Source of the DNA: an uncultured Bacilli bacterium
GTDB lineage: Bacteria; Bacillota_I; Bacilli_A; RF39; UBA660
Assembly (NCBI GenBank): GCA_947585595.1
Contig: CANPXB010000005.1
Location: 7,483-71,482 of the forward strand
Direction: 5' to 3'
DNA length: 64,000 nt
Part shown: piece after piece, positions 1 through 64,000 of the stretch
How positions within the stretch are numbered: position 1 is the stretch's first letter
How the letters are laid out: the number at the start of each line of letters is the position of its first letter
Program-made: the position numbers and the translations under genes
The notes under the pieces: generated by a model
Databases searched by the model: none
What the model saw: only the letters and a program-made list of their open reading frames with translations
What the model was told of the DNA's origin: nothing

Positions 1-477
1 GTTCTTAATCGAGCAATTATTATTACAAATGTTTTAACAGCTTTAGAAAAAGCAGGGTATAGTGTTGATTTAGATACTTTTGAATTAAGTGAAGAATATG
101 ATGAACTTATATATATTGTGGTGCAGATTAAACGTCATGGAGAAAGAATGAATATGGCAGCTTTATATAAGACGTTATGTCGCGTAGAGTTCTTAAGAAG
201 AATTTTATTTAGAATACTAGAAACATTGGATGTACAAAGGGACTGGGAAAGCGGATATGGCACAACATGCGATGAAAGATTTACAAGAAAAGTACTAAAC
301 TTTGGACCAAATGATATCTTCTTTGATCAACCAAGAGAAATGGGAATAAGAGGGGAAGATTTGGCTGAGGATTTTGAAGCAGCAATAAAACATTTAAATT
401 TAGAAGATAAGATTGATGTCGAAAAAGCTAAAGAAGAATTTAAAAAAGATGTTATGAGTTTGAAACTTAAAAGGTAA
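1..477 (+). CDS. C-terminal part of a hypothetical protein whose start lies upstream of the window
   Basis: Frame 1 is open from base 1 (VLNRAIIITNVLTALEKAGYSVDLDTFELSEEYDELIYIV...) and runs into the tracked ORF 118..477 (stop at 475-477). The GTG at 118 is probably internal. No family recognised. Confidence 0.5.
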   Translation, partial: VLNRAIIITNVLTALEKAGYSVDLDTFELSEEYDELIYIVVQIKRHGERMNMAALYKTLCRVEFLRRILFRILETLDVQRDWESGYGTTCDERFTRKVLNFGPNDIFFDQPREMGIRGEDLAEDFEAAIKHLNLEDKIDVEKAKEEFKKDVMSLKLKR

Positions 478-546
478 CATCTTTTTTTATGATATTGTTT
501 TAATAATTTGCTAGTGATATACTTAAGATAATAAAGAGGTGTTTAG

Positions 547-2178
547 ATGGAAGAAGAAGTTAAAATGCAAGAACAAGTAGAAGAACAAAAACCAGTAAAA
601 AAGAAAAATAATATAGCAACGATTATTGGTCTTTTAGTTGTTTTTATTGCTGTAGGAGTTATTTTTGTCGGAGCTATTTCAGCTTTTAGTAATCAAGGAA
701 AAGATGAGAAGAAAGATAAACCTAAGGGTGAAGAAAATGTAACAATTGATTCACAATATAAAATGTCTAGTAATAGTGTATCAGATTTTGATTTATTCTT
801 TTTAAGAGAAGAAAATGAGACTAAGAATAAAGTTTATAGTCCTTTATCTATTAAGTATGCACTTGAAATGTTAAACGAAGGAACAGATGGTGAAAGTCAT
901 CAACAAATAAATACAGTTTTAGGAGATTATACAAGTAAGAAGTATACTAATAGTAAGAATATGACTTTAGCTAATGGTTTATTTATTAATGAATCATTAA
1001 AAGATAGTATTAAAGAAGAATATGTTAATACTTTAAAAGATAAATATAGTGCTTTAGTATTTTATGATCCGTTTAATAATCCAGATAATGTTAATAAATG
1101 GGTTAGTGATAATACATATAATTTAATACCTGATTTATTAAGTGATGTCTTAGATAAAGATTTTATTTTAGTTAATGCTTTAGCTATTGATATGGAATGG
1201 GTTAAGAAGATTCAAGATGATTATGATGTGTTTAATTCATATTATCCACATGAAAATAGTGAAGCTGCTGTCTTTGTTGACTGCTTATCTTCTAATGGAT
1301 ATAGTGAATTAAAATTCAGTAATGTTAATTATGCAGTTAAGGCTTTAGAAATAGGAGCAGCTGCTAATCGATATGATATTGTTAATGATTTAAAAGAAGA
1401 AAATATTAGAAATACGGTAACAAATGAATATAATAAGTTTGTAAAGAGTGATGAATGTGGTTATGGTAGTGACTATGAACCAGTTAAAACAGTTGTAGAT
1501 CGTTACATTAAAGAAATAGATTCTAATTATGGATATGTTGGATCTTCAACAGATTTCTCATTCTATGTAGATGATAGTGTTAAAGTGTTTGCTAAAGATT
1601 TAAAAGAATATGATGGTACAACATTACAATATGTCGGTATAATGCCAACTAATGAAGACTTAGATAAATATATTAATAATATAAGTTCAAAAAAGATTGA
1701 AGAACTTATAAATAATTTAAAAGATGCGGCGAAGATAGATAGTTATACTGATGGAAAAGTAACAAGTTTAGAAGGAACTATTCCAGTATTTAATTTTGAA
1801 TATGAATTAAATCTATTAGAAGATTTAAAGAAAATGGGTATTAGTGATGTCTTTGATAGTAATAAAGCTGATTTATCTAAATTAACTAGTAATAAAGGAA
1901 CATATATAGATACAGCAGTTCATAAAGCTAATATAGAATTTTCTAATATTGGTATTAAGGCAGCAGCAGCGACAGCTATGGGTGGTTATGGTGCAGCTGA
2001 TTGTAATTTCGATTATGTATATGATGTACCTGTGGAAAAGATTGATTTAACTTTTGATAAACCATTTATGTTCTTAATTAGAGATAAAAAAACTGGTGAA
2101 ATATGGTTTACTGGTACAGTTTATGAACCAACTAAAATAACTGATATTGATCGCTATGGAGCAGATTATAGCGAATAA
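547..2178 (+). CDS. Serpin-family serine protease inhibitor with N-terminal membrane anchor
   Basis: AGAGG RBS before ATG 547. N-terminal TM helix (IATIIGLLVVFIAVGVIFVGAISAF). Serpin N-terminal signature YSPLSIKYALEMLNEGTDGESHQQI. Hinge / reactive-centre loop GIKAAAATAMGG. C-terminal signature FDKPFMFLIRDKKTGEIWFTGTVYEP. Confidence 0.85.
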   Translation: MEEEVKMQEQVEEQKPVKKKNNIATIIGLLVVFIAVGVIFVGAISAFSNQGKDEKKDKPKGEENVTIDSQYKMSSNSVSDFDLFFLREENETKNKVYSPLSIKYALEMLNEGTDGESHQQINTVLGDYTSKKYTNSKNMTLANGLFINESLKDSIKEEYVNTLKDKYSALVFYDPFNNPDNVNKWVSDNTYNLIPDLLSDVLDKDFILVNALAIDMEWVKKIQDDYDVFNSYYPHENSEAAVFVDCLSSNGYSELKFSNVNYAVKALEIGAAANRYDIVNDLKEENIRNTVTNEYNKFVKSDECGYGSDYEPVKTVVDRYIKEIDSNYGYVGSSTDFSFYVDDSVKVFAKDLKEYDGTTLQYVGIMPTNEDLDKYINNISSKKIEELINNLKDAAKIDSYTDGKVTSLEGTIPVFNFEYELNLLEDLKKMGISDVFDSNKADLSKLTSNKGTYIDTAVHKANIEFSNIGIKAAAATAMGGYGAADCNFDYVYDVPVEKIDLTFDKPFMFLIRDKKTGEIWFTGTVYEPTKITDIDRYGADYSE

Positions 2179-2193
2179 AATAGTAAAAATAAT

Positions 2194-2222
2194 TTGACAA
2201 AATAAATTATTGGTAGTAGTAT
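2194..2222 (+). promoter_or_regulatory. Candidate sigma-A promoter of the thrS leader
   Basis: TTGACA (2194-2199), 17-nt spacer, TAGTAT (2217-2222), just upstream of the T-box leader. Confidence 0.4.
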
Positions 2223-2227
2223 TTAGT

Positions 2228-2428
2228 TAATTCAATGAGGAAGAACAAGATTATTAAGATACTTGCTTAAAGAGAGTTCATGGTTGGTGGAAATGAATAG
2301 AAGACTTAATAGTTACTATCTTCTGAGAGGTTTAATAAAACCCGGTTAAGGCCGTTATCGATAATTAAGTTAAATAAAGGATGGTACCGCATTATTTGCT
2401 CCTTGCAAGTAATGTGGTTTTTTTATTT
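2228..2428 (+). promoter_or_regulatory. T-box riboswitch leader (threonine specifier) with terminator
   Basis: AGAGAG element. Candidate specifier ACU followed by A (gttACTAtc). Conserved T-box sequence AAAGGATGGTACCGC. Then a 10-bp terminator hairpin (cattatttgc / gcaagtaatg) plus a T7 run ending about 2427, directly upstream of thrS. Confidence 0.8.
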
Positions 2429-2448
2429 AGAAGGAAAGGAAGAAGTGT

Positions 2449-4212
2449 ATGGTAAATTTTAAAGAAGATGAAAAATTAAATGTTTTAAATCATAGTTGTG
2501 CTCATTTACTTGCACAAGCGGTAAAACATTTATATCCTCAAGCTAAGTTTTGGGTAGGTCCGGTTGTTGAAGAGGGATTCTATTATGATATTGATTTAGG
2601 AGACGAAAAGATTACCGATGAGGATTTAGAGAAAATTGAAAAGGAAATGAAAAAATGTTCTAAATCAGCTAAAAATATTATCAGAAGAGAAATATCTAAA
2701 GCAGAAGCTTTAGAGATGTTTAAAGATGATGAATATAAGATTGACTTAATTGAAAGAATGGAAGATGGAACAACTATTTCTTGTTATACCCAAGGTGATT
2801 TTACAGATCTTTGTCGTGGACCACATATGTCTAATACGAAAGAAATTAAGTATTTTAAATTAACTAAATTTAGTGGAGCTTATTATAAAGGTGATGCTAA
2901 TAATAAAATGCTTCAAAGAATATATGGTGTTTGTTTTCCTACGGAAGAAGAGTTAAATGAACACTTAAAAGAATTAGAAGAAATGAAGATGAGAGATCAT
3001 CGTAAGATAGGTAAAGACTTAGAGATATTCATGGTAAGTGATTTAGTAGGTAAAGGATTACCTATGTATTTACCTAATGGTTATATTGTATGGGAATTAT
3101 TAGAAAACTATATTAAAGGTAAAGAAAGAGCTTTAGGTTATTTACATGTTTTAACTCCACCTATTGGTAATGTTGAACTTTATAAGACTTCTGGTCACTG
3201 GGATCATTATAAAGATAATATGTTTCCTAAGATGGAAGTTGAAGGTGAGGAGTTTGTTTTAAGACCAATGAACTGTCCTCATCATATGATGATTTATAGT
3301 AATAATGTTCATTCATATCGTGATTTACCAATTCGTATTGGCGAGATTGCTCGTGATGCAAGATTTGAAACTAGTGGATCATTAAAAGGTATTGAAAGAG
3401 TTAGAACTTTCTGTCAAAATGATGCTCACTTATTTGTTACTCCAGAACAAATTGAATCTGAATTTTCTTGCGTAGTTAATTTAATATTAGATGTATATAA
3501 AGAATTAGGTATTAAAGATTTTAGATTTGAATTATCTTTAAGAGATCCTGAAGATAAAGTTAAATATTATCCAGATGATGAGATGTGGAATAATGCCGAA
3601 ACTACTTTACGTAATGTTTTAAATGATTTAGGTTATGATTATGTAGAGAAGATTGGGGAAGCAGCATTCTATGGACCTAAGTTAGATGTTCAAGTTAAAC
3701 CAGCGGTTGGTCCTGAATATACATTATCTACTTGTCAATTAGATTTCTGTTTACCTATGCGTTTTGATTTAGGTTATATAGATAGTGATGGTAGTAAGAA
3801 AACTCCTGTTGTTTTACATAGAGCAATATTTGGTAGTATAGATAGATTTATTGCTTATTACTTAGAAGAAACTAAAGGATATTTACCTACATGGTTAGCA
3901 CCTGTTCAAGTTCAAGTAGTACCAGTAAATATTCAATATCATGAAGCTTATAGTAATGAAGTTTATAATGCTTTAAAAGAAGCGGGATTTAGAGTAGAAT
4001 TAGATGCTCGTAATGAAAAACTAGGTTATAAACTAAGAGAATCAGTTATTAGAAAGATTCCTTATATGTTAATATTAGGTCAAAAAGAGGTTGATGATAA
4101 GACTGTTTCTTATCGAAGAGCTGGTAGTGAAGAAACTATAACTGTATCATTAGATGAATTTATTAAATTAATGAATGATGATATAGCTACTAAGAGAAGA
4201 TATGATAAATAG
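2449..4212 (+). CDS. thrS: Threonine--tRNA ligase, short form lacking the N-terminal TGS domain
   Basis: 587 aa. It starts directly at the editing-domain motif HSCAHLLAQAVKHLYP. Class II core motifs are present (RPMNCPHH, FCQNDAHLF, LHRAIFGSIDRFI) plus a C-terminal anticodon-binding domain. Preceded by a Thr T-box. Confidence 0.95.
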   Translation: MVNFKEDEKLNVLNHSCAHLLAQAVKHLYPQAKFWVGPVVEEGFYYDIDLGDEKITDEDLEKIEKEMKKCSKSAKNIIRREISKAEALEMFKDDEYKIDLIERMEDGTTISCYTQGDFTDLCRGPHMSNTKEIKYFKLTKFSGAYYKGDANNKMLQRIYGVCFPTEEELNEHLKELEEMKMRDHRKIGKDLEIFMVSDLVGKGLPMYLPNGYIVWELLENYIKGKERALGYLHVLTPPIGNVELYKTSGHWDHYKDNMFPKMEVEGEEFVLRPMNCPHHMMIYSNNVHSYRDLPIRIGEIARDARFETSGSLKGIERVRTFCQNDAHLFVTPEQIESEFSCVVNLILDVYKELGIKDFRFELSLRDPEDKVKYYPDDEMWNNAETTLRNVLNDLGYDYVEKIGEAAFYGPKLDVQVKPAVGPEYTLSTCQLDFCLPMRFDLGYIDSDGSKKTPVVLHRAIFGSIDRFIAYYLEETKGYLPTWLAPVQVQVVPVNIQYHEAYSNEVYNALKEAGFRVELDARNEKLGYKLRESVIRKIPYMLILGQKEVDDKTVSYRRAGSEETITVSLDEFIKLMNDDIATKRRYDK

Positions 4213-4236
4213 ACAAGTTTAACTTGTCTTTTTTTA
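4211..4236 (+). terminator. Intrinsic terminator of thrS
   Basis: agacaagtt / aacttgtct stem followed by a T7 run. Confidence 0.8.
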
Positions 4237-4295
4237 ATATTGTAATTGTCGGTTATTTAAGATATAATTTTAAGAGAATAGGGAGTGTGGCAAGT

Positions 4296-7200
4296 ATGAA
4301 GATTATGTTGATGGATGCTACAAAATTAGTAAATTTAACTCTTCCTAATGATGTATTTGGTAACTACTGGATAGTTAATGCTAATAAAGAAAACTTAGTT
4401 AGTGTTGAAGCATCTGACGGCAACTGGGTATTAAAAAGTAATAGTGAAGTTAAAGTATTTAGAAATGGAACAGCTGTTGATGATACTTTACTTGAATATG
4501 AAAAGTTTTATACCCTTAAGAATGTATTACTTGGGGATAGTTATGTTATTTATACTTGTCCAGTCTATGATGAAAATGCTTTACAATTAAATATATCTAT
4601 AAATAGTTTAAATGGAAATAATACTTGGTATATAGGTAATAATGGAGCTCAACTTGGTGATGGTAGTTCTAATTATCCAAATATTATTTCTTATGAGCAA
4701 CCAGGAGTAGCAAGAAATCAATTAAAGTTAGATTATAATAGCGGGGTTTATTCTGTTACAAATATAAATCCGCAAATTCCAATGTATGTAAATGGAGCAC
4801 CAGCAACTAGTGCTGATTTAAGATATGGTGATACAATTTTTATTTTAGGTTTAAAATTATCAATTATTAAAGATATCTTTTATATTAATAATCCTAATAA
4901 ATTAGTTAAATTTGATTCGCAAATGTTTAATATGCGTATGGTTCCTGAATTAGATTATTCTAAGATTCCAACTGAACCAGACCCAATTATTGAAATGTAT
5001 AAAAAAGAAGATTATTTCTTAAAGCCACCTCGTTTTGATGAAAGATTAGAAGAAAAGACTTTAGTAATAGATCCACCTCCAGCTGCCCAAAAGCAAGAAG
5101 AAATGCCAGCTATTTTAACAATGGGTTCAATGATGATGATGGGTATGAGTTCAATGATGACAGGAATTATGACTTTAACGAATGTTATTAATGGAACAAC
5201 TGAGTTATCTTCAGCTTTACCTTCTTTATTAACAGCAGCAGCAATGCTTTGCTGTATGCTTGTTTTACCAACAATTAGTAAAATGTATAATAAACATAAA
5301 AAAGTTGTTTATGAAAGAAAAAGACAAGCTACTTATAGTAACTATGTAAATAAAAAAAGAGAAGAATTCTTAACTGAAATGAAAAGAGAACAACAACTTT
5401 TAATTGAAAAATATATTCCATTAAAAGATGTTGGAGATATTATTCTTTATAAAAAGAGAAATTTATGGGAAAAGAATGTTGATGATTATGATTTCTTATC
5501 TTTAAGATTAGGTATTGGTTCTATTCCACCATTCTTTACAATTAACTATCCTGATGAACACTTCTCAATGGAAGATGAAGATAACTTAATGGGATATTTA
5601 AGAGAACTAGAAAAAGAAACAGATTTACTTGAAAATGTTCCAGTTACTTATTCTTTTGTGGAAAAATATATAACTGCTGTAATAGGGCAGAAGAGTGTTA
5701 CTAATCCGTTCTTAAGAGGATTATTACTACAAATCTTTGCTTATCATGGCTATGATTCTTTAAAGGTATGTGTATTTACAAATAAAGAGAATGAAAAATT
5801 CTGGGAAGATATTAAAGATTGTCCTTATTTCTGGGATGATAATAGAACAATAAGATTCTTTGGTACTAATACTGATGAAATTAGTCAAATAAGTTCTTAT
5901 TTTGAAGAATTACTTAGTAGTATTAAAGAAGCTAACGAAGATAGAGATACCCTTGGAGGACAAAAAGCAACAGCTAAGTTAACAACGAGATATTTAATTA
6001 TTACTGATGATATTGATTTGGTAAGAAATGTTAGTGTTATTCGTTCATTAATTGAATCAGTAGAATATGTTGGTATTAGTTTAGTTATATTTACAGAGAA
6101 GTTAAATTCTTTACCAAATGAAGTTGAACACTTTATCAGTGTTGATGAACGTACTGGTGGAGTATTTGAAAGAGTATTATCTGATAGTAGAAGAATTAAC
6201 TTTGTACCAGATTTTATGTATGGATCGTTAGAAAAATATACTTATGTTTTATCTAATATTCCAATAGCATTAAATGGTGGTAAGTTCCAATTACCAGCTT
6301 CATATTCTTTCTTGGAAATGTATAATGTATCTAATGTTAATCAATTAAATGCTTTAGCCAAATGGAAAGAAAGTGATCCAATTAATTCACTAGCTGTTCC
6401 AATTGGAGTTAATGAATATGGTGATTTATTTAAGTTAGATTTACATGAAAAAGCTCATGGACCACATGGTTTAATTGCTGGTATGACTGGTTCTGGTAAA
6501 TCAGAATTCATTATTACGTTTATTTTAAGTACAGCAATTAATTTCCATCCATATGAAGTACAATTTGTATTAATCGACTATAAAGGTGGAGGTTTAGCTG
6601 GAGCTTTTGAAAATAGAGAGACTGGTCTTAGATTACCACACTTAGCAGGTACAATTACTAACTTAGATGTTAGTGAGATTAATCGTAGTTTAGCTTCATT
6701 ACAAAGTGAGCTTAAAAGACGTCAAGCAGTATTTAATCAAGCCAGAGATAAAGTTGGTGAATCAACAATAGATATTTATAAATATCAAAGATTATATCGT
6801 AATGGTCAAGTAGATGAACCAGTATCACACTTGTTTATTATTTCCGATGAGTTCGCTGAATTAAAAGCTCAACAACCAGATTTCATGAACGAACTTATTT
6901 CAACAGCACGTATTGGTCGTTCACTTGGAGTTCACTTAATCTTAGCAACACAAAAACCTAGTGGTGTTGTTAATGACCAAATTTGGTCCAATGCGAAGTT
7001 TAAAGTCTGTTTAAAAGTTCAAGATAGATCAGATAGTCAAGAAATGATTAAGAGACCTGATGCGGCTTCATTAAAAGAAACTGGACGTTTCTACTTACAA
7101 GTTGGTTATGATGAATACTTTGCAATGGGTCAATCTGCTTGGACTGGCGCCCCTTATTATGAATCAGATGTTAGAAAGAAGAAAGTTGATAATTCAATAA

Positions 7201-8963
7201 CATTTGTTGATAATTTAGGTATGCCAATTAAAGTAGTAGAAGATGGACGTAATAGTGTTTCTGGTGTATTAAAAGGTGAAGAATTACCTAATATTATGAA
7301 ATACTTAGTAGATGTTTCTAAAAAAGAAAATATTAAGGTTAAGCAATTATGGCTTAATGCTTTAGCACCAGTTATATATATTGATGCTTTAAAAGAAAAA
7401 TATAGTTATAAGAAAATTACTTGTGATATTAATCCAGTTATTGGTGAATATGATGCCCCTAATTTACAAAAACAAGGATTACTTACAATGCCAATAACTA
7501 AAGAAGGTAACTGGATAGTTTATGGTATGGCCGATAGTGGTAAAGAAGAAATGATTAACTCTTTAGTTTATTCTTGTATTACAACTTATTCGCCAGCTGA
7601 ACTTAATATGTATTTACTTGATTTTGGAGCTGAAACTTTAAAAGTTTATCGTAAAGCCCCACAAGTAGGTGATGTTATCTTACAAAATGATGTTGATAAG
7701 GTAATTAACTTATGGAAAGTTATCAGTGATACAATAGCTAAGAGAAAGAAATTATTTGCTGATTATGGTGGTGATTATGTTTCTTATTCTAAAGCAACTG
7801 GTAAAGTAATTCCGAATATTATAATTATTATTAATGGATTTGAATTATATAATGAAAACTTTGGTGATGATACATTTGATTTATTAGCAACACTTACTCG
7901 TGATTGTCAAAAATATGGTGTTTACTTTATTATGACATCAACAACATCTAATGGTATTAGAAATAGACTTTCTCAATACTTGCCAAATCACTTAGTCTTC
8001 CAAATGAATGATAAATATGATTATTCATCATTACTATCTAGAACTAAGATTGAACCAGCTAATGTTACAGGACGTGGTTTAGTTAAATTGGAAGAAGTAT
8101 TTGAATTCCAAGCTGCTGTACCAACAGAAAAAGAAAAACTTAATACTTTTGTTTTAGATAAGATTAATGAATTATGTAAATTATATCCAGAAAGTGCTCC
8201 TAAAGTACCAGTATTACCAGAAGTAGTAACTGTTGCTTATTGTGCTGATGAAAGAAAAGGAGTCAATTCTATTCCAGTTGGTATTGAAAAAGAATCATTA
8301 CAAGTTAGAACATTCGATTTGACTAGAAGTACAGTTAATATTATTACAGGTATGGAATTTAATGAAATTAAGAACTTTGGTGAGTTATTTATTAGAGAAG
8401 TTGCTAATGTAGTAGGTAAGAATTGCTATGTTTATGACTTAGAAAAGGCTTATAAAGATTTAGAAAATTATACAACATATTATGATAATTCTATTTTAGA
8501 TAACTTTAAAGCTTTTGGTAAACAAGTATTTGACATGTATAATAAATATAAAGAATCTAGTTTTGATGTTAATTCATTAAATGAATATGGTGAATATGTT
8601 TGCTTTATTGTTGGAATTGATAAGTTTAAGAATATGTTAGGTACTGAATTTGATGGTGCTTATAGTGGTTTAATTTCAATGGTTAAAGGTATGCCTAAAG
8701 TAAGATTTGTAATTATAGATTCTAGTGATAATATTAAAAAACGTGAATTTGAGCCTTGGTATAAAGATACTGTTTCTGGTACAAGAGGTGTATGGATCGG
8801 TAATGGTATGGGTACACAATATACGATTAAATCAACGTTATCTTCAAGAGTATTATCAGCTAAACTAGAAAAGAATTTTGGTTATTTTGTAGACGGAAAT
8901 ACAACTGTTTTAGTTAAGGTAATTTCTGAAATGGGTGAAGAAGAAGTTTACGAGACATTATAA
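4296..8963 (+). CDS. essC: Type VII secretion system ATPase EssC/YukB (FtsK/SpoIIIE family)
   Basis: Start moved to ATG 4296 (GGGAG RBS), because the tracked 4224 start lies inside the thrS terminator. N-terminal FHA-like region. Two TM helices (AILTMGSMMMMGMSSMMTGIM and LLTAAAMLCCMLVLP). Three FtsK/SpoIIIE-type modules follow. The first has Walker A GMTGSGKSE (6480-6506) and Walker B LFIISDEFAEL. The second has GMADSGKEE (7524-7550). The third has no recognisable P-loop. Confidence 0.9.
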   Translation: MKIMLMDATKLVNLTLPNDVFGNYWIVNANKENLVSVEASDGNWVLKSNSEVKVFRNGTAVDDTLLEYEKFYTLKNVLLGDSYVIYTCPVYDENALQLNISINSLNGNNTWYIGNNGAQLGDGSSNYPNIISYEQPGVARNQLKLDYNSGVYSVTNINPQIPMYVNGAPATSADLRYGDTIFILGLKLSIIKDIFYINNPNKLVKFDSQMFNMRMVPELDYSKIPTEPDPIIEMYKKEDYFLKPPRFDERLEEKTLVIDPPPAAQKQEEMPAILTMGSMMMMGMSSMMTGIMTLTNVINGTTELSSALPSLLTAAAMLCCMLVLPTISKMYNKHKKVVYERKRQATYSNYVNKKREEFLTEMKREQQLLIEKYIPLKDVGDIILYKKRNLWEKNVDDYDFLSLRLGIGSIPPFFTINYPDEHFSMEDEDNLMGYLRELEKETDLLENVPVTYSFVEKYITAVIGQKSVTNPFLRGLLLQIFAYHGYDSLKVCVFTNKENEKFWEDIKDCPYFWDDNRTIRFFGTNTDEISQISSYFEELLSSIKEANEDRDTLGGQKATAKLTTRYLIITDDIDLVRNVSVIRSLIESVEYVGISLVIFTEKLNSLPNEVEHFISVDERTGGVFERVLSDSRRINFVPDFMYGSLEKYTYVLSNIPIALNGGKFQLPASYSFLEMYNVSNVNQLNALAKWKESDPINSLAVPIGVNEYGDLFKLDLHEKAHGPHGLIAGMTGSGKSEFIITFILSTAINFHPYEVQFVLIDYKGGGLAGAFENRETGLRLPHLAGTITNLDVSEINRSLASLQSELKRRQAVFNQARDKVGESTIDIYKYQRLYRNGQVDEPVSHLFIISDEFAELKAQQPDFMNELISTARIGRSLGVHLILATQKPSGVVNDQIWSNAKFKVCLKVQDRSDSQEMIKRPDAASLKETGRFYLQVGYDEYFAMGQSAWTGAPYYESDVRKKKVDNSITFVDNLGMPIKVVEDGRNSVSGVLKGEELPNIMKYLVDVSKKENIKVKQLWLNALAPVIYIDALKEKYSYKKITCDINPVIGEYDAPNLQKQGLLTMPITKEGNWIVYGMADSGKEEMINSLVYSCITTYSPAELNMYLLDFGAETLKVYRKAPQVGDVILQNDVDKVINLWKVISDTIAKRKKLFADYGGDYVSYSKATGKVIPNIIIIINGFELYNENFGDDTFDLLATLTRDCQKYGVYFIMTSTTSNGIRNRLSQYLPNHLVFQMNDKYDYSSLLSRTKIEPANVTGRGLVKLEEVFEFQAAVPTEKEKLNTFVLDKINELCKLYPESAPKVPVLPEVVTVAYCADERKGVNSIPVGIEKESLQVRTFDLTRSTVNIITGMEFNEIKNFGELFIREVANVVGKNCYVYDLEKAYKDLENYTTYYDNSILDNFKAFGKQVFDMYNKYKESSFDVNSLNEYGEYVCFIVGIDKFKNMLGTEFDGAYSGLISMVKGMPKVRFVIIDSSDNIKKREFEPWYKDTVSGTRGVWIGNGMGTQYTIKSTLSSRVLSAKLEKNFGYFVDGNTTVLVKVISEMGEEEVYETL

Positions 8964-8990
8964 AGGTTAACGGGTGTTAACCTTTTGTTT
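8963..8990 (+). terminator. Hairpin / likely terminator after essC
   Basis: aaggttaac-gggt-gttaacctt (9-bp stem) followed by TTTTGTTT. Confidence 0.5.
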
Positions 8991-9124
8991 ATTCAATTGA
9001 CTTTACATTTTATAAAGTGTATTATAAATATATAAGAGTATAATCGATGGTTGTGGGGAATTGGTCAGAAATGGTGTGACTATCATATATTCTTAAGTCT
9101 ACGATTTTAATAGGAGGTTTTATT

Positions 9125-9382
9125 ATGAATAATAATAAGGTCTGTGTAGATTTGATTGTACCTAGCATTGAAGAACGATACAATGTTTTCATTCCTGTTA
9201 ATAAGAAGACTATTGAAATTATATTCTTATTAAATAAAGCAATTAGTGATATGACTGATAATAGTTTTCCTATTTCAGATAATTTATCATTAATTAATGC
9301 TGATAATGGAGCGGTTTATGATGTTGATAAGACGTTTTTGGAAAACGACATTTTAAACGGGGCGAAAATTATATTGATATAA
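9125..9382 (+). CDS. yukD: YukD/EsaB-like small ubiquitin-fold T7SS protein
   Basis: 85 aa with a strong RBS (TAGGAGG). The sequence pattern parallels B. subtilis YukD as I recall it: N-terminal VCVDLIVP...YNVFIP and C-terminal DILNGAKIILI versus CGITNGDRLEIL. Sits next to essC. Confidence 0.65.
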   Translation: MNNNKVCVDLIVPSIEERYNVFIPVNKKTIEIIFLLNKAISDMTDNSFPISDNLSLINADNGAVYDVDKTFLENDILNGAKIILI

Positions 9383-9397
9383 GGAGGTGTAAGATTA

Positions 9398-9715
9398 GTG
9401 TCAGTTGATTTTGAAATTAAAAGTGAAGAAATGGCTCAAGCAATAGCTATGTTAAAAAGTGCTGCTGAATCTATGAGTGATGTAGCTGATGAAATGAAGA
9501 ATACTGTTAAAAATGTATTACTTACAAGTGGTTTAAGTGGTGATACAGCAAATACTTTAGCAGAAAGATATGATCAAGATGTATTAGCAACAATTCGTCA
9601 ATTTAATGAAGAGTTAAATGAATACATAGCTAAAAACGAAACGGTATTAGGAAAAGCTGAAGATTTAAGTTCAGAAACGAATAGAATAGCTAATACTACA
9701 GGTGCAATTAAATAA
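9398..9715 (+). CDS. Small all-helical WXG100-superfamily-like protein without a WXG motif; candidate T7SS substrate or chaperone
   Basis: 105 aa, AAGGAGG RBS plus GTG start. Helix-turn-helix composition with a central SGLSGD turn. T7SS context. Confidence 0.5.
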   Translation: MSVDFEIKSEEMAQAIAMLKSAAESMSDVADEMKNTVKNVLLTSGLSGDTANTLAERYDQDVLATIRQFNEELNEYIAKNETVLGKAEDLSSETNRIANTTGAIK

Positions 9716-9732
9716 AGAAAGGATGAACTATA

Positions 9733-10050
9733 TTGAATAATGAAAGATTTGATGCTGAAGCTGCAACTGAAGCACTAAGAGCAGCATTAGCAAATAATGA
9801 AGAATTAGTTAATAAGTTTTCAGAAGCTAATAAAAATGTTGAAGCAGCATTCACTTCTGGTGGAGAAGCTTTAAGTGGAAACTTAGGAGCTATTGCTGGT
9901 AATTTATGGACTGCAGGTTCTGGAGAATCATTTGAACATAAAGTTAAAGCTGAAACAGAAACTTTCCTTGCAGATAAAGTAAATGAGATTATTAATGAAA
10001 TGCAATCATTTACTGATACAGCAACTCAAACTTATGGTAATGGTAATTAA
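9733..10050 (+). CDS. Small WXG100-like helical protein with a relaxed W-x-x-G turn
   Basis: 105 aa, TTG start after AAAGGA. Central turn LWTAGSGESF between two predicted helices. T7SS context. Confidence 0.55.
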   Translation: MNNERFDAEAATEALRAALANNEELVNKFSEANKNVEAAFTSGGEALSGNLGAIAGNLWTAGSGESFEHKVKAETETFLADKVNEIINEMQSFTDTATQTYGNGN

Positions 10051-10053
10051 TTT

Positions 10054-10081
10054 ATATACTGCATAAATTTATGCAGTATAT
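10054..10081 (+). terminator. Perfect 12-bp palindromic hairpin (terminator or processing site)
   Basis: atatactgcata-aatt-tatgcagtatat. No clean U tract follows, so its function is uncertain. Confidence 0.35.
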
Positions 10082-10140
10082 TATAAATAAAAAATCTTGG
10101 TTTTTTATTTATAATATACTTGTAGTATAGGAGGAATAAT

Positions 10141-10437
10141 ATGGCGTATAATTTTGTTATTGATACTGATGCTTGTGAGACGTTAAAAGGTAATTTGATT
10201 GATAAAGCAGATGACCTATGTGCTAATAGAGATGCAATTACTAGTGGTATTAACAATATTGGTAATTCTTGGTCTGGTGATAACTATGAGGTTTTTAAAC
10301 GAAATTATGAATCACTTTTACCTTCTTTAGAGTCTGTTGAAGAACTAGTTAGAGCTTATGCAAATTGTGTAGAAAGTTCTATTGAATATATAGATACAGC
10401 TATTGAAGCAGTAAAAAAATACTTGGACCTTAATTAG
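10141..10437 (+). CDS. WXG100 family protein (EsxA-like T7SS substrate)
   Basis: 98 aa, TAGGAGG RBS. Canonical central motif NSWSGDNYEVF between two helices. Confidence 0.8.
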   Translation: MAYNFVIDTDACETLKGNLIDKADDLCANRDAITSGINNIGNSWSGDNYEVFKRNYESLLPSLESVEELVRAYANCVESSIEYIDTAIEAVKKYLDLN

Positions 10438-10452
10438 AGGAGGAATAATTAT

Positions 10453-10866
10453 ATGGCGGAAAAGACTTTAGAAGAAGATAAAATCTATTTTAATCTTAAT
10501 ACTTCTAACGAAAAATTAAACAAGTCACTTTCATCTTTTAAGGATAAATTTGATGCTGAAGGAATGGAAGGAAGCATTAATGAAATTGATGGATTATTTG
10601 ATGAGTTTCAAACTATATCAGATGAGGTTAATACATTAATGGAAGATAATGTAGGGACTTCACCAACTAATGGTGATGAGTCAGCTATAATGGGTGAATA
10701 TGGTGAAAAGGTCTATGGCTTATATGATGTCAATAAAGTTGCTTTTGATGATTTTGGTGAACACTTTAGTAATTATACAGCAGCATTAAATGATATTTCT
10801 AATAAAGAACAAGATTTTTCTGAAGAATCAGGACGTGTATATGGTGATGAAAACTTTATAAATTAA
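10453..10866 (+). CDS. Helical hypothetical protein; candidate targeting factor (Lap-like) for the downstream large substrate
   Basis: 137 aa, GAGGAGG RBS, acidic and helical. Its position between a WXG100 gene and a large substrate mirrors LXG-toxin operons. No motif recognised. Confidence 0.45.
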   Translation: MAEKTLEEDKIYFNLNTSNEKLNKSLSSFKDKFDAEGMEGSINEIDGLFDEFQTISDEVNTLMEDNVGTSPTNGDESAIMGEYGEKVYGLYDVNKVAFDDFGEHFSNYTAALNDISNKEQDFSEESGRVYGDENFIN

Positions 10867-10884
10867 TTTTTGGAGGTTATAGGT

Positions 10885-11136
10885 ATGTATGTAGATTATA
10901 AAAATATAAATGGTGCTTTAGAAAAAATAGATGAAGTATTAGAAAATTTGCCGAAAGCGATAGATGAACTTACTACTGACATTTTGTATTCTGACGTTTG
11001 TAATTTTAATCAAGCACGAGCTAAATTAAATAAATATGTAGAAGATTTAAAAGCATTTCGTGAAACATTAGTAAGTAATGTTAATAATATGAAAAGACTT
11101 GACAATGAGATAGAAGGTAGGAGTTGGGCGGCATGA
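10885..11136 (+). CDS. Small helical hypothetical protein; candidate targeting factor (Lap-like)
   Basis: 83 aa from ATG 10885 (GGAGG RBS). Its stop overlaps the next start in an ATGA (11133-11136), which implies translational coupling. Confidence 0.45.
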   Translation: MYVDYKNINGALEKIDEVLENLPKAIDELTTDILYSDVCNFNQARAKLNKYVEDLKAFRETLVSNVNNMKRLDNEIEGRSWAA

Positions 11137-13868
11137 CATGTTTAAAAGTTAATAAAGAAGAGCTACAGTCAATAAAGCAAGAATTATATGATATTAGACA
11201 TACTGCTTTCTTAGCTTATTATGATGATATAGCAAAATTTCAAGAGGCTGCAACTGATAAAGCAACGTCATGGGACAATTCGTATAATAAGTGGCAAAAC
11301 TTTAAAGATGAAGCTAGTAGTCAAGTTAATCTTGAAGATTATAGAAAAAAATGGCTTACAGAGCAAAATGTTGGTGAAAAATTTAACTTTCATGCAGATT
11401 ATAATTATGATGCCTATTATGCTAGAATAAATGAAATTGCTAAAGAAATGTTTGATGAGAAAGTAAAAGAATATAAAGATTTAAATTCAAAATTAAGGGA
11501 TGGGTTTTACGACTCTTATAAAAATACAATATGTAAGGTTGTTAATAATTTAGGATATGTAATAAGTGCTATAAATACATTTGAAAATAACTCCGTTAAT
11601 AATATCGATAGTTATTTATCTGAGGATTACTTAGTGAGAAATGCAGATGTTATAGCCTTTGCGGGTGAAGAATTTGTTCAAGCAGATGGTAAAAAAGTTG
11701 AGATTTCATCTTTAAAAATGAAGTCAGAAGATGGTGGCTTGCATGATATAGGTGAAGATGTTAATTGTCTTTATGCTAGAACTGTTGGAACTGCTAAAGT
11801 TGTAACTGTTGCAGCAATTGTAGCTGCTAATAGTGAAGACTTTCAAAATCTTAAGACTGACGAAGCTAGATGGGCTTATATTAATAATGTAATTGGTGAA
11901 ACAGTTGAAGCAACTGATGAAACTTTTGATGATTGGTATGATAAAGGTTATTTTGCAGCAACTACTCAAGAAGAATTTGCTGAATTATATGAAGATTTAA
12001 CTGGTATGGAATATGATCCAGATGCTGTTAATGCACATATGGATGCATATATTAATAAATTTGGTTTTGAAGATGAAGCTGATTTTGAACAATGGTTATT
12101 ATCTGGAGCAGGTTCAGTGTTAACACCATTTATGGTAAATAAGGCTTTAGAGAAAAATGGTCCTTTAACTGATGAAGAACTAGAACAAATGGGCTTACAT
12201 GATGTTGTTGAAGGAAGAGCAAAAGTAGGTATGGAAGTAACTGCTGAAGATGATGACGCATTATTAGGAGCGGCTGGTGGCTCAGGTGGTGGCGACGGAA
12301 GCGGGGTAAGCGTTAAGGTTGACGAGTTTGGTGAATCAGAATCAGAACCTGGACCACTTGATGATGTTATCGAAGAAACTGAAGCACCTGTAGATCCTGA
12401 AGTAAAAGATCCAAATGATGGTGTTATTCCTGATAATAGAACTAGTGGTGTGTTAGAAGATCCTATTCCTGATCCTCCTGGATTAGATAATAAGATGGAT
12501 AATGCGACAGCTGATCGTTTGGCTGAAGAAAGATTCTATGATCAATTTACTCCTGAACAATTAGCTGATTATAGAAATAATCAAAGAATTGAATATGAAG
12601 GATATACAATTGAAGAAGCAACTGATTTCTTTAGTGATGCAGGTTATAGTTTACCTGATGCTAAATTCTTAGCTGAAAATAAAGAACTTGGTATAACAGC
12701 ATTCTTAGCTGCTAAACAAAGCGCTGATATGGCTGATATGTCAAGACAAATTGCTCAAAGTGCTAATATGGATATGACGATGTTTGATACTAAATTTGAT
12801 GATGGAGCTTCATATCAAGATTTAGTAAATGGTAACACTAAAGCATTCTTAACTAATCCAAATAGTGATCCTAATGTTTCTAATGCTAAACAAAGTATGA
12901 CAAATGCTAAATCTAACTATGATTCAGCTGTAGATAAAGCTAATAAATCAGTTAATGAAGCTAATGAAAATAAAGAAAAATTAGATTCTGTTAAGAAAGA
13001 TATTGTTAAGAAATCAGGTAAAGATACAAGTAAATGGTCTGATGAAGATGTTGAACAATATAATGAAGCAGTTAATAAATATAACGATTCTGTAAAACAA
13101 GCTAATGAAGATGTTGCTAATGCGCAAAATGCTAAGACAGAATATGATAATTCAAAGACAGAATATGAAAATAGTAAAGAAGAATTCTATGAGAAGATAA
13201 AAGAGGAAGAAGCTTCAACCGAAACAGGAGATGGTAATAATGATTTACCAAATTCTGATGAACCAAATGGTGAAGGAACTGGTTCTTCTAATGATGCAGG
13301 TAATAGTAATCAGAATCCTTCTGAAACTCCAGGTAATGGAGGGCATGAAACACCTGAACCACCAAGTAATGGTGGAAATGATACACCTGGAAGTCCAAGT
13401 AATGGTGGACATGAATCAAGTGATACACCAAGTGGTGGAGGACAAAATGCTCCTGAAGAACCAAGTGGTGGTAATAATGAATCATCTAATAATGATGACT
13501 TAATACCTGATATTCCTAGTGGTGAAAGTGATAATAATCCTGGATCTGATGGTACTGGTTTTGGATTTAATAAATCATCAGGCGATAACAATCCTGGTAA
13601 TTATAATGATGGTAATAATGGTAATAACGGTAATAATGGAGATAATGGTTTAAGTGCTCCACCATCAAATGATGAATATGTTGGCGTTGATGATTCTGGT
13701 AGTGGCCTTGGTATAAGAGGCGATAGTGATTATAATCCAAATGAGCCTTCTACTATAAGTAATCCTGTGGATAATCCTAATTCAGAGTATATTTATATAG
13801 ATGAGTCTCAAGATGGTACAGATGATGATGAAAAACCTAGAGTATCAAATAGTGGTATAGGATTTTAA
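11133..13868 (+). CDS. Large (911 aa) candidate T7SS substrate with a helical N-terminus, coiled-coil module and low-complexity G/N/S/P tail
   Basis: ATG 11133 after GGTAGGAG. No strong TM helix and no recognised enzymatic domain. The C-terminal half is paralogous to that of the 17975..20488 product (KWSDEDVEQYNEAVNKYNDSVKQ versus KWSKEAVAEYKEAVKA). Followed by a DUF4176-like gene. Confidence 0.6.
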   Translation: MTCLKVNKEELQSIKQELYDIRHTAFLAYYDDIAKFQEAATDKATSWDNSYNKWQNFKDEASSQVNLEDYRKKWLTEQNVGEKFNFHADYNYDAYYARINEIAKEMFDEKVKEYKDLNSKLRDGFYDSYKNTICKVVNNLGYVISAINTFENNSVNNIDSYLSEDYLVRNADVIAFAGEEFVQADGKKVEISSLKMKSEDGGLHDIGEDVNCLYARTVGTAKVVTVAAIVAANSEDFQNLKTDEARWAYINNVIGETVEATDETFDDWYDKGYFAATTQEEFAELYEDLTGMEYDPDAVNAHMDAYINKFGFEDEADFEQWLLSGAGSVLTPFMVNKALEKNGPLTDEELEQMGLHDVVEGRAKVGMEVTAEDDDALLGAAGGSGGGDGSGVSVKVDEFGESESEPGPLDDVIEETEAPVDPEVKDPNDGVIPDNRTSGVLEDPIPDPPGLDNKMDNATADRLAEERFYDQFTPEQLADYRNNQRIEYEGYTIEEATDFFSDAGYSLPDAKFLAENKELGITAFLAAKQSADMADMSRQIAQSANMDMTMFDTKFDDGASYQDLVNGNTKAFLTNPNSDPNVSNAKQSMTNAKSNYDSAVDKANKSVNEANENKEKLDSVKKDIVKKSGKDTSKWSDEDVEQYNEAVNKYNDSVKQANEDVANAQNAKTEYDNSKTEYENSKEEFYEKIKEEEASTETGDGNNDLPNSDEPNGEGTGSSNDAGNSNQNPSETPGNGGHETPEPPSNGGNDTPGSPSNGGHESSDTPSGGGQNAPEEPSGGNNESSNNDDLIPDIPSGESDNNPGSDGTGFGFNKSSGDNNPGNYNDGNNGNNGNNGDNGLSAPPSNDEYVGVDDSGSGLGIRGDSDYNPNEPSTISNPVDNPNSEYIYIDESQDGTDDDEKPRVSNSGIGF
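13332..13490 (+). repeat. In-frame 33-bp tandem repeat, about 4.8 copies
   Basis: GNGGHETPEPP / SNGGNDTPGSP / SNGGHESSDTP / SGGGQNAPEEP / SGGNNESS, read from successive 33-nt units. Confidence 0.8.
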
Positions 13869-13886
13869 AGGTAAGGAGGAAATGAA

Positions 13887-14261
13887 ATGAGAGAAAAGTA
13901 TTTGCCAATTGGAACAGTAGTTTTATTAAAAGGCGGAAGAAAAAGAGCAATGATTACAGGATTCTGCTCTGTTGCTCAAGAAAACCAAGAAAAAATTTAT
14001 GATTATAGCGGATGTGTTTATCCAGAAGGATATTTAAGTTCTAATCAAGTTTGTTTATTCGATCATGATCAAATTGAAAAAATTTTCTTCCTTGGCTTTG
14101 AAGATGATGAAGAAAAAGTGTTCAAAGATAAATTAAATAAAATTGTATCTTTAATTGAACATGATAATGGTAATACAAATGTTGATTCTGCAAATGAGCA
14201 ATCTAAGAATGAGAATGCAGAAAAAATCACACCATTTGCACCTGCTTCTGAGGAAGCTTAG
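13887..14261 (+). CDS. DUF4176-like protein (T7SS-associated), copy 1
   Basis: 124 aa, AAGGAGG RBS. N-terminal signature YLPIGTVVLLKGGRKRAMITGF...YDYSGCVYPEG...FDHDQIEKIFFLGF, as I remember the DUF4176 family. Paralogous to 20515..20955 and 20973..21248. Confidence 0.7.
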   Translation: MREKYLPIGTVVLLKGGRKRAMITGFCSVAQENQEKIYDYSGCVYPEGYLSSNQVCLFDHDQIEKIFFLGFEDDEEKVFKDKLNKIVSLIEHDNGNTNVDSANEQSKNENAEKITPFAPASEEA

Positions 14262-14267
14262 TAAAAA

Positions 14268-14290
14268 AGAAAGGCTTTTGCCTTTTTTTT
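14268..14290 (+). terminator. Intrinsic terminator
   Basis: aaaggc-tttt-gccttt followed by a long T run. Confidence 0.7.
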
Positions 14291-14311
14291 ACGTTTTTGA
14301 AAAAACTTATA

Positions 14312-14340
14312 TTGATTAATTTACATAATTCTTATATAAT
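14312..14340 (+). promoter_or_regulatory. Candidate sigma-A promoter for the second esx-like operon
   Basis: TTGATT (14312-14317), 17-nt spacer, TATAAT (14335-14340). About 110 nt of 5' UTR precede ATG 14452. Confidence 0.45.
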
Positions 14341-14451
14341 TAATGGTATAAGGATATGATGAGTAAGCTAGGGGTGTTTGGTTATAGGTCAAGCATTATA
14401 TTCTTAAAATTACTTGACTATATTCTTATAAAATATTATGGAGGTGGAAAT

Positions 14452-14751
14452 ATGTCAAATGGTTTAGCAATTGATACTGAATTAGTAAATGCTTCAGGTA
14501 GTGGAATTAATACTAGTGGTACTAATTTTCAAGAAGAGGTAAAAAGTTTTAAATCTCATGTATCAACAATTTTAGGTATTTGGTCTGGACCAGATGCTGA
14601 TGAATTTGCAAAAGCAGCTGACGAAGTTGGAAATTTACTTGATAAAGCATCTGTTACAGTTCAAGAGGTAGGTACTCATTTAGTTAAAACTGCAGATGCA
14701 ATGGATGCTACAGTAGAAGAAAACACAAGTAGAATACGTGGCGCAATGTAG
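14452..14751 (+). CDS. WXG100 family protein (EsxA-like)
   Basis: 99 aa from ATG 14452 (GGAGGTGG RBS). The tracked 14356 start adds an unlikely hydrophobic extension. Canonical motif GIWSGPDADEF. Confidence 0.8.
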   Translation: MSNGLAIDTELVNASGSGINTSGTNFQEEVKSFKSHVSTILGIWSGPDADEFAKAADEVGNLLDKASVTVQEVGTHLVKTADAMDATVEENTSRIRGAM

Positions 14752-14768
14752 GAAAGGAATGATAAATA

Positions 14769-15071
14769 ATGGCAGTAGATAAAGTAAATTATGGAAGTTA
14801 CAATAGTGAACATTCTGCTATAAATACATGTATTGGAAATATTGATAGCGAATTAGCTAGTGCTAATAAATATTTACAAGAAGCAACAAATGATGCTTCT
14901 GGTAATTGGGCTAGTACTGATATTGATGATTGGAATAAAATTTATTCTGATATAAATACTAAATTTGCTACACTTCAAAGATTAATGGAAGCTTCAGGTG
15001 TTTCAGTTGAAACTACTGAGACTACTGAAAATGCATATAGTGGATTTGGTTCAGTAGGTTCTGGAAATTAA
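14769..15071 (+). CDS. WXG100-partner-like small helical protein (EsxB-like)
   Basis: 100 aa, GGAAAGGA RBS. Central turn SGNWASTDIDDW. Immediately follows a canonical WXG100 gene. Confidence 0.55.
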   Translation: MAVDKVNYGSYNSEHSAINTCIGNIDSELASANKYLQEATNDASGNWASTDIDDWNKIYSDINTKFATLQRLMEASGVSVETTETTENAYSGFGSVGSGN

Positions 15072-15081
15072 TTAAAAAAAT

Positions 15082-15136
15082 ATGTACTACATAAGTAGTA
15101 CATTGTAAGTTGCTAAGCTTTAGCAATTTACAATGT
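15082..15136 (+). terminator. Two overlapping strong hairpins after the esx pair (terminator, attenuator or stabiliser)
   Basis: Hairpin 1: atgtactac-ataa-gtagtacat (15082-15103). Hairpin 2 has a 16-bp stem, acattgtaagttgcta / tagcaatttacaatgt (15100-15136). They share the 4 nt ACAT. Only a weak U tract follows. Confidence 0.5.
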
Positions 15137-15170
15137 ATTATTTGGATAAATACAGAAAGATGGTGTGATT

Positions 15171-16535
15171 ATGGCTGGATGGGATTTTACTGCGGATAGT
15201 AGCTTACAACTTGAACTTTCCGGTAGATTAAACAAAGGTGCTGATAATTTTGATACTAAGATAGGTGAGTTATATGGCCAAATTGACTCATTAGGTGCTC
15301 ATTGGGTTGGTGAAGATTATGATGCTTATAAAACTGGAGCTGATGGATACAAGACTGCGCTTCAGGATTTATCTGATGGCATTAGAATGTTTGGTAAACA
15401 TTTTGAAAATCTTTCTACAGGCACAGAAGGTTTAGCTGGTGAGTTGGCAAATCTTATTTTAAATGCTACTGGTAGTGGCGGTGCTGGTGGAACTGGTACC
15501 CAAAGTGGAACTGGAAGTCCAAGTGGAACGGGCTCACAAGCTGGTGACACTAACACTGGAGGAACTGGTACGCAAACTGGTAATGGAGATCAAAACACTG
15601 GTGGCGATGGAAGTCAAACTGGTAATGGAGATCAAAGCACTGGTGGAGACGGAAGCCAAACTGGTAATGGAAATCAAAGCACTGGTGGAGATGGAAGCCA
15701 AAATACTGGCGGAACTAATGATCATGGTAATACAGGTGGCAATGAAGGTACGGTTACTTCGACAACATATAAAAGTGGCGATATGATTGAAATTAATGGT
15801 GAGGGATACTCTTATTATGGAAGTGTAAGAAAACCTAATAATGAATTAGTTGATCTTGTCACTAAGTATAATCCAGATACTCAAAAAAATGAATTATATT
15901 ATCGCAATGCTGATGGAAGTGTTACACGTGCTAAAGCTAGTACTGTTAATGGAAACGGACAAACAGTAACATATGATGCTACTGTTGGAGATATAGGAGC
16001 TTCAAGAACAATAAATGCTCATGGATATAATGTTGATGTCGGAGTTAATGTTGATATTGATGGTATATTAATTACTAGTGGTAATAAGGATAAATTAATT
16101 GCTTCATCAGTTACATATAGTGGTGTTGAAGGATTACCAACTAATACTGGTGTATCTGGTGGTCCATCTCATAACTCTCAAGTTACATATACTTCTGACG
16201 GATCAACGTTAGATTCATTTACTTCAGGCTATGATGGTGGAACAGTTAATGGTTATACTTTAGTTAAAGCAACTGGATTACAATATATAACTAGTAATGC
16301 TAAAGAGGGTGTTGTTATCCAAATCCCACAAGGAACTGATTTACAGTGGGATCCAGCTTGGAATGTTAATGGTTATGATTTTGATACTAAAAATAATCCA
16401 ATTTATTTAAGCTGGGATTCAACAGCTGCTTCTGGAAAAGGTGCTTTCCATATTGTAGATGAATATGGTAATGTTATAAACAATAAAGATTTTACATTGG
16501 ATGGATTTAACAATGATGCTGGTCACTGGAAATAA
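15171..16535 (+). CDS. Candidate T7SS effector: N-terminal WXG100/LXG-like helical domain, Gly-rich repeat linker, unknown beta-rich C-terminal domain
   Basis: 454 aa from ATG 15171. N-terminal motif GAHWVGEDYDAYKTG. The linker is GGAGGTGTQSGTGS... with 14-aa repeats. The ~270-aa C-terminal region has no recognised family. Confidence 0.6.
   Translation: MAGWDFTADSSLQLELSGRLNKGADNFDTKIGELYGQIDSLGAHWVGEDYDAYKTGADGYKTALQDLSDGIRMFGKHFENLSTGTEGLAGELANLILNATGSGGAGGTGTQSGTGSPSGTGSQAGDTNTGGTGTQTGNGDQNTGGDGSQTGNGDQSTGGDGSQTGNGNQSTGGDGSQNTGGTNDHGNTGGNEGTVTSTTYKSGDMIEINGEGYSYYGSVRKPNNELVDLVTKYNPDTQKNELYYRNADGSVTRAKASTVNGNGQTVTYDATVGDIGASRTINAHGYNVDVGVNVDIDGILITSGNKDKLIASSVTYSGVEGLPTNTGVSGGPSHNSQVTYTSDGSTLDSFTSGYDGGTVNGYTLVKATGLQYITSNAKEGVVIQIPQGTDLQWDPAWNVNGYDFDTKNNPIYLSWDSTAASGKGAFHIVDEYGNVINNKDFTLDGFNNDAGHWK
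15573..15698 (+). repeat. In-frame 42-bp tandem repeat, 3 copies plus a partial
   Basis: Units start at 15573, 15615 and 15657 (caaactggtaatgga[g/a]atcaaa[a/g]cactggtgg...ggaag[t/c]). They encode QTGNGDQxTGGDGS. Confidence 0.85.
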
Positions 16536-16554
16536 AATTGTGTGAGGTGTTAAT

Positions 16555-17499
16555 ATGGCAGAAAGAAAATTCGATTATACAGAAGTCGGTGATATTTATA
16601 ATCAAATGTTAAGAATCACTGGCGACTCAGGAAGTGCTGATTCTATAGCAGGTATTTTACATAATTTAGATGAAGATATGAAAGCTAATGTTAATGTTAG
16701 TGAAATGGCTATATATGGTAGCTTAGCAAATCAATTATTACTTGATTGGGAGAATTCTTCTTCTAATTTTCCAAGTTATGTTGCTAAGTTTGGAAATTGG
16801 GCAACTGTAATTGCTCAAAGTGCAGGAGATTATAGTGAATTTGAAAAAGCAATAGCTGGCTTTAAAGACGAAAAAGATGGTGCTTATCTCGGTGCTGCTA
16901 GTGGTGGAATACATGATAATTATATAAATACTTCTTATTATAACCAATATCAGGTAGAAAATTATCAAAGTTTTCTTGCTGATGTTAATAATATGCGTCC
17001 TTTATATCAGTTGACTGGTGCAACTTATGCTACCACTGATTCAGAAAGTATTTTAAACAGACATAAAATAGCGACTTATGTTGTTGGAGGATTAGATATA
17101 TTAGGATTACTTTGGACAGGTATGGCAGGATATGGCCTTGCTGGTGCAACACCAGCTGCTGGTACGGATTTAGTACCTGTAAATCATACTCCTACTGGAC
17201 CAACAGGAACAACTGGAGCTCCTCAATTAACTGGTGGTAATACACCTTTATTACCAGGTAGTTCTTATGGTGCACCAATTAAAGATTTTTCTACAAGAGT
17301 AGCTCTTACTCAAGGACGTAATGAGTTTGAAAATGAAGTATTAAGATTAACTCTTGATGCTGCTAATAGAGCAGAGCAGGCTGGTGCAACTTTTGCAAGT
17401 ATGGATCAAAGTGCTCCAAATATTATTAAGTTCTTTAATGCTTTAGGAAAAGCTGTTGGTCAATTTAATGGAGCAACAGGAATATATACACCACTATAA
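16555..17499 (+). CDS. Hypothetical protein with a helical WXG/LXG-like N-terminus, one central TM segment and an unknown C-terminal region
   Basis: 314 aa, GAGGTG RBS. N-terminal helical region with LLLDWENSSSNF. Hydrophobic segment YVVGGLDILGLLWTGMAGYGLAG. Pro/Thr/Gly linker. No recognised domain. Confidence 0.5.
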   Translation: MAERKFDYTEVGDIYNQMLRITGDSGSADSIAGILHNLDEDMKANVNVSEMAIYGSLANQLLLDWENSSSNFPSYVAKFGNWATVIAQSAGDYSEFEKAIAGFKDEKDGAYLGAASGGIHDNYINTSYYNQYQVENYQSFLADVNNMRPLYQLTGATYATTDSESILNRHKIATYVVGGLDILGLLWTGMAGYGLAGATPAAGTDLVPVNHTPTGPTGTTGAPQLTGGNTPLLPGSSYGAPIKDFSTRVALTQGRNEFENEVLRLTLDAANRAEQAGATFASMDQSAPNIIKFFNALGKAVGQFNGATGIYTPL

Positions 17500-17543
17500 T
17501 ATGATGTATAGTTTGATATATAATCTGAAAGGAGAGATTTATT

Positions 17544-17954
17544 ATGGCTACTGCTACTAGAACAAGTGGAAATACCAAAGAAACAGCAAATTATGATGTT
17601 GATCCTTCTGGTTTTGGTTATACTATTATAAATGATGGTATAAGAGAAGAATTTGAATTTTTAACTAATGAATTGCCAACAAAATTAGATGAGGTCATGA
17701 CAGAAATTAATAATGCTGCGGCTATTGATACGGCGTTTGAATTTAATGATGTTAAGGATTTGTCTGTTGCGAGGGATGAATTACAAACAGATATAAATAA
17801 TTTAAAAACTGAATTATCTAATTTGTATTCGGCTTTTATGACTGATATTGATAATATTAATTATGAATTAGAATACAATTTTGGTTGGGTTATTATTGGT
17901 GAAGTTAAAGGTAAAACTGTTACTGAAACAGTTGCGGAACCAAATGATAATTAG
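17544..17954 (+). CDS. Small helical hypothetical protein (T7SS accessory or substrate candidate)
   Basis: 136 aa, AAAGGAGAG RBS, acidic and helical. No motif recognised. Confidence 0.45.
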   Translation: MATATRTSGNTKETANYDVDPSGFGYTIINDGIREEFEFLTNELPTKLDEVMTEINNAAAIDTAFEFNDVKDLSVARDELQTDINNLKTELSNLYSAFMTDIDNINYELEYNFGWVIIGEVKGKTVTETVAEPNDN

Positions 17955-17974
17955 TTGAGATAGGAGAAGATGTT

Positions 17975-26344: not shown

Positions 26345-26872
26345 ATGACAAGAGTTAAAGGCGGAAATGTCGCTAAAAATAGAAGAAGAAAAGTATTAAA
26401 AGCTGCTAAAGGTTATTTTGGATCTAAACATAGATTATTTAAAACAGCACAAGAACAAACATTCCATAGTGGAGTTTATGCATTTAGAGATAGAAAACAA
26501 AATAAGAGAAACTTCAGAAAATTATGGATTCAAAGAATTAATGCAGCATGTCGTGAAAATGATATCAGTTATTCTAAATTTATTAATGGTTTAAATAAGG
26601 CTGGTATTGAAGTAAATAGAAAAATGTTAAGTACTATTGCTATTGATGATCCTGCTTCTTTTGCTGAATTAGTTAAAACTTCTAAAGCTGCTTTAGATGG
26701 AAAAGTAGTAGCTCCTAAAAAGGAAGTTAAAGAAGTTAAAGCATCAGTAAAAACTGAAGCTAAAGATTATTCTAAAATGACAGTTGCTGAATTAAAAGAA
26801 GAAGCTAAAAAACAAGGAGTAGAAAATTATACTTCAATGAAAAAAGCTGAATTATTAGAGGCTCTTAAGTAA
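26345..26872 (+). CDS. rplT: 50S ribosomal protein L20 with a ~57-aa C-terminal extension ending in a Rho_N/HeH-like motif
   Basis: The N-terminal ~118 aa are typical L20 ([25 protein letters not shown]...[11 protein letters not shown]). The extension is [56 protein letters not shown]. Confidence 0.9.
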
Positions 26873-26894
26873 TCATTATTGATTACTTTTTTTT
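26867..26894 (+). terminator. Intrinsic terminator of the infC operon
   Basis: aagtaatca-ttat-tgattactt followed by a T run. Confidence 0.75.
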
Positions 26895-26926
26895 GGCTTA
26901 TAATCCGATAATTTTATTTCATTTTG

Positions 26927-26955
26927 TTGAAAACTAGAGAAGATTAAGGTATAAT
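26927..26955 (+). promoter_or_regulatory. Candidate sigma-A promoter upstream of ftsA
   Basis: TTGAAA (26927-26932), 17-nt spacer, TATAAT (26950-26955). Confidence 0.5.
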
Positions 26956-26984
26956 TAAAGTTAGTATAATATGGAGTGATGAAG

Positions 26985-28223
26985 ATGCGTAAGATAATGG
27001 CTTGTTTAGATGTCGGCTCAGATACTGTTAAATTAGTAGTAGGAGAGATGGTTAAAAAGAATTTAAATATCTTAGCTGTTGCTGAAGCTTATTCAAACGG
27101 AGTAAAAGATGGATTAGTAGTAGATCCTAATGCGTTATTAGAACCTTTAAAAAATGTTATACGAAAATGTGAAGAAGTAATAGGTTTGCAGATTCATCAA
27201 ATGGTTGTTTCTGTACCAGCAATAGATGCTTCTTATACTGTAGTTATGGGAAATATTAATATTAATAATGAAGGTTTTTTAATTGATGGTAAAGATGTAA
27301 TTCATGTTATACAAAAAGCTGTTAAGTCAGTACGTAGTGAAGATTTAGAATATGTTTCAATGATTCCAACTAGTTTTGCTTTAGATGATAATAGGGTAGT
27401 TAAAGATCCTAAGGGACTTACTTCTAAGACTTTATCAGTTAGAGGTGTTTTAGTTAGAGCACCTAAGAAAAATATTTATCCTATATTAGCTTGTTTAGAA
27501 AAACTAGGAGTAGATGTTGTTGATATTGCTTTATCTTCAATAGGTGATTATTTTGAATATAAGTCAAAAGAATATGATAAAGAAGTCGGAGTTGTAATTA
27601 ATTTAGGTGAAGAGACAACAACGATGGCTATTTTTAATAAAGGGGTTTTAACTAATTCTAAAGTTTTAAATCTTGGAGGAAAGAATATTGATAATGATAT
27701 ATCTTTTATCTATAAGATTCCATTAGATACAGCTAAAGAACTAAAAGAAGAGTTTGCTTTAGCTAATAAGAATATGGCTCAGGTAAGTGATACAGTAGAA
27801 GTTACGGATAAATCTTCAAGAACAATTACGATTAATCAATTTGAGATTAGTGAAGTAGTTATGAGTAGAATTTTAGAAATTCTAAATATAGCGAAGAAAG
27901 AAATAAATAGCTTAACAAAAAAAGAAATAAGTTATATAATATTTACAGGAGGATTGACGGAGTTCAAAGATTTTAATCTTACTTTACAAGAAGTTTTTGG
28001 TAATGAAGTTATAGTTGGTAAGGTTATGGAAATTGGAGTTCGCAATAACAAATATAGTTCTTGTTTAGGATTACTTAAGTATTATGCATATAATGCTAAA
28101 TTAAAAGATAAGGATTATTCGATGTTTTCAATAGAAGAACAACAGGAGTTAAGTGGCACTATTTTAATGAATGAAAATGATAGTATTATGGGCAAGTTGT
28201 TCGGTTACATATTTAATGGTTAA
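26985..28223 (+). CDS. ftsA: Cell division protein FtsA
   Basis: Actin-fold start [14 protein letters not shown]. Position directly upstream of ftsZ. ATG 26985 is preferred (GGAG 8 nt upstream); the tracked start is 26976. Confidence 0.9.
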
Positions 28224-28237
28224 TGAGGAGGATTAAG

Positions 28238-29308
28238 ATGCAAGAATTAGAAAGAGATCAGATAGCAAAGATTAAAGTTATAGGTGTCGGTGGTGGCGGA
28301 TGTAACGCTGTTAATCGTATGATTGAATCTGGTGTTGGTGGCGTAGAGTTTATTGTTGCTAATACTGATTTACAAGTTTTAAATGTTAGTAATGCCGAAA
28401 CTAAGTTACAAATAGGTAAAAGTATTACTGAAGGTTTAGGAGCAGGAGCTAATCCAGAAATTGGTCGTGAAGCGGCTTTAGAAAGTAAGAAGGAAATTGA
28501 AGAAGCTTTAGCTGGTGCTGATATGATCTTTGTTACTTGTGGTTTAGGTGGAGGTACTGGTACTGGTGCTGCACCTATTGTTGCAGAAATTGCTCAAGAA
28601 CAAGGAGCTTTAACTGTTGCTATTGTTACAAAGCCATTTAAGTTTGAGGGACGCAAAAGAATGGAACAAGCTGAAGTTGGTCTTGAAGAACTTAAAAAAC
28701 ATGTTGATACAATAATTGTTATTCCTAATGATCGATTAAGAGATATGATAGATAGAACAACGCCTATATTAGAAGCATTTAAAGAAGTTGATAATGTTTT
28801 AAGAAGAGGTGTTCAATCAATATCAGATTTGATTGCTGTATCTGGTTTAGTTAACCTTGACTTTGCGGATGTTAAAGCTGTTATGCAAAATAGAGGTAAT
28901 GCCATTATTGGTATAGGTATTGGTGTTGGTGAAGATAGAGCTATTGAAGCAGCTAAACAAGCAGTAGCATCTCCTTTACTTGAAACAACAATTGATGGCG
29001 CTACGGATGCAATAATTAATATAACTGGTGGTAATTCACTTACTTTATTTGAAGCAGAAGATGCTGCTGAAGTAGTAAGAAATGCTGCTAATACAGATAT
29101 AAATACAATCTTTGGTGCAGTTATTAACGAAAACTTAAATGATGAAGTTATCGTTACAGTAATTGCAACAGGATTTGATGATGCTAGAGAACAAATTGGT
29201 GGAGGATTAGAAAATGATTTACCACAAAATACTTCATATATGAGAGATGAAGATGAATTTGATAGTGTAGATATTCCACCATTCTTAAGAAATAGAGACG
29301 ATTATTAA
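28238..29308 (+). CDS. ftsZ: Cell division GTPase FtsZ
   Basis: ATG 28238 after [24 protein letters not shown], tubulin signature [10 protein letters not shown], and the C-terminal peptide DIPPFLRN. Confidence 0.97.
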
Positions 29309-29313
29309 TAAGT

Positions 29314-29342
29314 AAGGCAGGTGTTAAGTCCTGCTTTTTTTT
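29314..29342 (+). terminator. Intrinsic terminator of ftsZ
   Basis: aaggcagg-tgttaagt-cctgctt followed by a T run. Confidence 0.7.
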
Positions 29343-29413
29343 AGTTTAATTTTATTTAAATGTGATATACTTTTTATAGTAGGATAGTCTTAAAATAGAA
29401 GGGAGTGTAGGAA

Positions 29414-30316
29414 ATGAAATGTAAGATATGCGGCGCAGAATTAAATCCTGGTGATACAGTTTGTCATGTCTGTGGTGTTATAGTTGATTATCATGATTAT
29501 GTTAATGATGGTTTTAGTAGTGCTGAAAATCGTGTAAATAATAGTTCAAAAATGACAAATAGTTCTTTTCCTGCACCAAGTAATGATGATTTTACTTTCT
29601 TTAGTAATAAGACTAATAATAGTTCAAGTAATAATAATGAAGATGATAAAACTAAGTATTTAATAGCGGCAGTTATTGCAGTTATTCTTTTAATTGGTTT
29701 TGGTATTGTTTTAGTAAAAGTTTTATCTCCTGAACCAGAGACTGTTCCAGCTGAAGAAGAGGTAATTTTAGGTGGAGATGATTTAGGAGGCGGTTCTGGA
29801 GGCAAAGAAGTGGAAGATCCTGAATTACCGGAAACTCCTAGTGAACCGACTGAACCAACAGAGCCACCAGTAGAAAATAAAAACTATAAATCTTTTGAAG
29901 GATATAAATTTGAAGTACTTGATGGATATACAGTAGTTCAAGAACAAGAATCATTAATATTTAAGAGTGTTGCTGATAATGTAGAATTTGTATTATCAAT
30001 ATATCATTCTAATCCATATTCAACTTATGCTAAGAGAAAAGATGAAGTTAAAGAACAATGGGAAGAAAGAGAATATGTAATTACAGAATATGGGGAGAAA
30101 ACAATTGGTAATGTTAATTGGCTTATTTTCTCATCTACTTATAATGCTAAACCATTCAGTATTGTTTATCGTACTTTCTTTAATAATAGTACAGTTGAAT
30201 TATTAATATTAAATAATGGTAGTTTAAGTAATGAATTGATATACAATAAGTTAGAAGGTATGTTAAGTACAGCACAAGTTGATAATACAGCAACGGAAAC
30301 AAATACTAAAGTTTAA
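29414..30316 (+). CDS. Zinc-ribbon membrane protein, function unknown
   Basis: N-terminal CxxC...CxxC (KCKICGAEL...CHVCG). Low-complexity linker. One TM helix (YLIAAVIAVILLIGFGIVLV). About 190-aa extracytoplasmic domain. Confidence 0.6.
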   Translation: MKCKICGAELNPGDTVCHVCGVIVDYHDYVNDGFSSAENRVNNSSKMTNSSFPAPSNDDFTFFSNKTNNSSSNNNEDDKTKYLIAAVIAVILLIGFGIVLVKVLSPEPETVPAEEEVILGGDDLGGGSGGKEVEDPELPETPSEPTEPTEPPVENKNYKSFEGYKFEVLDGYTVVQEQESLIFKSVADNVEFVLSIYHSNPYSTYAKRKDEVKEQWEEREYVITEYGEKTIGNVNWLIFSSTYNAKPFSIVYRTFFNNSTVELLILNNGSLSNELIYNKLEGMLSTAQVDNTATETNTKV

Positions 30317-30340
30317 AAAACGATTTAATCGTTTTTTTTT
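30316..30340 (+). terminator. Intrinsic terminator
   Basis: aaaacga-tttaa-tcgtttt followed by a T run. Confidence 0.7.
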
Positions 30341-30383
30341 GACCTTTTTCCGCCGTCTTAAATGATAATTTAGTAATGGTGAT

Positions 30384-31178
30384 ATGATGAAAGTATATTT
30401 AGATTTAGTAATAATAATTAATTATATTTTTGATTTAATATTACTTTTAAGTGTTAATTATATTTTAAGAAGGAATGCTAGTTTAAAAAGAATATTATTA
30501 GGTTCTTTAGGAGGAAGTATTACTTTATTTATTTTGTTTTTAAAACTTAATATGTTTTGGTTAATTGTTTATAAGTTTGTTGTTTCAATATTAATGTTAT
30601 TAGTTACTTTTGGATATCGAGATTTTAATTATTTAAAGAAGAATGTTATTTATTTTTATTTAGTTAGTATGTTACTTGGAGGAGGAATATATTTTCTAAA
30701 TAGTCAGTTTAGTTATACGAATAATGGTTTATTATTTAATAATAGTGGTTTAAAGATTAGTTATGGAATTGTTATTGTTTTAGCACTGGGGGTATTTTTT
30801 AAATATATGTTAGCTTTTAAAGATTTAAAGAATAATTATCATAATTATTATAAGTGTAAGATTTATTTTGATGAACGGAATTATATTGTAGTTAATGCTT
30901 ATTTAGATACAGGTAATAAATTAAAAGATCCTTATAGTAATAAAAGTATTATTTTAGTAGAAGAGAATAAAGTTAAAGATATTAGTAAACAAAAACCTAT
31001 TTATGTACCTTATAATTCGTTAAATAATCATGGATTACTTAAATGTTTTAAAGCTTTAAAGTTAGAAATAGATGGTTTAGTATATGATAAGTTTTTAGTA
31101 GGAATTAGTGAAAAGAATTTTTTTATGGATGGAATAGATTGTATTTTAAGTAGTAATGTAATGGAGGGATTAAGATGA
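30384..31178 (+). CDS. spoIIGA: Sporulation sigma-E processing aspartic peptidase SpoIIGA
   Basis: Polytopic N-terminal membrane domain. C-terminal aspartic-protease motif YLDTGNKLKDPYSNKSIILVE. The stop overlaps the sigE start. Confidence 0.85.
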   Translation: MMKVYLDLVIIINYIFDLILLLSVNYILRRNASLKRILLGSLGGSITLFILFLKLNMFWLIVYKFVVSILMLLVTFGYRDFNYLKKNVIYFYLVSMLLGGGIYFLNSQFSYTNNGLLFNNSGLKISYGIVIVLALGVFFKYMLAFKDLKNNYHNYYKCKIYFDERNYIVVNAYLDTGNKLKDPYSNKSIILVEENKVKDISKQKPIYVPYNSLNNHGLLKCFKALKLEIDGLVYDKFLVGISEKNFFMDGIDCILSSNVMEGLR

Positions 31179-31867
31179 TTGAATTAGTTAAGAGAATAAT
31201 TAATTTTTTTAAAAGTAAGTATAATCAATTTTTCTTTGTTGGTAGTAGTGATATATTACCACCACCTTTAAAACAAGAAGAAGAGATTGCTTATTTAATT
31301 AAAGCTCAACAAGGGGATATTGAAGCAAGAAATAAGTTAATTGAACATAATTTAAGATTAGTAGTATTTATCGCTAAGAAATATGAAAGTTCTTTAGATA
31401 CTTTAGAAGATTTAGTAAGTATTGGTTCAATTGGCTTAATTAAAGGAATTAATACCTATAAAATTGATAAGAATATTAGGTTAGCTACTTATGCTTCGAG
31501 ATGTATATCTAATGAGATATTAATGTATTTAAGAAAGAATAAGAAAAGAGCCAATGATATTAGTTTTGAAGAAGCTTTAACCTATGATGCTGAGGGGAAT
31601 GAGTTACATTTAGAAGATATTATGGGAACTGATGAAGATGTAACTTATAAAGAATATGAAAAGAAGTTAGATATGGAATTACTTAAGAAGTATTTAGATA
31701 AGTTAAATGAACGGGATAAAAAGATTATGATTATGAGGTATGGACTTTATAATACAACGGAATATACACAGAAGGAAGTAGCAGAGATTTTAGGAATAAG
31801 TCAATCTTATATATCTAGAATAGAGAAGAAGGTTATTAAAAAATTGAAAGTTCATTTAGAAGATTAA
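31175..31867 (+). CDS. sigE: Sporulation sigma factor SigE (pro-sigma-E)
   Basis: Pro-sequence followed by ILPPPLKQEEE...NLRLVVFIAKKY...LATYASRCISNEILMYLRKN...ISQSYISRIEKK. This is close to B. subtilis SigE as I recall it. Coupled to spoIIGA. Confidence 0.9.
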   Translation: MIELVKRIINFFKSKYNQFFFVGSSDILPPPLKQEEEIAYLIKAQQGDIEARNKLIEHNLRLVVFIAKKYESSLDTLEDLVSIGSIGLIKGINTYKIDKNIRLATYASRCISNEILMYLRKNKKRANDISFEEALTYDAEGNELHLEDIMGTDEDVTYKEYEKKLDMELLKKYLDKLNERDKKIMIMRYGLYNTTEYTQKEVAEILGISQSYISRIEKKVIKKLKVHLED

Positions 31868-31928
31868 TTATAACTACTAAAAAGAGTTTAAATATGATAT
31901 ACTTTTTATGATAATAGGAGTTGGTTAT

Positions 31929-32621
31929 ATGGGGTTTTTAAATGTAACTAAAGGTAATAAGAAAGCCAATAATAACCCGGTAAATCAAAATTATATGAAT
32001 GTTTCTGATAATTTATATAATGATTATGATAGTGTTGGAATGAATGGTAATACTATTAAGAGTGAAGCTAGTATTATAGAGGTTTGTTTAAAGTCAGTTG
32101 TTGAAATAAGTGTTATTTTAGCTATTTTAATAGCTTTACTTTTTATTGGTACTAATATATTTAATTTTCAATTTGTTTTATTTACTAAGTTAGATGAATA
32201 TACTTTAAGTAGTTATAATAGTGAAGTTAGAAGAAGTTTTGTTTTTCTTTCAGTAGCTTTATTAGTAGTATGTTTTATTGTTAAAATAGTAATAAATAAT
32301 GCTATTAGAGGGCGTTTTAGTAAAAAGTATTTAAAAAAGATTAATATATATATTTATGATGGTTTTATTACAATAATTAATATTATTTTATATATTTTAA
32401 TTGGAGTTTTCTTCTTTTATTTAGTAGATGAGATTAATATTATTATTCAAAATGGTTATTTTGTTGAAGAAGTAAACAAAGGGGTTATTGATATTTTTAA
32501 ATATGTTGTAGTTGTAGTTATCACAATATTTGGGGTTTTAAATTCTTTTACGGGAATGAGTATTATTCATAAAAAGAATAAGTTTGTTTTAGAAGATTAT
32601 TTTACTCATGAAACCAACTAA
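31929..32621 (+). CDS. Polytopic membrane protein, function unknown
   Basis: ATG 31929 preferred (AGGAG 8 nt upstream). Four to five hydrophobic helices. It occupies the position where sigG sits in Bacillus and Clostridium. Confidence 0.5.
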   Translation: MGFLNVTKGNKKANNNPVNQNYMNVSDNLYNDYDSVGMNGNTIKSEASIIEVCLKSVVEISVILAILIALLFIGTNIFNFQFVLFTKLDEYTLSSYNSEVRRSFVFLSVALLVVCFIVKIVINNAIRGRFSKKYLKKINIYIYDGFITIINIILYILIGVFFFYLVDEINIIIQNGYFVEEVNKGVIDIFKYVVVVVITIFGVLNSFTGMSIIHKKNKFVLEDYFTHETN

Positions 32622-32689
32622 TTTAAAGTTGGTTTTTTAGTGTTTTAAAACTTGGCTTTTATGATATAATTATAATAGGTGTTTATAGA

Positions 32690-33709
32690 ATGAATATATA
32701 TGGAATTAAAAGAAGCGACTTAGAACAATATTTTATAGATATAAATGAAAAGAAGTTTAAAGCTTTACAAATTTTTGAATGGCTTTATACCCATAAAGTA
32801 GATTCATTTTATAAAATGACCAATATTAAAAAAGAGTTACAAGAGAGATTAGATAAAGATTTTTCTTTTGAAATGATTAAAATTGTTAAGAAACAAGAAG
32901 ATAAGTTAGTTAAAAAGTATTTATTTAAGTTATTTGATGGTAATTTTGTTGAAGCAGTTTTAATGCAACATGATTATGGTTTATCTGTTTGTGTAAGTAG
33001 TGAAGTAGGATGTAATATGGGATGTGCTTTTTGTGAGTCAGGTAGACTTAAGAAAGTACGTAACTTAGGAACTTATGAAATGGTTGAACAAATCTTACTT
33101 ATTGAAGATGATATAGGTAAGAGAATATCAAGTGTAGTTATTATGGGTATTGGAGAACCTTTAGATAACTATGATAATGTCTTAGATTTTATTAAGATAA
33201 TTAATGATCCGAAAGGTATAGCAATAGGAGCTAGACATATTACATTATCAACTTGTGGAATAGTACCTAAGATTAAAGAATTACAAAATGAAACATTACA
33301 AATTAATTTGGCATTATCTTTACATGCACCGAATGATGAACTAAGAAATAAATTAATGCCAATTAACAAATCGTATAAGCTTAAAGAATTAATTGATACT
33401 ATTAATGAGTATATTTTAAAAACTAATAGACGAGTAACTATTGAATATGTTATGCTTGATAAGGTAAATGATGATGATGAGTATGCAATAGAGTTAGCAG
33501 ATTTACTTAGAGGAATGAATGTATATGTTAATTTAATTCCGTATAATGAAACTAATCATATTGAGTTTAAGAGATCAAGTAAAGAACAAATCATGAGATT
33601 TTATGATATTTTAAAGAAAAAAGGAATAAATGTTACAATAAGAAAAGAATTTGGTAGCAAGATAGATGCTGCTTGTGGACAGCTTAGAAGTAAAGAGGTG
33701 GAATCATGA
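32690..33709 (+). CDS. rlmN: 23S rRNA / tRNA (adenine-C2) methyltransferase RlmN (radical SAM)
   Basis: Radical-SAM cluster motif GCNMGCAFCESG, a C-terminal conserved Cys (DAACGQL) and typical length. Confidence 0.9.
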   Translation: MNIYGIKRSDLEQYFIDINEKKFKALQIFEWLYTHKVDSFYKMTNIKKELQERLDKDFSFEMIKIVKKQEDKLVKKYLFKLFDGNFVEAVLMQHDYGLSVCVSSEVGCNMGCAFCESGRLKKVRNLGTYEMVEQILLIEDDIGKRISSVVIMGIGEPLDNYDNVLDFIKIINDPKGIAIGARHITLSTCGIVPKIKELQNETLQINLALSLHAPNDELRNKLMPINKSYKLKELIDTINEYILKTNRRVTIEYVMLDKVNDDDEYAIELADLLRGMNVYVNLIPYNETNHIEFKRSSKEQIMRFYDILKKKGINVTIRKEFGSKIDAACGQLRSKEVES

Positions 33710-34452
33710 AAACATTTTATTTAACAGATTCAGGGAAAGTAAGAGATCATAATGAAGATTCAGTAACAATTTTAAAGAATGCTAATAATGAGTATTTATT
33801 AATTGTTGCTGATGGAATGGGTGGACATCGTGCTGGTGAAGTAGCTAGTTCAATGGTTTTAACTCATTTAGGTAAGAGCTTTTCTGAAGTTGATTCTCTA
33901 GGTGATAAGTTAGATGCAATTAATTGGATGAAAGATAATATTTCAGCTATTAATCAAGAAATAATTGATCATACTAAAGAACATCCAGATAGTTTAGGAA
34001 TGGGTACAACAACAGTTATGGCTTTACTTACTGATTCTTATCTAATATTTGGTAATATAGGTGATTCTTCAGGATTTGTTTTAAAGAATGGTAAACTTAC
34101 TAAAGTAACTAAAGATCATACTTTAGTAAATCTATTAGTATCAGCTGGAGATTTAACCGAAGAAGAAGCTAAATATCATCCAAAACGTAATGTTTTAATG
34201 AGAGCTTTAGGTAGTAGTGATAAAGCAGAGTTAGATGTCTTTGATGTTGATACTAATGTAGATGGAATATTACTATGTAGTGATGGTTTAACTTCAATGC
34301 TTACTAAAGAACAAATTGAAAAAGTATTAAATGATGAAGAATTAGAAATAGAAGAAAAAGTAGTTAAATTAATTAGAAAAAGTAATGCTAGAGGGGGAAC
34401 TGATAATATATCAGTAGCTTATTTAAGTCTGGAAAGCGGTGATGAAGAATGA
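33706..34452 (+). CDS. stp: PP2C-family Ser/Thr phosphatase (Stp/PrpC)
   Basis: DSGKVRDHNEDS, VADGMGGHRAGEVAS, LLCSDGL and GGTDNISV. Overlaps the downstream kinase gene. Confidence 0.9.
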   Translation: MKTFYLTDSGKVRDHNEDSVTILKNANNEYLLIVADGMGGHRAGEVASSMVLTHLGKSFSEVDSLGDKLDAINWMKDNISAINQEIIDHTKEHPDSLGMGTTTVMALLTDSYLIFGNIGDSSGFVLKNGKLTKVTKDHTLVNLLVSAGDLTEEEAKYHPKRNVLMRALGSSDKAELDVFDVDTNVDGILLCSDGLTSMLTKEQIEKVLNDEELEIEEKVVKLIRKSNARGGTDNISVAYLSLESGDEE

Positions 34453-36209
34453 TAATGAAAGGTCAAAAAATAAATGATCGCTATCAGATAATTAAGTCAA
34501 TCGGCGAAGGTGGTATGGCTAATGTTTATTTAGCTTATGATACTATTTTAGATAGAGATGTGGCTGTTAAGGTATTACGTGGAGATTTATCTAATGATGA
34601 GAAGTTTGTTAGAAGATTTCAAAGAGAAGCATTAAATGCTAGTAGTTTAAGTCATCCTAATATAGTTGAAGTATATGATGTTGGTGATGATAATGGTCAA
34701 TATTATATAGTTATGGAATATATTGAAGGTAAGAATTTAAAGGATTTAATTAAGAAACGTGGTAAATTAACAGTTACAGAAGTTGTTGATATAATGAGTC
34801 AGATTGCTGATGGTTTATCTGTAGCTCATGATTCTTATATTATTCATCGTGATATTAAACCACAAAATATAATGATTTTAGAAAATGGTTTAGTTAAGAT
34901 TACAGATTTTGGGATTGCGATGGCAATGAATGCAACGCAACTTACACAAACTAATTCAGTAATGGGTTCAGTTCATTATTTACCACCAGAACAAGCTAGT
35001 GGTAAAGGTAGTACTTTAAAGAGCGATATTTATTCAATGGGTATTTTAATGTATGAGTTATTAACTGGTACTTTACCATATCGTGGTGATAATGCTGTAG
35101 AAATAGCTTTAAAACATTTAAAAGAACCTCTACCAAGTGTAAGAGATGTCTTACCAGATATTCCACAAAGTGTAGAGAATATAATTTTAAAGAGTGCAGC
35201 TAAGAATCCAAAGAATAGATATAATGATGCTAGAGAAATGTATGAAGATTTATCTACTTGCTTAGATGAGTCAAGATTAAATGAACCAAGATATGAATAT
35301 CAATATCCAGAGTTGGATGGCGATAATAAGAAGTTTACAAAACAAGTTGAACAAGCGATTACAGTTGAAGATAGTGATAATAAGGAAAAGAAGGAAGAAG
35401 TATCTGTGAAACAAGTAACTGATGATGAAATTAAGAAAGAAAATAAGTTATTAATTGTATTAACCTCAATCTTTGTTTGCTTAATTTTAGTAGTAACGGT
35501 CTTAATGTTCTTTGTTAAAGGAATGTTAAATCCAAAGGTTATTATTGTTCCTGAAGTAGCTGGTAAGACAGTTAGTGAAGTTATAAGAGAATTACAAGAC
35601 GCTGGTTTTGAAGTAGCTGATGAACAAATGGAAATTAGTGATGAAAGTATTGCTAAAGACTTAGTAGTTAAGACGAATCCTGCTTCTGGTTCTAAGAGAA
35701 CTAAAGGAACAGTTGTTACTATTTATGTATCAACAGGTGATTCTAAACATGAAATAGAAGATTATACTGGTCAAAATTATCGTGAAGTTAAAGGTGAACT
35801 TGAAGCTTATGGTATTATGGTTTATATCGATAAAAAAGAAGTAGATGATCCAGATAAATATGATGAAGAGACTATAATTGCTCAAGATAAAGAACCTGGT
35901 TCTAAATTAGGACCTAAAGATAGTATTACTTTAACAGTTCCTGATATAGTTACACAATATCCTGACTTTACTGATGGAACATATACTGTTGAAGATGTTC
36001 AAAAGTTCTGTGATGAATATGGCGTTACATTAAAAATTAATGAATTAGAAGATTCTAGTTATGATGAAGGAACAATTATTAAACAAAGTAGAGCTAAAGG
36101 ATATACTGTTTCTTCTGGAACTACTTTAACAATTACTGTTGCTGTTGCACCTACCGAAACTGAATGTAATCCTTTAGATGAATTCTGTGAAACAGAAGAA
36201 GTTGAATAG
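34449..36209 (+). CDS. prkC: PASTA-domain Ser/Thr kinase (PrkC/PknB type)
   Basis: Hanks kinase motifs GEGGMANVY, VAVK, HRDIKPQN and DFGIA. One TM helix. Three C-terminal PASTA-like repeats. Confidence 0.9.
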   Translation: MIMKGQKINDRYQIIKSIGEGGMANVYLAYDTILDRDVAVKVLRGDLSNDEKFVRRFQREALNASSLSHPNIVEVYDVGDDNGQYYIVMEYIEGKNLKDLIKKRGKLTVTEVVDIMSQIADGLSVAHDSYIIHRDIKPQNIMILENGLVKITDFGIAMAMNATQLTQTNSVMGSVHYLPPEQASGKGSTLKSDIYSMGILMYELLTGTLPYRGDNAVEIALKHLKEPLPSVRDVLPDIPQSVENIILKSAAKNPKNRYNDAREMYEDLSTCLDESRLNEPRYEYQYPELDGDNKKFTKQVEQAITVEDSDNKEKKEEVSVKQVTDDEIKKENKLLIVLTSIFVCLILVVTVLMFFVKGMLNPKVIIVPEVAGKTVSEVIRELQDAGFEVADEQMEISDESIAKDLVVKTNPASGSKRTKGTVVTIYVSTGDSKHEIEDYTGQNYREVKGELEAYGIMVYIDKKEVDDPDKYDEETIIAQDKEPGSKLGPKDSITLTVPDIVTQYPDFTDGTYTVEDVQKFCDEYGVTLKINELEDSSYDEGTIIKQSRAKGYTVSSGTTLTITVAVAPTETECNPLDEFCETEEVE

Positions 36210-36216
36210 GTGAAAG

Positions 36217-37050
36217 ATGAATGGACAAATAATTAAAGTTATCAGTAATTTATATACCGTAAAAGTTGGTGATATGTTATATGGATGTCGAGCAAGAGGA
36301 AAATTCCGTAACGATAATATATCACCAATGGTCGGTGATAATGTTTTAATAGATGCTGATAATAATTTAATTATCGATATTCTACCACGTAAGAATGAAT
36401 TAGATAGACCAGTTGTTGCTAATGTAGATGTAGCTTTTATAGTAACTAGTACTAAGAAACCTGATTTAGATTTAAATCTTTTAGATAAGTTAATTAGTGT
36501 TATTACATTTAATGATATTGAACCAGTAATATGTTTTACAAAGTTAGATTTATTAAATGAAGTAGAGTTAGAAAGAATAGAAAAGTTACGTTTATATTAT
36601 GAAATGATTGGAATTAAGGTTGTTTATAATGATGAAACAGTTGATATTAAGAAGATTATTAAAAATAAAATAGTTGTTTTAGCTGGTCAAACAGGGGCTG
36701 GTAAAAGTAGTTTACTTAATCGTTTAGATGATAGTTTAGATATTAAGACGGATGAAATTAGTGAAGCTTTAGGAAGAGGCAAACATACAACAAGACATGT
36801 AGAGTTATATAGTGTTGCTGATGGTTATATTGTTGATACTCCTGGGTTTTCGGCTATTGATTTAAAAGATATGAGTAAAGAAGCTTTAAGAGATAGTTTT
36901 ATTGAATTTAGTAATTATGAATGTAAATTTAGAGATTGTATGCATCATAAAGAGGTAGGTTGTAAAGTTAAAGAAGCTTTAGAAGATAAAAGAATCTTAC
37001 AATCAAGATATGATAATTATTTATTATTTTTGAAAGGGTTGGAGAAATGA
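36217..37050 (+). CDS. rsgA: Ribosome small-subunit-dependent GTPase RsgA
   Basis: Circularly permuted GTPase (NVDVAFIV, FTKLDL, GQTGAGKSSLLN) and a C-terminal zinc knuckle CKFRDCMHHKEVGC. Confidence 0.9.
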   Translation: MNGQIIKVISNLYTVKVGDMLYGCRARGKFRNDNISPMVGDNVLIDADNNLIIDILPRKNELDRPVVANVDVAFIVTSTKKPDLDLNLLDKLISVITFNDIEPVICFTKLDLLNEVELERIEKLRLYYEMIGIKVVYNDETVDIKKIIKNKIVVLAGQTGAGKSSLLNRLDDSLDIKTDEISEALGRGKHTTRHVELYSVADGYIVDTPGFSAIDLKDMSKEALRDSFIEFSNYECKFRDCMHHKEVGCKVKEALEDKRILQSRYDNYLLFLKGLEK

Positions 37051-37685
37051 AGGTAGCAGTATCGTTTTTATCACTTAAAGATGATTTGGAAACAACAATT
37101 AAAAAAATAGATGAATCTAGTGCTGATTATATTCATGTTGATATGATGGATGGAATATTTGTACCTAATACTACTTATACAGTAAGTGATTTAAAGAAAA
37201 TATTTAAGAATACTAATAAGAAGTTAGATGTTCATTTAATGTGTTGTTCACCAAATAAGTATGTTAGAGATTTTACTAAGTTACCTAATGTTGAATATTT
37301 AATTATTCATTATGAATCTCATCGTCGACCAATAGATGTTATTAATATGATTAAACATACTTCAATGAAGGTAGGAATTGCGATCAATCCTGAAACAAAA
37401 GTAAGTCATATTGTACCATTACTTAAATCAGTTGATCAGGTTTTAGTAATGAGTGTTAAACCTGGTAAGGGTGGTCAAGAATTTATGGAAGATATTCTAT
37501 ATAAGATTGAAACACTTAAGGATATAAGAGAAGAGAATAATTATCGTTATATAATCAGTGTCGATGGTGGTATTAACGATAAAACAGCTAAGAAAGCTAA
37601 AGAAGCTGGAGCTGATATGGTTGTTAGTGGTTCTTACGTTGTTAAAGCCGATGATTATGAAAAACAAATAGAAAGTATTAGATAG
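37047..37685 (+). CDS. rpe: Ribulose-phosphate 3-epimerase
   Basis: IHVDMMDGIFVPN, VHLM, SVKPGKGGQEF and VDGGIN motifs. Conserved position after rsgA. Confidence 0.88.
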   Translation: MKVAVSFLSLKDDLETTIKKIDESSADYIHVDMMDGIFVPNTTYTVSDLKKIFKNTNKKLDVHLMCCSPNKYVRDFTKLPNVEYLIIHYESHRRPIDVINMIKHTSMKVGIAINPETKVSHIVPLLKSVDQVLVMSVKPGKGGQEFMEDILYKIETLKDIREENNYRYIISVDGGINDKTAKKAKEAGADMVVSGSYVVKADDYEKQIESIR

Positions 37686-37705
37686 ACACATAACGTGTCT
37701 TTTTT
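37684..37705 (+). terminator. Intrinsic terminator
   Basis: agacac-ataac-gtgtct followed by TTTTT. Confidence 0.75.
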
Positions 37706-37772
37706 AAGTCTAATGATGTTTTTATAAAAAGATAATAGTTGGTTATATGATATAATTTTATTGAGGGATAAT

Positions 37773-38885
37773 ATGAAAGTTAATGATGTCTTAAAAAGAA
37801 TTGAAGATAATGGTTTTGAAGCTTATATAGTTGGTGGTTATGTTAGAGATTATATACTAGGAATAGAAACAAGTGATATAGATATATGTACTAATGCTAG
37901 AGTAAAAGAATTAATAGATATTTTTAGTGATTATAATGTTATTTCTAATGAATATGGTTCAGTTAAAATAGCTAGTAATGATTTAAGAATAGATATTACG
38001 ACTTATCGAAGAGATTTAAAATATAATGGTAATCGAAGAAAAGTAGAAATTGAATATGTTGATAATTTAATAGATGATGTACAAAGAAGAGATTTTACAA
38101 TGAATGCATTATGTATGAATAAAGAAGGTAATATTATTGATGTATTTAATGGGGAAGAAGATATTAAGAATAAAATAATTAGATGTGTAGGAAATATTGA
38201 AGATCGTATTAATGAAGATCCACTTAGAATGCTTAGAGCAGTTAGATTTGCTACTACTTTAGAGTTTAGAATTGAAGAAAATCTATATAAGGGATTAAAG
38301 AAAAATAGAAAGTTGATTAGTCAATTATCAAGAGAAAGAATTAAAGAGGAATTAACAAAGATATTAGTTAGTAAGAATGCTAAAATGGGACTTAAGTTAT
38401 TAAAGGATTTAGGTTTTTTACCATATATAGGAATTGAATATAATGATAATATTGTTTATATTAGCGATATATGTGGAATGTATAGTCAGTTAAATATTAA
38501 AGAAGAACTTCCTTTTTCAAAAGAAGAAAAAGAAAATATAAAAAGTATTAAAAATATTGTAAATTATGGTATGATAGATGAAAATGTTTTATTTAATTAT
38601 GGATTATATTTAGCAATGGTAGCAGGGGAGATACTAGGAATTGATAAGGAATATATTACAGATTTAAATAAGAATTTAGTAATTAGTAGTATTAAGGATA
38701 TTAATATTACTAGTGATGAAATATGTAAGGTTCTTAATATTAAACCTGGTCGTATTATTGGGGAAGTATATGATGATTTAAAAGATGTGATATTAAAAAG
38801 GGAACTAGATAATGATAATAGCTTAATTAAAGATTATATTTTAATTAATCGAAAGAAGTGGTTAAATGAAGGAGCAATTTTATAA
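37773..38885 (+). CDS. cca: CCA-adding tRNA nucleotidyltransferase
   Basis: ATG 37773. GGYVRDYILG..SDIDICT, RRDFTMNAL and EDPLRMLRAVRFA motifs. Confidence 0.85.
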   Translation: MKVNDVLKRIEDNGFEAYIVGGYVRDYILGIETSDIDICTNARVKELIDIFSDYNVISNEYGSVKIASNDLRIDITTYRRDLKYNGNRRKVEIEYVDNLIDDVQRRDFTMNALCMNKEGNIIDVFNGEEDIKNKIIRCVGNIEDRINEDPLRMLRAVRFATTLEFRIEENLYKGLKKNRKLISQLSRERIKEELTKILVSKNAKMGLKLLKDLGFLPYIGIEYNDNIVYISDICGMYSQLNIKEELPFSKEEKENIKSIKNIVNYGMIDENVLFNYGLYLAMVAGEILGIDKEYITDLNKNLVISSIKDINITSDEICKVLNIKPGRIIGEVYDDLKDVILKRELDNDNSLIKDYILINRKKWLNEGAIL

Positions 38886-39525
38886 GGTTTTAACTTCGAA
38901 GAAATTAGTAATTAATGATTATTTAATTAAGGTTTCTTTAGAGAATAAGTTAAGTTTAAATGAGTTTTTAGTTTTAGCTTATTTTGATAATAGTTTTAAT
39001 AAGGTATTTGAAATTGAATTAGTTAGTAATTCTTTAGGATTAAATACTAATGAAGCAATGGAAGCTTTTAATTCATTAATGATGAAGGGTTTAGTTTCTT
39101 TAGAGAGTGTTAAAGATGTTGAGAGTCGATATAATGAAGTGGTTTCTTTAGATGGGGTTTATAAAAGTGTTTTAAAGACAATGAATGATGATGTTAAGAA
39201 GGAAACAGAAACTGATATATTTAGAAGTTTTGAAAGTGAACTTGGAAGAACTATGTCACCTATGGAGTTAGAAATAATTAATGGGTGGTTAGATATTGGT
39301 ATTAATGAAGAAATCATTTTAGGGGCCTTAAGAGAAGCAATTTATAATGGTGTGAGTAATTTTAGGTATATAGATAAAATTATTGATACTTGGTCTAAAA
39401 AGGGCTTTAAAACAATGGATGATGTTAATAATTATTTAAAGAATAGAAAAGAAGAAAAGGGTAAAGATAAAGAGATTAGTAAGAAAGAACAAGAAATATT
39501 AGATTATGATTGGTTGGATGAGTAA
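38866..39525 (+). CDS. dnaD: DnaD-domain replication initiation protein
   Basis: C-terminal DnaD/DnaB-type domain (SPMELEIINGWLD...ILGALREAIYNGVSNFRYIDKIIDTWSKKG). Conserved dnaD-nth neighbourhood. Confidence 0.8.
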   Translation: MKEQFYKVLTSKKLVINDYLIKVSLENKLSLNEFLVLAYFDNSFNKVFEIELVSNSLGLNTNEAMEAFNSLMMKGLVSLESVKDVESRYNEVVSLDGVYKSVLKTMNDDVKKETETDIFRSFESELGRTMSPMELEIINGWLDIGINEEIILGALREAIYNGVSNFRYIDKIIDTWSKKGFKTMDDVNNYLKNRKEEKGKDKEISKKEQEILDYDWLDE

Positions 39526-40148
39526 TGTTAGTAGTTGATTTTAATAAAAAATTAGACATAATGTTTCCTGATGCCAGATGTGAACTTAATTATAATAAAG
39601 ATTATGAATTACTTATAGCCACAGTGTTATCTGCACAATGTACTGATAAAAGAGTTAATGAAGTAACTAAAGTTTTATTTAGTAAATATGATATTAATAG
39701 TTTAGCTAAAGCAGATAAAAAAGATATTGAAGATATTATAAGAAGTTGTGGATCTTATACTAAAAAAGCAGCTTATATTATTGAAATAGCTAAAAGCTTA
39801 GTTAGTAATTATCAGGGAGTAGTTCCTAATAATAGAGAATATTTAGAAAGTTTACCGGGAGTTGGAAGAAAGACAACTAATGTTGTATTATCTAATTTAT
39901 ATGATGTTCCAGCTATTGCGGTTGATACGCATGTTGAAAGAGTTAGTAAAAGACTTAAAATAGCGAAGAATAGCGATGATGTTTTAAAAGTTGAAAAGAA
40001 GTTAATGAAAGCTATTCCTAAAGAGTTATGGAGTAAATCGCATCATCAATTAGTTTTATTTGGAAGATATATTTGTAAAGCTAGAGGACCAGAATGTAGT
40101 AAATGTGCTTTTATTAATGATTGTAATTCAAAGGATAAAAAAAATTAG
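39525..40148 (+). CDS. nth: Endonuclease III
   Basis: HhH-GPD motif LPGVGRKTTNVVL, catalytic DTHV, and the C-terminal 4Fe-4S cluster C-x6-C-x2-C-x5-C (CKARGPECSKCAFINDC). Confidence 0.92.
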   Translation: MLVVDFNKKLDIMFPDARCELNYNKDYELLIATVLSAQCTDKRVNEVTKVLFSKYDINSLAKADKKDIEDIIRSCGSYTKKAAYIIEIAKSLVSNYQGVVPNNREYLESLPGVGRKTTNVVLSNLYDVPAIAVDTHVERVSKRLKIAKNSDDVLKVEKKLMKAIPKELWSKSHHQLVLFGRYICKARGPECSKCAFINDCNSKDKKN

Positions 40149-40177
40149 TTTATTTGATTGATAAACTAATTTTTTTG
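40143..40177. terminator. Bidirectional terminator between nth and ponA
   Basis: 11-bp stem aattagtttat / ataaactaatt flanked by A and T runs. Confidence 0.75.
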
Positions 40178-40179
40178 TT

Positions 40180-42996
40180 TTATTCAATAGGTTCTTCTTC
40201 CTCTTCAGGTTCATCTTCTTCAGTATCAGTAGATTCACTTGGATAATATGGATAACCAGTACCACCAGATACAGTTACTGATAAGTTAAGACCAGTACTC
40301 ATATTACTTTTAAAGATACTATAAGCTGATTTAATAATGAAGGTATAATTACCATCATACGGAACATGATAAGTATAATAGGTATCTGTTGTAAATCCTA
40401 AGTCTTCAACACCATAATCAGTTTGAAGATATATTTCATAACCTAAAGTACCAATATTATTATTGTTATATTCAATTCGTTTAGTTAAGTACTGACTAGC
40501 AAATTTACCGTAGTTAGCATTAAATAAATCTTGTAAGAAAGTATCATCAATAGCATTAGGAGTTCTAATACCATTCCAACTTAGATTTACTTGATAACTA
40601 CTAACATCAATTTGACCATTAGTTGGATTATTTAAGGTATCAAAACGTTCTGATACTTCACTAGGTTCTAAACCTCTTTTAAATATTTCGGTAGATATTA
40701 AACTAGATGGCGTATTAGTTGAAGGTAATTGGGCTGGGAAGGTTTCTAGTTCATATTTACTTGATAAGACAGTTGTAGGTTTAGTAAATTTTGAATTGTT
40801 TTCATAGATGTTATTGGCTAAAGCGCGCATGATTAGTTTTCTTTCAGCAGCTGCACCATTTGATGTTGTATAGTTGTATTTATCAATATTTTTGTGATCA
40901 ATACCAATCCACATTGAGATAACATAATCAGGTGAGTAGGTAATATTGAAGTTATCTTGTGAAGCAGTTAGAGGTATACCTTTGCTCTTTAACCAGTTAT
41001 CATCAAATGTTGCTGTACCTGTTTTAGAAGAAATATCAGTACCTTTAACATCATTGAAGTTACCACCAACACCTTGTTTTGTTGCGGTCATTAAGATATC
41101 GGTAATCATATAGGCAGTTTCAGCACTCATAACTTGAGTCCTTTTATGTTCTGGTTCAATAGTATCACCAGATTCAAGAAGAATAACTTTAGTAAAGGTA
41201 TATGGTTCGATATAGTAACCACCACGAGCGAAGGTACCATAAGCTGCAGCCATATCCATTGGACTTAATTCAAGTCCACCACCTAAAGCATAAGCTTCAA
41301 GTAATAAGCAATCACTACCAGATAAGTTTTGACTCTTTTCTTTTTGTGAACAGTAATTAATATGTAAGTTATTAACAAATTCGGCTATTTTATTTTTATC
41401 AACAGCTTGGAAAGCTTGAACTGCGGGAACGTTTCTTGAACGAGCTAGAGCTTGACGCATAGTAATAGCTCCTAAATATTTACCATCAGAGTTAGTTATT
41501 TTAACACCATTAGAATAAGTATATGGTTGATCATAGAAGACAGTACCAGGATTTCCATTGTTGTATTCAATATATGGACCATAAGCAAAGATTGGTTTAG
41601 CAGTAGATCCTGGTTGTTTATCTTTTTGCGTAGCACGGCTACCAATTCTTTCTCCTTTTTCGATTCTACCACCATCAACAGCTCTTACAGAACCATCTTT
41701 AGTATCAGTTATAGCGACACCAATATCTAGGTTGACCATTTTTTTACTATATTGGTTAGCTAGTTTTTCCCAATAATAAACATTATTTTTAGCTTTCTTT
41801 TTCGCAGCATCAATAGCTTCTTGTTTTTGGGAATCAGATAATGAATCATTAGCTTCAATATTAGCTATTTCTTTATCTAGGTTTTGGGTTAGTTTTTTAG
41901 TATAACCTAAACGACTATCATTTAATTTGTTAATAACGTCTTGGATATCACTATCCATGGTTGTATAAACTTTCATTGGAACACTGTATGGATCTAAACC
42001 ATAATCAGAACTTATTTCACTACATACAACATCGATGAATTGTTGATATTCATTATATCCTGAACTACTAGCATCAACGATTAATGATTCAACAGGAATG
42101 TTATTAGCATCTTCAGCTTGTTCTTCAGTTATATAACCATGTTTAACCATTAAGTTTAAAACAGTAGCACGTCTTTGAGTAGCTAATTCAGTACTATAAA
42201 ATGGGTTATAGTAATATGGTGAATTAAAGATACCAGCTAGAATAGAAGCTTCAGCTAAACTCAAATCATTGATTGGTTTACCAAAGTATTTTTGTGCAGC
42301 AGCTTCAACACCATAAGCACCACTACCAAAGTTTTGACGATTAACATAGAATTCAATTATTTGTTCTTTAGTATATTCTTTTTCAATTAAGAAGATAGAA
42401 ATATATATATCATGGAATTTACGAACAATACCTTTGAAGTTTAAGTCAGATTCAATTTCACCGGCTTCATTAACTGAGAAAGTATTTTTGGCAAGCTGCA
42501 TGGTAATAGTTGAAGCACCACCAGCACCTTCTTGACCAGTAAATTGTCCTAATGAAGCTTTAACGAATCTGACTACGTCGAAACCATTATGTTGGAAGAA
42601 TCTAGCATCTTCAGTAGCAACTAAAGCATCAACAAAAACGTTAGGCAAATCATCATAAGTTACTAGTTCTCTTTGCTCAGTACCAACTCTTGCAAATTCG
42701 ACACCATCACGGTTATAGAAAATAGTTGCTTCCTTATTATAGAATTTATCATTATCAAATTTTGGTGCAGTAACAACAATGTATCCACAGAAAAGGATAA
42801 CTAGGACCATGCCAACAATACCAACAAACATGAATAATGAAAGAACAGAGTTCATAACGAAAGATATTCGTTTTTTGTTCTTTTTCTTTTTAGGCATGTC
42901 GATTTTTACAGGTTTATTTTTATTAATACTAACTATTTTTTTCTTACTATTTTTGTTAGTACTTTTATTATTCGAAGTAATTTTTAATATAGCCAT
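40180..42996 (-). CDS. ponA: Bifunctional class A penicillin-binding protein (glycosyltransferase/transpeptidase) with a C-terminal extension
   Basis: N-terminal TM. GT51 motifs (ATEDARFFQHNGFD, GGASTITMQLAKN). Transpeptidase motifs STAKP and KTGT. About 250-aa extra C-terminal domain and an acidic tail. Confidence 0.9.
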   Translation of the reverse strand: MAILKITSNNKSTNKNSKKKIVSINKNKPVKIDMPKKKKNKKRISFVMNSVLSLFMFVGIVGMVLVILFCGYIVVTAPKFDNDKFYNKEATIFYNRDGVEFARVGTEQRELVTYDDLPNVFVDALVATEDARFFQHNGFDVVRFVKASLGQFTGQEGAGGASTITMQLAKNTFSVNEAGEIESDLNFKGIVRKFHDIYISIFLIEKEYTKEQIIEFYVNRQNFGSGAYGVEAAAQKYFGKPINDLSLAEASILAGIFNSPYYYNPFYSTELATQRRATVLNLMVKHGYITEEQAEDANNIPVESLIVDASSSGYNEYQQFIDVVCSEISSDYGLDPYSVPMKVYTTMDSDIQDVINKLNDSRLGYTKKLTQNLDKEIANIEANDSLSDSQKQEAIDAAKKKAKNNVYYWEKLANQYSKKMVNLDIGVAITDTKDGSVRAVDGGRIEKGERIGSRATQKDKQPGSTAKPIFAYGPYIEYNNGNPGTVFYDQPYTYSNGVKITNSDGKYLGAITMRQALARSRNVPAVQAFQAVDKNKIAEFVNNLHINYCSQKEKSQNLSGSDCLLLEAYALGGGLELSPMDMAAAYGTFARGGYYIEPYTFTKVILLESGDTIEPEHKRTQVMSAETAYMITDILMTATKQGVGGNFNDVKGTDISSKTGTATFDDNWLKSKGIPLTASQDNFNITYSPDYVISMWIGIDHKNIDKYNYTTSNGAAAERKLIMRALANNIYENNSKFTKPTTVLSSKYELETFPAQLPSTNTPSSLISTEIFKRGLEPSEVSERFDTLNNPTNGQIDVSSYQVNLSWNGIRTPNAIDDTFLQDLFNANYGKFASQYLTKRIEYNNNNIGTLGYEIYLQTDYGVEDLGFTTDTYYTYHVPYDGNYTFIIKSAYSIFKSNMSTGLNLSVTVSGGTGYPYYPSESTDTEEDEPEEEEEPIE

Positions 42997-42998
42997 TT

Positions 42999-43562
42999 TT
43001 ACTCTCCTTTAAAATATATTTCATCAACAACGGCTAGATAATCTAAAGGTGGTTGATAACCAAGCTTGATAATATGAGCATGTTCTTGAATGTATTTATA
43101 ACTAATGGATTTACGATTACTTGTATCAATATAGTTGATATAGTCTTCACCAGTTAATAGATAAACAATATCATTCATTCTGATGATTAAAAAGACGATA
43201 CCACCATGTTTAATAACATTTCTAATTTGCCAAGTTTGATGTTCATGAATATTCGATAGGGGAAAAGAAGTCTTAATTAAGGTTTCTTTAGCATCAAATT
43301 CAATATATTTACCACGATATAATCCATTATAATCTAGAGTTGATTGCTCTTTAAAATAAGCTTTTTCAATTATTTTTTTATGATTTGTATAAGAAACATC
43401 AACAATACCGATAGGAGTTGGTTTCTTATATATTAGTGCACGATTAGTTCTTAAATAATAATCATTGGATTGATTTAATGAGTTTTCTAAATCCATACCA
43501 CGATTACCATGTGAGATACTTAATTTAGTGAAATTTTTCTTGATATTATTTGGGTATTGCAC
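42999..43562 (-). CDS. recU: Holliday junction resolvase RecU
   Basis: NRGMDLENSLNQSNDYY...DYNGLYRGKYIEFDAKET motifs. Conserved recU-ponA pairing. Confidence 0.88.
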   Translation of the reverse strand: MQYPNNIKKNFTKLSISHGNRGMDLENSLNQSNDYYLRTNRALIYKKPTPIGIVDVSYTNHKKIIEKAYFKEQSTLDYNGLYRGKYIEFDAKETLIKTSFPLSNIHEHQTWQIRNVIKHGGIVFLIIRMNDIVYLLTGEDYINYIDTSNRKSISYKYIQEHAHIIKLGYQPPLDYLAVVDEIYFKGE

Positions 43563-43796
43563 TAAAAATCACCTTACTTAATTATACTATAAAATAAGAA
43601 GAAAATATAGTATCTAAAGAGGAAATTTACATTACATCTTTTTTCTTATTTTGTCTAAGATAATGATAGATAGTTTATGTTTTGTTAAAATGGATGGGAA
43701 AGGAGAAAAATGGGGTGCATGTAGATTATTTTATTCAAGAGATGATTGAGATGATTAATGAGGTCCAAAGGGAGCTTAGAGCCCAAAGTCATCACC

Positions 43797-43826
43797 TTGA
43801 CAAGTAATATGTAAAAGTTTTATAAT
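43797..43826 (+). promoter_or_regulatory. Candidate sigma-A promoter of gpsB
   Basis: TTGACA (43797-43802), 18-nt spacer, TATAAT (43821-43826). Confidence 0.5.
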
Positions 43827-43851
43827 TTAAAGCATAAGAAGGGTGAGTAGT

Positions 43852-44184
43852 ATGGAAAAAATTTCATTAACACCACAAGAAATTTTAGATAAAGAATTTG
43901 AAATTGATGTAAGAGGATATAGACCTCAAGAAGTAGATAAATTTTTAGATTTAGTTATTAATGACTATAATGAATTTATTAAGGAAATAAAAAAATTAAA
44001 TAAAGAAGTAGATTTTTTAAACGATGAAAATTCTAAATTAAAGAATGAATTACGTCGTCTTAAAGCTAATATTGAAGCAGCTGAAGGATCTGCTCAAGGA
44101 AATGGCTCAGTAAGTAATGTTGACCTTCTTAGAAGACTTAGTCAACTTGAAAAAGTTGTCTATGGTAAAAATGAACGTGAATAA
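43852..44184 (+). CDS. gpsB: Cell-cycle protein GpsB (DivIVA-domain)
   Basis: ATG 43852. LTPQEILDKEFEIDVRGYRPQEVDKFLDLVINDY followed by a coiled coil. Lies directly before rnpB, as in Bacillus. Confidence 0.85.
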   Translation: MEKISLTPQEILDKEFEIDVRGYRPQEVDKFLDLVINDYNEFIKEIKKLNKEVDFLNDENSKLKNELRRLKANIEAAEGSAQGNGSVSNVDLLRRLSQLEKVVYGKNERE

Positions 44185-44187
44185 TAG

Positions 44188-44532
44188 ATAATATCTTGAA
44201 GGCAAATGCTATGCTTTGCATAGAGGAAAGTCCAGGCTCACACAATCTGTGATGATTGTAGTGTTTGTGCTAAGGGAATAAATAACCTTAGGTAGTAGTA
44301 ATACTAACGGCTTCGAAATAGTCCTTATGGGATTAGATTAGATATAAAAGTGCCAAAGAGACGAGGCTAGAAAGTAATTTCTAGAGTGGAACGTGGTAAA
44401 CCCCGCAAGTGAGAAACCCAAATTTTGGTAGGGGAGTCTTTACGAGGAAACGAACAAAGTAAAGGACCTTTTAGGTAGATAAATATTTGCCACCCTTTTA
44501 GGGTACAGAACTTGGCTTACTAAGATGTTATT
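44188..44532 (+). ncRNA. rnpB: RNase P RNA (bacterial, type B-like)
   Basis: Universally conserved GAGGAAAGTCCAGGCTC near the 5' end and ACAGAACTTGGCTTA near the 3' end. A P1-like pairing (aatatctt / aagatgtt) brackets the element. The ends are approximate. Confidence 0.85.
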
Positions 44533-44564
44533 TTTATATTCAAAAGCAAAGGAGTGAAAAAATC

Positions 44565-45050
44565 TTGAATGAGATTGGCGAACTGTTAAGAACAACTCGT
44601 GAAAGTTCAGGGGTTAGCTTAGAAGAAGCCAGTGGTGATTTAGAGATTAAGACACTAATTTTAGAAAATATTGAAGATGGAAATATTGGATGTTTTAAAG
44701 ATATCTTTGCCCTTAAGCAAAATATTTATGATTATGCTAAATACTTAGGGTTGGAACCTGATAAAATAATTGATGATTTTAATGAATATTTATTTGAATA
44801 TACATCAAAAATACCACTAGAAGATATCGAAAAAGCAATGAAAGAAAAACAAAAAGATGAAATTGTGAGTGATAAAATTGTTTCACCATATACTAATTCA
44901 ACAAGAAATGTTAATTCCAAAATTATTTTGGCGATAATCATTGCTTTAGGTGTTTTAGTTTTACTGGTTATTTTTTGGTCTGTAAGGCAACTTGCAGCTG
45001 ACAATATGGCAACTAATATGGTTAGTTATGTTGATAGTAGAAATAGATAA
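44565..45050 (+). CDS. RodZ/YmfM-like HTH membrane protein
   Basis: TTG start after AAAGGAGTG. N-terminal XRE-type HTH (IGELLRTTRESSGVSLEEAS) and a C-terminal TM helix. Lies upstream of pgsA, as ymfM does in B. subtilis. Confidence 0.55.
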   Translation: MNEIGELLRTTRESSGVSLEEASGDLEIKTLILENIEDGNIGCFKDIFALKQNIYDYAKYLGLEPDKIIDDFNEYLFEYTSKIPLEDIEKAMKEKQKDEIVSDKIVSPYTNSTRNVNSKIILAIIIALGVLVLLVIFWSVRQLAADNMATNMVSYVDSRNR

Positions 45051-45060
45051 GGTGTAGTTT

Positions 45061-45699
45061 ATGGAAGAAAAAAATAAAAAAGAAAAAAAGGGAATGAATT
45101 TACCTAATAAAATTACTTGTGTTAGATTAGTTATTTCAGTAGTAGTTTTATTATTACTTTGTATACCTTGGGGAGATTTAGGAGTTACTTTTAAAACTTA
45201 CTCAATATATGGAGTAGAAAATGTTAGTCTTCGTTATCTTATTTGCGGTGTTCTATTCTTAATAGGATCTGTTACTGATTTCTTAGATGGATATATTGCA
45301 AGAAAATACAATTTAGTTACTGACTTTGGTAAAGTAATGGATGCCATTGCTGATAAAGTTTTAGTTAATGGAGTATTAATTGTTTTAGCATATGAAGTAC
45401 CAACAATACCTTTAGCAGTACCAGTAATTATTATTACTAGAGATATTATTGTTGATTCAATAAAGATGGCTAGTGGTAATAAGGGTAAAGTAGTAGCTGC
45501 TAGTTGGCCAGGTAAAATTAAAACAATTTGTATGATGATTGGGGTAACATTAACATTCTTTTATAATATACCATTCGCCTTTATTGGTCATGGAATTCAA
45601 TTAGATTCATTATTTATTTATGTTGCCACAATTATGAGCATCATATCTGGTGTTCAATATTATCTAGCAAATAAAGATTTTATCTTTTCCGAAGTATAA
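45061..45699 (+). CDS. pgsA: CDP-diacylglycerol--glycerol-3-phosphate 3-phosphatidyltransferase
   Basis: CDP-alcohol phosphotransferase motif DFLDGYIARKYNLVTDFGKVMDAIADK. Polytopic membrane protein. Confidence 0.9.
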   Translation: MEEKNKKEKKGMNLPNKITCVRLVISVVVLLLLCIPWGDLGVTFKTYSIYGVENVSLRYLICGVLFLIGSVTDFLDGYIARKYNLVTDFGKVMDAIADKVLVNGVLIVLAYEVPTIPLAVPVIIITRDIIVDSIKMASGNKGKVVAASWPGKIKTICMMIGVTLTFFYNIPFAFIGHGIQLDSLFIYVATIMSIISGVQYYLANKDFIFSEV

Positions 45700-45762
45700 A
45701 AAAGAAGAATTTTAAGAGAATTTTACAATAAAATTCTTTTTTTATGGCCAAAAAGTCAAGCA

Positions 45763-45776
45763 AAAACAAATGTTCG
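45763..45776 (+). promoter_or_regulatory. Degenerate LexA (Cheo) box upstream of recA
   Basis: AAAACAAATGTTCG versus the firmicute consensus CGAAC-N4-GTTCG. The right half-site is perfect and the left is degenerate. It sits 10 nt upstream of the -35. Confidence 0.35.
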
Positions 45777-45785
45777 AAAAAAGTG

Positions 45786-45813
45786 TTGACAAATGAATAA
45801 TAAATATTATAAA
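45786..45813 (+). promoter_or_regulatory. Candidate recA promoter
   Basis: TTGACA (45786-45791), 16-nt spacer, TATAAA (45808-45813). Confidence 0.45.
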
Positions 45814-45844
45814 ATTAAGATGTCAGTAACAGTGGGAGGAAATT

Positions 45845-46879
45845 ATGAAAACAGAAAAAGAAACGAAAGATAAAGCTTTAGATCAAGTTTTAGCTGATAT
45901 TGAAAAACAATTTGGTAAAGGGTCAATTATGAAACTTGGTTCTGATGCCCATTTAAATATCGAAACAACTTCATCAGGATCAATTGCCTTAGATGTTGCG
46001 TTAGGTGTTGGTGGATATCCAAAAGGTAGAATTGTTGAAATATATGGACCAGAATCTTCTGGTAAAACAACATTTGCATTACATGCAATAGCTGAAGTCC
46101 AAAAGCGTGGTGGTAGAGCAGCATTTATTGATGCTGAACATGCTTTAGATCCAGTATATGCACAAAATTTAGGAGTTAATTTAGACGAATTATTACTTTC
46201 GCAACCTGATACAGGTGAACAAGCTTTAGATATTTGTGAAGCCTTAGTTAGAAGTGAAATAATTGATTTAGTTGTTATAGATTCAGTAGCAGCTTTAGTA
46301 CCTCAAGCCGAAATTGAGGGTGAGATGGGTGATGCGCATGTTGGTCTTCAAGCAAGATTAATGAGTCAAGCCTTACGTAAGTTATCTGGTACTTTAAATA
46401 AAACGAAAACAACAGCAATATTTATTAATCAATTACGTGAAAAAGTTGGGGTTTTATTTGGTAATCCAGAAACAACTCCAGGTGGTAGAGCTCTTAAGTT
46501 CTATTCAACAATTAGATTAGAAGTTAGAAGAGCAGAACAAATTAAACAAGGAGATAAAGTAATTGGAAATAGAACTTCAATTAAAGTTGTTAAAAATAAA
46601 GTTGCACCTCCTTTTAGAACAGCAATGATTGATATTATGTATGGTGAAGGTGTTTCTAAAGAAGGCGAATTAGTTGATTTAGCGGCAGAGATTGATGTTT
46701 TAGAAAAAAGTGGTGCTTGGTATTCTTATAATGGAGAAAAAATTGGTCAAGGTAAAGAAAATGTTAAATTACTATTAAAAGAAAATCCTGAACTTCGTGA
46801 TGAAATTGAATATAAAGTACGTGAACATTATGGAATATTAAATGATGAACAAAAAGGAAGTTCTAAGAAAGAGGAATAA
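45845..46879 (+). CDS. recA: Recombinase RecA
   Basis: [22 protein letters not shown], Walker [10 protein letters not shown], and [28 protein letters not shown]. Confidence 0.98.
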
Positions 46880-46892
46880 TCCTCTTTTTTTT
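46867..46892 (+). terminator. Intrinsic terminator of recA
   Basis: aaagagg-aataat-cctcttt followed by a T run. Confidence 0.75.
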
Positions 46893-46932
46893 ATAAATAG
46901 TTTGTGCTAGAATAACTTCCTAGGTGAAGAAT

Positions 46933-49629
46933 ATGAATACTATGCAATTAAATGTAACAACTGAAAAATTAACTAAAAGCTATACTTATGAAAAGAAAAA
47001 AATATATGAGATATTAAAAAAATTAACACCTGAAGAAATAGAAGCTATTTTTTATAATGATAATGTTTTTAATAATATATTAAAGATTAATGATTATGAT
47101 TTCTTATTTATGATATTTAGGATGGTTCCTGCTAGTGTTCAAGAAAAAATATGGTCTTATCCTAAATTACAAAAATTATTACTTGGTTTAGGTTCATATA
47201 GTGATGATGTTTTATTAGAAAAGGCAATGGCAAATAAATTTTTCTATGATAAGCATTTAGAAAAGAAAGATAAAAGGGGAGAATTTTATTTTTCTAAAGA
47301 AAAAGTGAGAAATGTTGAATTATTTTTACGTTCAATTAAAAGTGAGAAAATATTAAACGATTTAGTAAATAATAAATATTATCAACTTATTATTTTTTGT
47401 TCAAAAAAATTACCTAAAGCAGTTTTACAAAGAATTAATATTGAAGAGTTATTTAATAGAACAATTGATAGTGATTTATATCCTGTTGTTAGTGATAAAA
47501 CTAAAAGAAGTTGGTGCTTTTTTTTAAATAATAATTGTGAAAAATTATTGATTCCACCAGATGTAAGTAAATTATTTACGGAGACTAAAAAAGGTTATTC
47601 ATATTCAGATATGTCTATAGGTCGAATTTTAAGTAGTAAACTTTGGTCATTAGGAGCCGAAGGAAGAAAATTAGTGATTACTAAAGAACAAATAGCTTCT
47701 TTAAATACTATTGAAGTTTCTATTTTACTTGATTGTAAAAATGGAGTTGTTAATCAAGAACAATTAGATGAGCATTTAAATGAAATATTAGCTCAAGTAA
47801 TAAGAGACGGAAGTATTGTTTCACCTCAATATATACCTTTAGAAAATTTAGGTATGACATATCCTTTTAGAGTATTTAAAATTGCTTGTTATAAATTAAT
47901 TGGTTCACCATTTGAAAATAAATTACTAGATTATATATATAAGGCTTTGTTTCATAATGAATATAGTGAAGATATCAAAACTAAGATATATGCTTCATTA
48001 AGATCAACATTAATACATATTGATCAAAAACAAGTTCAAGCTTTGTTTATGGAACCAGATGATATTAAGACAATCTTTTTCTTAAGATTTAATATTATAT
48101 CTAGAAGAATGGATTATTTACATGGAATAAGTTTAGAGCAATTAATGAATATTAATGTTAAACATGTTAATAGAATAGCTAGATTATTAGATGATAATAC
48201 ACAAGATGAATTATCTGATAAATATTCTAAAGCGATAAAGATGTATTTTGCTTTTGGCCTTGAAAAATCACTTAAGTTATTAAACGGTGAATATGGTCCA
48301 ATTACTAAAGTATTTACGGATAATGTTAGTAAGCTAGATGTGTCTAAAACAGAGATGAGAGAAGAAGGTAGTAAATCATTACCAGTTCCTAATGAAGAAT
48401 TCAATCATTTCTTATTTAGTGATAGTAATAATATTGTAAGATTATTTAAAGAAGGATCAGCTATTCAATCATCTTGGTCTTATTTATATAATAATATTGA
48501 TAAAATACTAGATGTATGTAAAGGACATATTACGGCTTTGCAAGCTGAAACTATTTTATCTGAACAAGTAAATAATGTTAAATATGATTTAACACCTGAT
48601 AATTATCGTTTAAGAAGTATTTTATATGAAGTTGGTTTAGGTAATAAAACAAAAAATACGAATGAAAAAATTTATGATGAGTTAGTTAAGACTTATGAAA
48701 AGCAGAAAAAAAGAGTAAGTTCATCGATACCTTATGTGTCAGGTAAATTAGAAAATGGTTATAGATATGAAACAATGAAATTAGATTCATTAGTTGGTTA
48801 TACTTTAGGGTATAAAGCTGGTTGTTGTATAAGGTTATTAGATATAGCACATAATCATTTATTACATGCCTTATTATGTGAGAATGGTCGTATTTTAATT
48901 GTTTATAATCCAGATGGCTCTATAGCATCATTTTCGCCTTTAAAAAGAAATGGTGAAGTATTAATTGCTAATAGTATCGAAGCTGTTGATAAAAACATGC
49001 CAAGAGAAATTACAGAAGCATTTAGCGCCGGTATTAAAGATATTATGCAAAAGTCGAAAGATAATGAAGACAAAGATTATCTTAAAGTAGCTTGTATAGG
49101 AGCTAATGCTTATATGAAACCAAATGGTGTTCCTTGGCCAAGTAGTATTCCAACACCAACTATTTTAGAAAAAGATGATCCAGTTTATCGTAATACTGAT
49201 GAGTATCATCGAAGTTTATTAATTATTCAAAAAGATGAAAAAGCTGATTTAAGAAAATTAAAAAGTGGTCCTACAGAAATAAAGTATTATGATCCACGTG
49301 AAAAATATGTTGGTTGTTCATTTAAAGATGAAGATGCTTTAGATCAATTAGAAGCAATTAGAGCAATAAATGCTATTAGATACGAAAAATATAAAGAAAG
49401 TAAACAAGAAATACCTTTTTATGAGGTTAGAGCTTACTATTTAAAATACGTTTTCTATGCTAAAGATTGGTATGTCTTAATTGATATTCAAAATAGAGTC
49501 CAATATGAGGCTTTAGATAATGATCCAAGAGCTGTAAATGAAATGACAGCGGCTTTAACAACTATCCAAGAACATATGAATAAAAATGATGTTGATAACT
49601 TGTTACTTAAAAAGAAGAACGATAAATAA
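46933..49629 (+). CDS. Large hypothetical protein (898 aa), no family recognised
   Basis: ATG 46933 after AGGTGA. Long uninterrupted ORF with its own terminators on both sides. Mostly helical by composition. Cys-containing block GYKAGCCIRLLDIAHNHLLHALLCENGRILIVYNPDG near residue 650. Confidence 0.6.
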   Translation: MNTMQLNVTTEKLTKSYTYEKKKIYEILKKLTPEEIEAIFYNDNVFNNILKINDYDFLFMIFRMVPASVQEKIWSYPKLQKLLLGLGSYSDDVLLEKAMANKFFYDKHLEKKDKRGEFYFSKEKVRNVELFLRSIKSEKILNDLVNNKYYQLIIFCSKKLPKAVLQRINIEELFNRTIDSDLYPVVSDKTKRSWCFFLNNNCEKLLIPPDVSKLFTETKKGYSYSDMSIGRILSSKLWSLGAEGRKLVITKEQIASLNTIEVSILLDCKNGVVNQEQLDEHLNEILAQVIRDGSIVSPQYIPLENLGMTYPFRVFKIACYKLIGSPFENKLLDYIYKALFHNEYSEDIKTKIYASLRSTLIHIDQKQVQALFMEPDDIKTIFFLRFNIISRRMDYLHGISLEQLMNINVKHVNRIARLLDDNTQDELSDKYSKAIKMYFAFGLEKSLKLLNGEYGPITKVFTDNVSKLDVSKTEMREEGSKSLPVPNEEFNHFLFSDSNNIVRLFKEGSAIQSSWSYLYNNIDKILDVCKGHITALQAETILSEQVNNVKYDLTPDNYRLRSILYEVGLGNKTKNTNEKIYDELVKTYEKQKKRVSSSIPYVSGKLENGYRYETMKLDSLVGYTLGYKAGCCIRLLDIAHNHLLHALLCENGRILIVYNPDGSIASFSPLKRNGEVLIANSIEAVDKNMPREITEAFSAGIKDIMQKSKDNEDKDYLKVACIGANAYMKPNGVPWPSSIPTPTILEKDDPVYRNTDEYHRSLLIIQKDEKADLRKLKSGPTEIKYYDPREKYVGCSFKDEDALDQLEAIRAINAIRYEKYKESKQEIPFYEVRAYYLKYVFYAKDWYVLIDIQNRVQYEALDNDPRAVNEMTAALTTIQEHMNKNDVDNLLLKKKNDK

Positions 49630-49645
49630 TCGTTTTTCTTTTGTC

Positions 49646-49674
49646 TTGAAAAACTAGATATTTTTTTTTATAAT
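49646..49674 (+). promoter_or_regulatory. Candidate sigma-A promoter of rny
   Basis: TTGAAA (49646-49651), 17-nt spacer, TATAAT (49669-49674). Confidence 0.5.
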
Positions 49675-49736
49675 AGTTATATAGATGATTAGATTTAGGT
49701 ATAATTTTTCTATAAAATAGATATGGAGGTCTTAAA

Positions 49737-51290
49737 ATGGACAATGTTGTCGTTGTCATTTTAGCACTTCTTGTGGGGATTTTTTTAGGTGTTATTATAT
49801 TTCTAGTTGTTAATTATTTAAGAGGTAAATCTATCGAAAATAAGACAGCTAAAATGATTGAACAAGCAAAAAAAGAAGCTGAAAAGCAAAAGAGAGATTC
49901 TTTAGCAGAATTAAAAGAAGAATCTTATCGTTTAAAACAAGAAACAGACAAAGAAATCAAAGAAAAGAAAGCAGAATTAAAAGAATCTGAAGAGAGATTA
50001 TTACAACGTGAAAAGAATCTTGAAAAAAGAGAAGAAGTTCTGCAGAATAGAGATGCTTTGTTAGATCAAAAAGATAATAATTTACTTAGTAAACAAAAAG
50101 ATTTACAAGAAAAAGAAGCTAAAATTGATGAATTATTAAAAGAGGAAATGGAACAATTAGAAACAATTGCGAAATTTTCAAAAGAAAAAGCTCATGATTT
50201 AATCATGAAAAGAGTAGAAGAAAATATGTCACTTGAAATAGCTGATTATATTAAAGAACAAGAAGCTGAAGCTAAATTAAAAGCTAACGAGATGGCAAAA
50301 AACCTAATTGTTACAAGTATGCAAAAGTATGCAAATGATGTAACTAATGAACAAACTGTTAGTACCATTACACTACCTAATGATGAAATGAAAGGTCGTT
50401 TAATTGGACGTGAAGGAAGAAATATTAGAACAATTGAATCAGTAACAGGTGTAGATTTAATTATTGATGATACTCCTGAAGCAATTGTTATTTCAAGTTT
50501 CGATCCTTTAAGAAGAGAAATTGCAAAAATTACAATTGAAACTTTAATTAAAGATGGACGTATTCATCCAGCAAGAATTGAAGAAGTTTATGATAAAGTT
50601 TCAAAAGATATGTCAGAAAAGATTACCGAAATTGGTAATGATACATGTTATGAATTAGGTTTAACTAAAGTTGATCCTAAATTAGTTAACTTAATTGGTA
50701 AATTAAATTTCCGTACTAGTTATGGTCAAAATGCTTTACAACATTCAAAAGAAGTTGGTCATTTATGTGGTCTTATGGCAGCTGAACTAGGGGAGAATGT
50801 TACTTTAGCTAAAAGAGCTGGTTTACTTCATGATATTGGTAAAGCAATAGATTTTGAAGTAGAAGGTAGTCATGTTGAACTTGGTGAAGAAGTAGCTAAG
50901 AAGTATCATGAGGATCCAGTAGTTATTAATGCAATTAAATCACATCATGGTGATGTTGAACCAACAAGTATTATTTCTACTTTAGTTCAAATTGCTGATA
51001 CTTTATCTGCTGCTAGACCTGGAGCAAGAAATGATTCACTAGAAAACTATATCAAACGTCTAGAACAATTAGAAGAGATTGGTAATAGTTTTGAAGGTGT
51101 TGAAAAGACATTTGCAATGCAAGCTGGTCGTGAAGTTAGAGTAATGGTTAAACCAGAAGAAATTGATGATACACAAAGTTATAAGATTGCTCGTGAAATG
51201 AAAGAGAAAATCGAAAAAGAAATGCAATATCCTGGTACTATTAAGATAACAGTTATAAGAGAAACTAGAGCAATGGAAGAAGCTAAATAG
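49737..51290 (+). CDS. rny: Ribonuclease Y
   Basis: N-terminal TM, coiled coil, KH domain (GRLIGREGRNIRTIE) and HD domain (LLHDIGKA...HH). Confidence 0.95.
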   Translation: MDNVVVVILALLVGIFLGVIIFLVVNYLRGKSIENKTAKMIEQAKKEAEKQKRDSLAELKEESYRLKQETDKEIKEKKAELKESEERLLQREKNLEKREEVLQNRDALLDQKDNNLLSKQKDLQEKEAKIDELLKEEMEQLETIAKFSKEKAHDLIMKRVEENMSLEIADYIKEQEAEAKLKANEMAKNLIVTSMQKYANDVTNEQTVSTITLPNDEMKGRLIGREGRNIRTIESVTGVDLIIDDTPEAIVISSFDPLRREIAKITIETLIKDGRIHPARIEEVYDKVSKDMSEKITEIGNDTCYELGLTKVDPKLVNLIGKLNFRTSYGQNALQHSKEVGHLCGLMAAELGENVTLAKRAGLLHDIGKAIDFEVEGSHVELGEEVAKKYHEDPVVINAIKSHHGDVEPTSIISTLVQIADTLSAARPGARNDSLENYIKRLEQLEEIGNSFEGVEKTFAMQAGREVRVMVKPEEIDDTQSYKIAREMKEKIEKEMQYPGTIKITVIRETRAMEEAK

Positions 51291-51304
51291 TTTCTTCTTT
51301 TTTA

Positions 51305-51334
51305 TTGACAGATAGAGTTCGGGGGGGGTATACT
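51305..51334 (+). promoter_or_regulatory. Candidate promoter with a G8 homopolymer in the spacer
   Basis: TTGACA (51305-51310), 18-nt spacer whose last 8 nt are GGGGGGGG (51321-51328), TATACT (51329-51334). It lies 27 nt upstream of ATG 51361. Confidence 0.5.
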
Positions 51335-51360
51335 TTTAGTGATATTAAGGAGTTGTTAAT

Positions 51361-52218
51361 ATGGCCTTAGAAGCATTAACTTGTCCAAAATGTAAAGGAG
51401 AAGTTGATCTAGATAAAGATCAAGAATATGGTTATTGTAAATATTGTGGAACCAAGGTACAAAATACTAATTTTCAAAAAGTAGTTGTTACTATAAAAAA
51501 TGATGAAAATGAGGATGAAATAGTACAAAAAAATTTAATTAAAGCAAGAAGAGCTTTTAAAGCAGAAGATTGGGAAAGAACGCAAAAGCATTATGAACAA
51601 GTTCTTGATTTTAATCCAGAAAATCTTGAAGCTAGATTCTATATACCATTCTCTAAAGTATTTGATTCTCTATCAGATAACAATATTAATAGAAGAAATT
51701 TAGTATTTTCTAATTTAATTAAATTTTTTTCAAAATTAGATAGTTATTTTAAAAATTTTAATAATGATAATTACAAGTTTTTATTTCAAATTGGGCAAGA
51801 GTTGATAAATATTAGAAGTTTAAATTTTTCATACTCTTCAAGTTTGGATTACTCTCAAACAATTTTTTTGTTTAATAGTTTAGAATCGGAATATATTTCT
51901 GCAATAGAGAAAATTATTTATAATTATATTAATTTAAATGTTTTTTCTGGAATAGCTGTAAGTTTATATTTATTGGCAATATCTCATTGTCAAGTTGTAA
52001 TTAGTAATAGTGGACAACTTAATTATAAATTATGGAATAAAAAAATTTTAGATTATTCTAATTCTATTTTAAAATTAGATCCAACTAACGAGTTTGCGCT
52101 TCAAAATGTAAATATATATGATAATAGTCCTTTAAAAAATCCATGGTTTATTATCAGTATGAGTGCTATAGCATTAATTACTATAATTTGTATTTTAGTG
52201 TATTTATTTTCACTTTAA
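51361..52218 (+). CDS. Zinc-ribbon / TPR-like protein with a C-terminal TM anchor
   Basis: CPKCKGE...CKYCG zinc ribbon. TPR-like segment AEDWERTQKHYEQVLDFNPENLEARFY. C-terminal helix WFIISMSAIALITIICILVYLF. Confidence 0.55.
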   Translation: MALEALTCPKCKGEVDLDKDQEYGYCKYCGTKVQNTNFQKVVVTIKNDENEDEIVQKNLIKARRAFKAEDWERTQKHYEQVLDFNPENLEARFYIPFSKVFDSLSDNNINRRNLVFSNLIKFFSKLDSYFKNFNNDNYKFLFQIGQELINIRSLNFSYSSSLDYSQTIFLFNSLESEYISAIEKIIYNYINLNVFSGIAVSLYLLAISHCQVVISNSGQLNYKLWNKKILDYSNSILKLDPTNEFALQNVNIYDNSPLKNPWFIISMSAIALITIICILVYLFSL

Positions 52219-52219
52219 G

Positions 52220-52256
52220 AAAAAAAATATTGATATTTTACTATCAATATTTTTTA
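52220..52256. terminator. Bidirectional terminator
   Basis: aatattgata-ttttac-tatcaatatt flanked by A8 and T5 runs. It lies between two convergent genes. Confidence 0.75.
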
Positions 52257-53936
52257 ATTACTAGATGTTTCTCTAACTTCCATAATAACTGGTAAGACGA
52301 TTGGTCTTCGACCAGTTAAGTTACTAATATATGGATGTAATTCTAAGATAATTTGATTTTTTAAATCTGTATAACTATATGGATTTTCACTTAAGAATTT
52401 ATTTATTACTTCTGTAGTTTTCTTTTCAATTTGACTGATTAATTCAGCATTTTCATTAACAAGAATAAATCCTCTAGTTGTTATATTTGGTTTAATTAAT
52501 AGTTTTTTAGTTAATGGATTGATATTAATAATAGTTATTAAGATGCCATCACGACTCATTAATTTACGGTCTTTAATTACTACAGATCCAACTTCTCCGA
52601 TACGTGAACCATCAACATATACATCACCTGCTGTAACACTTGGTCCACGGTGAACACCTTCATTATCTAAGATTAATGAATCACCATTTTGCATAATGAA
52701 AATATTTTCTGGTTTAACATCACAAGAGATAGCTAGTTCAGCGTGACTCTTTAACATACGATATTCACCATGCATTGGCATAAAGTATTCTGGTTTGATA
52801 AGTCTTAACATTAATTTAAGTTCGTCTTGTTTAGCATGTCCTGAAGTATGGATATCACTAAATTCAGAATTAGTTATTACTTTAACGCCTTTTAAATATA
52901 ATTTATTGATTATGCGATTAATACCAGCAGCGTTACCAGGAATAGGGTTTGATGAGAAAACAACTAAGTCATCAGGAAGTAATGATATTTGTTTATGAGT
53001 ACCATTAGCAATACGAGATAAAGCCGCTAGTGGTTCACCTTGAGAACCAGTACATAAAATGCATATTTCATTTTTCTTTAAACTCTTAGCTTGATTAGAA
53101 TCAATAAATATTGATTTATCAGTTAATAAGCCATTGTTTAAAGCTAGATTAGTAGCAGTTTCCATACTACGACCAAAAACAATTATCTTACGATTATTTT
53201 TACGACAAGTTTCAACAATATGTTTAACACGATAAATGTTAGAGGCAAATGTAGCGATTATAATACGACCATTATAACCATTAACGATATCAGATAAAGC
53301 TTCATCAACAGAGTTTTCACTTTTAGAGAAGCCTTCTGATAAGGCGTTAGTACTATCACTCAATAATAAACGGACACCTTGATTACCAACTTCGGCCATT
53401 TTATGTAAGTCAGCCATCGGACCAATAGGTGTTAAATCGAATTTAAAATCTCCAGTTGAAACGATTGTACCATTTGGAGTGTGAAGAACTATACCATAAC
53501 TATCTGGTATTGAGTGAGTTGTTGCAATAAATTCGATTTCAAAATACTTAGTTTTAATTTTGGTATCAGAATTAATTGTTTCTAAGTTATCATAACCAAT
53601 GTTGCGATCTTCTAATTTATTTTTAATTAAACTAATTGAGGTATTCGCCCCATAAATAACAGGTATATTAACACTTTGTAGTAAGAAAGGTATTCCACCA
53701 ATATGATCTTCATGACCATGAGTGATTAATAAACCTTTAATTTTGTCTTCATTTTGTTTTAAATAGGTAACATCTTGGATAACATAATCAATACCAAGTA
53801 AATCACTTTCAGGGAAAATGACACCAGCATCGATTATGAATATTTCATCTTTATGAGTAACAACATACATGTTCTTACCGACTTCTCCTAAGCCACCTAA
53901 AGCAATGACGGATGTAAATCCATCTTTATTATTCAT
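52254..53936 (-). CDS. rnj: Ribonuclease J
   Basis: Metallo-beta-lactamase motif LITHGHEDHIGG, beta-CASP region and a C-terminal domain. 560 aa. Confidence 0.93.
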   Translation of the reverse strand: MNNKDGFTSVIALGGLGEVGKNMYVVTHKDEIFIIDAGVIFPESDLLGIDYVIQDVTYLKQNEDKIKGLLITHGHEDHIGGIPFLLQSVNIPVIYGANTSISLIKNKLEDRNIGYDNLETINSDTKIKTKYFEIEFIATTHSIPDSYGIVLHTPNGTIVSTGDFKFDLTPIGPMADLHKMAEVGNQGVRLLLSDSTNALSEGFSKSENSVDEALSDIVNGYNGRIIIATFASNIYRVKHIVETCRKNNRKIIVFGRSMETATNLALNNGLLTDKSIFIDSNQAKSLKKNEICILCTGSQGEPLAALSRIANGTHKQISLLPDDLVVFSSNPIPGNAAGINRIINKLYLKGVKVITNSEFSDIHTSGHAKQDELKLMLRLIKPEYFMPMHGEYRMLKSHAELAISCDVKPENIFIMQNGDSLILDNEGVHRGPSVTAGDVYVDGSRIGEVGSVVIKDRKLMSRDGILITIININPLTKKLLIKPNITTRGFILVNENAELISQIEKKTTEVINKFLSENPYSYTDLKNQIILELHPYISNLTGRRPIVLPVIMEVRETSSN

Positions 53937-54131
53937 AACGTAATCTTTCCTTTCAAATTAATAAATATTAATAAAAATAAAAGTATTAGTTCTTCGCTAT
54001 AAGTAATTATATATCAAAGTAAGATAAAAGTCTAGTTTTTAATATGGTTGTGTCAAGCAATTATCTTTATTAATTGGTCTTTTTTATGGAAAAAAAGAGT
54101 AAGATAAGGTATACTATTTGTGGTGATATAT

Positions 54132-55427
54132 ATGGGATTATTTGATAAATTAAAAAATATATTAAAGAAAAAAGAAAAAGTAGTTGAAGAAGTTAAGAAG
54201 GAATATAATGTTAATAATGATGAAGAATTAAATGAAATAAGTGTTTTTGATAGTGATGTAACGGAAGAAGAAACATTAGAAGATGATTATGTTCCTGATG
54301 AACCTGAGTTAGATGAAGAGATTATGGCAGATGAAGCTGAACCAACTGATGAAGAGGATGAAGAAGATGAAGAAGATGACGACATTGAAGAGGATGAAGA
54401 AGACGAAGAAGATGACGACATTGAAGAGGATGAAGAAGACGATGAAGAAGAGGATAAAGAATGGGCTGAATTTGTTAATGCTCATCAAAAGGTTGAAGAA
54501 GCACAAGATATCGTTACTTATGATAAGGGTTTAGAAAAGACAAGAAAAGAGTTTGTTTCTAAATTAAGTATGTTAGGTATTAAATATACGAAAATTAATG
54601 AAGAGTATTTTGAAGAATTGGAAGAATTACTTATTAATGCTGATGTAGGGGTTAATACAGTAATGAACTTTATGGATCGTTTAAGAGAACGTGTTAAAGA
54701 AGAAAAGATAACTGATGCTAATTATTTAAATGAAGTTATTGTTGATGAATTATTTATCATTTATGTTGATAATGATTCTTTATCAGATAAAATTAAGATG
54801 GCTAGTGAAGGACCTACTGTAATCTTAATGGTTGGCGTTAATGGAGTTGGTAAAACAACAACAATTGCTAAATTAGCTTATAAATATAAAAATGAAGGTA
54901 AAAGTGTGATGATGATTGCTGGTGATACCTTTAGAGCTGGAGCAGTTAAGCAATTGGAAGAATGGGCAGAAAAAACAGGATCACTATTCTATGGTAAAGA
55001 AAATACCGACCCAGCTGGAGTTGTATATGATGGACTTGTTAAAGCTAAGGAAGAAAAGGTTGATATCGTTTTAATTGATACAGCAGGAAGATTACAAAAT
55101 AAAGTTAATTTAATGAAAGAATTAGAAAAAGTTAATAAAGTAATAGGTAAACATATACCTAATGCTCCTCATGAAACACTACTCGTAATTGATGCAACAA
55201 CTGGTCAAAATGGAATTAGTCAAGCTAAAGCTTTTAAAGAAATAACTGATATTACAGGAATTGTTTTAACTAAATTGGATGGTACTGCTAAAGGTGGTAT
55301 TGTCTTAGCAATTAAAGATGAAGTAAAAATACCAGTTAAATTTATTGGTCTTGGGGAAAAGATGACTGATTTAAAAACATTTGATATTGAAAATTATATT
55401 TATGGTTTATTTAAGGATATGATGTAG
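54132..55427 (+). CDS. ftsY: Signal recognition particle receptor FtsY with an acidic repeat-containing A domain
   Basis: ATG 54132 (MGLFDKLKN). Acidic D/E region with 36-bp repeats. NG domain motifs GVNGVGKTTTIAKL, DTAGRL and TKLDGTAKGG. Confidence 0.93.
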   Translation: MGLFDKLKNILKKKEKVVEEVKKEYNVNNDEELNEISVFDSDVTEEETLEDDYVPDEPELDEEIMADEAEPTDEEDEEDEEDDDIEEDEEDEEDDDIEEDEEDDEEEDKEWAEFVNAHQKVEEAQDIVTYDKGLEKTRKEFVSKLSMLGIKYTKINEEYFEELEELLINADVGVNTVMNFMDRLRERVKEEKITDANYLNEVIVDELFIIYVDNDSLSDKIKMASEGPTVILMVGVNGVGKTTTIAKLAYKYKNEGKSVMMIAGDTFRAGAVKQLEEWAEKTGSLFYGKENTDPAGVVYDGLVKAKEEKVDIVLIDTAGRLQNKVNLMKELEKVNKVIGKHIPNAPHETLLVIDATTGQNGISQAKAFKEITDITGIVLTKLDGTAKGGIVLAIKDEVKIPVKFIGLGEKMTDLKTFDIENYIYGLFKDMM

Positions 55428-55727
55428 ATGGAAGAAGTTGTTTATTATAATAATTTATTTGATTTATATAGTGAATTGTTAACAGAAAAAGAACAAGAAG
55501 TATTTCATGATTATTATCAAGAAGATTTATCTTTAGGAGAAATAGCTGATAATAAAAGTATAAGTCGTAGTGCTGTGCAAAAGATGATTAAGAATGTTTT
55601 AGAAAAATTAAATTATTATGAAGAAAAGTTACATGTTTACAAAAAAAGCTGTCAATTAAGTGAGATTTTAAAAGAAGATAAAATAGAAGATATTAAAGCT
55701 AAGATAGAGGAAATTCTTAGTGAATAA
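55428..55727 (+). CDS. ylxM: YlxM/UPF0122 HTH protein (SRP-operon associated)
   Basis: LLTEKEQEVFHDYYQEDLSLGEIADNKSISRSAVQKMIKN. Lies between ftsY and ffh. Confidence 0.8.
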   Translation: MEEVVYYNNLFDLYSELLTEKEQEVFHDYYQEDLSLGEIADNKSISRSAVQKMIKNVLEKLNYYEEKLHVYKKSCQLSEILKEDKIEDIKAKIEEILSE

Positions 55728-55796
55728 TATCTTTTTTAGTGTATTGAATTGAGGAGTATTATCTAGTATTATTAATAATAAGGTAGGTAGAGTTAA

Positions 55797-56483
55797 ATGA
55801 AAGGAAAAATAATTGTTATTGAAGGAACAGATTGTTCTGGTAAAGAAACACAAGCAAGTTTGTTAGTACAGAGATTACGTAGGTCAGGAAGAAAGATAGA
55901 ACGTTTTAGTTTTCCAGCTTATGATACACCAACAGGAAGAATTGTTGGTGGTGATTATTTAGGGAAGAAACATCTTGGTGAAGGTTATTTTCCTGAAGGA
56001 GCAGCAAATGTAGATCCAAAAGTAGCTTGTTTATATTATGCAGCGGATCGAAGGTATAATATTGGTAAAATAAATGAATTATTAGATCAAGGCTTTGATG
56101 TTGTCTTAGATAGATATGTTGAAAGTAATATGGGTCATCAAGGAGGTAAAATCTTTGATAAAGAAGAAAGATTAAAATTATATGAAGACTTAGCTAATTT
56201 AGAGTATGGCTTTTTAGAATTACCTAGGCCAGATGTAACAATATTCTTATATGTTCCTTATCAAAAGGTTGCCGAATTAGAAAAAGGAAGACCTGAACCA
56301 GAAGATCAACACGAAGCTAGTTTATTACATATAAGAAATGCTGAACATGCATATTTAGAATTAGCTGAGATACATCATTATAAAAAAATTGATTGTGTTA
56401 CAAAAAAAGGTAAATTACGTGATATTGAAGATATTCATGAAGAAGTATATAAATTAGTTTGTGATGTTTTAGATATTAAGTAA
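55797..56483 (+). CDS. tmk: Thymidylate kinase family protein
   Basis: P-loop IVIEGTDCSGKETQ, DRY motif (VLDRYVESN) and a lid region. 228 aa. Confidence 0.72.
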   Translation: MKGKIIVIEGTDCSGKETQASLLVQRLRRSGRKIERFSFPAYDTPTGRIVGGDYLGKKHLGEGYFPEGAANVDPKVACLYYAADRRYNIGKINELLDQGFDVVLDRYVESNMGHQGGKIFDKEERLKLYEDLANLEYGFLELPRPDVTIFLYVPYQKVAELEKGRPEPEDQHEASLLHIRNAEHAYLELAEIHHYKKIDCVTKKGKLRDIEDIHEEVYKLVCDVLDIK

Positions 56484-56492
56484 ATAATTAAG

Positions 56493-56516
56493 AAGTAGTA
56501 AAAACTACTTTTTTTT
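56493..56516 (+). terminator. Intrinsic terminator
   Basis: aagtagt-aaaa-actactt followed by T6. Confidence 0.75.
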
Positions 56517-56542
56517 GTTATACTAAGTGATAGGTGATTAAT

Positions 56543-57850
56543 ATGTTTGAATACATGGGAGATAGATTATCAAAAGCGATTAAAAATATTCGCGGAATGG
56601 GTAGAATTACTGAAGAAAATATCAGTGAAGCAATGCGCGAAATTAGAATGGCTTTACTTGAAGCAGACGTTAATTATCAAGTAGTTAAAGAATTTGTTAA
56701 TAAAGTTAAAGAAAAAGCATTAGGAATGGAAGTACAAAAAAGTCTTAAACCTGATGAATTATTTATTAAAATAGTTAAAGATGAATTAGTAGAATTATTA
56801 GGTGGAGAAGAAGCTCCTTTAGAAGTTAATGGTCATCCAACAATTGCCATGATGGTTGGTTTACAAGGTAGTGGTAAAACAACTACTTGTGGTAAGTTAG
56901 CTAACTATTTAAGAAAGAAACATGCTAAAAAACCATTATTAGTTGCTTGTGATATTTATCGTCCAGCTGCTATTGATCAATTAGAGACGATTGGTAAACA
57001 ACTTAATATACCAGTTTATACAGAAGGTAAAAAGAATGTTAATGAGATAGTAAGTCATGCTTTAGATTATGCTAAAGAAAATAAAAATGATTATGTTATT
57101 ATTGATACCGCTGGTCGTTTACATATAGATGAAGATTTAATGGATGAATTAGTTGGTGTTATTGATTTATGTCATCCTAATGAGGTATTACTTGTTATTG
57201 ATGCCATGATGGGTCAAGATGCAATTAATGTTATTCAAGGATTTAATGATAAATTAACTTTAACTGGTTGTATTTTAACTAAGTTAGATGGTGATACTAA
57301 AGGTGGTGTAGCTTTATCAGTTAGACATTTAACTAATGTACCAATTAAGTTTGTTGGTGATTCAGAAAAGTTAGATGGTTTATCTGCTTTCTATCCTGAA
57401 CGTATGGCTGAACGTATCTTAGATATGGGTGATGTCTTATCAATAGCTGAAAAGGTTGAAAGTGTTATTTCAGAAGAAGATGCCGAAGCTCAAGCAAAGA
57501 AGATGATGAGTGGTAAATATGACTTAGAAGATTTCTTAGCTAGTTTAAAACAAATCAAGAAATTAGGACCTTTAGAAAATATTATAAAGATGCTTCCTCA
57601 AGCACGTAAAATGGGTCTTAGTAATGTTAGTATAGATCCAAAAGATATGGCACATATTGAAGCAATAATCTTATCTATGACACCTTATGAAAGAAAACAT
57701 CCTGAAGTATTAAAAGCAAGTAGAAAACAAAGAATTAGTAAAGGCTGTGGTCGTGAAGTGGTTGAAATAAATCGACTACTTAATCAATTTGAAGAAATGA
57801 AGAAAATGATGAAAATGTTAAGTAGTGGTAATATGAAATTACCATTTTAA
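56543..57850 (+). CDS. ffh: Signal recognition particle protein Ffh
   Basis: ATG 56543. NG domain (GLQGSGKTTTCGKLA, DTAGRL, TKLDGDTKGG) and a Met-rich M domain. Confidence 0.95.
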   Translation: MFEYMGDRLSKAIKNIRGMGRITEENISEAMREIRMALLEADVNYQVVKEFVNKVKEKALGMEVQKSLKPDELFIKIVKDELVELLGGEEAPLEVNGHPTIAMMVGLQGSGKTTTCGKLANYLRKKHAKKPLLVACDIYRPAAIDQLETIGKQLNIPVYTEGKKNVNEIVSHALDYAKENKNDYVIIDTAGRLHIDEDLMDELVGVIDLCHPNEVLLVIDAMMGQDAINVIQGFNDKLTLTGCILTKLDGDTKGGVALSVRHLTNVPIKFVGDSEKLDGLSAFYPERMAERILDMGDVLSIAEKVESVISEEDAEAQAKKMMSGKYDLEDFLASLKQIKKLGPLENIIKMLPQARKMGLSNVSIDPKDMAHIEAIILSMTPYERKHPEVLKASRKQRISKGCGREVVEINRLLNQFEEMKKMMKMLSSGNMKLPF

Positions 57851-57851
57851 G

Positions 57852-57874
57852 AAGTAGAGAAATCTACTTTTTTA
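57852..57874 (+). terminator. Intrinsic terminator of ffh
   Basis: aagtaga-gaaa-tctactt followed by a T run. Confidence 0.75.
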
Positions 57875-57945
57875 TTTTAAATAAAAAAATAGTGTGTTAT
57901 ACTTTTTATAGAATATGATATTGGGTTTTAAAAAGGGTGATATAA

Positions 57946-59097
57946 ATGACAAAGAAGAAGGTAACTGATAAAGATTTTGAACAAATGGAAAGAATTCCTA
58001 ATAATCGAAATAAGTATATTAAGAGAGGTTTTAATTTCTATCTATCATATACTTTAAGAGTTATTATGATGTTTGGTCTTGTTATCTTAATTGGTTTTTT
58101 AATATATTTCTGTTTTGATAATGGATTTTCTAAAAGTAAAACAATATCTTTAGCTTATGAAGAAAAAGATAGTGTAGATTATGATATTAAATTATTAGAT
58201 AAAGAAGATAATCCTTTTGGGACAGGAGAGTTAACACCTGGAGAATATTATATATCTGATATTATTGATGATATTAGTACTGATTTAAATTATGATTATA
58301 AATTAAAAGATACTGCTGATGTAAAATATTCATATTATGTAGATGTAGCATTAAAATTAATGGATGATAATACACAAAAGGAAATATCTGATGATAATTA
58401 TCCTTTAGTAGAAAAGATTGTTAAAGAAGAAAAACAAGTTAAAGAAATTAATGTATCACAAAATATTAACTTAGATTATGATTATTATAATAAGATAGCT
58501 AAGAGTGTTAAAGATATTAATAATGAAAGTAATTCTAATATATCTGGTTATTTATTACTTAAAATGTTTGTTAATTTAGAGACTAGTTATAAAGATTTTG
58601 ATGAACCTTTAAAGAAAGATGTTGTTGTAGAAGTTAAGATACCTCTATTATCTAATCAAGTAAGTATTGAAAAAGTAAGTAATTATGATAAGACAGATAA
58701 ATATGTTAAACACTTCTCACCTGAACCTGCTGTTGAATCTTTATTATACGTAGGAGTTATTCTATTAATATTAGATACAACATTATTCTTATTATCAGTT
58801 AATTTTGTTATTAAAACATTCCCTAAGAAGAGTGTGTATTGTGTTATAAGAGATGGTATATTAAGAAAATATAATAGAGTAATTGTTAATAGCCGTAAGA
58901 TGCCTGATTTATCAGAATATAATATTATTGATTGTGAATCATTTGGAGAATTATTAGATGCGCAAAGATTACTTGATAAACCAATTGTATATTATGAAAT
59001 AGTTAAGAAACAAAAATGTATATTTGTAATAATTGGGGTTAATGATGCTTATAAATATATTTTAAAAGAAGCAGATGTTGATCAATATATGAGTTAA
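57946..59097 (+). CDS. Two-TM membrane protein, function unknown
   Basis: N-terminal TM (IMMFGLVILIGFLIYFCF). About 200-aa external domain. Second TM (LLYVGVILLILDTTLFLLSVNFVI). About 100-aa cytoplasmic tail. Confidence 0.5.
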   Translation: MTKKKVTDKDFEQMERIPNNRNKYIKRGFNFYLSYTLRVIMMFGLVILIGFLIYFCFDNGFSKSKTISLAYEEKDSVDYDIKLLDKEDNPFGTGELTPGEYYISDIIDDISTDLNYDYKLKDTADVKYSYYVDVALKLMDDNTQKEISDDNYPLVEKIVKEEKQVKEINVSQNINLDYDYYNKIAKSVKDINNESNSNISGYLLLKMFVNLETSYKDFDEPLKKDVVVEVKIPLLSNQVSIEKVSNYDKTDKYVKHFSPEPAVESLLYVGVILLILDTTLFLLSVNFVIKTFPKKSVYCVIRDGILRKYNRVIVNSRKMPDLSEYNIIDCESFGELLDAQRLLDKPIVYYEIVKKQKCIFVIIGVNDAYKYILKEADVDQYMS

Positions 59098-59153
59098 ATA
59101 TCACAAACATAAAAACAATTTTGACATATGATAAAGTAGAAAGGATTGTTTTT

Positions 59154-59426
59154 ATGTTTTTAAATAGATGTTATGAAAATGAAAATATGGTTAATGATAT
59201 GGGAATGAGTATGAATTCTTGTGGAGGATGTACTTGTCCACCAGTAATGGAATGCCCACAAGAAAGAGTTTGTCATCGTCAAATGAATTATGAAGTTCCT
59301 CATATTATTCCAGTTAATACAAGAATAATAAATCATCATGTATATAGACATACTTATCAACCAGTATTTACTAGTACTTCAGAAGATGAAGTAAGTAATG
59401 TATATGATAATAAATGTGGTTTTTAA
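59154..59426 (+). CDS. CotD-like (inner spore coat protein D family) small His/Cys-rich protein
   Basis: ATG 59154 after AAAGGA. CGGCTCPPVMECPQERVCHRQMNYEVPHIIPVNTRIINHHVYRHTYQPVF resembles the CotD pattern as I recall it. The genome encodes sporulation genes. Confidence 0.5.
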   Translation: MFLNRCYENENMVNDMGMSMNSCGGCTCPPVMECPQERVCHRQMNYEVPHIIPVNTRIINHHVYRHTYQPVFTSTSEDEVSNVYDNKCGF

Positions 59427-59448
59427 AAGGCTTTAAAGCCTTTTTTTT
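59426..59448 (+). terminator. Intrinsic terminator
   Basis: aaaggct-ttaa-agccttt followed by a T run. Confidence 0.75.
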
Positions 59449-59486
59449 GATGTGTTAATATGTTATAATTATTAAAGGTGAAGTAT

Positions 59487-59858
59487 ATGAAAGAGAAAAA
59501 TGGTTATACAACATTACAAATGTTAATAGTTATTGGTATATTGGGTATATTTACTTTAGTTTTAATTGGAACTACTTCATATGCTTATAAAGATAAAAGT
59601 GATGAATATTATGAAGAAAAGATTCATTTAATAGTTAAACAAGCTGAGTTATTTGGTGAAAGCTCAGAGACTTTGAAAAAAGAAGGAAATCTAAATATTA
59701 CAGTTAACGATTTAGTAAATGCTGGTTATTTTGTAGCTGATGATAATGATGGTAATGTTATAGATCCAAGAAATAGTAAAGCTAATCTTAATGGACTTAG
59801 AATTGTTTTAAATTATAAAGATGATAAAGTAGAAGCTGAAGTTGTTAGAGAAGACTAA
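59487..59858 (+). CDS. Prepilin-type N-terminal domain protein (pseudopilin-like), orphan
   Basis: ATG 59487 after AAAGGTGA. MKEKNG/YTTLQMLIVIGILGIFTLVLIG resembles a class III signal peptide (G then aromatic, hydrophobic helix), but has Q instead of E at +5. Confidence 0.55.
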   Translation: MKEKNGYTTLQMLIVIGILGIFTLVLIGTTSYAYKDKSDEYYEEKIHLIVKQAELFGESSETLKKEGNLNITVNDLVNAGYFVADDNDGNVIDPRNSKANLNGLRIVLNYKDDKVEAEVVRED

Positions 59859-59961
59859 GGCTTCTTTTTATTGTCAAAATATTTTTGTAAAATACTTGTC
59901 AAAATTTATGCTAAATACTATATAAAAAAAATAAAATTAGTTATTATATTATTGTAAGGGC

Positions 59962-60168
59962 GTGATGAATGTGATATATCCTTCAATAGATAAATTGCTT
60001 AATATAGTTGATTCTAAATATAAATTAGTACATATTGCAGCAAGAAGAAGTAAACAAATGTTAGAAAATAAGCATTTTCAAATGAAACAAAGTGAATATG
60101 TCAATAAAAAAGAATTAGGAAGAGCATTAGAAGAGGTCGAAAAAGGATTAATTACTATTAAAGAGTAA
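59962..60168 (+). CDS. rpoZ: DNA-directed RNA polymerase omega subunit
   Basis: YPSIDKLLNIVDSKYKLVHIAARRSKQM matches the RpoZ core. The start is either GTG 59962 or ATG 59965. Confidence 0.85.
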   Translation: MMNVIYPSIDKLLNIVDSKYKLVHIAARRSKQMLENKHFQMKQSEYVNKKELGRALEEVEKGLITIKE

Positions 60169-60185
60169 TTAATTTTTTTATGCAA

Positions 60186-60210
60186 TAAAAAAAAACCACA
60201 ATGTGGTTAA
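60186..60210 (-). terminator. Terminator of rpmB (hairpin shared with the rpoZ 3' end)
   Basis: aaccaca / tgtggtt stem. On the minus strand a T10 run follows. Confidence 0.65.
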
Positions 60211-60387
60211 TTATGAATTTCTTTCTTCTTTTTTCATTGTTCTAGCTTCACGTGCAGTTAAAACAACTTTTTCACCATTAATAGTTACTTTTTGGAAGTT
60301 TGGTTTTTGAGCATGTTTTGTTGCATTTAAAGCATGACTTCTTCTATTACCAGTTAAAGGTTTCTTTGTACTAACTTTTTTTGCCAT
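60211..60387 (-). CDS. rpmB: 50S ribosomal protein L28
   Basis: ATG at 60387 (AAGGAGG 8 nt upstream). The tracked ORF start at 60411 is an upstream extension. MAKKVSTKKPLTGNRRSHALNATK. Confidence 0.92.
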   Translation of the reverse strand: MAKKVSTKKPLTGNRRSHALNATKHAQKPNFQKVTINGEKVVLTAREARTMKKEERNS

Positions 60388-60492
60388 AATTAACGCCTCC
60401 TTAAAAATCATTTCATTAAAGACTTTATCATAATATTAGGATAAAGTCAAATGAATTAGAAGGTTATAATTTAAATAAAGAATAAAATAAGT

Positions 60493-60521
60493 TTGTATAT
60501 AAATATCATTTATGATATAAT
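60493..60521 (+). promoter_or_regulatory. Candidate extended -10 promoter of small-transcript unit 1
   Basis: TTGTAT (60493-60498), 17-nt spacer, TGaTATAAT (60513-60521). Confidence 0.45.
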
Positions 60522-60545
60522 GTATTCAGATGAAGGAAACTTCAT

Positions 60546-60617
60546 ATGAAAAATGGACATTCAATTTTTGCATATTGGGTGTTGCCTTTAGTTTTTGGGT
60601 CGCCTAATATTTATTAG
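60546..60617 (+). CDS. Candidate 23-aa hydrophobic peptide (MKNGHSIFAYWVLPLVFGSPNIY)
   Basis: The ATG is preceded by GAAGGAAAC, which lies inside a 6-bp GAAA-tetraloop hairpin (60530-60545). The stop sits inside a terminator-like hairpin (cgcctaat / attaggtg, 60601-60620) followed by TTTT. Too short for statistical support. Confidence 0.3.
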   Translation: MKNGHSIFAYWVLPLVFGSPNIY

Positions 60618-60698
60618 GTGATTTTCTGTTGATCTAAACAGAGTAAAACTAAGTGAATGATAAAACTAATTAATGTATCATATTTAAAACAAAAAGTA

Positions 60699-60727
60699 TT
60701 GATTATTAAAATATTATGTGGTATACT
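60699..60727 (+). promoter_or_regulatory. Candidate extended -10 promoter of small-transcript unit 2
   Basis: TTGATT (60699-60704), 17-nt spacer, TGgTATACT (60719-60727). Confidence 0.45.
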
Positions 60728-60734
60728 TTATTTA

Positions 60735-60847
60735 GTTGAAGGAAACTTCACAAAATAAAAAAGGATACATTTGATTGCAAGAATCAGATGTTATCCCTTT
60801 TGGATTGCATCTGAAATCAACTTATGTTGAAATCAGATGTTTTTACT
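60735..60847 (+). ncRNA. Candidate ~110-nt sRNA, antisense to the 3' UTR of the minus-strand peptide gene (putative type I antitoxin)
   Basis: Its own promoter. 5' hairpin tgaag-GAAA-cttca. Internal 9-bp hairpin catttgatt-gcaag-aatcagatg. Terminator catctga..caac-ttat-gttg..tcagatg followed by TTTTT (ends about 60845). No convincing ORF. The ends are approximate. Confidence 0.35.
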
Positions 60848-60923
60848 ATTTAAATAATAATATTATTACTATAGAAAATAATAGCAGTATTATAATAAAT
60901 AGAGTATTTTCTCTTTTAGTCAT
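60846..60923 (-). CDS. Candidate 25-aa hydrophobic peptide MTKRENTLFIIILLLFSIVIILLFK (type I toxin-like)
   Basis: Strong RBS GAAAGGTGGTGG 5 nt upstream of the ATG (60923). Polar N-terminus, a single TM-length hydrophobic core and a C-terminal Lys. A minus-strand terminator (hairpin 60763-60796 followed by a T run) lies downstream, inside the plus-strand sRNA candidate. Confidence 0.4.
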   Translation of the reverse strand: MTKRENTLFIIILLLFSIVIILLFK

Positions 60924-61002
60924 AATAACCACCACCTTTCTTTTATCGTTTGATAATTGAAAGGGAAAACACCTGATATATTTCAAATGTATCCGATATA
61001 TT

Positions 61003-61031
61003 ATTATAAAATTGAACAGTTCTTGATACAA
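61003..61031 (-). promoter_or_regulatory. Candidate sigma-A promoter for the minus-strand peptide gene
   Basis: On the minus strand: TTGTAT (61031-61026), 17-nt spacer, TATAAT (61008-61003). Confidence 0.45.
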
Positions 61032-61313
61032 GAAATTTTTTGATGGTAATTTTTTACTGTTTTTCCCTTTTTGAAAATAATTTTATTGGTAAAATAAAAT
61101 AATGTCTAAAGGAAAATATGAATATGAGATTACTTTTAATCTTAAAAATAGTTTTTAAGAGTTATAGATTATATTAAAATAATTATAATAAGGAGTATTT
61201 GTAATAAACTAAGTTATAAACAGATACTCTTTTATTTTTAAAAAGTATACGAATATTCGTTTTATTTAGATAAGAAATTTGGTATAATTATTAACAAGAA
61301 GGGTGGTAATATT

Positions 61314-64000
61314 ATGTTTATTCCTTTAGGTATAAAAAGTGATTATTCATTACTTAAAAGTTTAATTAAAATACCTGATTTAATTAAGTATTTAAATAAA
61401 CATAATATTACAACTTGTGGATTACTTGATGAAAATTTATTTGGCAGTATTTGTTTTTATAATGAATGTATTAATAATAATATTAAACCAATTATAGGTT
61501 TAAGTATTAAGATAGGAAATAATACATTATATTTATATGCTAAAAATTATCTTGGTTATCAGAGTTTACTTAAAATAAATACAATTATTCAAGAAAGAGA
61601 TATTAATTATGTTGATTTAAAAAGTTATGTTAAAGATATAATATGTGTTATTCCTTATAAAAGTATTGAAATATATGATGAAGTTAAGAAAATATATAAT
61701 GAATTATATATAGGATATAGTAATGATTATGAGAAAAGTAATGCTTTAATCCTTAGTGAAAAAATTTTATATGTTAATGAAATATGTGCTTTTAGTTCAC
61801 AAGATATTAAATATTTAGGAATAATAAGAGAAATTGATACTGGTGAAAAAGAAGATATAACTAAATATGATGAAGCTTATTTAGATAAAGAAGTAAATGA
61901 TGAAGATGCTAAAAGGACTGAAGAATTTAGCAATTTAATTGATTTAGTTATATCTAAAGATGGAAAGTATATACCACATTATGATTTAACAATAAAAGAT
62001 TCTTATGCTTATCTTTGTTCTTTATGTAAGAAGGGTTTAGAAAAGAGATTAAAAGGGAATATTACTAAAGAATATAGTGATCGTTTATTAATGGAATTAA
62101 ATGTTATTAATAAGATGGGGTTTGTTGATTATTTTTTAATAGTTTATGATTATGTTAAATATGCAAAGAAAAATAATATTTTAGTTGGGCCTGGTAGAGG
62201 TTCTGCTGCTGGTTCTTTAGTTAGTTATGCAATTGGAATTACCAATGTTGATCCTTTAAAATATGATTTATTATTTGAAAGATTTTTAAATCCTGAACGT
62301 ATTACAATGCCTGATATAGATATAGATTTTGAATATACGAAAAGAGATCAAGTTATTAATTATGTTAAAGATAGATATGGTCATGATAAAGTAGCTAATA
62401 TTATGACATTTGGAACACTTGGAGCACGTCAAGTAATAAGAGATGTAGGAAAGTGTTTAGATACACCAACTAGTTTAATTGATCGTTTAAGTAATTTATT
62501 AGATCCAAAAGCTAGTTTAAAAGATAATTTAAATAATAAATATGTTAATGAATTTGTTAATAGTAATAGTGAAATAAAAAAAGTTTATCAAATTAGTTTT
62601 AAATTAGAAGGATTAAAAAGACATATTAGTACTCATGCAGCGGGAGTAGTTATTTCTTCTGTAAGTTTAGATGATGTAATACCAGTCTGTCTTAATGGAG
62701 GAGATTTACTGACTGGAGTAACAATGGAATACCTAGAAGATTTAGGTCTTTTAAAGATGGACTTTTTAGCTTTAAGAAATTTAACAATTATTCAAAATGT
62801 ATTGGAATTAATTAAAAATGAAACTGGTAAAGATATTAATTTAGCGGAAATTCCTTTAGATGATAAAGAGACAATTAAGATTTTTAATAGTGTTGATACG
62901 GAAGGAATATTTCAATTTGAAAGTTCAGGAATGAAGAATTTCTTAGCTAAGTTAAAGGTTAGTTCTTTTGATGATTTAGTAGCTGCTTTAGCTTTATTTA
63001 GACCAGGACCTATGCATAATATCGATAGTTATATTAAAAGAAAAATGGGCAGAGAAAAGATTGTTTATCCTGATGATTCTTTAAAAGATATATTAGCACC
63101 AACTTATGGAATTATGATTTATCAAGAACAAATTATGCAAGTACTTGTTAAGATGGGAAATTATACTTTTGCGGAAGCAGATAATATAAGAAGAGCAATG
63201 AGTAAGAAAAAGCATAGTGTTATGGAACATGAAAGAGGAATCTTTGTTGAACGTTCTGTTAAAAATGGTTATACCAAAGAAAAAGCTAATGAGATATATG
63301 ATTTAATTATTAAGTTTGCTGATTATGGATTTAATAAGGCGCATTCAGTAGCTTATGCCATAATAGGATATCAAATGGCTTATTTAAAAGCTAATTATCC
63401 GGTTTTCTTTATTGCTAATTTACTTAATATGAGTATTGGTAGTGATATTAAAACAAAAGAATATATTGATGAAGCTAAGAAAAAAAATGTATTGGTATTT
63501 AAACCAAATATTAATGTTAGTATGGATTATTATGTAATAAAAGATAATGCTTTATTACTTCCTTTGAATGCAATTCATAATGTTGGGGGTTCAGCTGTAA
63601 GCGAAATAATTAAAGAAAGAGAAACAAATGGAAGATTTACTGATTTCTTTGATTTTGTGGCTCGTACTTATGGTAAGAGTGTTAATCGTAAGACTTTGGA
63701 AGCTTTAATAGATGCTGATAGTTTTAGAGATTTTAAAATAAATCATAAAACATTAGATGAAAGTATTGATAGTGCCTTAGATTATGCTAGTTTATGCGGT
63801 GATTTAGATGAATCTTTAGTTATGAAACCTAATTATGAATATATTGAAGAATATAGTGAAAATGAATTAATGGCAAGTGAATTAAATACTTTTGGGTTTT
63901 ATGTAACTAATCATCCAGCTAGTAAATATCAAGATGGAATTATGAAAATTAAAGATATGCGTGCATTTTTTGATAAATTTGTTAATTTAGTTGTTATAAT
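61314..64000 (+). CDS. dnaE: DNA polymerase III alpha subunit DnaE, 5' part (continues past the window end)
   Basis: The frame is open from ATG 61314 (GGGTGG RBS, TGgTATAAT promoter-like element at 61279-61287) to base 64000. It is absent from the ORF track because no stop is reached. Motifs GPGRGSAAGSLVSYAIGITNVDPLKYDLLFERFLNPERITMPDIDIDF, HAAGVVIS and FNKAHSVAYA. Confidence 0.9.
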   Translation, partial: MFIPLGIKSDYSLLKSLIKIPDLIKYLNKHNITTCGLLDENLFGSICFYNECINNNIKPIIGLSIKIGNNTLYLYAKNYLGYQSLLKINTIIQERDINYVDLKSYVKDIICVIPYKSIEIYDEVKKIYNELYIGYSNDYEKSNALILSEKILYVNEICAFSSQDIKYLGIIREIDTGEKEDITKYDEAYLDKEVNDEDAKRTEEFSNLIDLVISKDGKYIPHYDLTIKDSYAYLCSLCKKGLEKRLKGNITKEYSDRLLMELNVINKMGFVDYFLIVYDYVKYAKKNNILVGPGRGSAAGSLVSYAIGITNVDPLKYDLLFERFLNPERITMPDIDIDFEYTKRDQVINYVKDRYGHDKVANIMTFGTLGARQVIRDVGKCLDTPTSLIDRLSNLLDPKASLKDNLNNKYVNEFVNSNSEIKKVYQISFKLEGLKRHISTHAAGVVISSVSLDDVIPVCLNGGDLLTGVTMEYLEDLGLLKMDFLALRNLTIIQNVLELIKNETGKDINLAEIPLDDKETIKIFNSVDTEGIFQFESSGMKNFLAKLKVSSFDDLVAALALFRPGPMHNIDSYIKRKMGREKIVYPDDSLKDILAPTYGIMIYQEQIMQVLVKMGNYTFAEADNIRRAMSKKKHSVMEHERGIFVERSVKNGYTKEKANEIYDLIIKFADYGFNKAHSVAYAIIGYQMAYLKANYPVFFIANLLNMSIGSDIKTKEYIDEAKKKNVLVFKPNINVSMDYYVIKDNALLLPLNAIHNVGGSAVSEIIKERETNGRFTDFFDFVARTYGKSVNRKTLEALIDADSFRDFKINHKTLDESIDSALDYASLCGDLDESLVMKPNYEYIEEYSENELMASELNTFGFYVTNHPASKYQDGIMKIKDMRAFFDKFVNLVVI

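Follow-up and report, generated by a model that had tools for sequence, protein, structure and literature searches.

A five-gene unit beside EssC in a gut Bacilli genome encodes a putative partner-escorted T7SS cargo with a variable N-terminus

Introduction

What is the large protein of a T7SSb-type locus that carries neither an LXG domain nor a recognisable toxin domain? The question is raised by a five-gene unit in a 64,000-nucleotide stretch of DNA (the window, to which all coordinates refer) from a gut Bacilli genome of 1.55 Mb and ~29% GC, where the locus is flanked by thrS and helD. The preliminary description of this DNA likened the unit to LXG polymorphic toxins, which are escorted by small helical Lap proteins and followed by an immunity gene, and considered the large protein to be either a surface or fibrous cargo or a toxin of unrecognised fold.

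Results

The unit and its surroundings

Five open reading frames, all on the plus strand, were found in the order and at the coordinates first described: g98 (10141..10437), the first gene of the unit, encodes a WXG100-family protein of 98 aa, g137 (10453..10866) a helical protein of 137 aa, g83 (10885..11136) a small helical protein of 83 aa, g911 (11133..13868) an acidic protein of 911 aa, and the last gene (13887..14261) a small chaperone of the DUF4176 (Ltc/Lcp) type of 124 aa. An ATGA at 11133-11136 contains both the stop codon of g83 and the start codon of g911, as had been noticed earlier. A mechanical list of reading frames starts these two genes at TTG 10870 (88 aa) and TTG 11124 (914 aa), while the ATG behind GGAGG gives 83 aa for the former and the ATG start gives 911 aa for the latter. 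Directly 3' of the DUF4176 gene the unit is closed by an intrinsic-terminator-like hairpin on the plus strand (14265..14290) with an 11-pair stem and a T run behind it. The identical gene order recurs in five other loci of related genomes (L001, L002, L003, L006 and L007) and is therefore not due to chance; we propose that the five genes constitute one unit, apparently co-transcribed, of a T7SSb-type locus.

The assumed T7SS setting is borne out by EssC, which is encoded immediately upstream and is of the T7SSb type according to TIGR03928 (E=8e-295, 981 bits vs a cut-off of 778). The locus also contains an 85-aa gene in the YukD position and many WXG100-like genes. Searches of the host's own, 96%-complete genome did not find EssB/YukC and EsaA (PF10140, TIGR03929), and for this reason it is uncertain how, or whether, the apparatus works like T7SSb.

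Small proteins encoded upstream of g911

As a single sequence g98 matches WXG100 only weakly (PF06013, E=0.012); a profile of six orthologues, in which W44-x-G46 and Y49 are invariant, matches the EsxA/EsxB structures 3GVM, 3O9O, 3ZBH and 4J42 with E=1.2e-5 to 2e-4. Judged by this profile, g98 is a true WXG100 protein (PF06013), in agreement with its first assignment. The g137 protein gave no Pfam, NCBIfam or PDB match in profile searches, and its residues 1-131 align with the proteins encoded at the corresponding position in L001, L002, L003, L006 and L007, which have 164, 154, 459, 407 and 1396 aa, respectively, with G81, F101, F122 and Y130 invariant. In its family an N-terminal domain of ~130 aa is conserved and is prolonged in the relatives by a variable C-terminal extension; g137 represents the minimal form. 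Since family members reach 1396 aa, g137 is not simply a small escort. Orthologues of g83 (71-79 aa, same position, five loci) share a C-terminal (I/L)D(N/D)E(V/I)xG motif; g83 had no significant family match in the Pfam, NCBIfam and PDB profile searches. Neither g137 nor g83 belongs to the Lap1-Lap4 families (DUF3130, DUF3958, DUF5082, DUF5344) by Pfam at E<=1, and for both the PDB profile searches returned no T7SS match.

Family and domains of the 911-aa protein

The g911 family is uncharacterised, undescribed and genus-restricted. In a set of 1.84 billion representatives it accounts for about 60 clusters (13 representatives by a word-based search, 60 by exhaustive HMMER), and it is present in 25/27 genomes of a single genus of gut Bacilli with small genomes, usually in two copies. 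In sister genera it was found in 0/120 genomes; EssC is carried by about half of these genomes (full-length in 66/121). Among 53 family members there is no Pfam domain, no toxin domain and no conserved catalytic-type residue, which upholds the first impression that the large protein has no recognisable toxin domain; the residues shared by 90% or more of the members are F, G, T, Y, W, A, N and one Asp. The protein itself has a net charge of about -114 and neither a TM segment nor a signal peptide. An AF2 model built on the 53-sequence alignment has a mean pLDDT of 69.7 and displays the architecture that is fixed in the family, i.e., an N-terminal helical/beta domain, a short hydrophobic helix, an acidic linker, a helical central domain and a disordered tail.

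In the N-terminal domain (residues 1-345; 11133..12167, plus strand; pLDDT mostly 75-94) helices 8-62 and 92-152 are predicted to flank a beta-hairpin at 71-90 (strands 71-76 and 85-90) and are followed by a mixed alpha/beta part with a NAFYTY motif; close members conserve W47, Y95, E151, G201 and Y286. A small-residue-rich hydrophobic helix (residues ~318-345; 12084..12167, plus strand) is the window of highest mean hydrophobicity in g911, with low AF2 confidence at 323-333. All six loci have a G/A/S-rich hydrophobic segment at the equivalent place. It is TM-like in four family members, and that of g911 is short and below the TM threshold. Then comes an acidic Gly/Pro-rich linker (residues 346-448; 12168..12476, plus strand; D15 E15 G15 %), predicted to be disordered, with pLDDT of 30-42 over residues 373-430.

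The constant central domain (residues 449-700; 12477..13232, plus strand; pLDDT 92-98) is modelled as five short helices and a 49+63-residue helical hairpin (580-628, 637-699) with the invariant W635 in its turn; its conserved motifs are LAAFLAAKQSAD and KWS..YN..YN. Foldseek found no PDB neighbour of this domain at E<0.1, and the best hhalign register against a WXG100 profile, which puts W635 on the WXG tryptophan, is non-significant (E=0.046, probability about 1%). The low-complexity G/N/S/P C-terminus reported at the outset corresponds to an acidic tail that is predicted to be disordered (residues 701-911; 13233..13865, plus strand; G18 N18 S14 D11 P11 %; pLDDT about 30-40). It carries 11-aa repeats, encoded over a 33-nt tandem repeat at 13321-13444, three motifs of the type [DN]xGxG[FLIV] at positions 805, 853 and 905, and a C-terminal PRVSNSGIGF that is common to an 837-aa paralogue and close orthologues and absent in L003, L006 and L007. 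The 837-aa paralogue has a hydrophobic hairpin of ~57 residues and two DUF4176 genes, and its equivalent repeat is weakly touched by the WXG100 HMM (E=0.076).

An exchangeable cassette

When the window was compared with L001 by blastn, 4233-10156 aligned with 87% identity, 10157-12392 remained unaligned, and alignment resumed at 75% identity from 12393. The unalignable block, 2.2 kb in loci that share 87% DNA identity in their flanks, thus defines a variable cassette (10157..12392, plus strand) of g98, g137, g83 and codons 1-420 of g911, the edges of which lie 16 nt into g98 and in the g911 linker. At the protein level identities with L001/L002 are 19-30% inside the cassette (g98 23-27%, g137 19%, g83 25-30%, N-terminal domain of g911 22-24%) and 59-93% for the proteins outside it that were compared, with 59-65% for the central domain (L001/L002/L003), 92% for HelD and 93% for EssC, the most variable 100-residue window of which still has 87-89%; the 85-aa YukD-position protein reaches 93-95%. 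Four close loci carry three distinct cassette types. Mirror-tree correlations draw on only 15 non-independent pairs. Taken together, the sequences support the view that g98, g137 and g83 behave as cognate partners of the g911 N-terminal domain and are swapped with it jointly as one cassette. In the alignments the polymorphism is inverted with respect to a polymorphic LXG toxin, since the N-terminus is variable and the C-terminal body constant.

The DUF4176 protein

The last gene, initially called DUF4176-like, matches PF13780 with E=1.3e-27 (96.1 bits vs a cut-off of 25). Its product, encoded beside the putative T7SS cargo and of the small class (70-130 aa), is thus a DUF4176/Ltc (Lcp) protein and matches 9DCS_A (E=1.5e-6), a small DUF4176 that stabilises TelD (PMC12478183). 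DUF4176 proteins were shown by experiment to be cargo-specific T7SSb chaperones (PMC12478183); an immunity role for this gene is not supported, and no immunity gene is present. The protein shares 85-88% identity with those of L001/L002 (residues 1-75 are 100% identical to L001), almost every residue up to ~90 is invariant in six loci, and no stretch of g911 comes near the conservation of this core. Such conservation is not explained by a simple one-to-one fit of cargo and chaperone and counts against reading g911 as a chaperoned cargo. We propose residues ~318-345 of g911 as a candidate binding site for DUF4176, judging from hydrophobicity, low pLDDT and position; being placed right behind the N-terminal domain, the segment parallels the site at which Ltc binds TelA and TelE, directly after their N-terminal domain (PMC12478183; 10.64898/2026.03.12.711312).

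Comparison with LXG proteins and other known systems

For LXG (PF04740) there was no match at E<=1 in g911, none at E<=0.1 in 13 family members and none at E<=0.01 in 53, nor any signal in 151 genomes of the host's family; a six-frame search of the own genome gave a best E=0.25, elsewhere in the genome. PDB profile searches with g911 did not reach the LXG chain 8GMH_B. Foldseek of the AF2 model against PDB yielded nothing at E<0.1, and none of the 50 chains listed was an LXG chain. By these searches g911 is not an LXG protein. A polymorphic toxin with variable C-terminus and downstream immunity gene was rejected, because the C-terminal body is conserved (59-65% vs 22-24% for the N-domain) and g911 is followed by DUF4176 and then the terminator.

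The layout nevertheless resembles that of the LXG-Lap-Ltc/Lcp complexes (TelA, TelB, TelD and TelE of S. intermedius and S. gallolyticus): the gene of a large protein with helical N-terminus is immediately preceded by genes of small helical or WXG100-like partners, translation is coupled, a DUF4176 gene belongs to the unit, and a hydrophobic, poorly predicted segment directly follows the N-terminal domain. The LXG domain of TelA is elongated, helical and split by two short antiparallel beta-strands (PMC10801868), and in the model of the g911 N-domain a short beta-hairpin likewise interrupts long helices. In contrast, the upstream partners number three instead of two and belong to no Lap family, the DUF4176 gene follows the large gene and does not stand between it and the partner genes, as it does between lap and toxin genes, no LXG signal, toxin domain or immunity gene is found, and variation is N-terminal, not C-terminal. 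The LXG/Lap-like architecture first suggested survives in the joint divergence of the small genes and the N-domain; it does not in the LXG domain, missing in 53 members, or in a Lap family for g137 and g83.

Cassette exchange behind a conserved T7SS core, with substrate and partner blocks swapped between strains, is also a feature of the essC-variant modules of S. aureus and Listeria; in these the EssC C-terminus changes along with the module, whereas here EssC is 93% identical throughout and the cassette boundary is inside the cargo gene. Another relevant system is TslA of S. aureus, a reverse-orientation T7SSb lipase toxin with a C-terminal LXG-like domain, a recognisable lipase domain and immunity lipoproteins. 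As in TslA, the variable or functional part of g911 may be N-terminal and the export-related helical part C-terminal, and small helical partners are encoded alongside, but g911 has no enzyme signature and no immunity gene, and the likeness of its C-terminal hairpin to WXG/LXG is non-significant. Of the T7SS subtypes c-j (Garrett, Higginson and Palmer 2024, PMC11217815) the locus recalls the reduced set of EssC-type ATPase, small YukD-position protein and WXG100 proteins, as well as the small WXG100-related partners that flank candidate substrates. None of them has the present component set: kinase, phosphatase, FHA, EspG-like and Ig-repeat proteins are missing here, and EssC scores as T7SSb type, though EssB and EsaA were not found.

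Discussion

We regard g911 as a putative chaperoned, partner-escorted, non-enzymatic T7SS cargo, a reading to which we assign a probability of roughly 0.6. As to the two possibilities raised at the beginning, a surface or fibrous cargo or a toxin of unrecognised fold, either may hold, and the observations speak rather against an enzyme. An antibacterial T7SS toxin, most plausibly membrane-active like TspA, TelD and TelE, seems unlikely. Killing would then be due to a fold not yet recognised or to the glycine-zipper-like hydrophobic helix, the G/A/S-rich character of which is conserved, and the DUF4176 chaperone would protect the producer; small DUF4176 genes typically go with membrane-depolarising toxins (PMC12478183), the 837-aa paralogue combines its hydrophobic hairpin with two such genes, and the upstream partner genes look like toxin-targeting factors. 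However, no immunity-type gene, polytopic membrane or other, lies within or 3' of the unit, the C-terminal body is constant and not polymorphic, the module is a fixed core locus (25/27 species), 53 family members yielded no toxin family, and the hydrophobic segment of g911 is short and stays below the TM threshold.

The failure to find YukC/EssB and EsaA in a 96%-complete genome invites the question of whether the 911-aa and 837-aa paralogues are not cargo but envelope-spanning structural parts (stalk or conduit) of a reduced T7SS, replacing EsaA/EssB. Both stand at fixed positions in every locus and have long helical hairpins, with a TM hairpin in one. This is rather improbable for a protein that has no TM segment or signal peptide, that is hypervariable in its N-terminal domain next to a 93% identical EssC, and whose family is not found in sister genera (0/120) in spite of their full-length EssC (66/121); besides, DUF4176 chaperones are known for exported cargo. 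We give least credence to a reverse arrangement as in TslA, with the central Trp-turn hairpin as WXG/LXG-like export domain, the N-terminal domain as payload and the three small proteins as payload binders, possibly neutralisers. It would account for the central domain and DUF4176 tracking the conserved EssC while the N-domain and small genes co-vary, and W635 on the WXG tryptophan and the WXG100 HMM hit in the paralogue point the same way, yet both similarities are non-significant, g98 itself is a WXG100 protein, a class normally paired with export domains, and the N-domain has no conserved catalytic-type residues.

For the preferred reading, partner-escorted and non-enzymatic cargo, we infer a physical complex, a chaperone site, export and an extracellular role. 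Co-variation and position suggest a complex of the small proteins with the g911 N-terminus, in which the N-terminal domain (1-345) would be held by its cognate g98, g137 and g83 and which would present the cargo to EssC, as Lap/WXG partners do for LXG domains. DUF4176 would act as a cytoplasmic chaperone that covers a hydrophobic part of the cargo, probably residues ~318-345, until export and is itself left behind. g911 would thus be an exported cargo other than an LXG toxin, the exported body of which may be non-enzymatic and consist of a constant, tightly folded helical domain with a long Trp-turn hairpin and of a long disordered acidic tail, while its head would be exchanged between lineages along with its three partners.

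An Exchangeable Cassette Within a Conserved Locus

Downstream of the EssC gene, the five open reading frames of the unit (10141–14261, + strand) are present exactly as stated in the preliminary description, including the ATGA overlap at 11133–11136. They encode proteins of 98, 137, 83 and 911 amino acids (g98, g137, g83 and g911) and a DUF4176 protein; one reading frame is common to g98, g137 and g83, another to g911 and the DUF4176 gene, and a terminator-like hairpin (14265–14290) marks the end of the unit. In g911 an N-domain, or head (residues 1–345), is followed by a linker (346–448), a central domain (449–700) and a tail (701–911). Two loci of related genomes, L001 and L002, contain all genes in the window's order. 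Identity to the window's proteins amounts there to 93% for EssC, 93–95% for the 85-aa protein in the YukD position, 92% for HelD, 85–88% for DUF4176 and 59–65% for the central domain of g911; the values are 23–27% for g98, 19% for g137, 25–30% for g83 and 22–24% for the g911 N-domain. At the DNA level the window and L001 are 87% identical up to 10156, i.e., 16 nt into g98, no alignment is obtained over 10157–12392 (the cassette, which comprises g98, g137, g83 and codons 1–420 of the g911 gene), and identity of 75% resumes at 12393, in the g911 linker; the tail is unaligned and similarity is back at 13850.

Four close loci hold three head types, which are as distant from each other as from those of far relatives. 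It follows from this diversity and from the co-replacement in a block that g98, g137, g83 and the N-domain behave as one exchangeable unit, and this behaviour is the best evidence for their probable physical collaboration. A co-varying EssC C-terminus, as in the S. aureus essC variants, was considered and rejected, identity being 87–99% in every 100-residue window past the mis-called start. What is new here is a genus-specific, presumed cargo family that is polymorphic in its N-terminal module rather than in its C-terminus.

The Small, Probable Partner Proteins

The 98-aa protein had been described as a WXG100 protein and, judged by sequence and profile, it is a genuine one: W-x-G is invariant in six orthologues, and their profile matches EsxA/EsxB structures (E = 1e-5 to 2e-4). 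g83 and its orthologues are helical proteins of 71–83 aa, conserve (I/L)D(N/D)E(V/I)xG at the C-terminus, and have no family match in Pfam or in a PDB profile search; PDB sequence and profile searches with g137 and g83 returned nothing meaningful. g137 (10453–10866) belongs to a family built around a conserved N-terminal domain of ~130 aa, of which it is the shortest representative, the orthologues in the same position being 164, 154, 459, 407 and 1396 aa long (among them L003:8295–9674, L006:8473–9696 and L007:1351–5541, in further loci with the same five-gene order). Since these orthologues reach 1396 aa, and the one of 459 aa passes a YD-repeat model weakly (17.5 bits vs. a cut-off of 15.8), g137 is not simply a small escort; it may be a polymorphic T7SS substrate which in this genome has been reduced to its N-terminal stump.

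The 911-aa Protein Family

A word-based search found 13 relatives of g911, and the N-domain profile, run exhaustively with HMMER against 1.84 billion representatives, gave 60 matches, most of 625–1050 aa; the few shorter ones are probably fragments. In each of the 60 the N-domain is at or near the N-terminus, and residues of the central domain are also nearly invariant in a 53-sequence alignment, which implies a fixed family architecture. The AF2 model built on this alignment predicts the N-domain at pLDDT ~75–94, with helices 8–62 and 92–152 around a β-hairpin (71–90) and then an α/β part. Confidence is low at 323–333 and 373–430, the central domain (pLDDT 92–98) consists of five short helices and then a hairpin of 49+63 residues with W635 in its turn, and the tail is disordered from residue 701. 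The residues kept in 90% or more of the members are F, G, T, Y, W, A, N and one Asp, which is unlike an enzyme. g911 is strongly acidic and has no TM segment. The earlier statement that it lacks a recognisable toxin domain extends to its relatives, as Pfam finds no domain, hence neither LXG nor toxin, in the 53-sequence set.

A check of the N-domain for an LXG fold had been proposed, and no match to one turned up: Foldseek against the PDB with the g911 model gave nothing at E<0.1, and PDB sequence and profile searches with the N-domain and the whole family gave nothing meaningful. As an account of how the module probably operates, the likeness to LXG toxins and their Lap partners is fair. As family membership it fails, with no LXG in 53 members and no family match for g137 and g83.

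The 837-aa protein encoded in the same window is a full-length paralogue of g911. NAFFTY segment, central domain and tail are common to both; extra features of the 837-aa protein are an inserted hydrophobic hairpin of ~57 residues and three copies of a KWS repeat. In the disordered tails of both paralogues (13233–13865 and 20300–20488) the motif [DN]-x-G-x-G-[FLIV] recurs, and the last residues read RV(S/T)xS(G/A)IG(F/I), an ending that is kept in close orthologues, not in L003, L006 and L007, and that may be a short linear signal.

The DUF4176 Protein, a Probable Chaperone

DUF4176 proteins are cargo-specific T7SSb chaperones, which bind a hydrophobic, otherwise disordered toxin segment and are not exported (PMC12478183; 10.64898/2026.03.12.711312); immunity is not their role. 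The 124-aa product of the last gene is a small DUF4176 protein (96 bits) that matches 9DCS, and what occupies the immunity position is thus a member of this chaperone family. Throughout the genus (window, L001, L002, L003, L006 and L007) its core, approximately residues 1–90, hardly varies, even where identity of the presumed cargo is 21–25%, and is more conserved than EssC (82%, window vs. L006); DUF4176 conservation tracks the constant part of the locus. A conserved cargo stretch was examined as the reason for this invariance and set aside, as none is comparably conserved over all six loci. DUF4176 may have a second conserved partner, for instance EssC.

A fourth DUF4176 gene (127 aa; contig C14 of the same genome, 6312–6695) is outside the T7SS locus. 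It is located between a D-Ala-D-Ala carboxypeptidase gene and proS, directly behind the gene of a 655-aa protein whose N-terminus is disordered and which has a single TM segment.

Genomic Setting and Distribution

All genes of the locus are on the + strand. thrS (2449–4212) is followed by the EssC gene (mechanical ORF 4224–8963; TIGR03928, E = 8e-295), the 85-aa gene, which has no Pfam match, and two 105-aa helical genes; after the five-gene unit come a WXG100-like pair, genes for 456-, 314- and 136-aa proteins, the 837-aa gene, two further DUF4176 genes and, beyond these, helD, infC, rplT, ftsA, ftsZ and spoIIGA. EssC likely starts at ATG 4296, not TTG 4224; orthologues begin at the Met of MKIMLMD, which gives 1555 aa. 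In the window thrS directly precedes essC, without the ~405-aa gene, devoid of a Pfam match, that separates them in relatives (L001:1775–2995, L002:1800–3014, L003:832–2049). Just upstream of thrS, a 543-aa protein (547–2178) with a hydrophobic N-terminus and a serpin domain (E = 7e-51) adjoins a DUF7192 fragment at the window start. Between the second 105-aa gene and g98, where identity to L001 is still 87%, there is a perfect 28-nt palindrome (ATATACTGCATAAA/TTTATGCAGTATAT; 10054–10081), perhaps an operator or a hairpin formed in the RNA.

GC content is ~29%, and the genome has 1.55 Mb (96% complete); its relatives are MAGs labelled "uncultured Bacilli" that derive from the gut of rabbits and mice. 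Compared with PMC11217815, the locus fits none of the described subtypes T7SSc–j. Ten more WXG100-like matches, of which four exceed the Pfam cut-off, are located on other contigs of the genome (C4, ~50.7–54.6 kb and 75.4 kb; C12, ~23.9–25.1 kb; C21, ~17.7–18.3 kb), and the gene for the canonical EsxA may lie at a distance from essC.

Within the genus, 25 of 27 genomes have the g911 family, mostly as two copies ~7 kb apart; among 120 genomes from 73 other genera of the order none has it. Full-length T7SSb-type EssC above the curated cut-off was detected in 66 of 121, more than half, of the small (0.6–1.6 Mb) genomes that were sampled over the order and that belong almost all to one bacterial family. 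The LXG domain PF04740 was found neither in this genome nor in 151 genomes of that family, and an LXG profile could not be built from sister genomes (PF04740 at E≤1e-8 in 0/151). Judging from these genomes, T7SS substrates of the lineage seem to be exclusively non-LXG.

A Model of the Module and Its Alternatives

With a probability of about 0.6, as judged from sequence, the module specifies a T7SS-exported, non-enzymatic cargo. The variable head of g911 would be escorted by the WXG100 protein g98 and two helical partners, and the DUF4176 chaperone would cover a hydrophobic segment before export; residues ~318–345 are the candidate site, picked by hydrophobicity, low pLDDT and position. A wider version, which is tentative and rather doubtful, sees a class of T7SS cargo whose polymorphism is inverted: a helical body that is constant and bound by its chaperone would, together with a disordered acidic tail, bear a hypervariable head, swapped between lineages with its three partners as a cassette. 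Such a cargo would be a secreted or surface-displayed and antigenically or receptor-variable structure of a gut bacterium with a reduced genome, not an antibacterial toxin, and the near-invariant DUF4176 would be a common adaptor to EssC.

The alternatives are less probable. g911 could be a membrane-active toxin with no visible immunity gene, which is unlikely. EssB/YukC and EsaA were not found in the genome, and g911 might be an envelope-spanning part of the apparatus in their place; this is somewhat less likely still, and is weakened by sister genera that are EssC-positive yet have no g911 family. The Trp-turn hairpin of the central domain could be an export domain in a reverse arrangement like that of TslA, the least probable of these readings; the signals in its favour were not significant. 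With hhalign, neither the N-domain nor the whole family gave a significant match to the g98 WXG100 profile.

Implications

Knowledge of large T7SSb cargo rests almost entirely on the LXG toxins that cultured streptococci, staphylococci and bacilli produce. The module adds a specific example outside LXG, a presumed cargo family in which a WXG100 partner and a DUF4176 chaperone are retained. If the favored reading is true, the partner-plus-chaperone logic of export would be more general than the LXG domain, non-toxin cargo would also be served by DUF4176 chaperones, and the sharply bounded cassette would provide natural swap variants to probe the contacts that decide EssC recognition. With a cargo that evolves fast, the near-invariant DUF4176 core prompts one to ask whether such chaperones dock to the secretion machine as well.

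Follow-up and report, generated by a model that had tools for sequence, protein, structure and literature searches.

An orphan all-beta domain on a candidate type VII secretion substrate of uncultured gut Bacilli

The stretch of DNA that we analysed (the window, 64,000 nucleotides) encodes at positions 15171-16535 of the forward strand a 454-aa protein (hereafter, the target) composed of three parts: a WXG100-like helical hairpin, a Gly/Thr/Gln linker, and a C-terminal domain of ~258 aa. [quoted passage not shown] Our preferred reading, which we hold tentatively, is that this substrate is exported as a head carried on a spacer and acts outside the producing cell, probably by binding and not as an enzyme that would poison the producer. 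In T7SSb biology the prevailing picture is that of LXG toxins whose enzymatic payloads are known and whose immunity genes lie next to them. The target departs from this picture: its confident fold (pLDDT 93) matches no family and no solved or viral structure, its family counts only ~20 clusters from uncultured gut Bacilli, and the passenger domain sits on either of two neighbouring carrier chains, with no candidate immunity partner.

The type VII locus and the carrier region of the target

The presumed export motor of the locus is an EssC-like T7SS ATPase of 1579 aa (4224-8963; all genes and protein regions given here are on the forward strand), which matches Pfam FtsK_SpoIIIE in two stretches (E 1e-44) and is 95% identical to its orthologue in the related locus L014. 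The target lies ~6 kb downstream of this gene, surrounded by genes for WXG100-like proteins and by three that encode DUF4176 chaperones. In locus searches that included one with a 7-sequence subset of the family alignment, we recovered ten related loci in all; the type VII context recurs in every one of them (10/10), and linkage to EssC was also found in L002, L013, L014, and G144. A module comprising an esx-like pair, an A chain, a B chain, a ~140-aa helper, a ~750-840-aa protein, two DUF4176 genes, and HelD is shared with L013, L014, L015, L017, and G144.

The second substrate module of the window opens with a promoter-like site (14312-14340, forward strand; TTGATT-17-TATAAT, 10/12 matches), preceded by a terminator-like hairpin (14265-14290; an 11-bp stem followed by a T run), both of them consensus matches only. 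The first gene of the esx-like pair (14449-14751) encodes a WXG100-like protein of 100 aa starting at MSNGLAID (Pfam WXG100, E 6.7e-5; TIGR03930, E 1.8e-6) and is conserved in L013 and L014. The second (14769-15071), an ORF for a helical protein of 100 aa lacking the WXG motif, is 60% identical to L014_8314 and holds the same position in L015, L016, L017, and G144. Between this pair and the target lies a 25-bp RNA hairpin (15092-15144, forward strand; minimum free energy -31.4 kcal/mol, z -5.4, none of 200 shuffles as stable), which could terminate transcription in part or stabilise the RNA; downstream of it there is no clear T tract. Further downstream, the large substrate of the module is an 837-aa protein (17975-20488) that contains a stretch of high hydrophobicity (Kyte-Doolittle 2.98 at residue 106) and has a coiled coil in its C-terminal part; it is related to a 914-aa protein and to the large proteins of L013, L014, and L002. 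Next come two genes for Ltc-type chaperones of the DUF4176 family, at 20503-20955 (Pfam PF13780, E 8e-25) and at 20973-21248 (E 3.6e-25), a family whose chaperone role has been described (PMC12478183). Neither EssB/YukC nor EsaA is recognisable in the genome from which the window comes, which is a point against our preferred reading.

The target ORF is intact from its ATG and begins MAGWDF, the start in the program-made list being a GTG two codons 5' of it; the identical protein is recorded on 7 contigs. Its N-terminal hairpin, of the type that we call A (aa 1-100; 15171-15470, the linker excluded), is modelled by single-sequence AF2 as a long helix from residue 10 to 42 and another from 48 to 98 (numbering of the 454-aa protein), with W45-V46-G47 in the turn between them, at low confidence (pLDDT 50-60); for the whole target this model has a pLDDT of 42 and is informative for the N-terminal helices only. 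The hairpin therefore resembles, at this low pLDDT, the ~100-residue helix-turn-helix with a W-x-G turn of WXG100 proteins, and the gene lies in a T7SS locus with an FtsK-SpoIIIE ATPase of the EssC/EccC type, as is usual for them. The curated cut-offs of the family are not reached: Pfam WXG100 (PF06013) scores 19.6 bits (E 1.1e-3; cut-off 27.3 bits) and TIGR03930 scores 17.6 bits (E 3e-3; cut-off 44.85), and the best WXG100 score among the family members of the target (E 3e-5) is likewise too low. W45, G47, D49, and Y50 are invariant across nine type A N-termini, and the type A profile (A7) has in the PDB only weak matches to EsxB and ESAT-6-like proteins (E 0.07-0.45). The LXG family (PF04740) did not match the target at E<=0.1, and the helical N-terminal domain is only ~100 aa long against ~200 aa in LXG proteins. 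The hairpin is presumed to be a T7SS targeting and dimerisation domain. The first-pass annotation had described an ORF with a WXG-type helical hairpin, a repeat linker, and an unassigned beta-rich end, an observation that our analysis confirms, the hairpin with the sub-cut-off scores just given.

The Gly/Thr/Gln/Ser/Asn linker (aa 101-196; 15471-15758) is predicted to be disordered (pLDDT about 33). It contains a tandem repeat (15552-15702, forward strand; period 42, 3.6 copies, 82% matches in Tandem Repeats Finder), and a repeat search of the linker gave three 65-nt copies spaced by exactly 42 and 42 nt with 83% identity. Hence, the three 42-bp repeats reported earlier as perfect in length are indeed so, and the copies are not identical. 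The long family members have weak matches to the beta-hairpin repeats RHS_repeat and Tcp10_C in their middle regions; no RHS/YD repeats were found in the target itself, and the RHS_repeat matches of the long relatives are sub-threshold (E 0.5-1.5). A strain variant (P0025) differs from the target by ~20 changes and indels, all in the linker except S11G, and has a 100% identical C-terminal domain. The conserved element within the clade is the C-terminal domain, and the variable one is the linker or middle region, which goes against the variable C-terminal payload of the first-pass annotation.

Fold and searches of the C-terminal domain

We modelled the C-terminal domain (aa ~197-454, at 15759-16535 with the stop codon; alignment A3) with AF2 from an alignment of 20 sequences. 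The model is confident (pLDDT 93.3, pTM 0.80) and almost all-beta, with ~24 strands and 3 short helices, which bears out the earlier suggestion of a beta-structured C-terminus. In domain numbering, the invariant positions are S15, G16, Y29, S162, D207, G214, D243, G246, N247, G258, F259, N260, and G264; they are thus confined to Ser, Asp, Asn, Tyr, Phe, and Gly. The alignment of the domain contains no conserved His, Cys, Arg, or Lys, residues that are typical of the active sites of nucleases, NADases, ADP-ribosyltransferases, deaminases, and proteases. The composition, rich in Gly, Thr, Ser, Asn, Val, and Tyr and devoid of Cys, is like that of extracellular beta proteins. Counting against a binding head, the conserved D207, D243, and E244 could be catalytic carboxylates, e.g., of a glycosidase or a lyase.

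The domain is an orphan in all the resources that we searched. Pfam and NCBIfam gave no match at E<=0.1, PHROGs gave nothing meaningful, and a sequence profile of the whole domain gave no match in the PDB at E<=10. A profile search of a set of 5.8 billion proteins returned family members only, and our literature search found no description of the domain. Foldseek searches with the model gave best E values of 0.17 (PDB) and 0.016 (BFVD), all with TM<=0.17; the matches to the small barrels of EF-P/eIF5A and to polysaccharide lyases were therefore discarded as chance-level. Profiles of the N- and C-modules of the domain against the PDB picked up streptococcal Siglec-like adhesins, a choline-binding protein, and LPXTG proteins at non-significant values (E 0.09-1), to which we give no weight. 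A common cell-wall binding domain, the finding that would have spoken against an effector according to the first-pass annotation, was not detected: the cell-wall and glycan modules SH3b, LysM, CW_binding_1, PASTA, Ricin-type, and Ig-like gave neither a Pfam match at E<=0.1 nor a Foldseek match in PDB or BFVD. In the same searches, known T7SS and polymorphic toxin domains (nucleases, NADases, ADP-ribosyltransferases, lipid II phosphatase, lipases, and pore formers) showed no likeness in sequence or fold, in agreement with the first reading of the gene.

Carrier exchange, evolution, and neighbouring genes

The family of the domain is tiny (~20 clusters among billions of proteins), and its hosts are uncultured small-genome gut Bacilli; it is absent from 400 further genomes of the order. 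Among family members the domain is always C-terminal and always encoded in EssC/DUF4176 type VII loci. Depending on the genome, its carrier is a helical N-terminus of type A or one of type B. Well-supported branches of the tree force at least three switches between these carriers, and the AU test rejects a single type B clade (p 4e-63). The C-terminal domains of L017 (type A) and P0003 (type B) are 75% identical, those of two type A carriers, the window and L017, only 38%. In G144, from the same genus, every other gene of the module is present and an unrelated tail of ~80 aa replaces the beta domain at the orthologous position. Like the C-terminal domains of LXG toxins, the domain thus moves from carrier to carrier and varies at orthologous positions. 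The N-terminus of a 269-aa protein of G144 was rejected as a relative of the N-module of the domain, the match being non-significant (E 0.028 over 20 positions). Between the window and L014, dN/dS is 0.51 for the C-terminal domain and 0.05 for EssC and HelD, at similar dS; this excess over the flanking genes looks like the signature of an arms race.

The two genes following the target had been proposed as protective partners, a role that our analysis supports for neither. The first encodes a 314-aa protein (16555-17499) with a helical N-terminus (~110 aa), a marginal hydrophobic segment, a Pro/Thr/Gly stretch, and a variable C-terminus; its conservation with L013 and L014 is limited to the N-terminal 140-176 aa. 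Homology links this region to the type B N-termini on which the beta domain is found in other genomes (hhalign of A5 against A6, 98.8%, E 4.8e-17); we therefore rejected the neighbour as an immunity protein and regard it as the likely pairing partner of the target or a second substrate. A B-type gene directly follows an A-type gene in both modules of every locus. We rejected the idea that the B chain is a conserved membrane anchor: its best hydrophobic window scores 1.45, and three loci have only a marginal segment, L014 and L015 none. The second gene encodes an acidic helical protein of 136 aa (17544-17954), conserved in L013, L014, L015, L017, and G144. Because G144 has this gene and no beta domain, an immunity function specific to the domain is unlikely; the protein weakly matches the 77-88-aa genes that precede other large proteins (hhalign, 73%) and is probably a helper for the large protein that follows it.

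More generally, apart from generic T7SS families, no gene family co-occurs with the beta domain across the 10 loci, and the position directly downstream of the target, where LXG toxins have their cognate immunity gene, is occupied by the type B homologue. This is negative evidence at the sensitivity of BLAST and hhalign, and a protective gene could lie elsewhere or a variable region could confer immunity; the result nevertheless weakens the reading of the target as a self-toxic antibacterial protein. Hence, the T7SS effector logic put forward in the first-pass annotation is borne out in part, by the WXG-like N-terminus, the EssC context, the carrier swapping, and the tail replacement in G144, but not as regards the adjacent protective partners.

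Possible roles of the target

In the mechanism that we tentatively favour, the partner of the type A hairpin would be the type B hairpin of its 314-aa neighbour, in the manner of EsxA with EsxB or PE with PPE, a pairing suggested by gene order and domain swapping only. The EssC ATPase would recognise these two chains, perhaps along with the esx-like pair encoded upstream. The repeat linker would serve as a disordered and fast-changing spacer, replaced in relatives by long stalks of beta-hairpin repeats. The all-beta domain would be the working end, acting outside the producer on a surface target, most likely through lectin- or adhesin-like recognition of a glycan or an envelope component; it would not be an enzyme with a toxic action in the cytoplasm, against which a cognate immunity protein would be required. 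T7SSb would then gain a role in surface display or adhesion in commensals with reduced genomes.

A serious, if in our judgement somewhat unlikely, alternative is a classic polymorphic antibacterial toxin that kills or inhibits competing Gram-positive cells, e.g., by attacking the wall or the membrane from outside like TelC, the producer being protected by an unrecognised immunity protein or intrinsically insensitive. Shuffling of the cassette between different T7SS-targeting N-termini, its presence or absence at an orthologous position within a genus, and its high dN/dS are all expected of such toxins, the conserved acidic residues could form an active site, and some members have YD/RHS-like repeats (sub-threshold matches) upstream of the domain. 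LXG-type loci with DUF4176 chaperones, moreover, usually export antibacterial toxins (PMC12478183). The target resembles both LXG toxins and WXG100 proteins (ESAT-6/EsxA-EsxB) with C-terminal extensions in its helical hairpin with a WxG turn, its location beside an EssC ATPase with small helical partners and DUF4176 (Ltc) chaperones, its variable or disordered middle, and a C-terminal passenger exchanged between carriers. It differs from LXG toxins in its short N-terminal domain, in the absence of Lap1/Lap2 (DUF3130/DUF3958) matches at the locus, and in having the same passenger on either of two presumably paired chains. Against a toxin speaks the lack of a co-varying downstream gene and of any likeness to known toxin families in sequence or fold; in L002, the next gene encodes a generic 77-aa helper that is also found in modules without the domain, and there are no orphan toxin or immunity arrays. 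If the target were a toxin, its fold would be new among toxins and the way in which the producer is protected would be unusual. The S. aureus T7SS lipase TslA, with its reverse domain order, and the lipid II phosphatase TelC, which acts extracellularly, show that T7SSb passengers may depart from the scheme of an N-terminal LXG and a C-terminal toxin acting in the cytoplasm, and may act outside the target cell. Neither is homologous to the target, and for each the enzymatic fold is defined and a cognate immunity protein exists, neither of which was recognised at the target locus.

That the target is no effector but serves an unusual T7SS as an accessory or structural component, e.g., an extracellular cap or conduit compensating for the missing EssB and EsaA, strikes us as very unlikely. 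That gap in its own genome and the conserved position of the gene in several related genomes would agree with this, but the absence of the domain from a genome of the genus that shares the EssC and the module, and from the 400 other genomes of the order, a dN/dS ten times that of EssC, and the carrier swapping do not fit a core machine part. A beta pore-forming toxin, in which the Ser/Thr/Gly-rich variable middle of the domain (aa ~120-165) would refold after oligomerisation into a membrane-spanning hairpin as in aerolysin or ETX/MTX2, is exceedingly improbable: the all-beta nature and composition of the domain and short alternating stretches in this segment (e.g., SSVTYSG and QVTYTS) would suit it, but the pattern is short and is not kept throughout the family, the model shows this part of the domain packed (pLDDT >90), and Foldseek found no aerolysin, ETX, or leukocidin relative.

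Whether the target is a binding head or a toxin, the swapping between A and B carriers predicts heterodimeric export, analogous to that of PE/PPE. The mycobacterial PE/PPE proteins, especially PE_PGRS (T7SSa), resemble the present case by analogy only: neighbouring genes encode helical hairpins of two different families that presumably form pairs, a Gly-rich repetitive linker and a unique C-terminal domain may be appended to either chain, and the products evolve fast and are associated with the surface or with secretion. Here, unlike there, the host is one of the Bacillota with an EssC-type system and not an actinobacterium with ESX, and the A/B pairing is putative. A bolder extension of the binding-head reading, which we consider unlikely, is that small-genome gut Bacilli have a stripped-down T7SS (EssC with no recognisable EssB/EsaA) whose paired A/B hairpins would carry interchangeable passengers on either chain, as a Firmicute counterpart of PE/PPE, the beta domain being a new fold and a fast-evolving recognition head that attaches to surfaces of the host or of partner cells. 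The one sequence relationship to PE/PPE that we found lies in a neighbouring ORF of 131 aa, which has a weak, sub-threshold match to PPE (E 0.007).

The C-terminal beta domain

The target gene of the type VII secretion (T7SS) locus (15171-16535, + strand) is an intact reading frame of 454 aa starting at MAGWDF, although the ORF listing places its start two codons upstream, at a GTG. The exact protein is carried by seven contigs on record. It has three parts (residues 1-100, 101-196, and ~197-454), of which the last is a real, folded, orphan domain. The domain has no match in Pfam, NCBIfam, PDB sequences, or PHROGs, and its profile retrieves nothing from PDB sequences at E<=10. Among 1.84 billion representative proteins, we found 17 related clusters (E<=1e-10), always matching at the extreme C-terminus; a word-indexed set of 5.8 billion proteins gave 5 matches by sequence and 10 by profile, all of them family members. 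The AlphaFold2 model (20-row alignment; mean pLDDT 93.3, pTM 0.80) has ~24 strands and 3 short helices. Foldseek searches with this model returned nothing meaningful from PDB or BFVD (best E 0.17 and 0.016, respectively; TM<=0.17, rmsd 10-20 Å). The first-pass annotation had been unable to match the payload to any known T7SS toxin, and this held in Pfam, NCBIfam, PDB sequences, PHROGs, and both Foldseek databases.

Across 19 sequences of the domain (domain numbering), S15, G16, Y29, S162, D207, G214, D243, G246, N247, G258, F259, N260, and G264 are invariant, and D17, Y26, G98, G174, E244, and Y245 nearly so; none of the conserved residues is His, Cys, Arg, or Lys. Neither 199 genomes of the family nor 400 others sampled from the order have the domain.

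N-terminal hairpin and linker

Residues 1-100 are predicted to form two long helices with W45-V46-G47 in the intervening loop (single-sequence AlphaFold2, low confidence). The matches to Pfam WXG100 (E 1.1e-3) and TIGR03930 (E 3e-3) fall under the curated cut-offs. WXG100 matches occur in 4 of 20 family members (best E 3e-5), and a profile of nine type A N-termini (see below) gives weak EsxB/ESAT-6-like matches in PDB (E 0.07-0.45). Between an esx-like gene pair and the target gene lies an RNA hairpin (15092-15144) with a 25-bp perfect stem (-31.4 kcal/mol, z -5.4) that is not followed by a clear T tract; its role might be to adjust how much of the small, abundant WXG proteins is made relative to the larger substrates.

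The Gly/Thr/Gln/Ser/Asn linker (residues 101-196, 15471-15758) contains a tandem repeat at 15552-15702 (42-bp unit, 3.6 copies, 82% matches in Tandem Repeats Finder), with three copies at exact 42-nt spacing and 83% identity. Between P0001 and P0025, members from near-identical strains, the linker has ~20 substitutions and indels, the N-domain a single substitution, and the 276 C-terminal residues none. Other species have hundreds of residues in its place, with below-cut-off matches to RHS_repeat or Tcp10_C, both of which are beta-hairpin repeats, and further members have acidic repeats there. P0004 is a truncated form of the target (265 aa, frameshifted tail at its end), which reflects either strain variation or an error of assembly. 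A ~60-aa repeat (W.DH..ND.T..AHG...YADG..E...Y...PNG) occurs in the middle of one chain (A) and at the end of the other (B) of the same locus (L015 2516-4417 and 4469-5551; L016 1669-4981); the L015 gene has an assembly gap inside, and the L016 gene is in two overlapping frames.

Locus organisation and exchange between two carriers

In the window, an EssC-like FtsK/SpoIIIE gene (1579 aa) is followed by a conserved 85-aa gene (9125-9382; no Pfam match at E<=0.01), several ~100-aa WXG100-like genes, the gene of a 914-aa protein (11124-13868), and a DUF4176 gene. A terminator-like and a promoter-like site separate this part from a second module, comprising the esx-like pair, the target, 314-aa, and 136-aa genes, the gene of an 837-aa protein with a strongly hydrophobic segment (17975-20488), and two DUF4176 genes; HelD comes next. 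This module occupies the same position before HelD in L013-L017 (L013 and L014 being rabbit-gut MAGs labelled 'uncultured Bacilli bacterium') and in the same-genus genome G144. DUF4176 proteins act as chaperones for the LXG toxins of T7SSb, in which they bind a disordered middle region (PMC12478183). The 914-aa and 837-aa proteins have a helical C-terminal region in common (BLAST E 1e-13 to 1e-15), each gene has DUF4176 downstream, and neither protein matches a Pfam LXG or toxin domain. In the window's own genome (1.55 Mb, 96% complete; 0.8-1.3 Mb in the family's genomes), the EssC-like gene is present but neither YukC/EssB (PF10140) nor the N-terminal domain of EsaA (TIGR03929) finds a match.

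N-termini of two main types precede the beta domain. Type A (MAGWDFTADS...HWVGEDY) occurs in the window, L013-L017, P0002, P0006, P0007, P0009, P0012, and P0016, and type B (...VFGxxGxxLLxxWxxNASTFxxFxxNFxxW) in P0003/L002, P0008, P0010, P0011, P0013, P0017, P0019, and P0021; P0005 and P0015 (L001) have a third, different one. By hhalign, the type B N-terminus and that of the 314-aa neighbour family in the window are homologous (probability 98.8%, E 4.8e-17), and BLAST relates type B to the 137-aa protein of module 1 as well (E 2.6e-9). An A-type gene lies directly 5' of a B-type gene in every module of every locus. The C-domain tree is discordant with carrier type: well-supported branches force at least three switches, and constraining the B carriers to one group lowers the log-likelihood by 148 units (AU p 4e-63). 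The C-domains of L017 (A) and P0003 (B) are 75% identical, versus 38% for the window and L017 (both A). By analogy with EsxA/EsxB or PE/PPE, we infer that A pairs with B, so that the passenger would work on either chain.

The first ~80 residues of the domain form a separable module: the B chain of L013 (10784-12190, 468 aa) carries this part alone at its C-terminus, its residues 353-424 matching only profile positions 15-95 (27.5 bits; E 8.6e-8 in a search of 543 ORFs). This match places the N-module on both chains of L013. In G144, the orthologous A chain (182 aa) ends in an unrelated tail of ~80 aa instead of the beta domain; every other module gene is present there.

Immunity, evolutionary rate and function

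The first-pass annotation had put forward the neighbouring 314-aa and 136-aa genes as protective partners, a role that is supported for neither. The 314-aa protein is itself a type B carrier, conserved among orthologues only in its N-terminal 140-176 aa and with a C-terminal part that differs in every locus. G144, without the domain, has a member of the 136-aa family, whereas the domain-bearing L001 and L002 have none; the family weakly resembles 77-88-aa genes 5' of other large proteins (hhalign 73%). No family besides DUF4176 and WXG-like proteins co-occurs with the domain across loci. Together, these points argue against a self-toxic antibacterial toxin, as negative evidence of limited sensitivity.

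Between the window and L014, Nei-Gojobori dN/dS is 0.049 for EssC (dS 0.55), 0.054 for HelD (dS 0.69), 0.15 for DUF4176, 0.39 for the target N-domain, and 0.51 for its C-domain (dS 0.83), and between the L017 and L002 C-domains it is 0.18, values that are rough because dS is near saturation. The tenfold contrast between the target C-domain and EssC or HelD, at similar dS, is robust.

We tentatively favour a substrate exported by the T7SS, with a beta head that acts outside the producing cell and probably binds a ligand on a surface, because of the hairpin-spacer-head architecture with its variable spacer length, the extracellular-type composition, the conservation of aromatic, acidic, and amide residues but of no typical catalytic ones, and the lack of an immunity partner together with fast surface evolution. 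The cassette behaviour of the domain and the usual business of T7SSb loci speak for a new toxin domain directed at bacteria, its immunity being unrecognised, which we consider the main and somewhat less likely alternative. A machine component is improbable and a beta pore-former slightly more so; functions beyond these take up the remaining probability. WXG/LXG-type fusion substrates are an already known kind. Four features are new: the passenger is an orphan with an apparently unmatched beta fold, either of two adjacent carriers can bear it, it seems to lack an immunity partner, and it occurs in reduced-genome uncultured Bacilli where EssC is the only recognisable apparatus part.

A 543-aa serpin-domain protein (547-2178; Pfam E 7e-51) is encoded upstream of thrS and the T7SS locus. 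The G144 locus (L019, contig C6) has a rearranged gene order relative to the window and encodes a 269-aa protein (11165-11974) with a WXG-like segment (ADAWQGDTYQMF) at its C-terminal end, i.e., in reverse order, and a 205-aa protein (14113-14730) in which an additional N-terminal region is fused ahead of a DUF4176-like part. At the P0005 locus (L001 8226-9368), a 380-aa protein has a helical N-terminus, looks NlpC/P60-like by eye in a C-terminal segment (FDCSGFVAWVLKEAGY), and may be an LXG-type cell-wall hydrolase effector.
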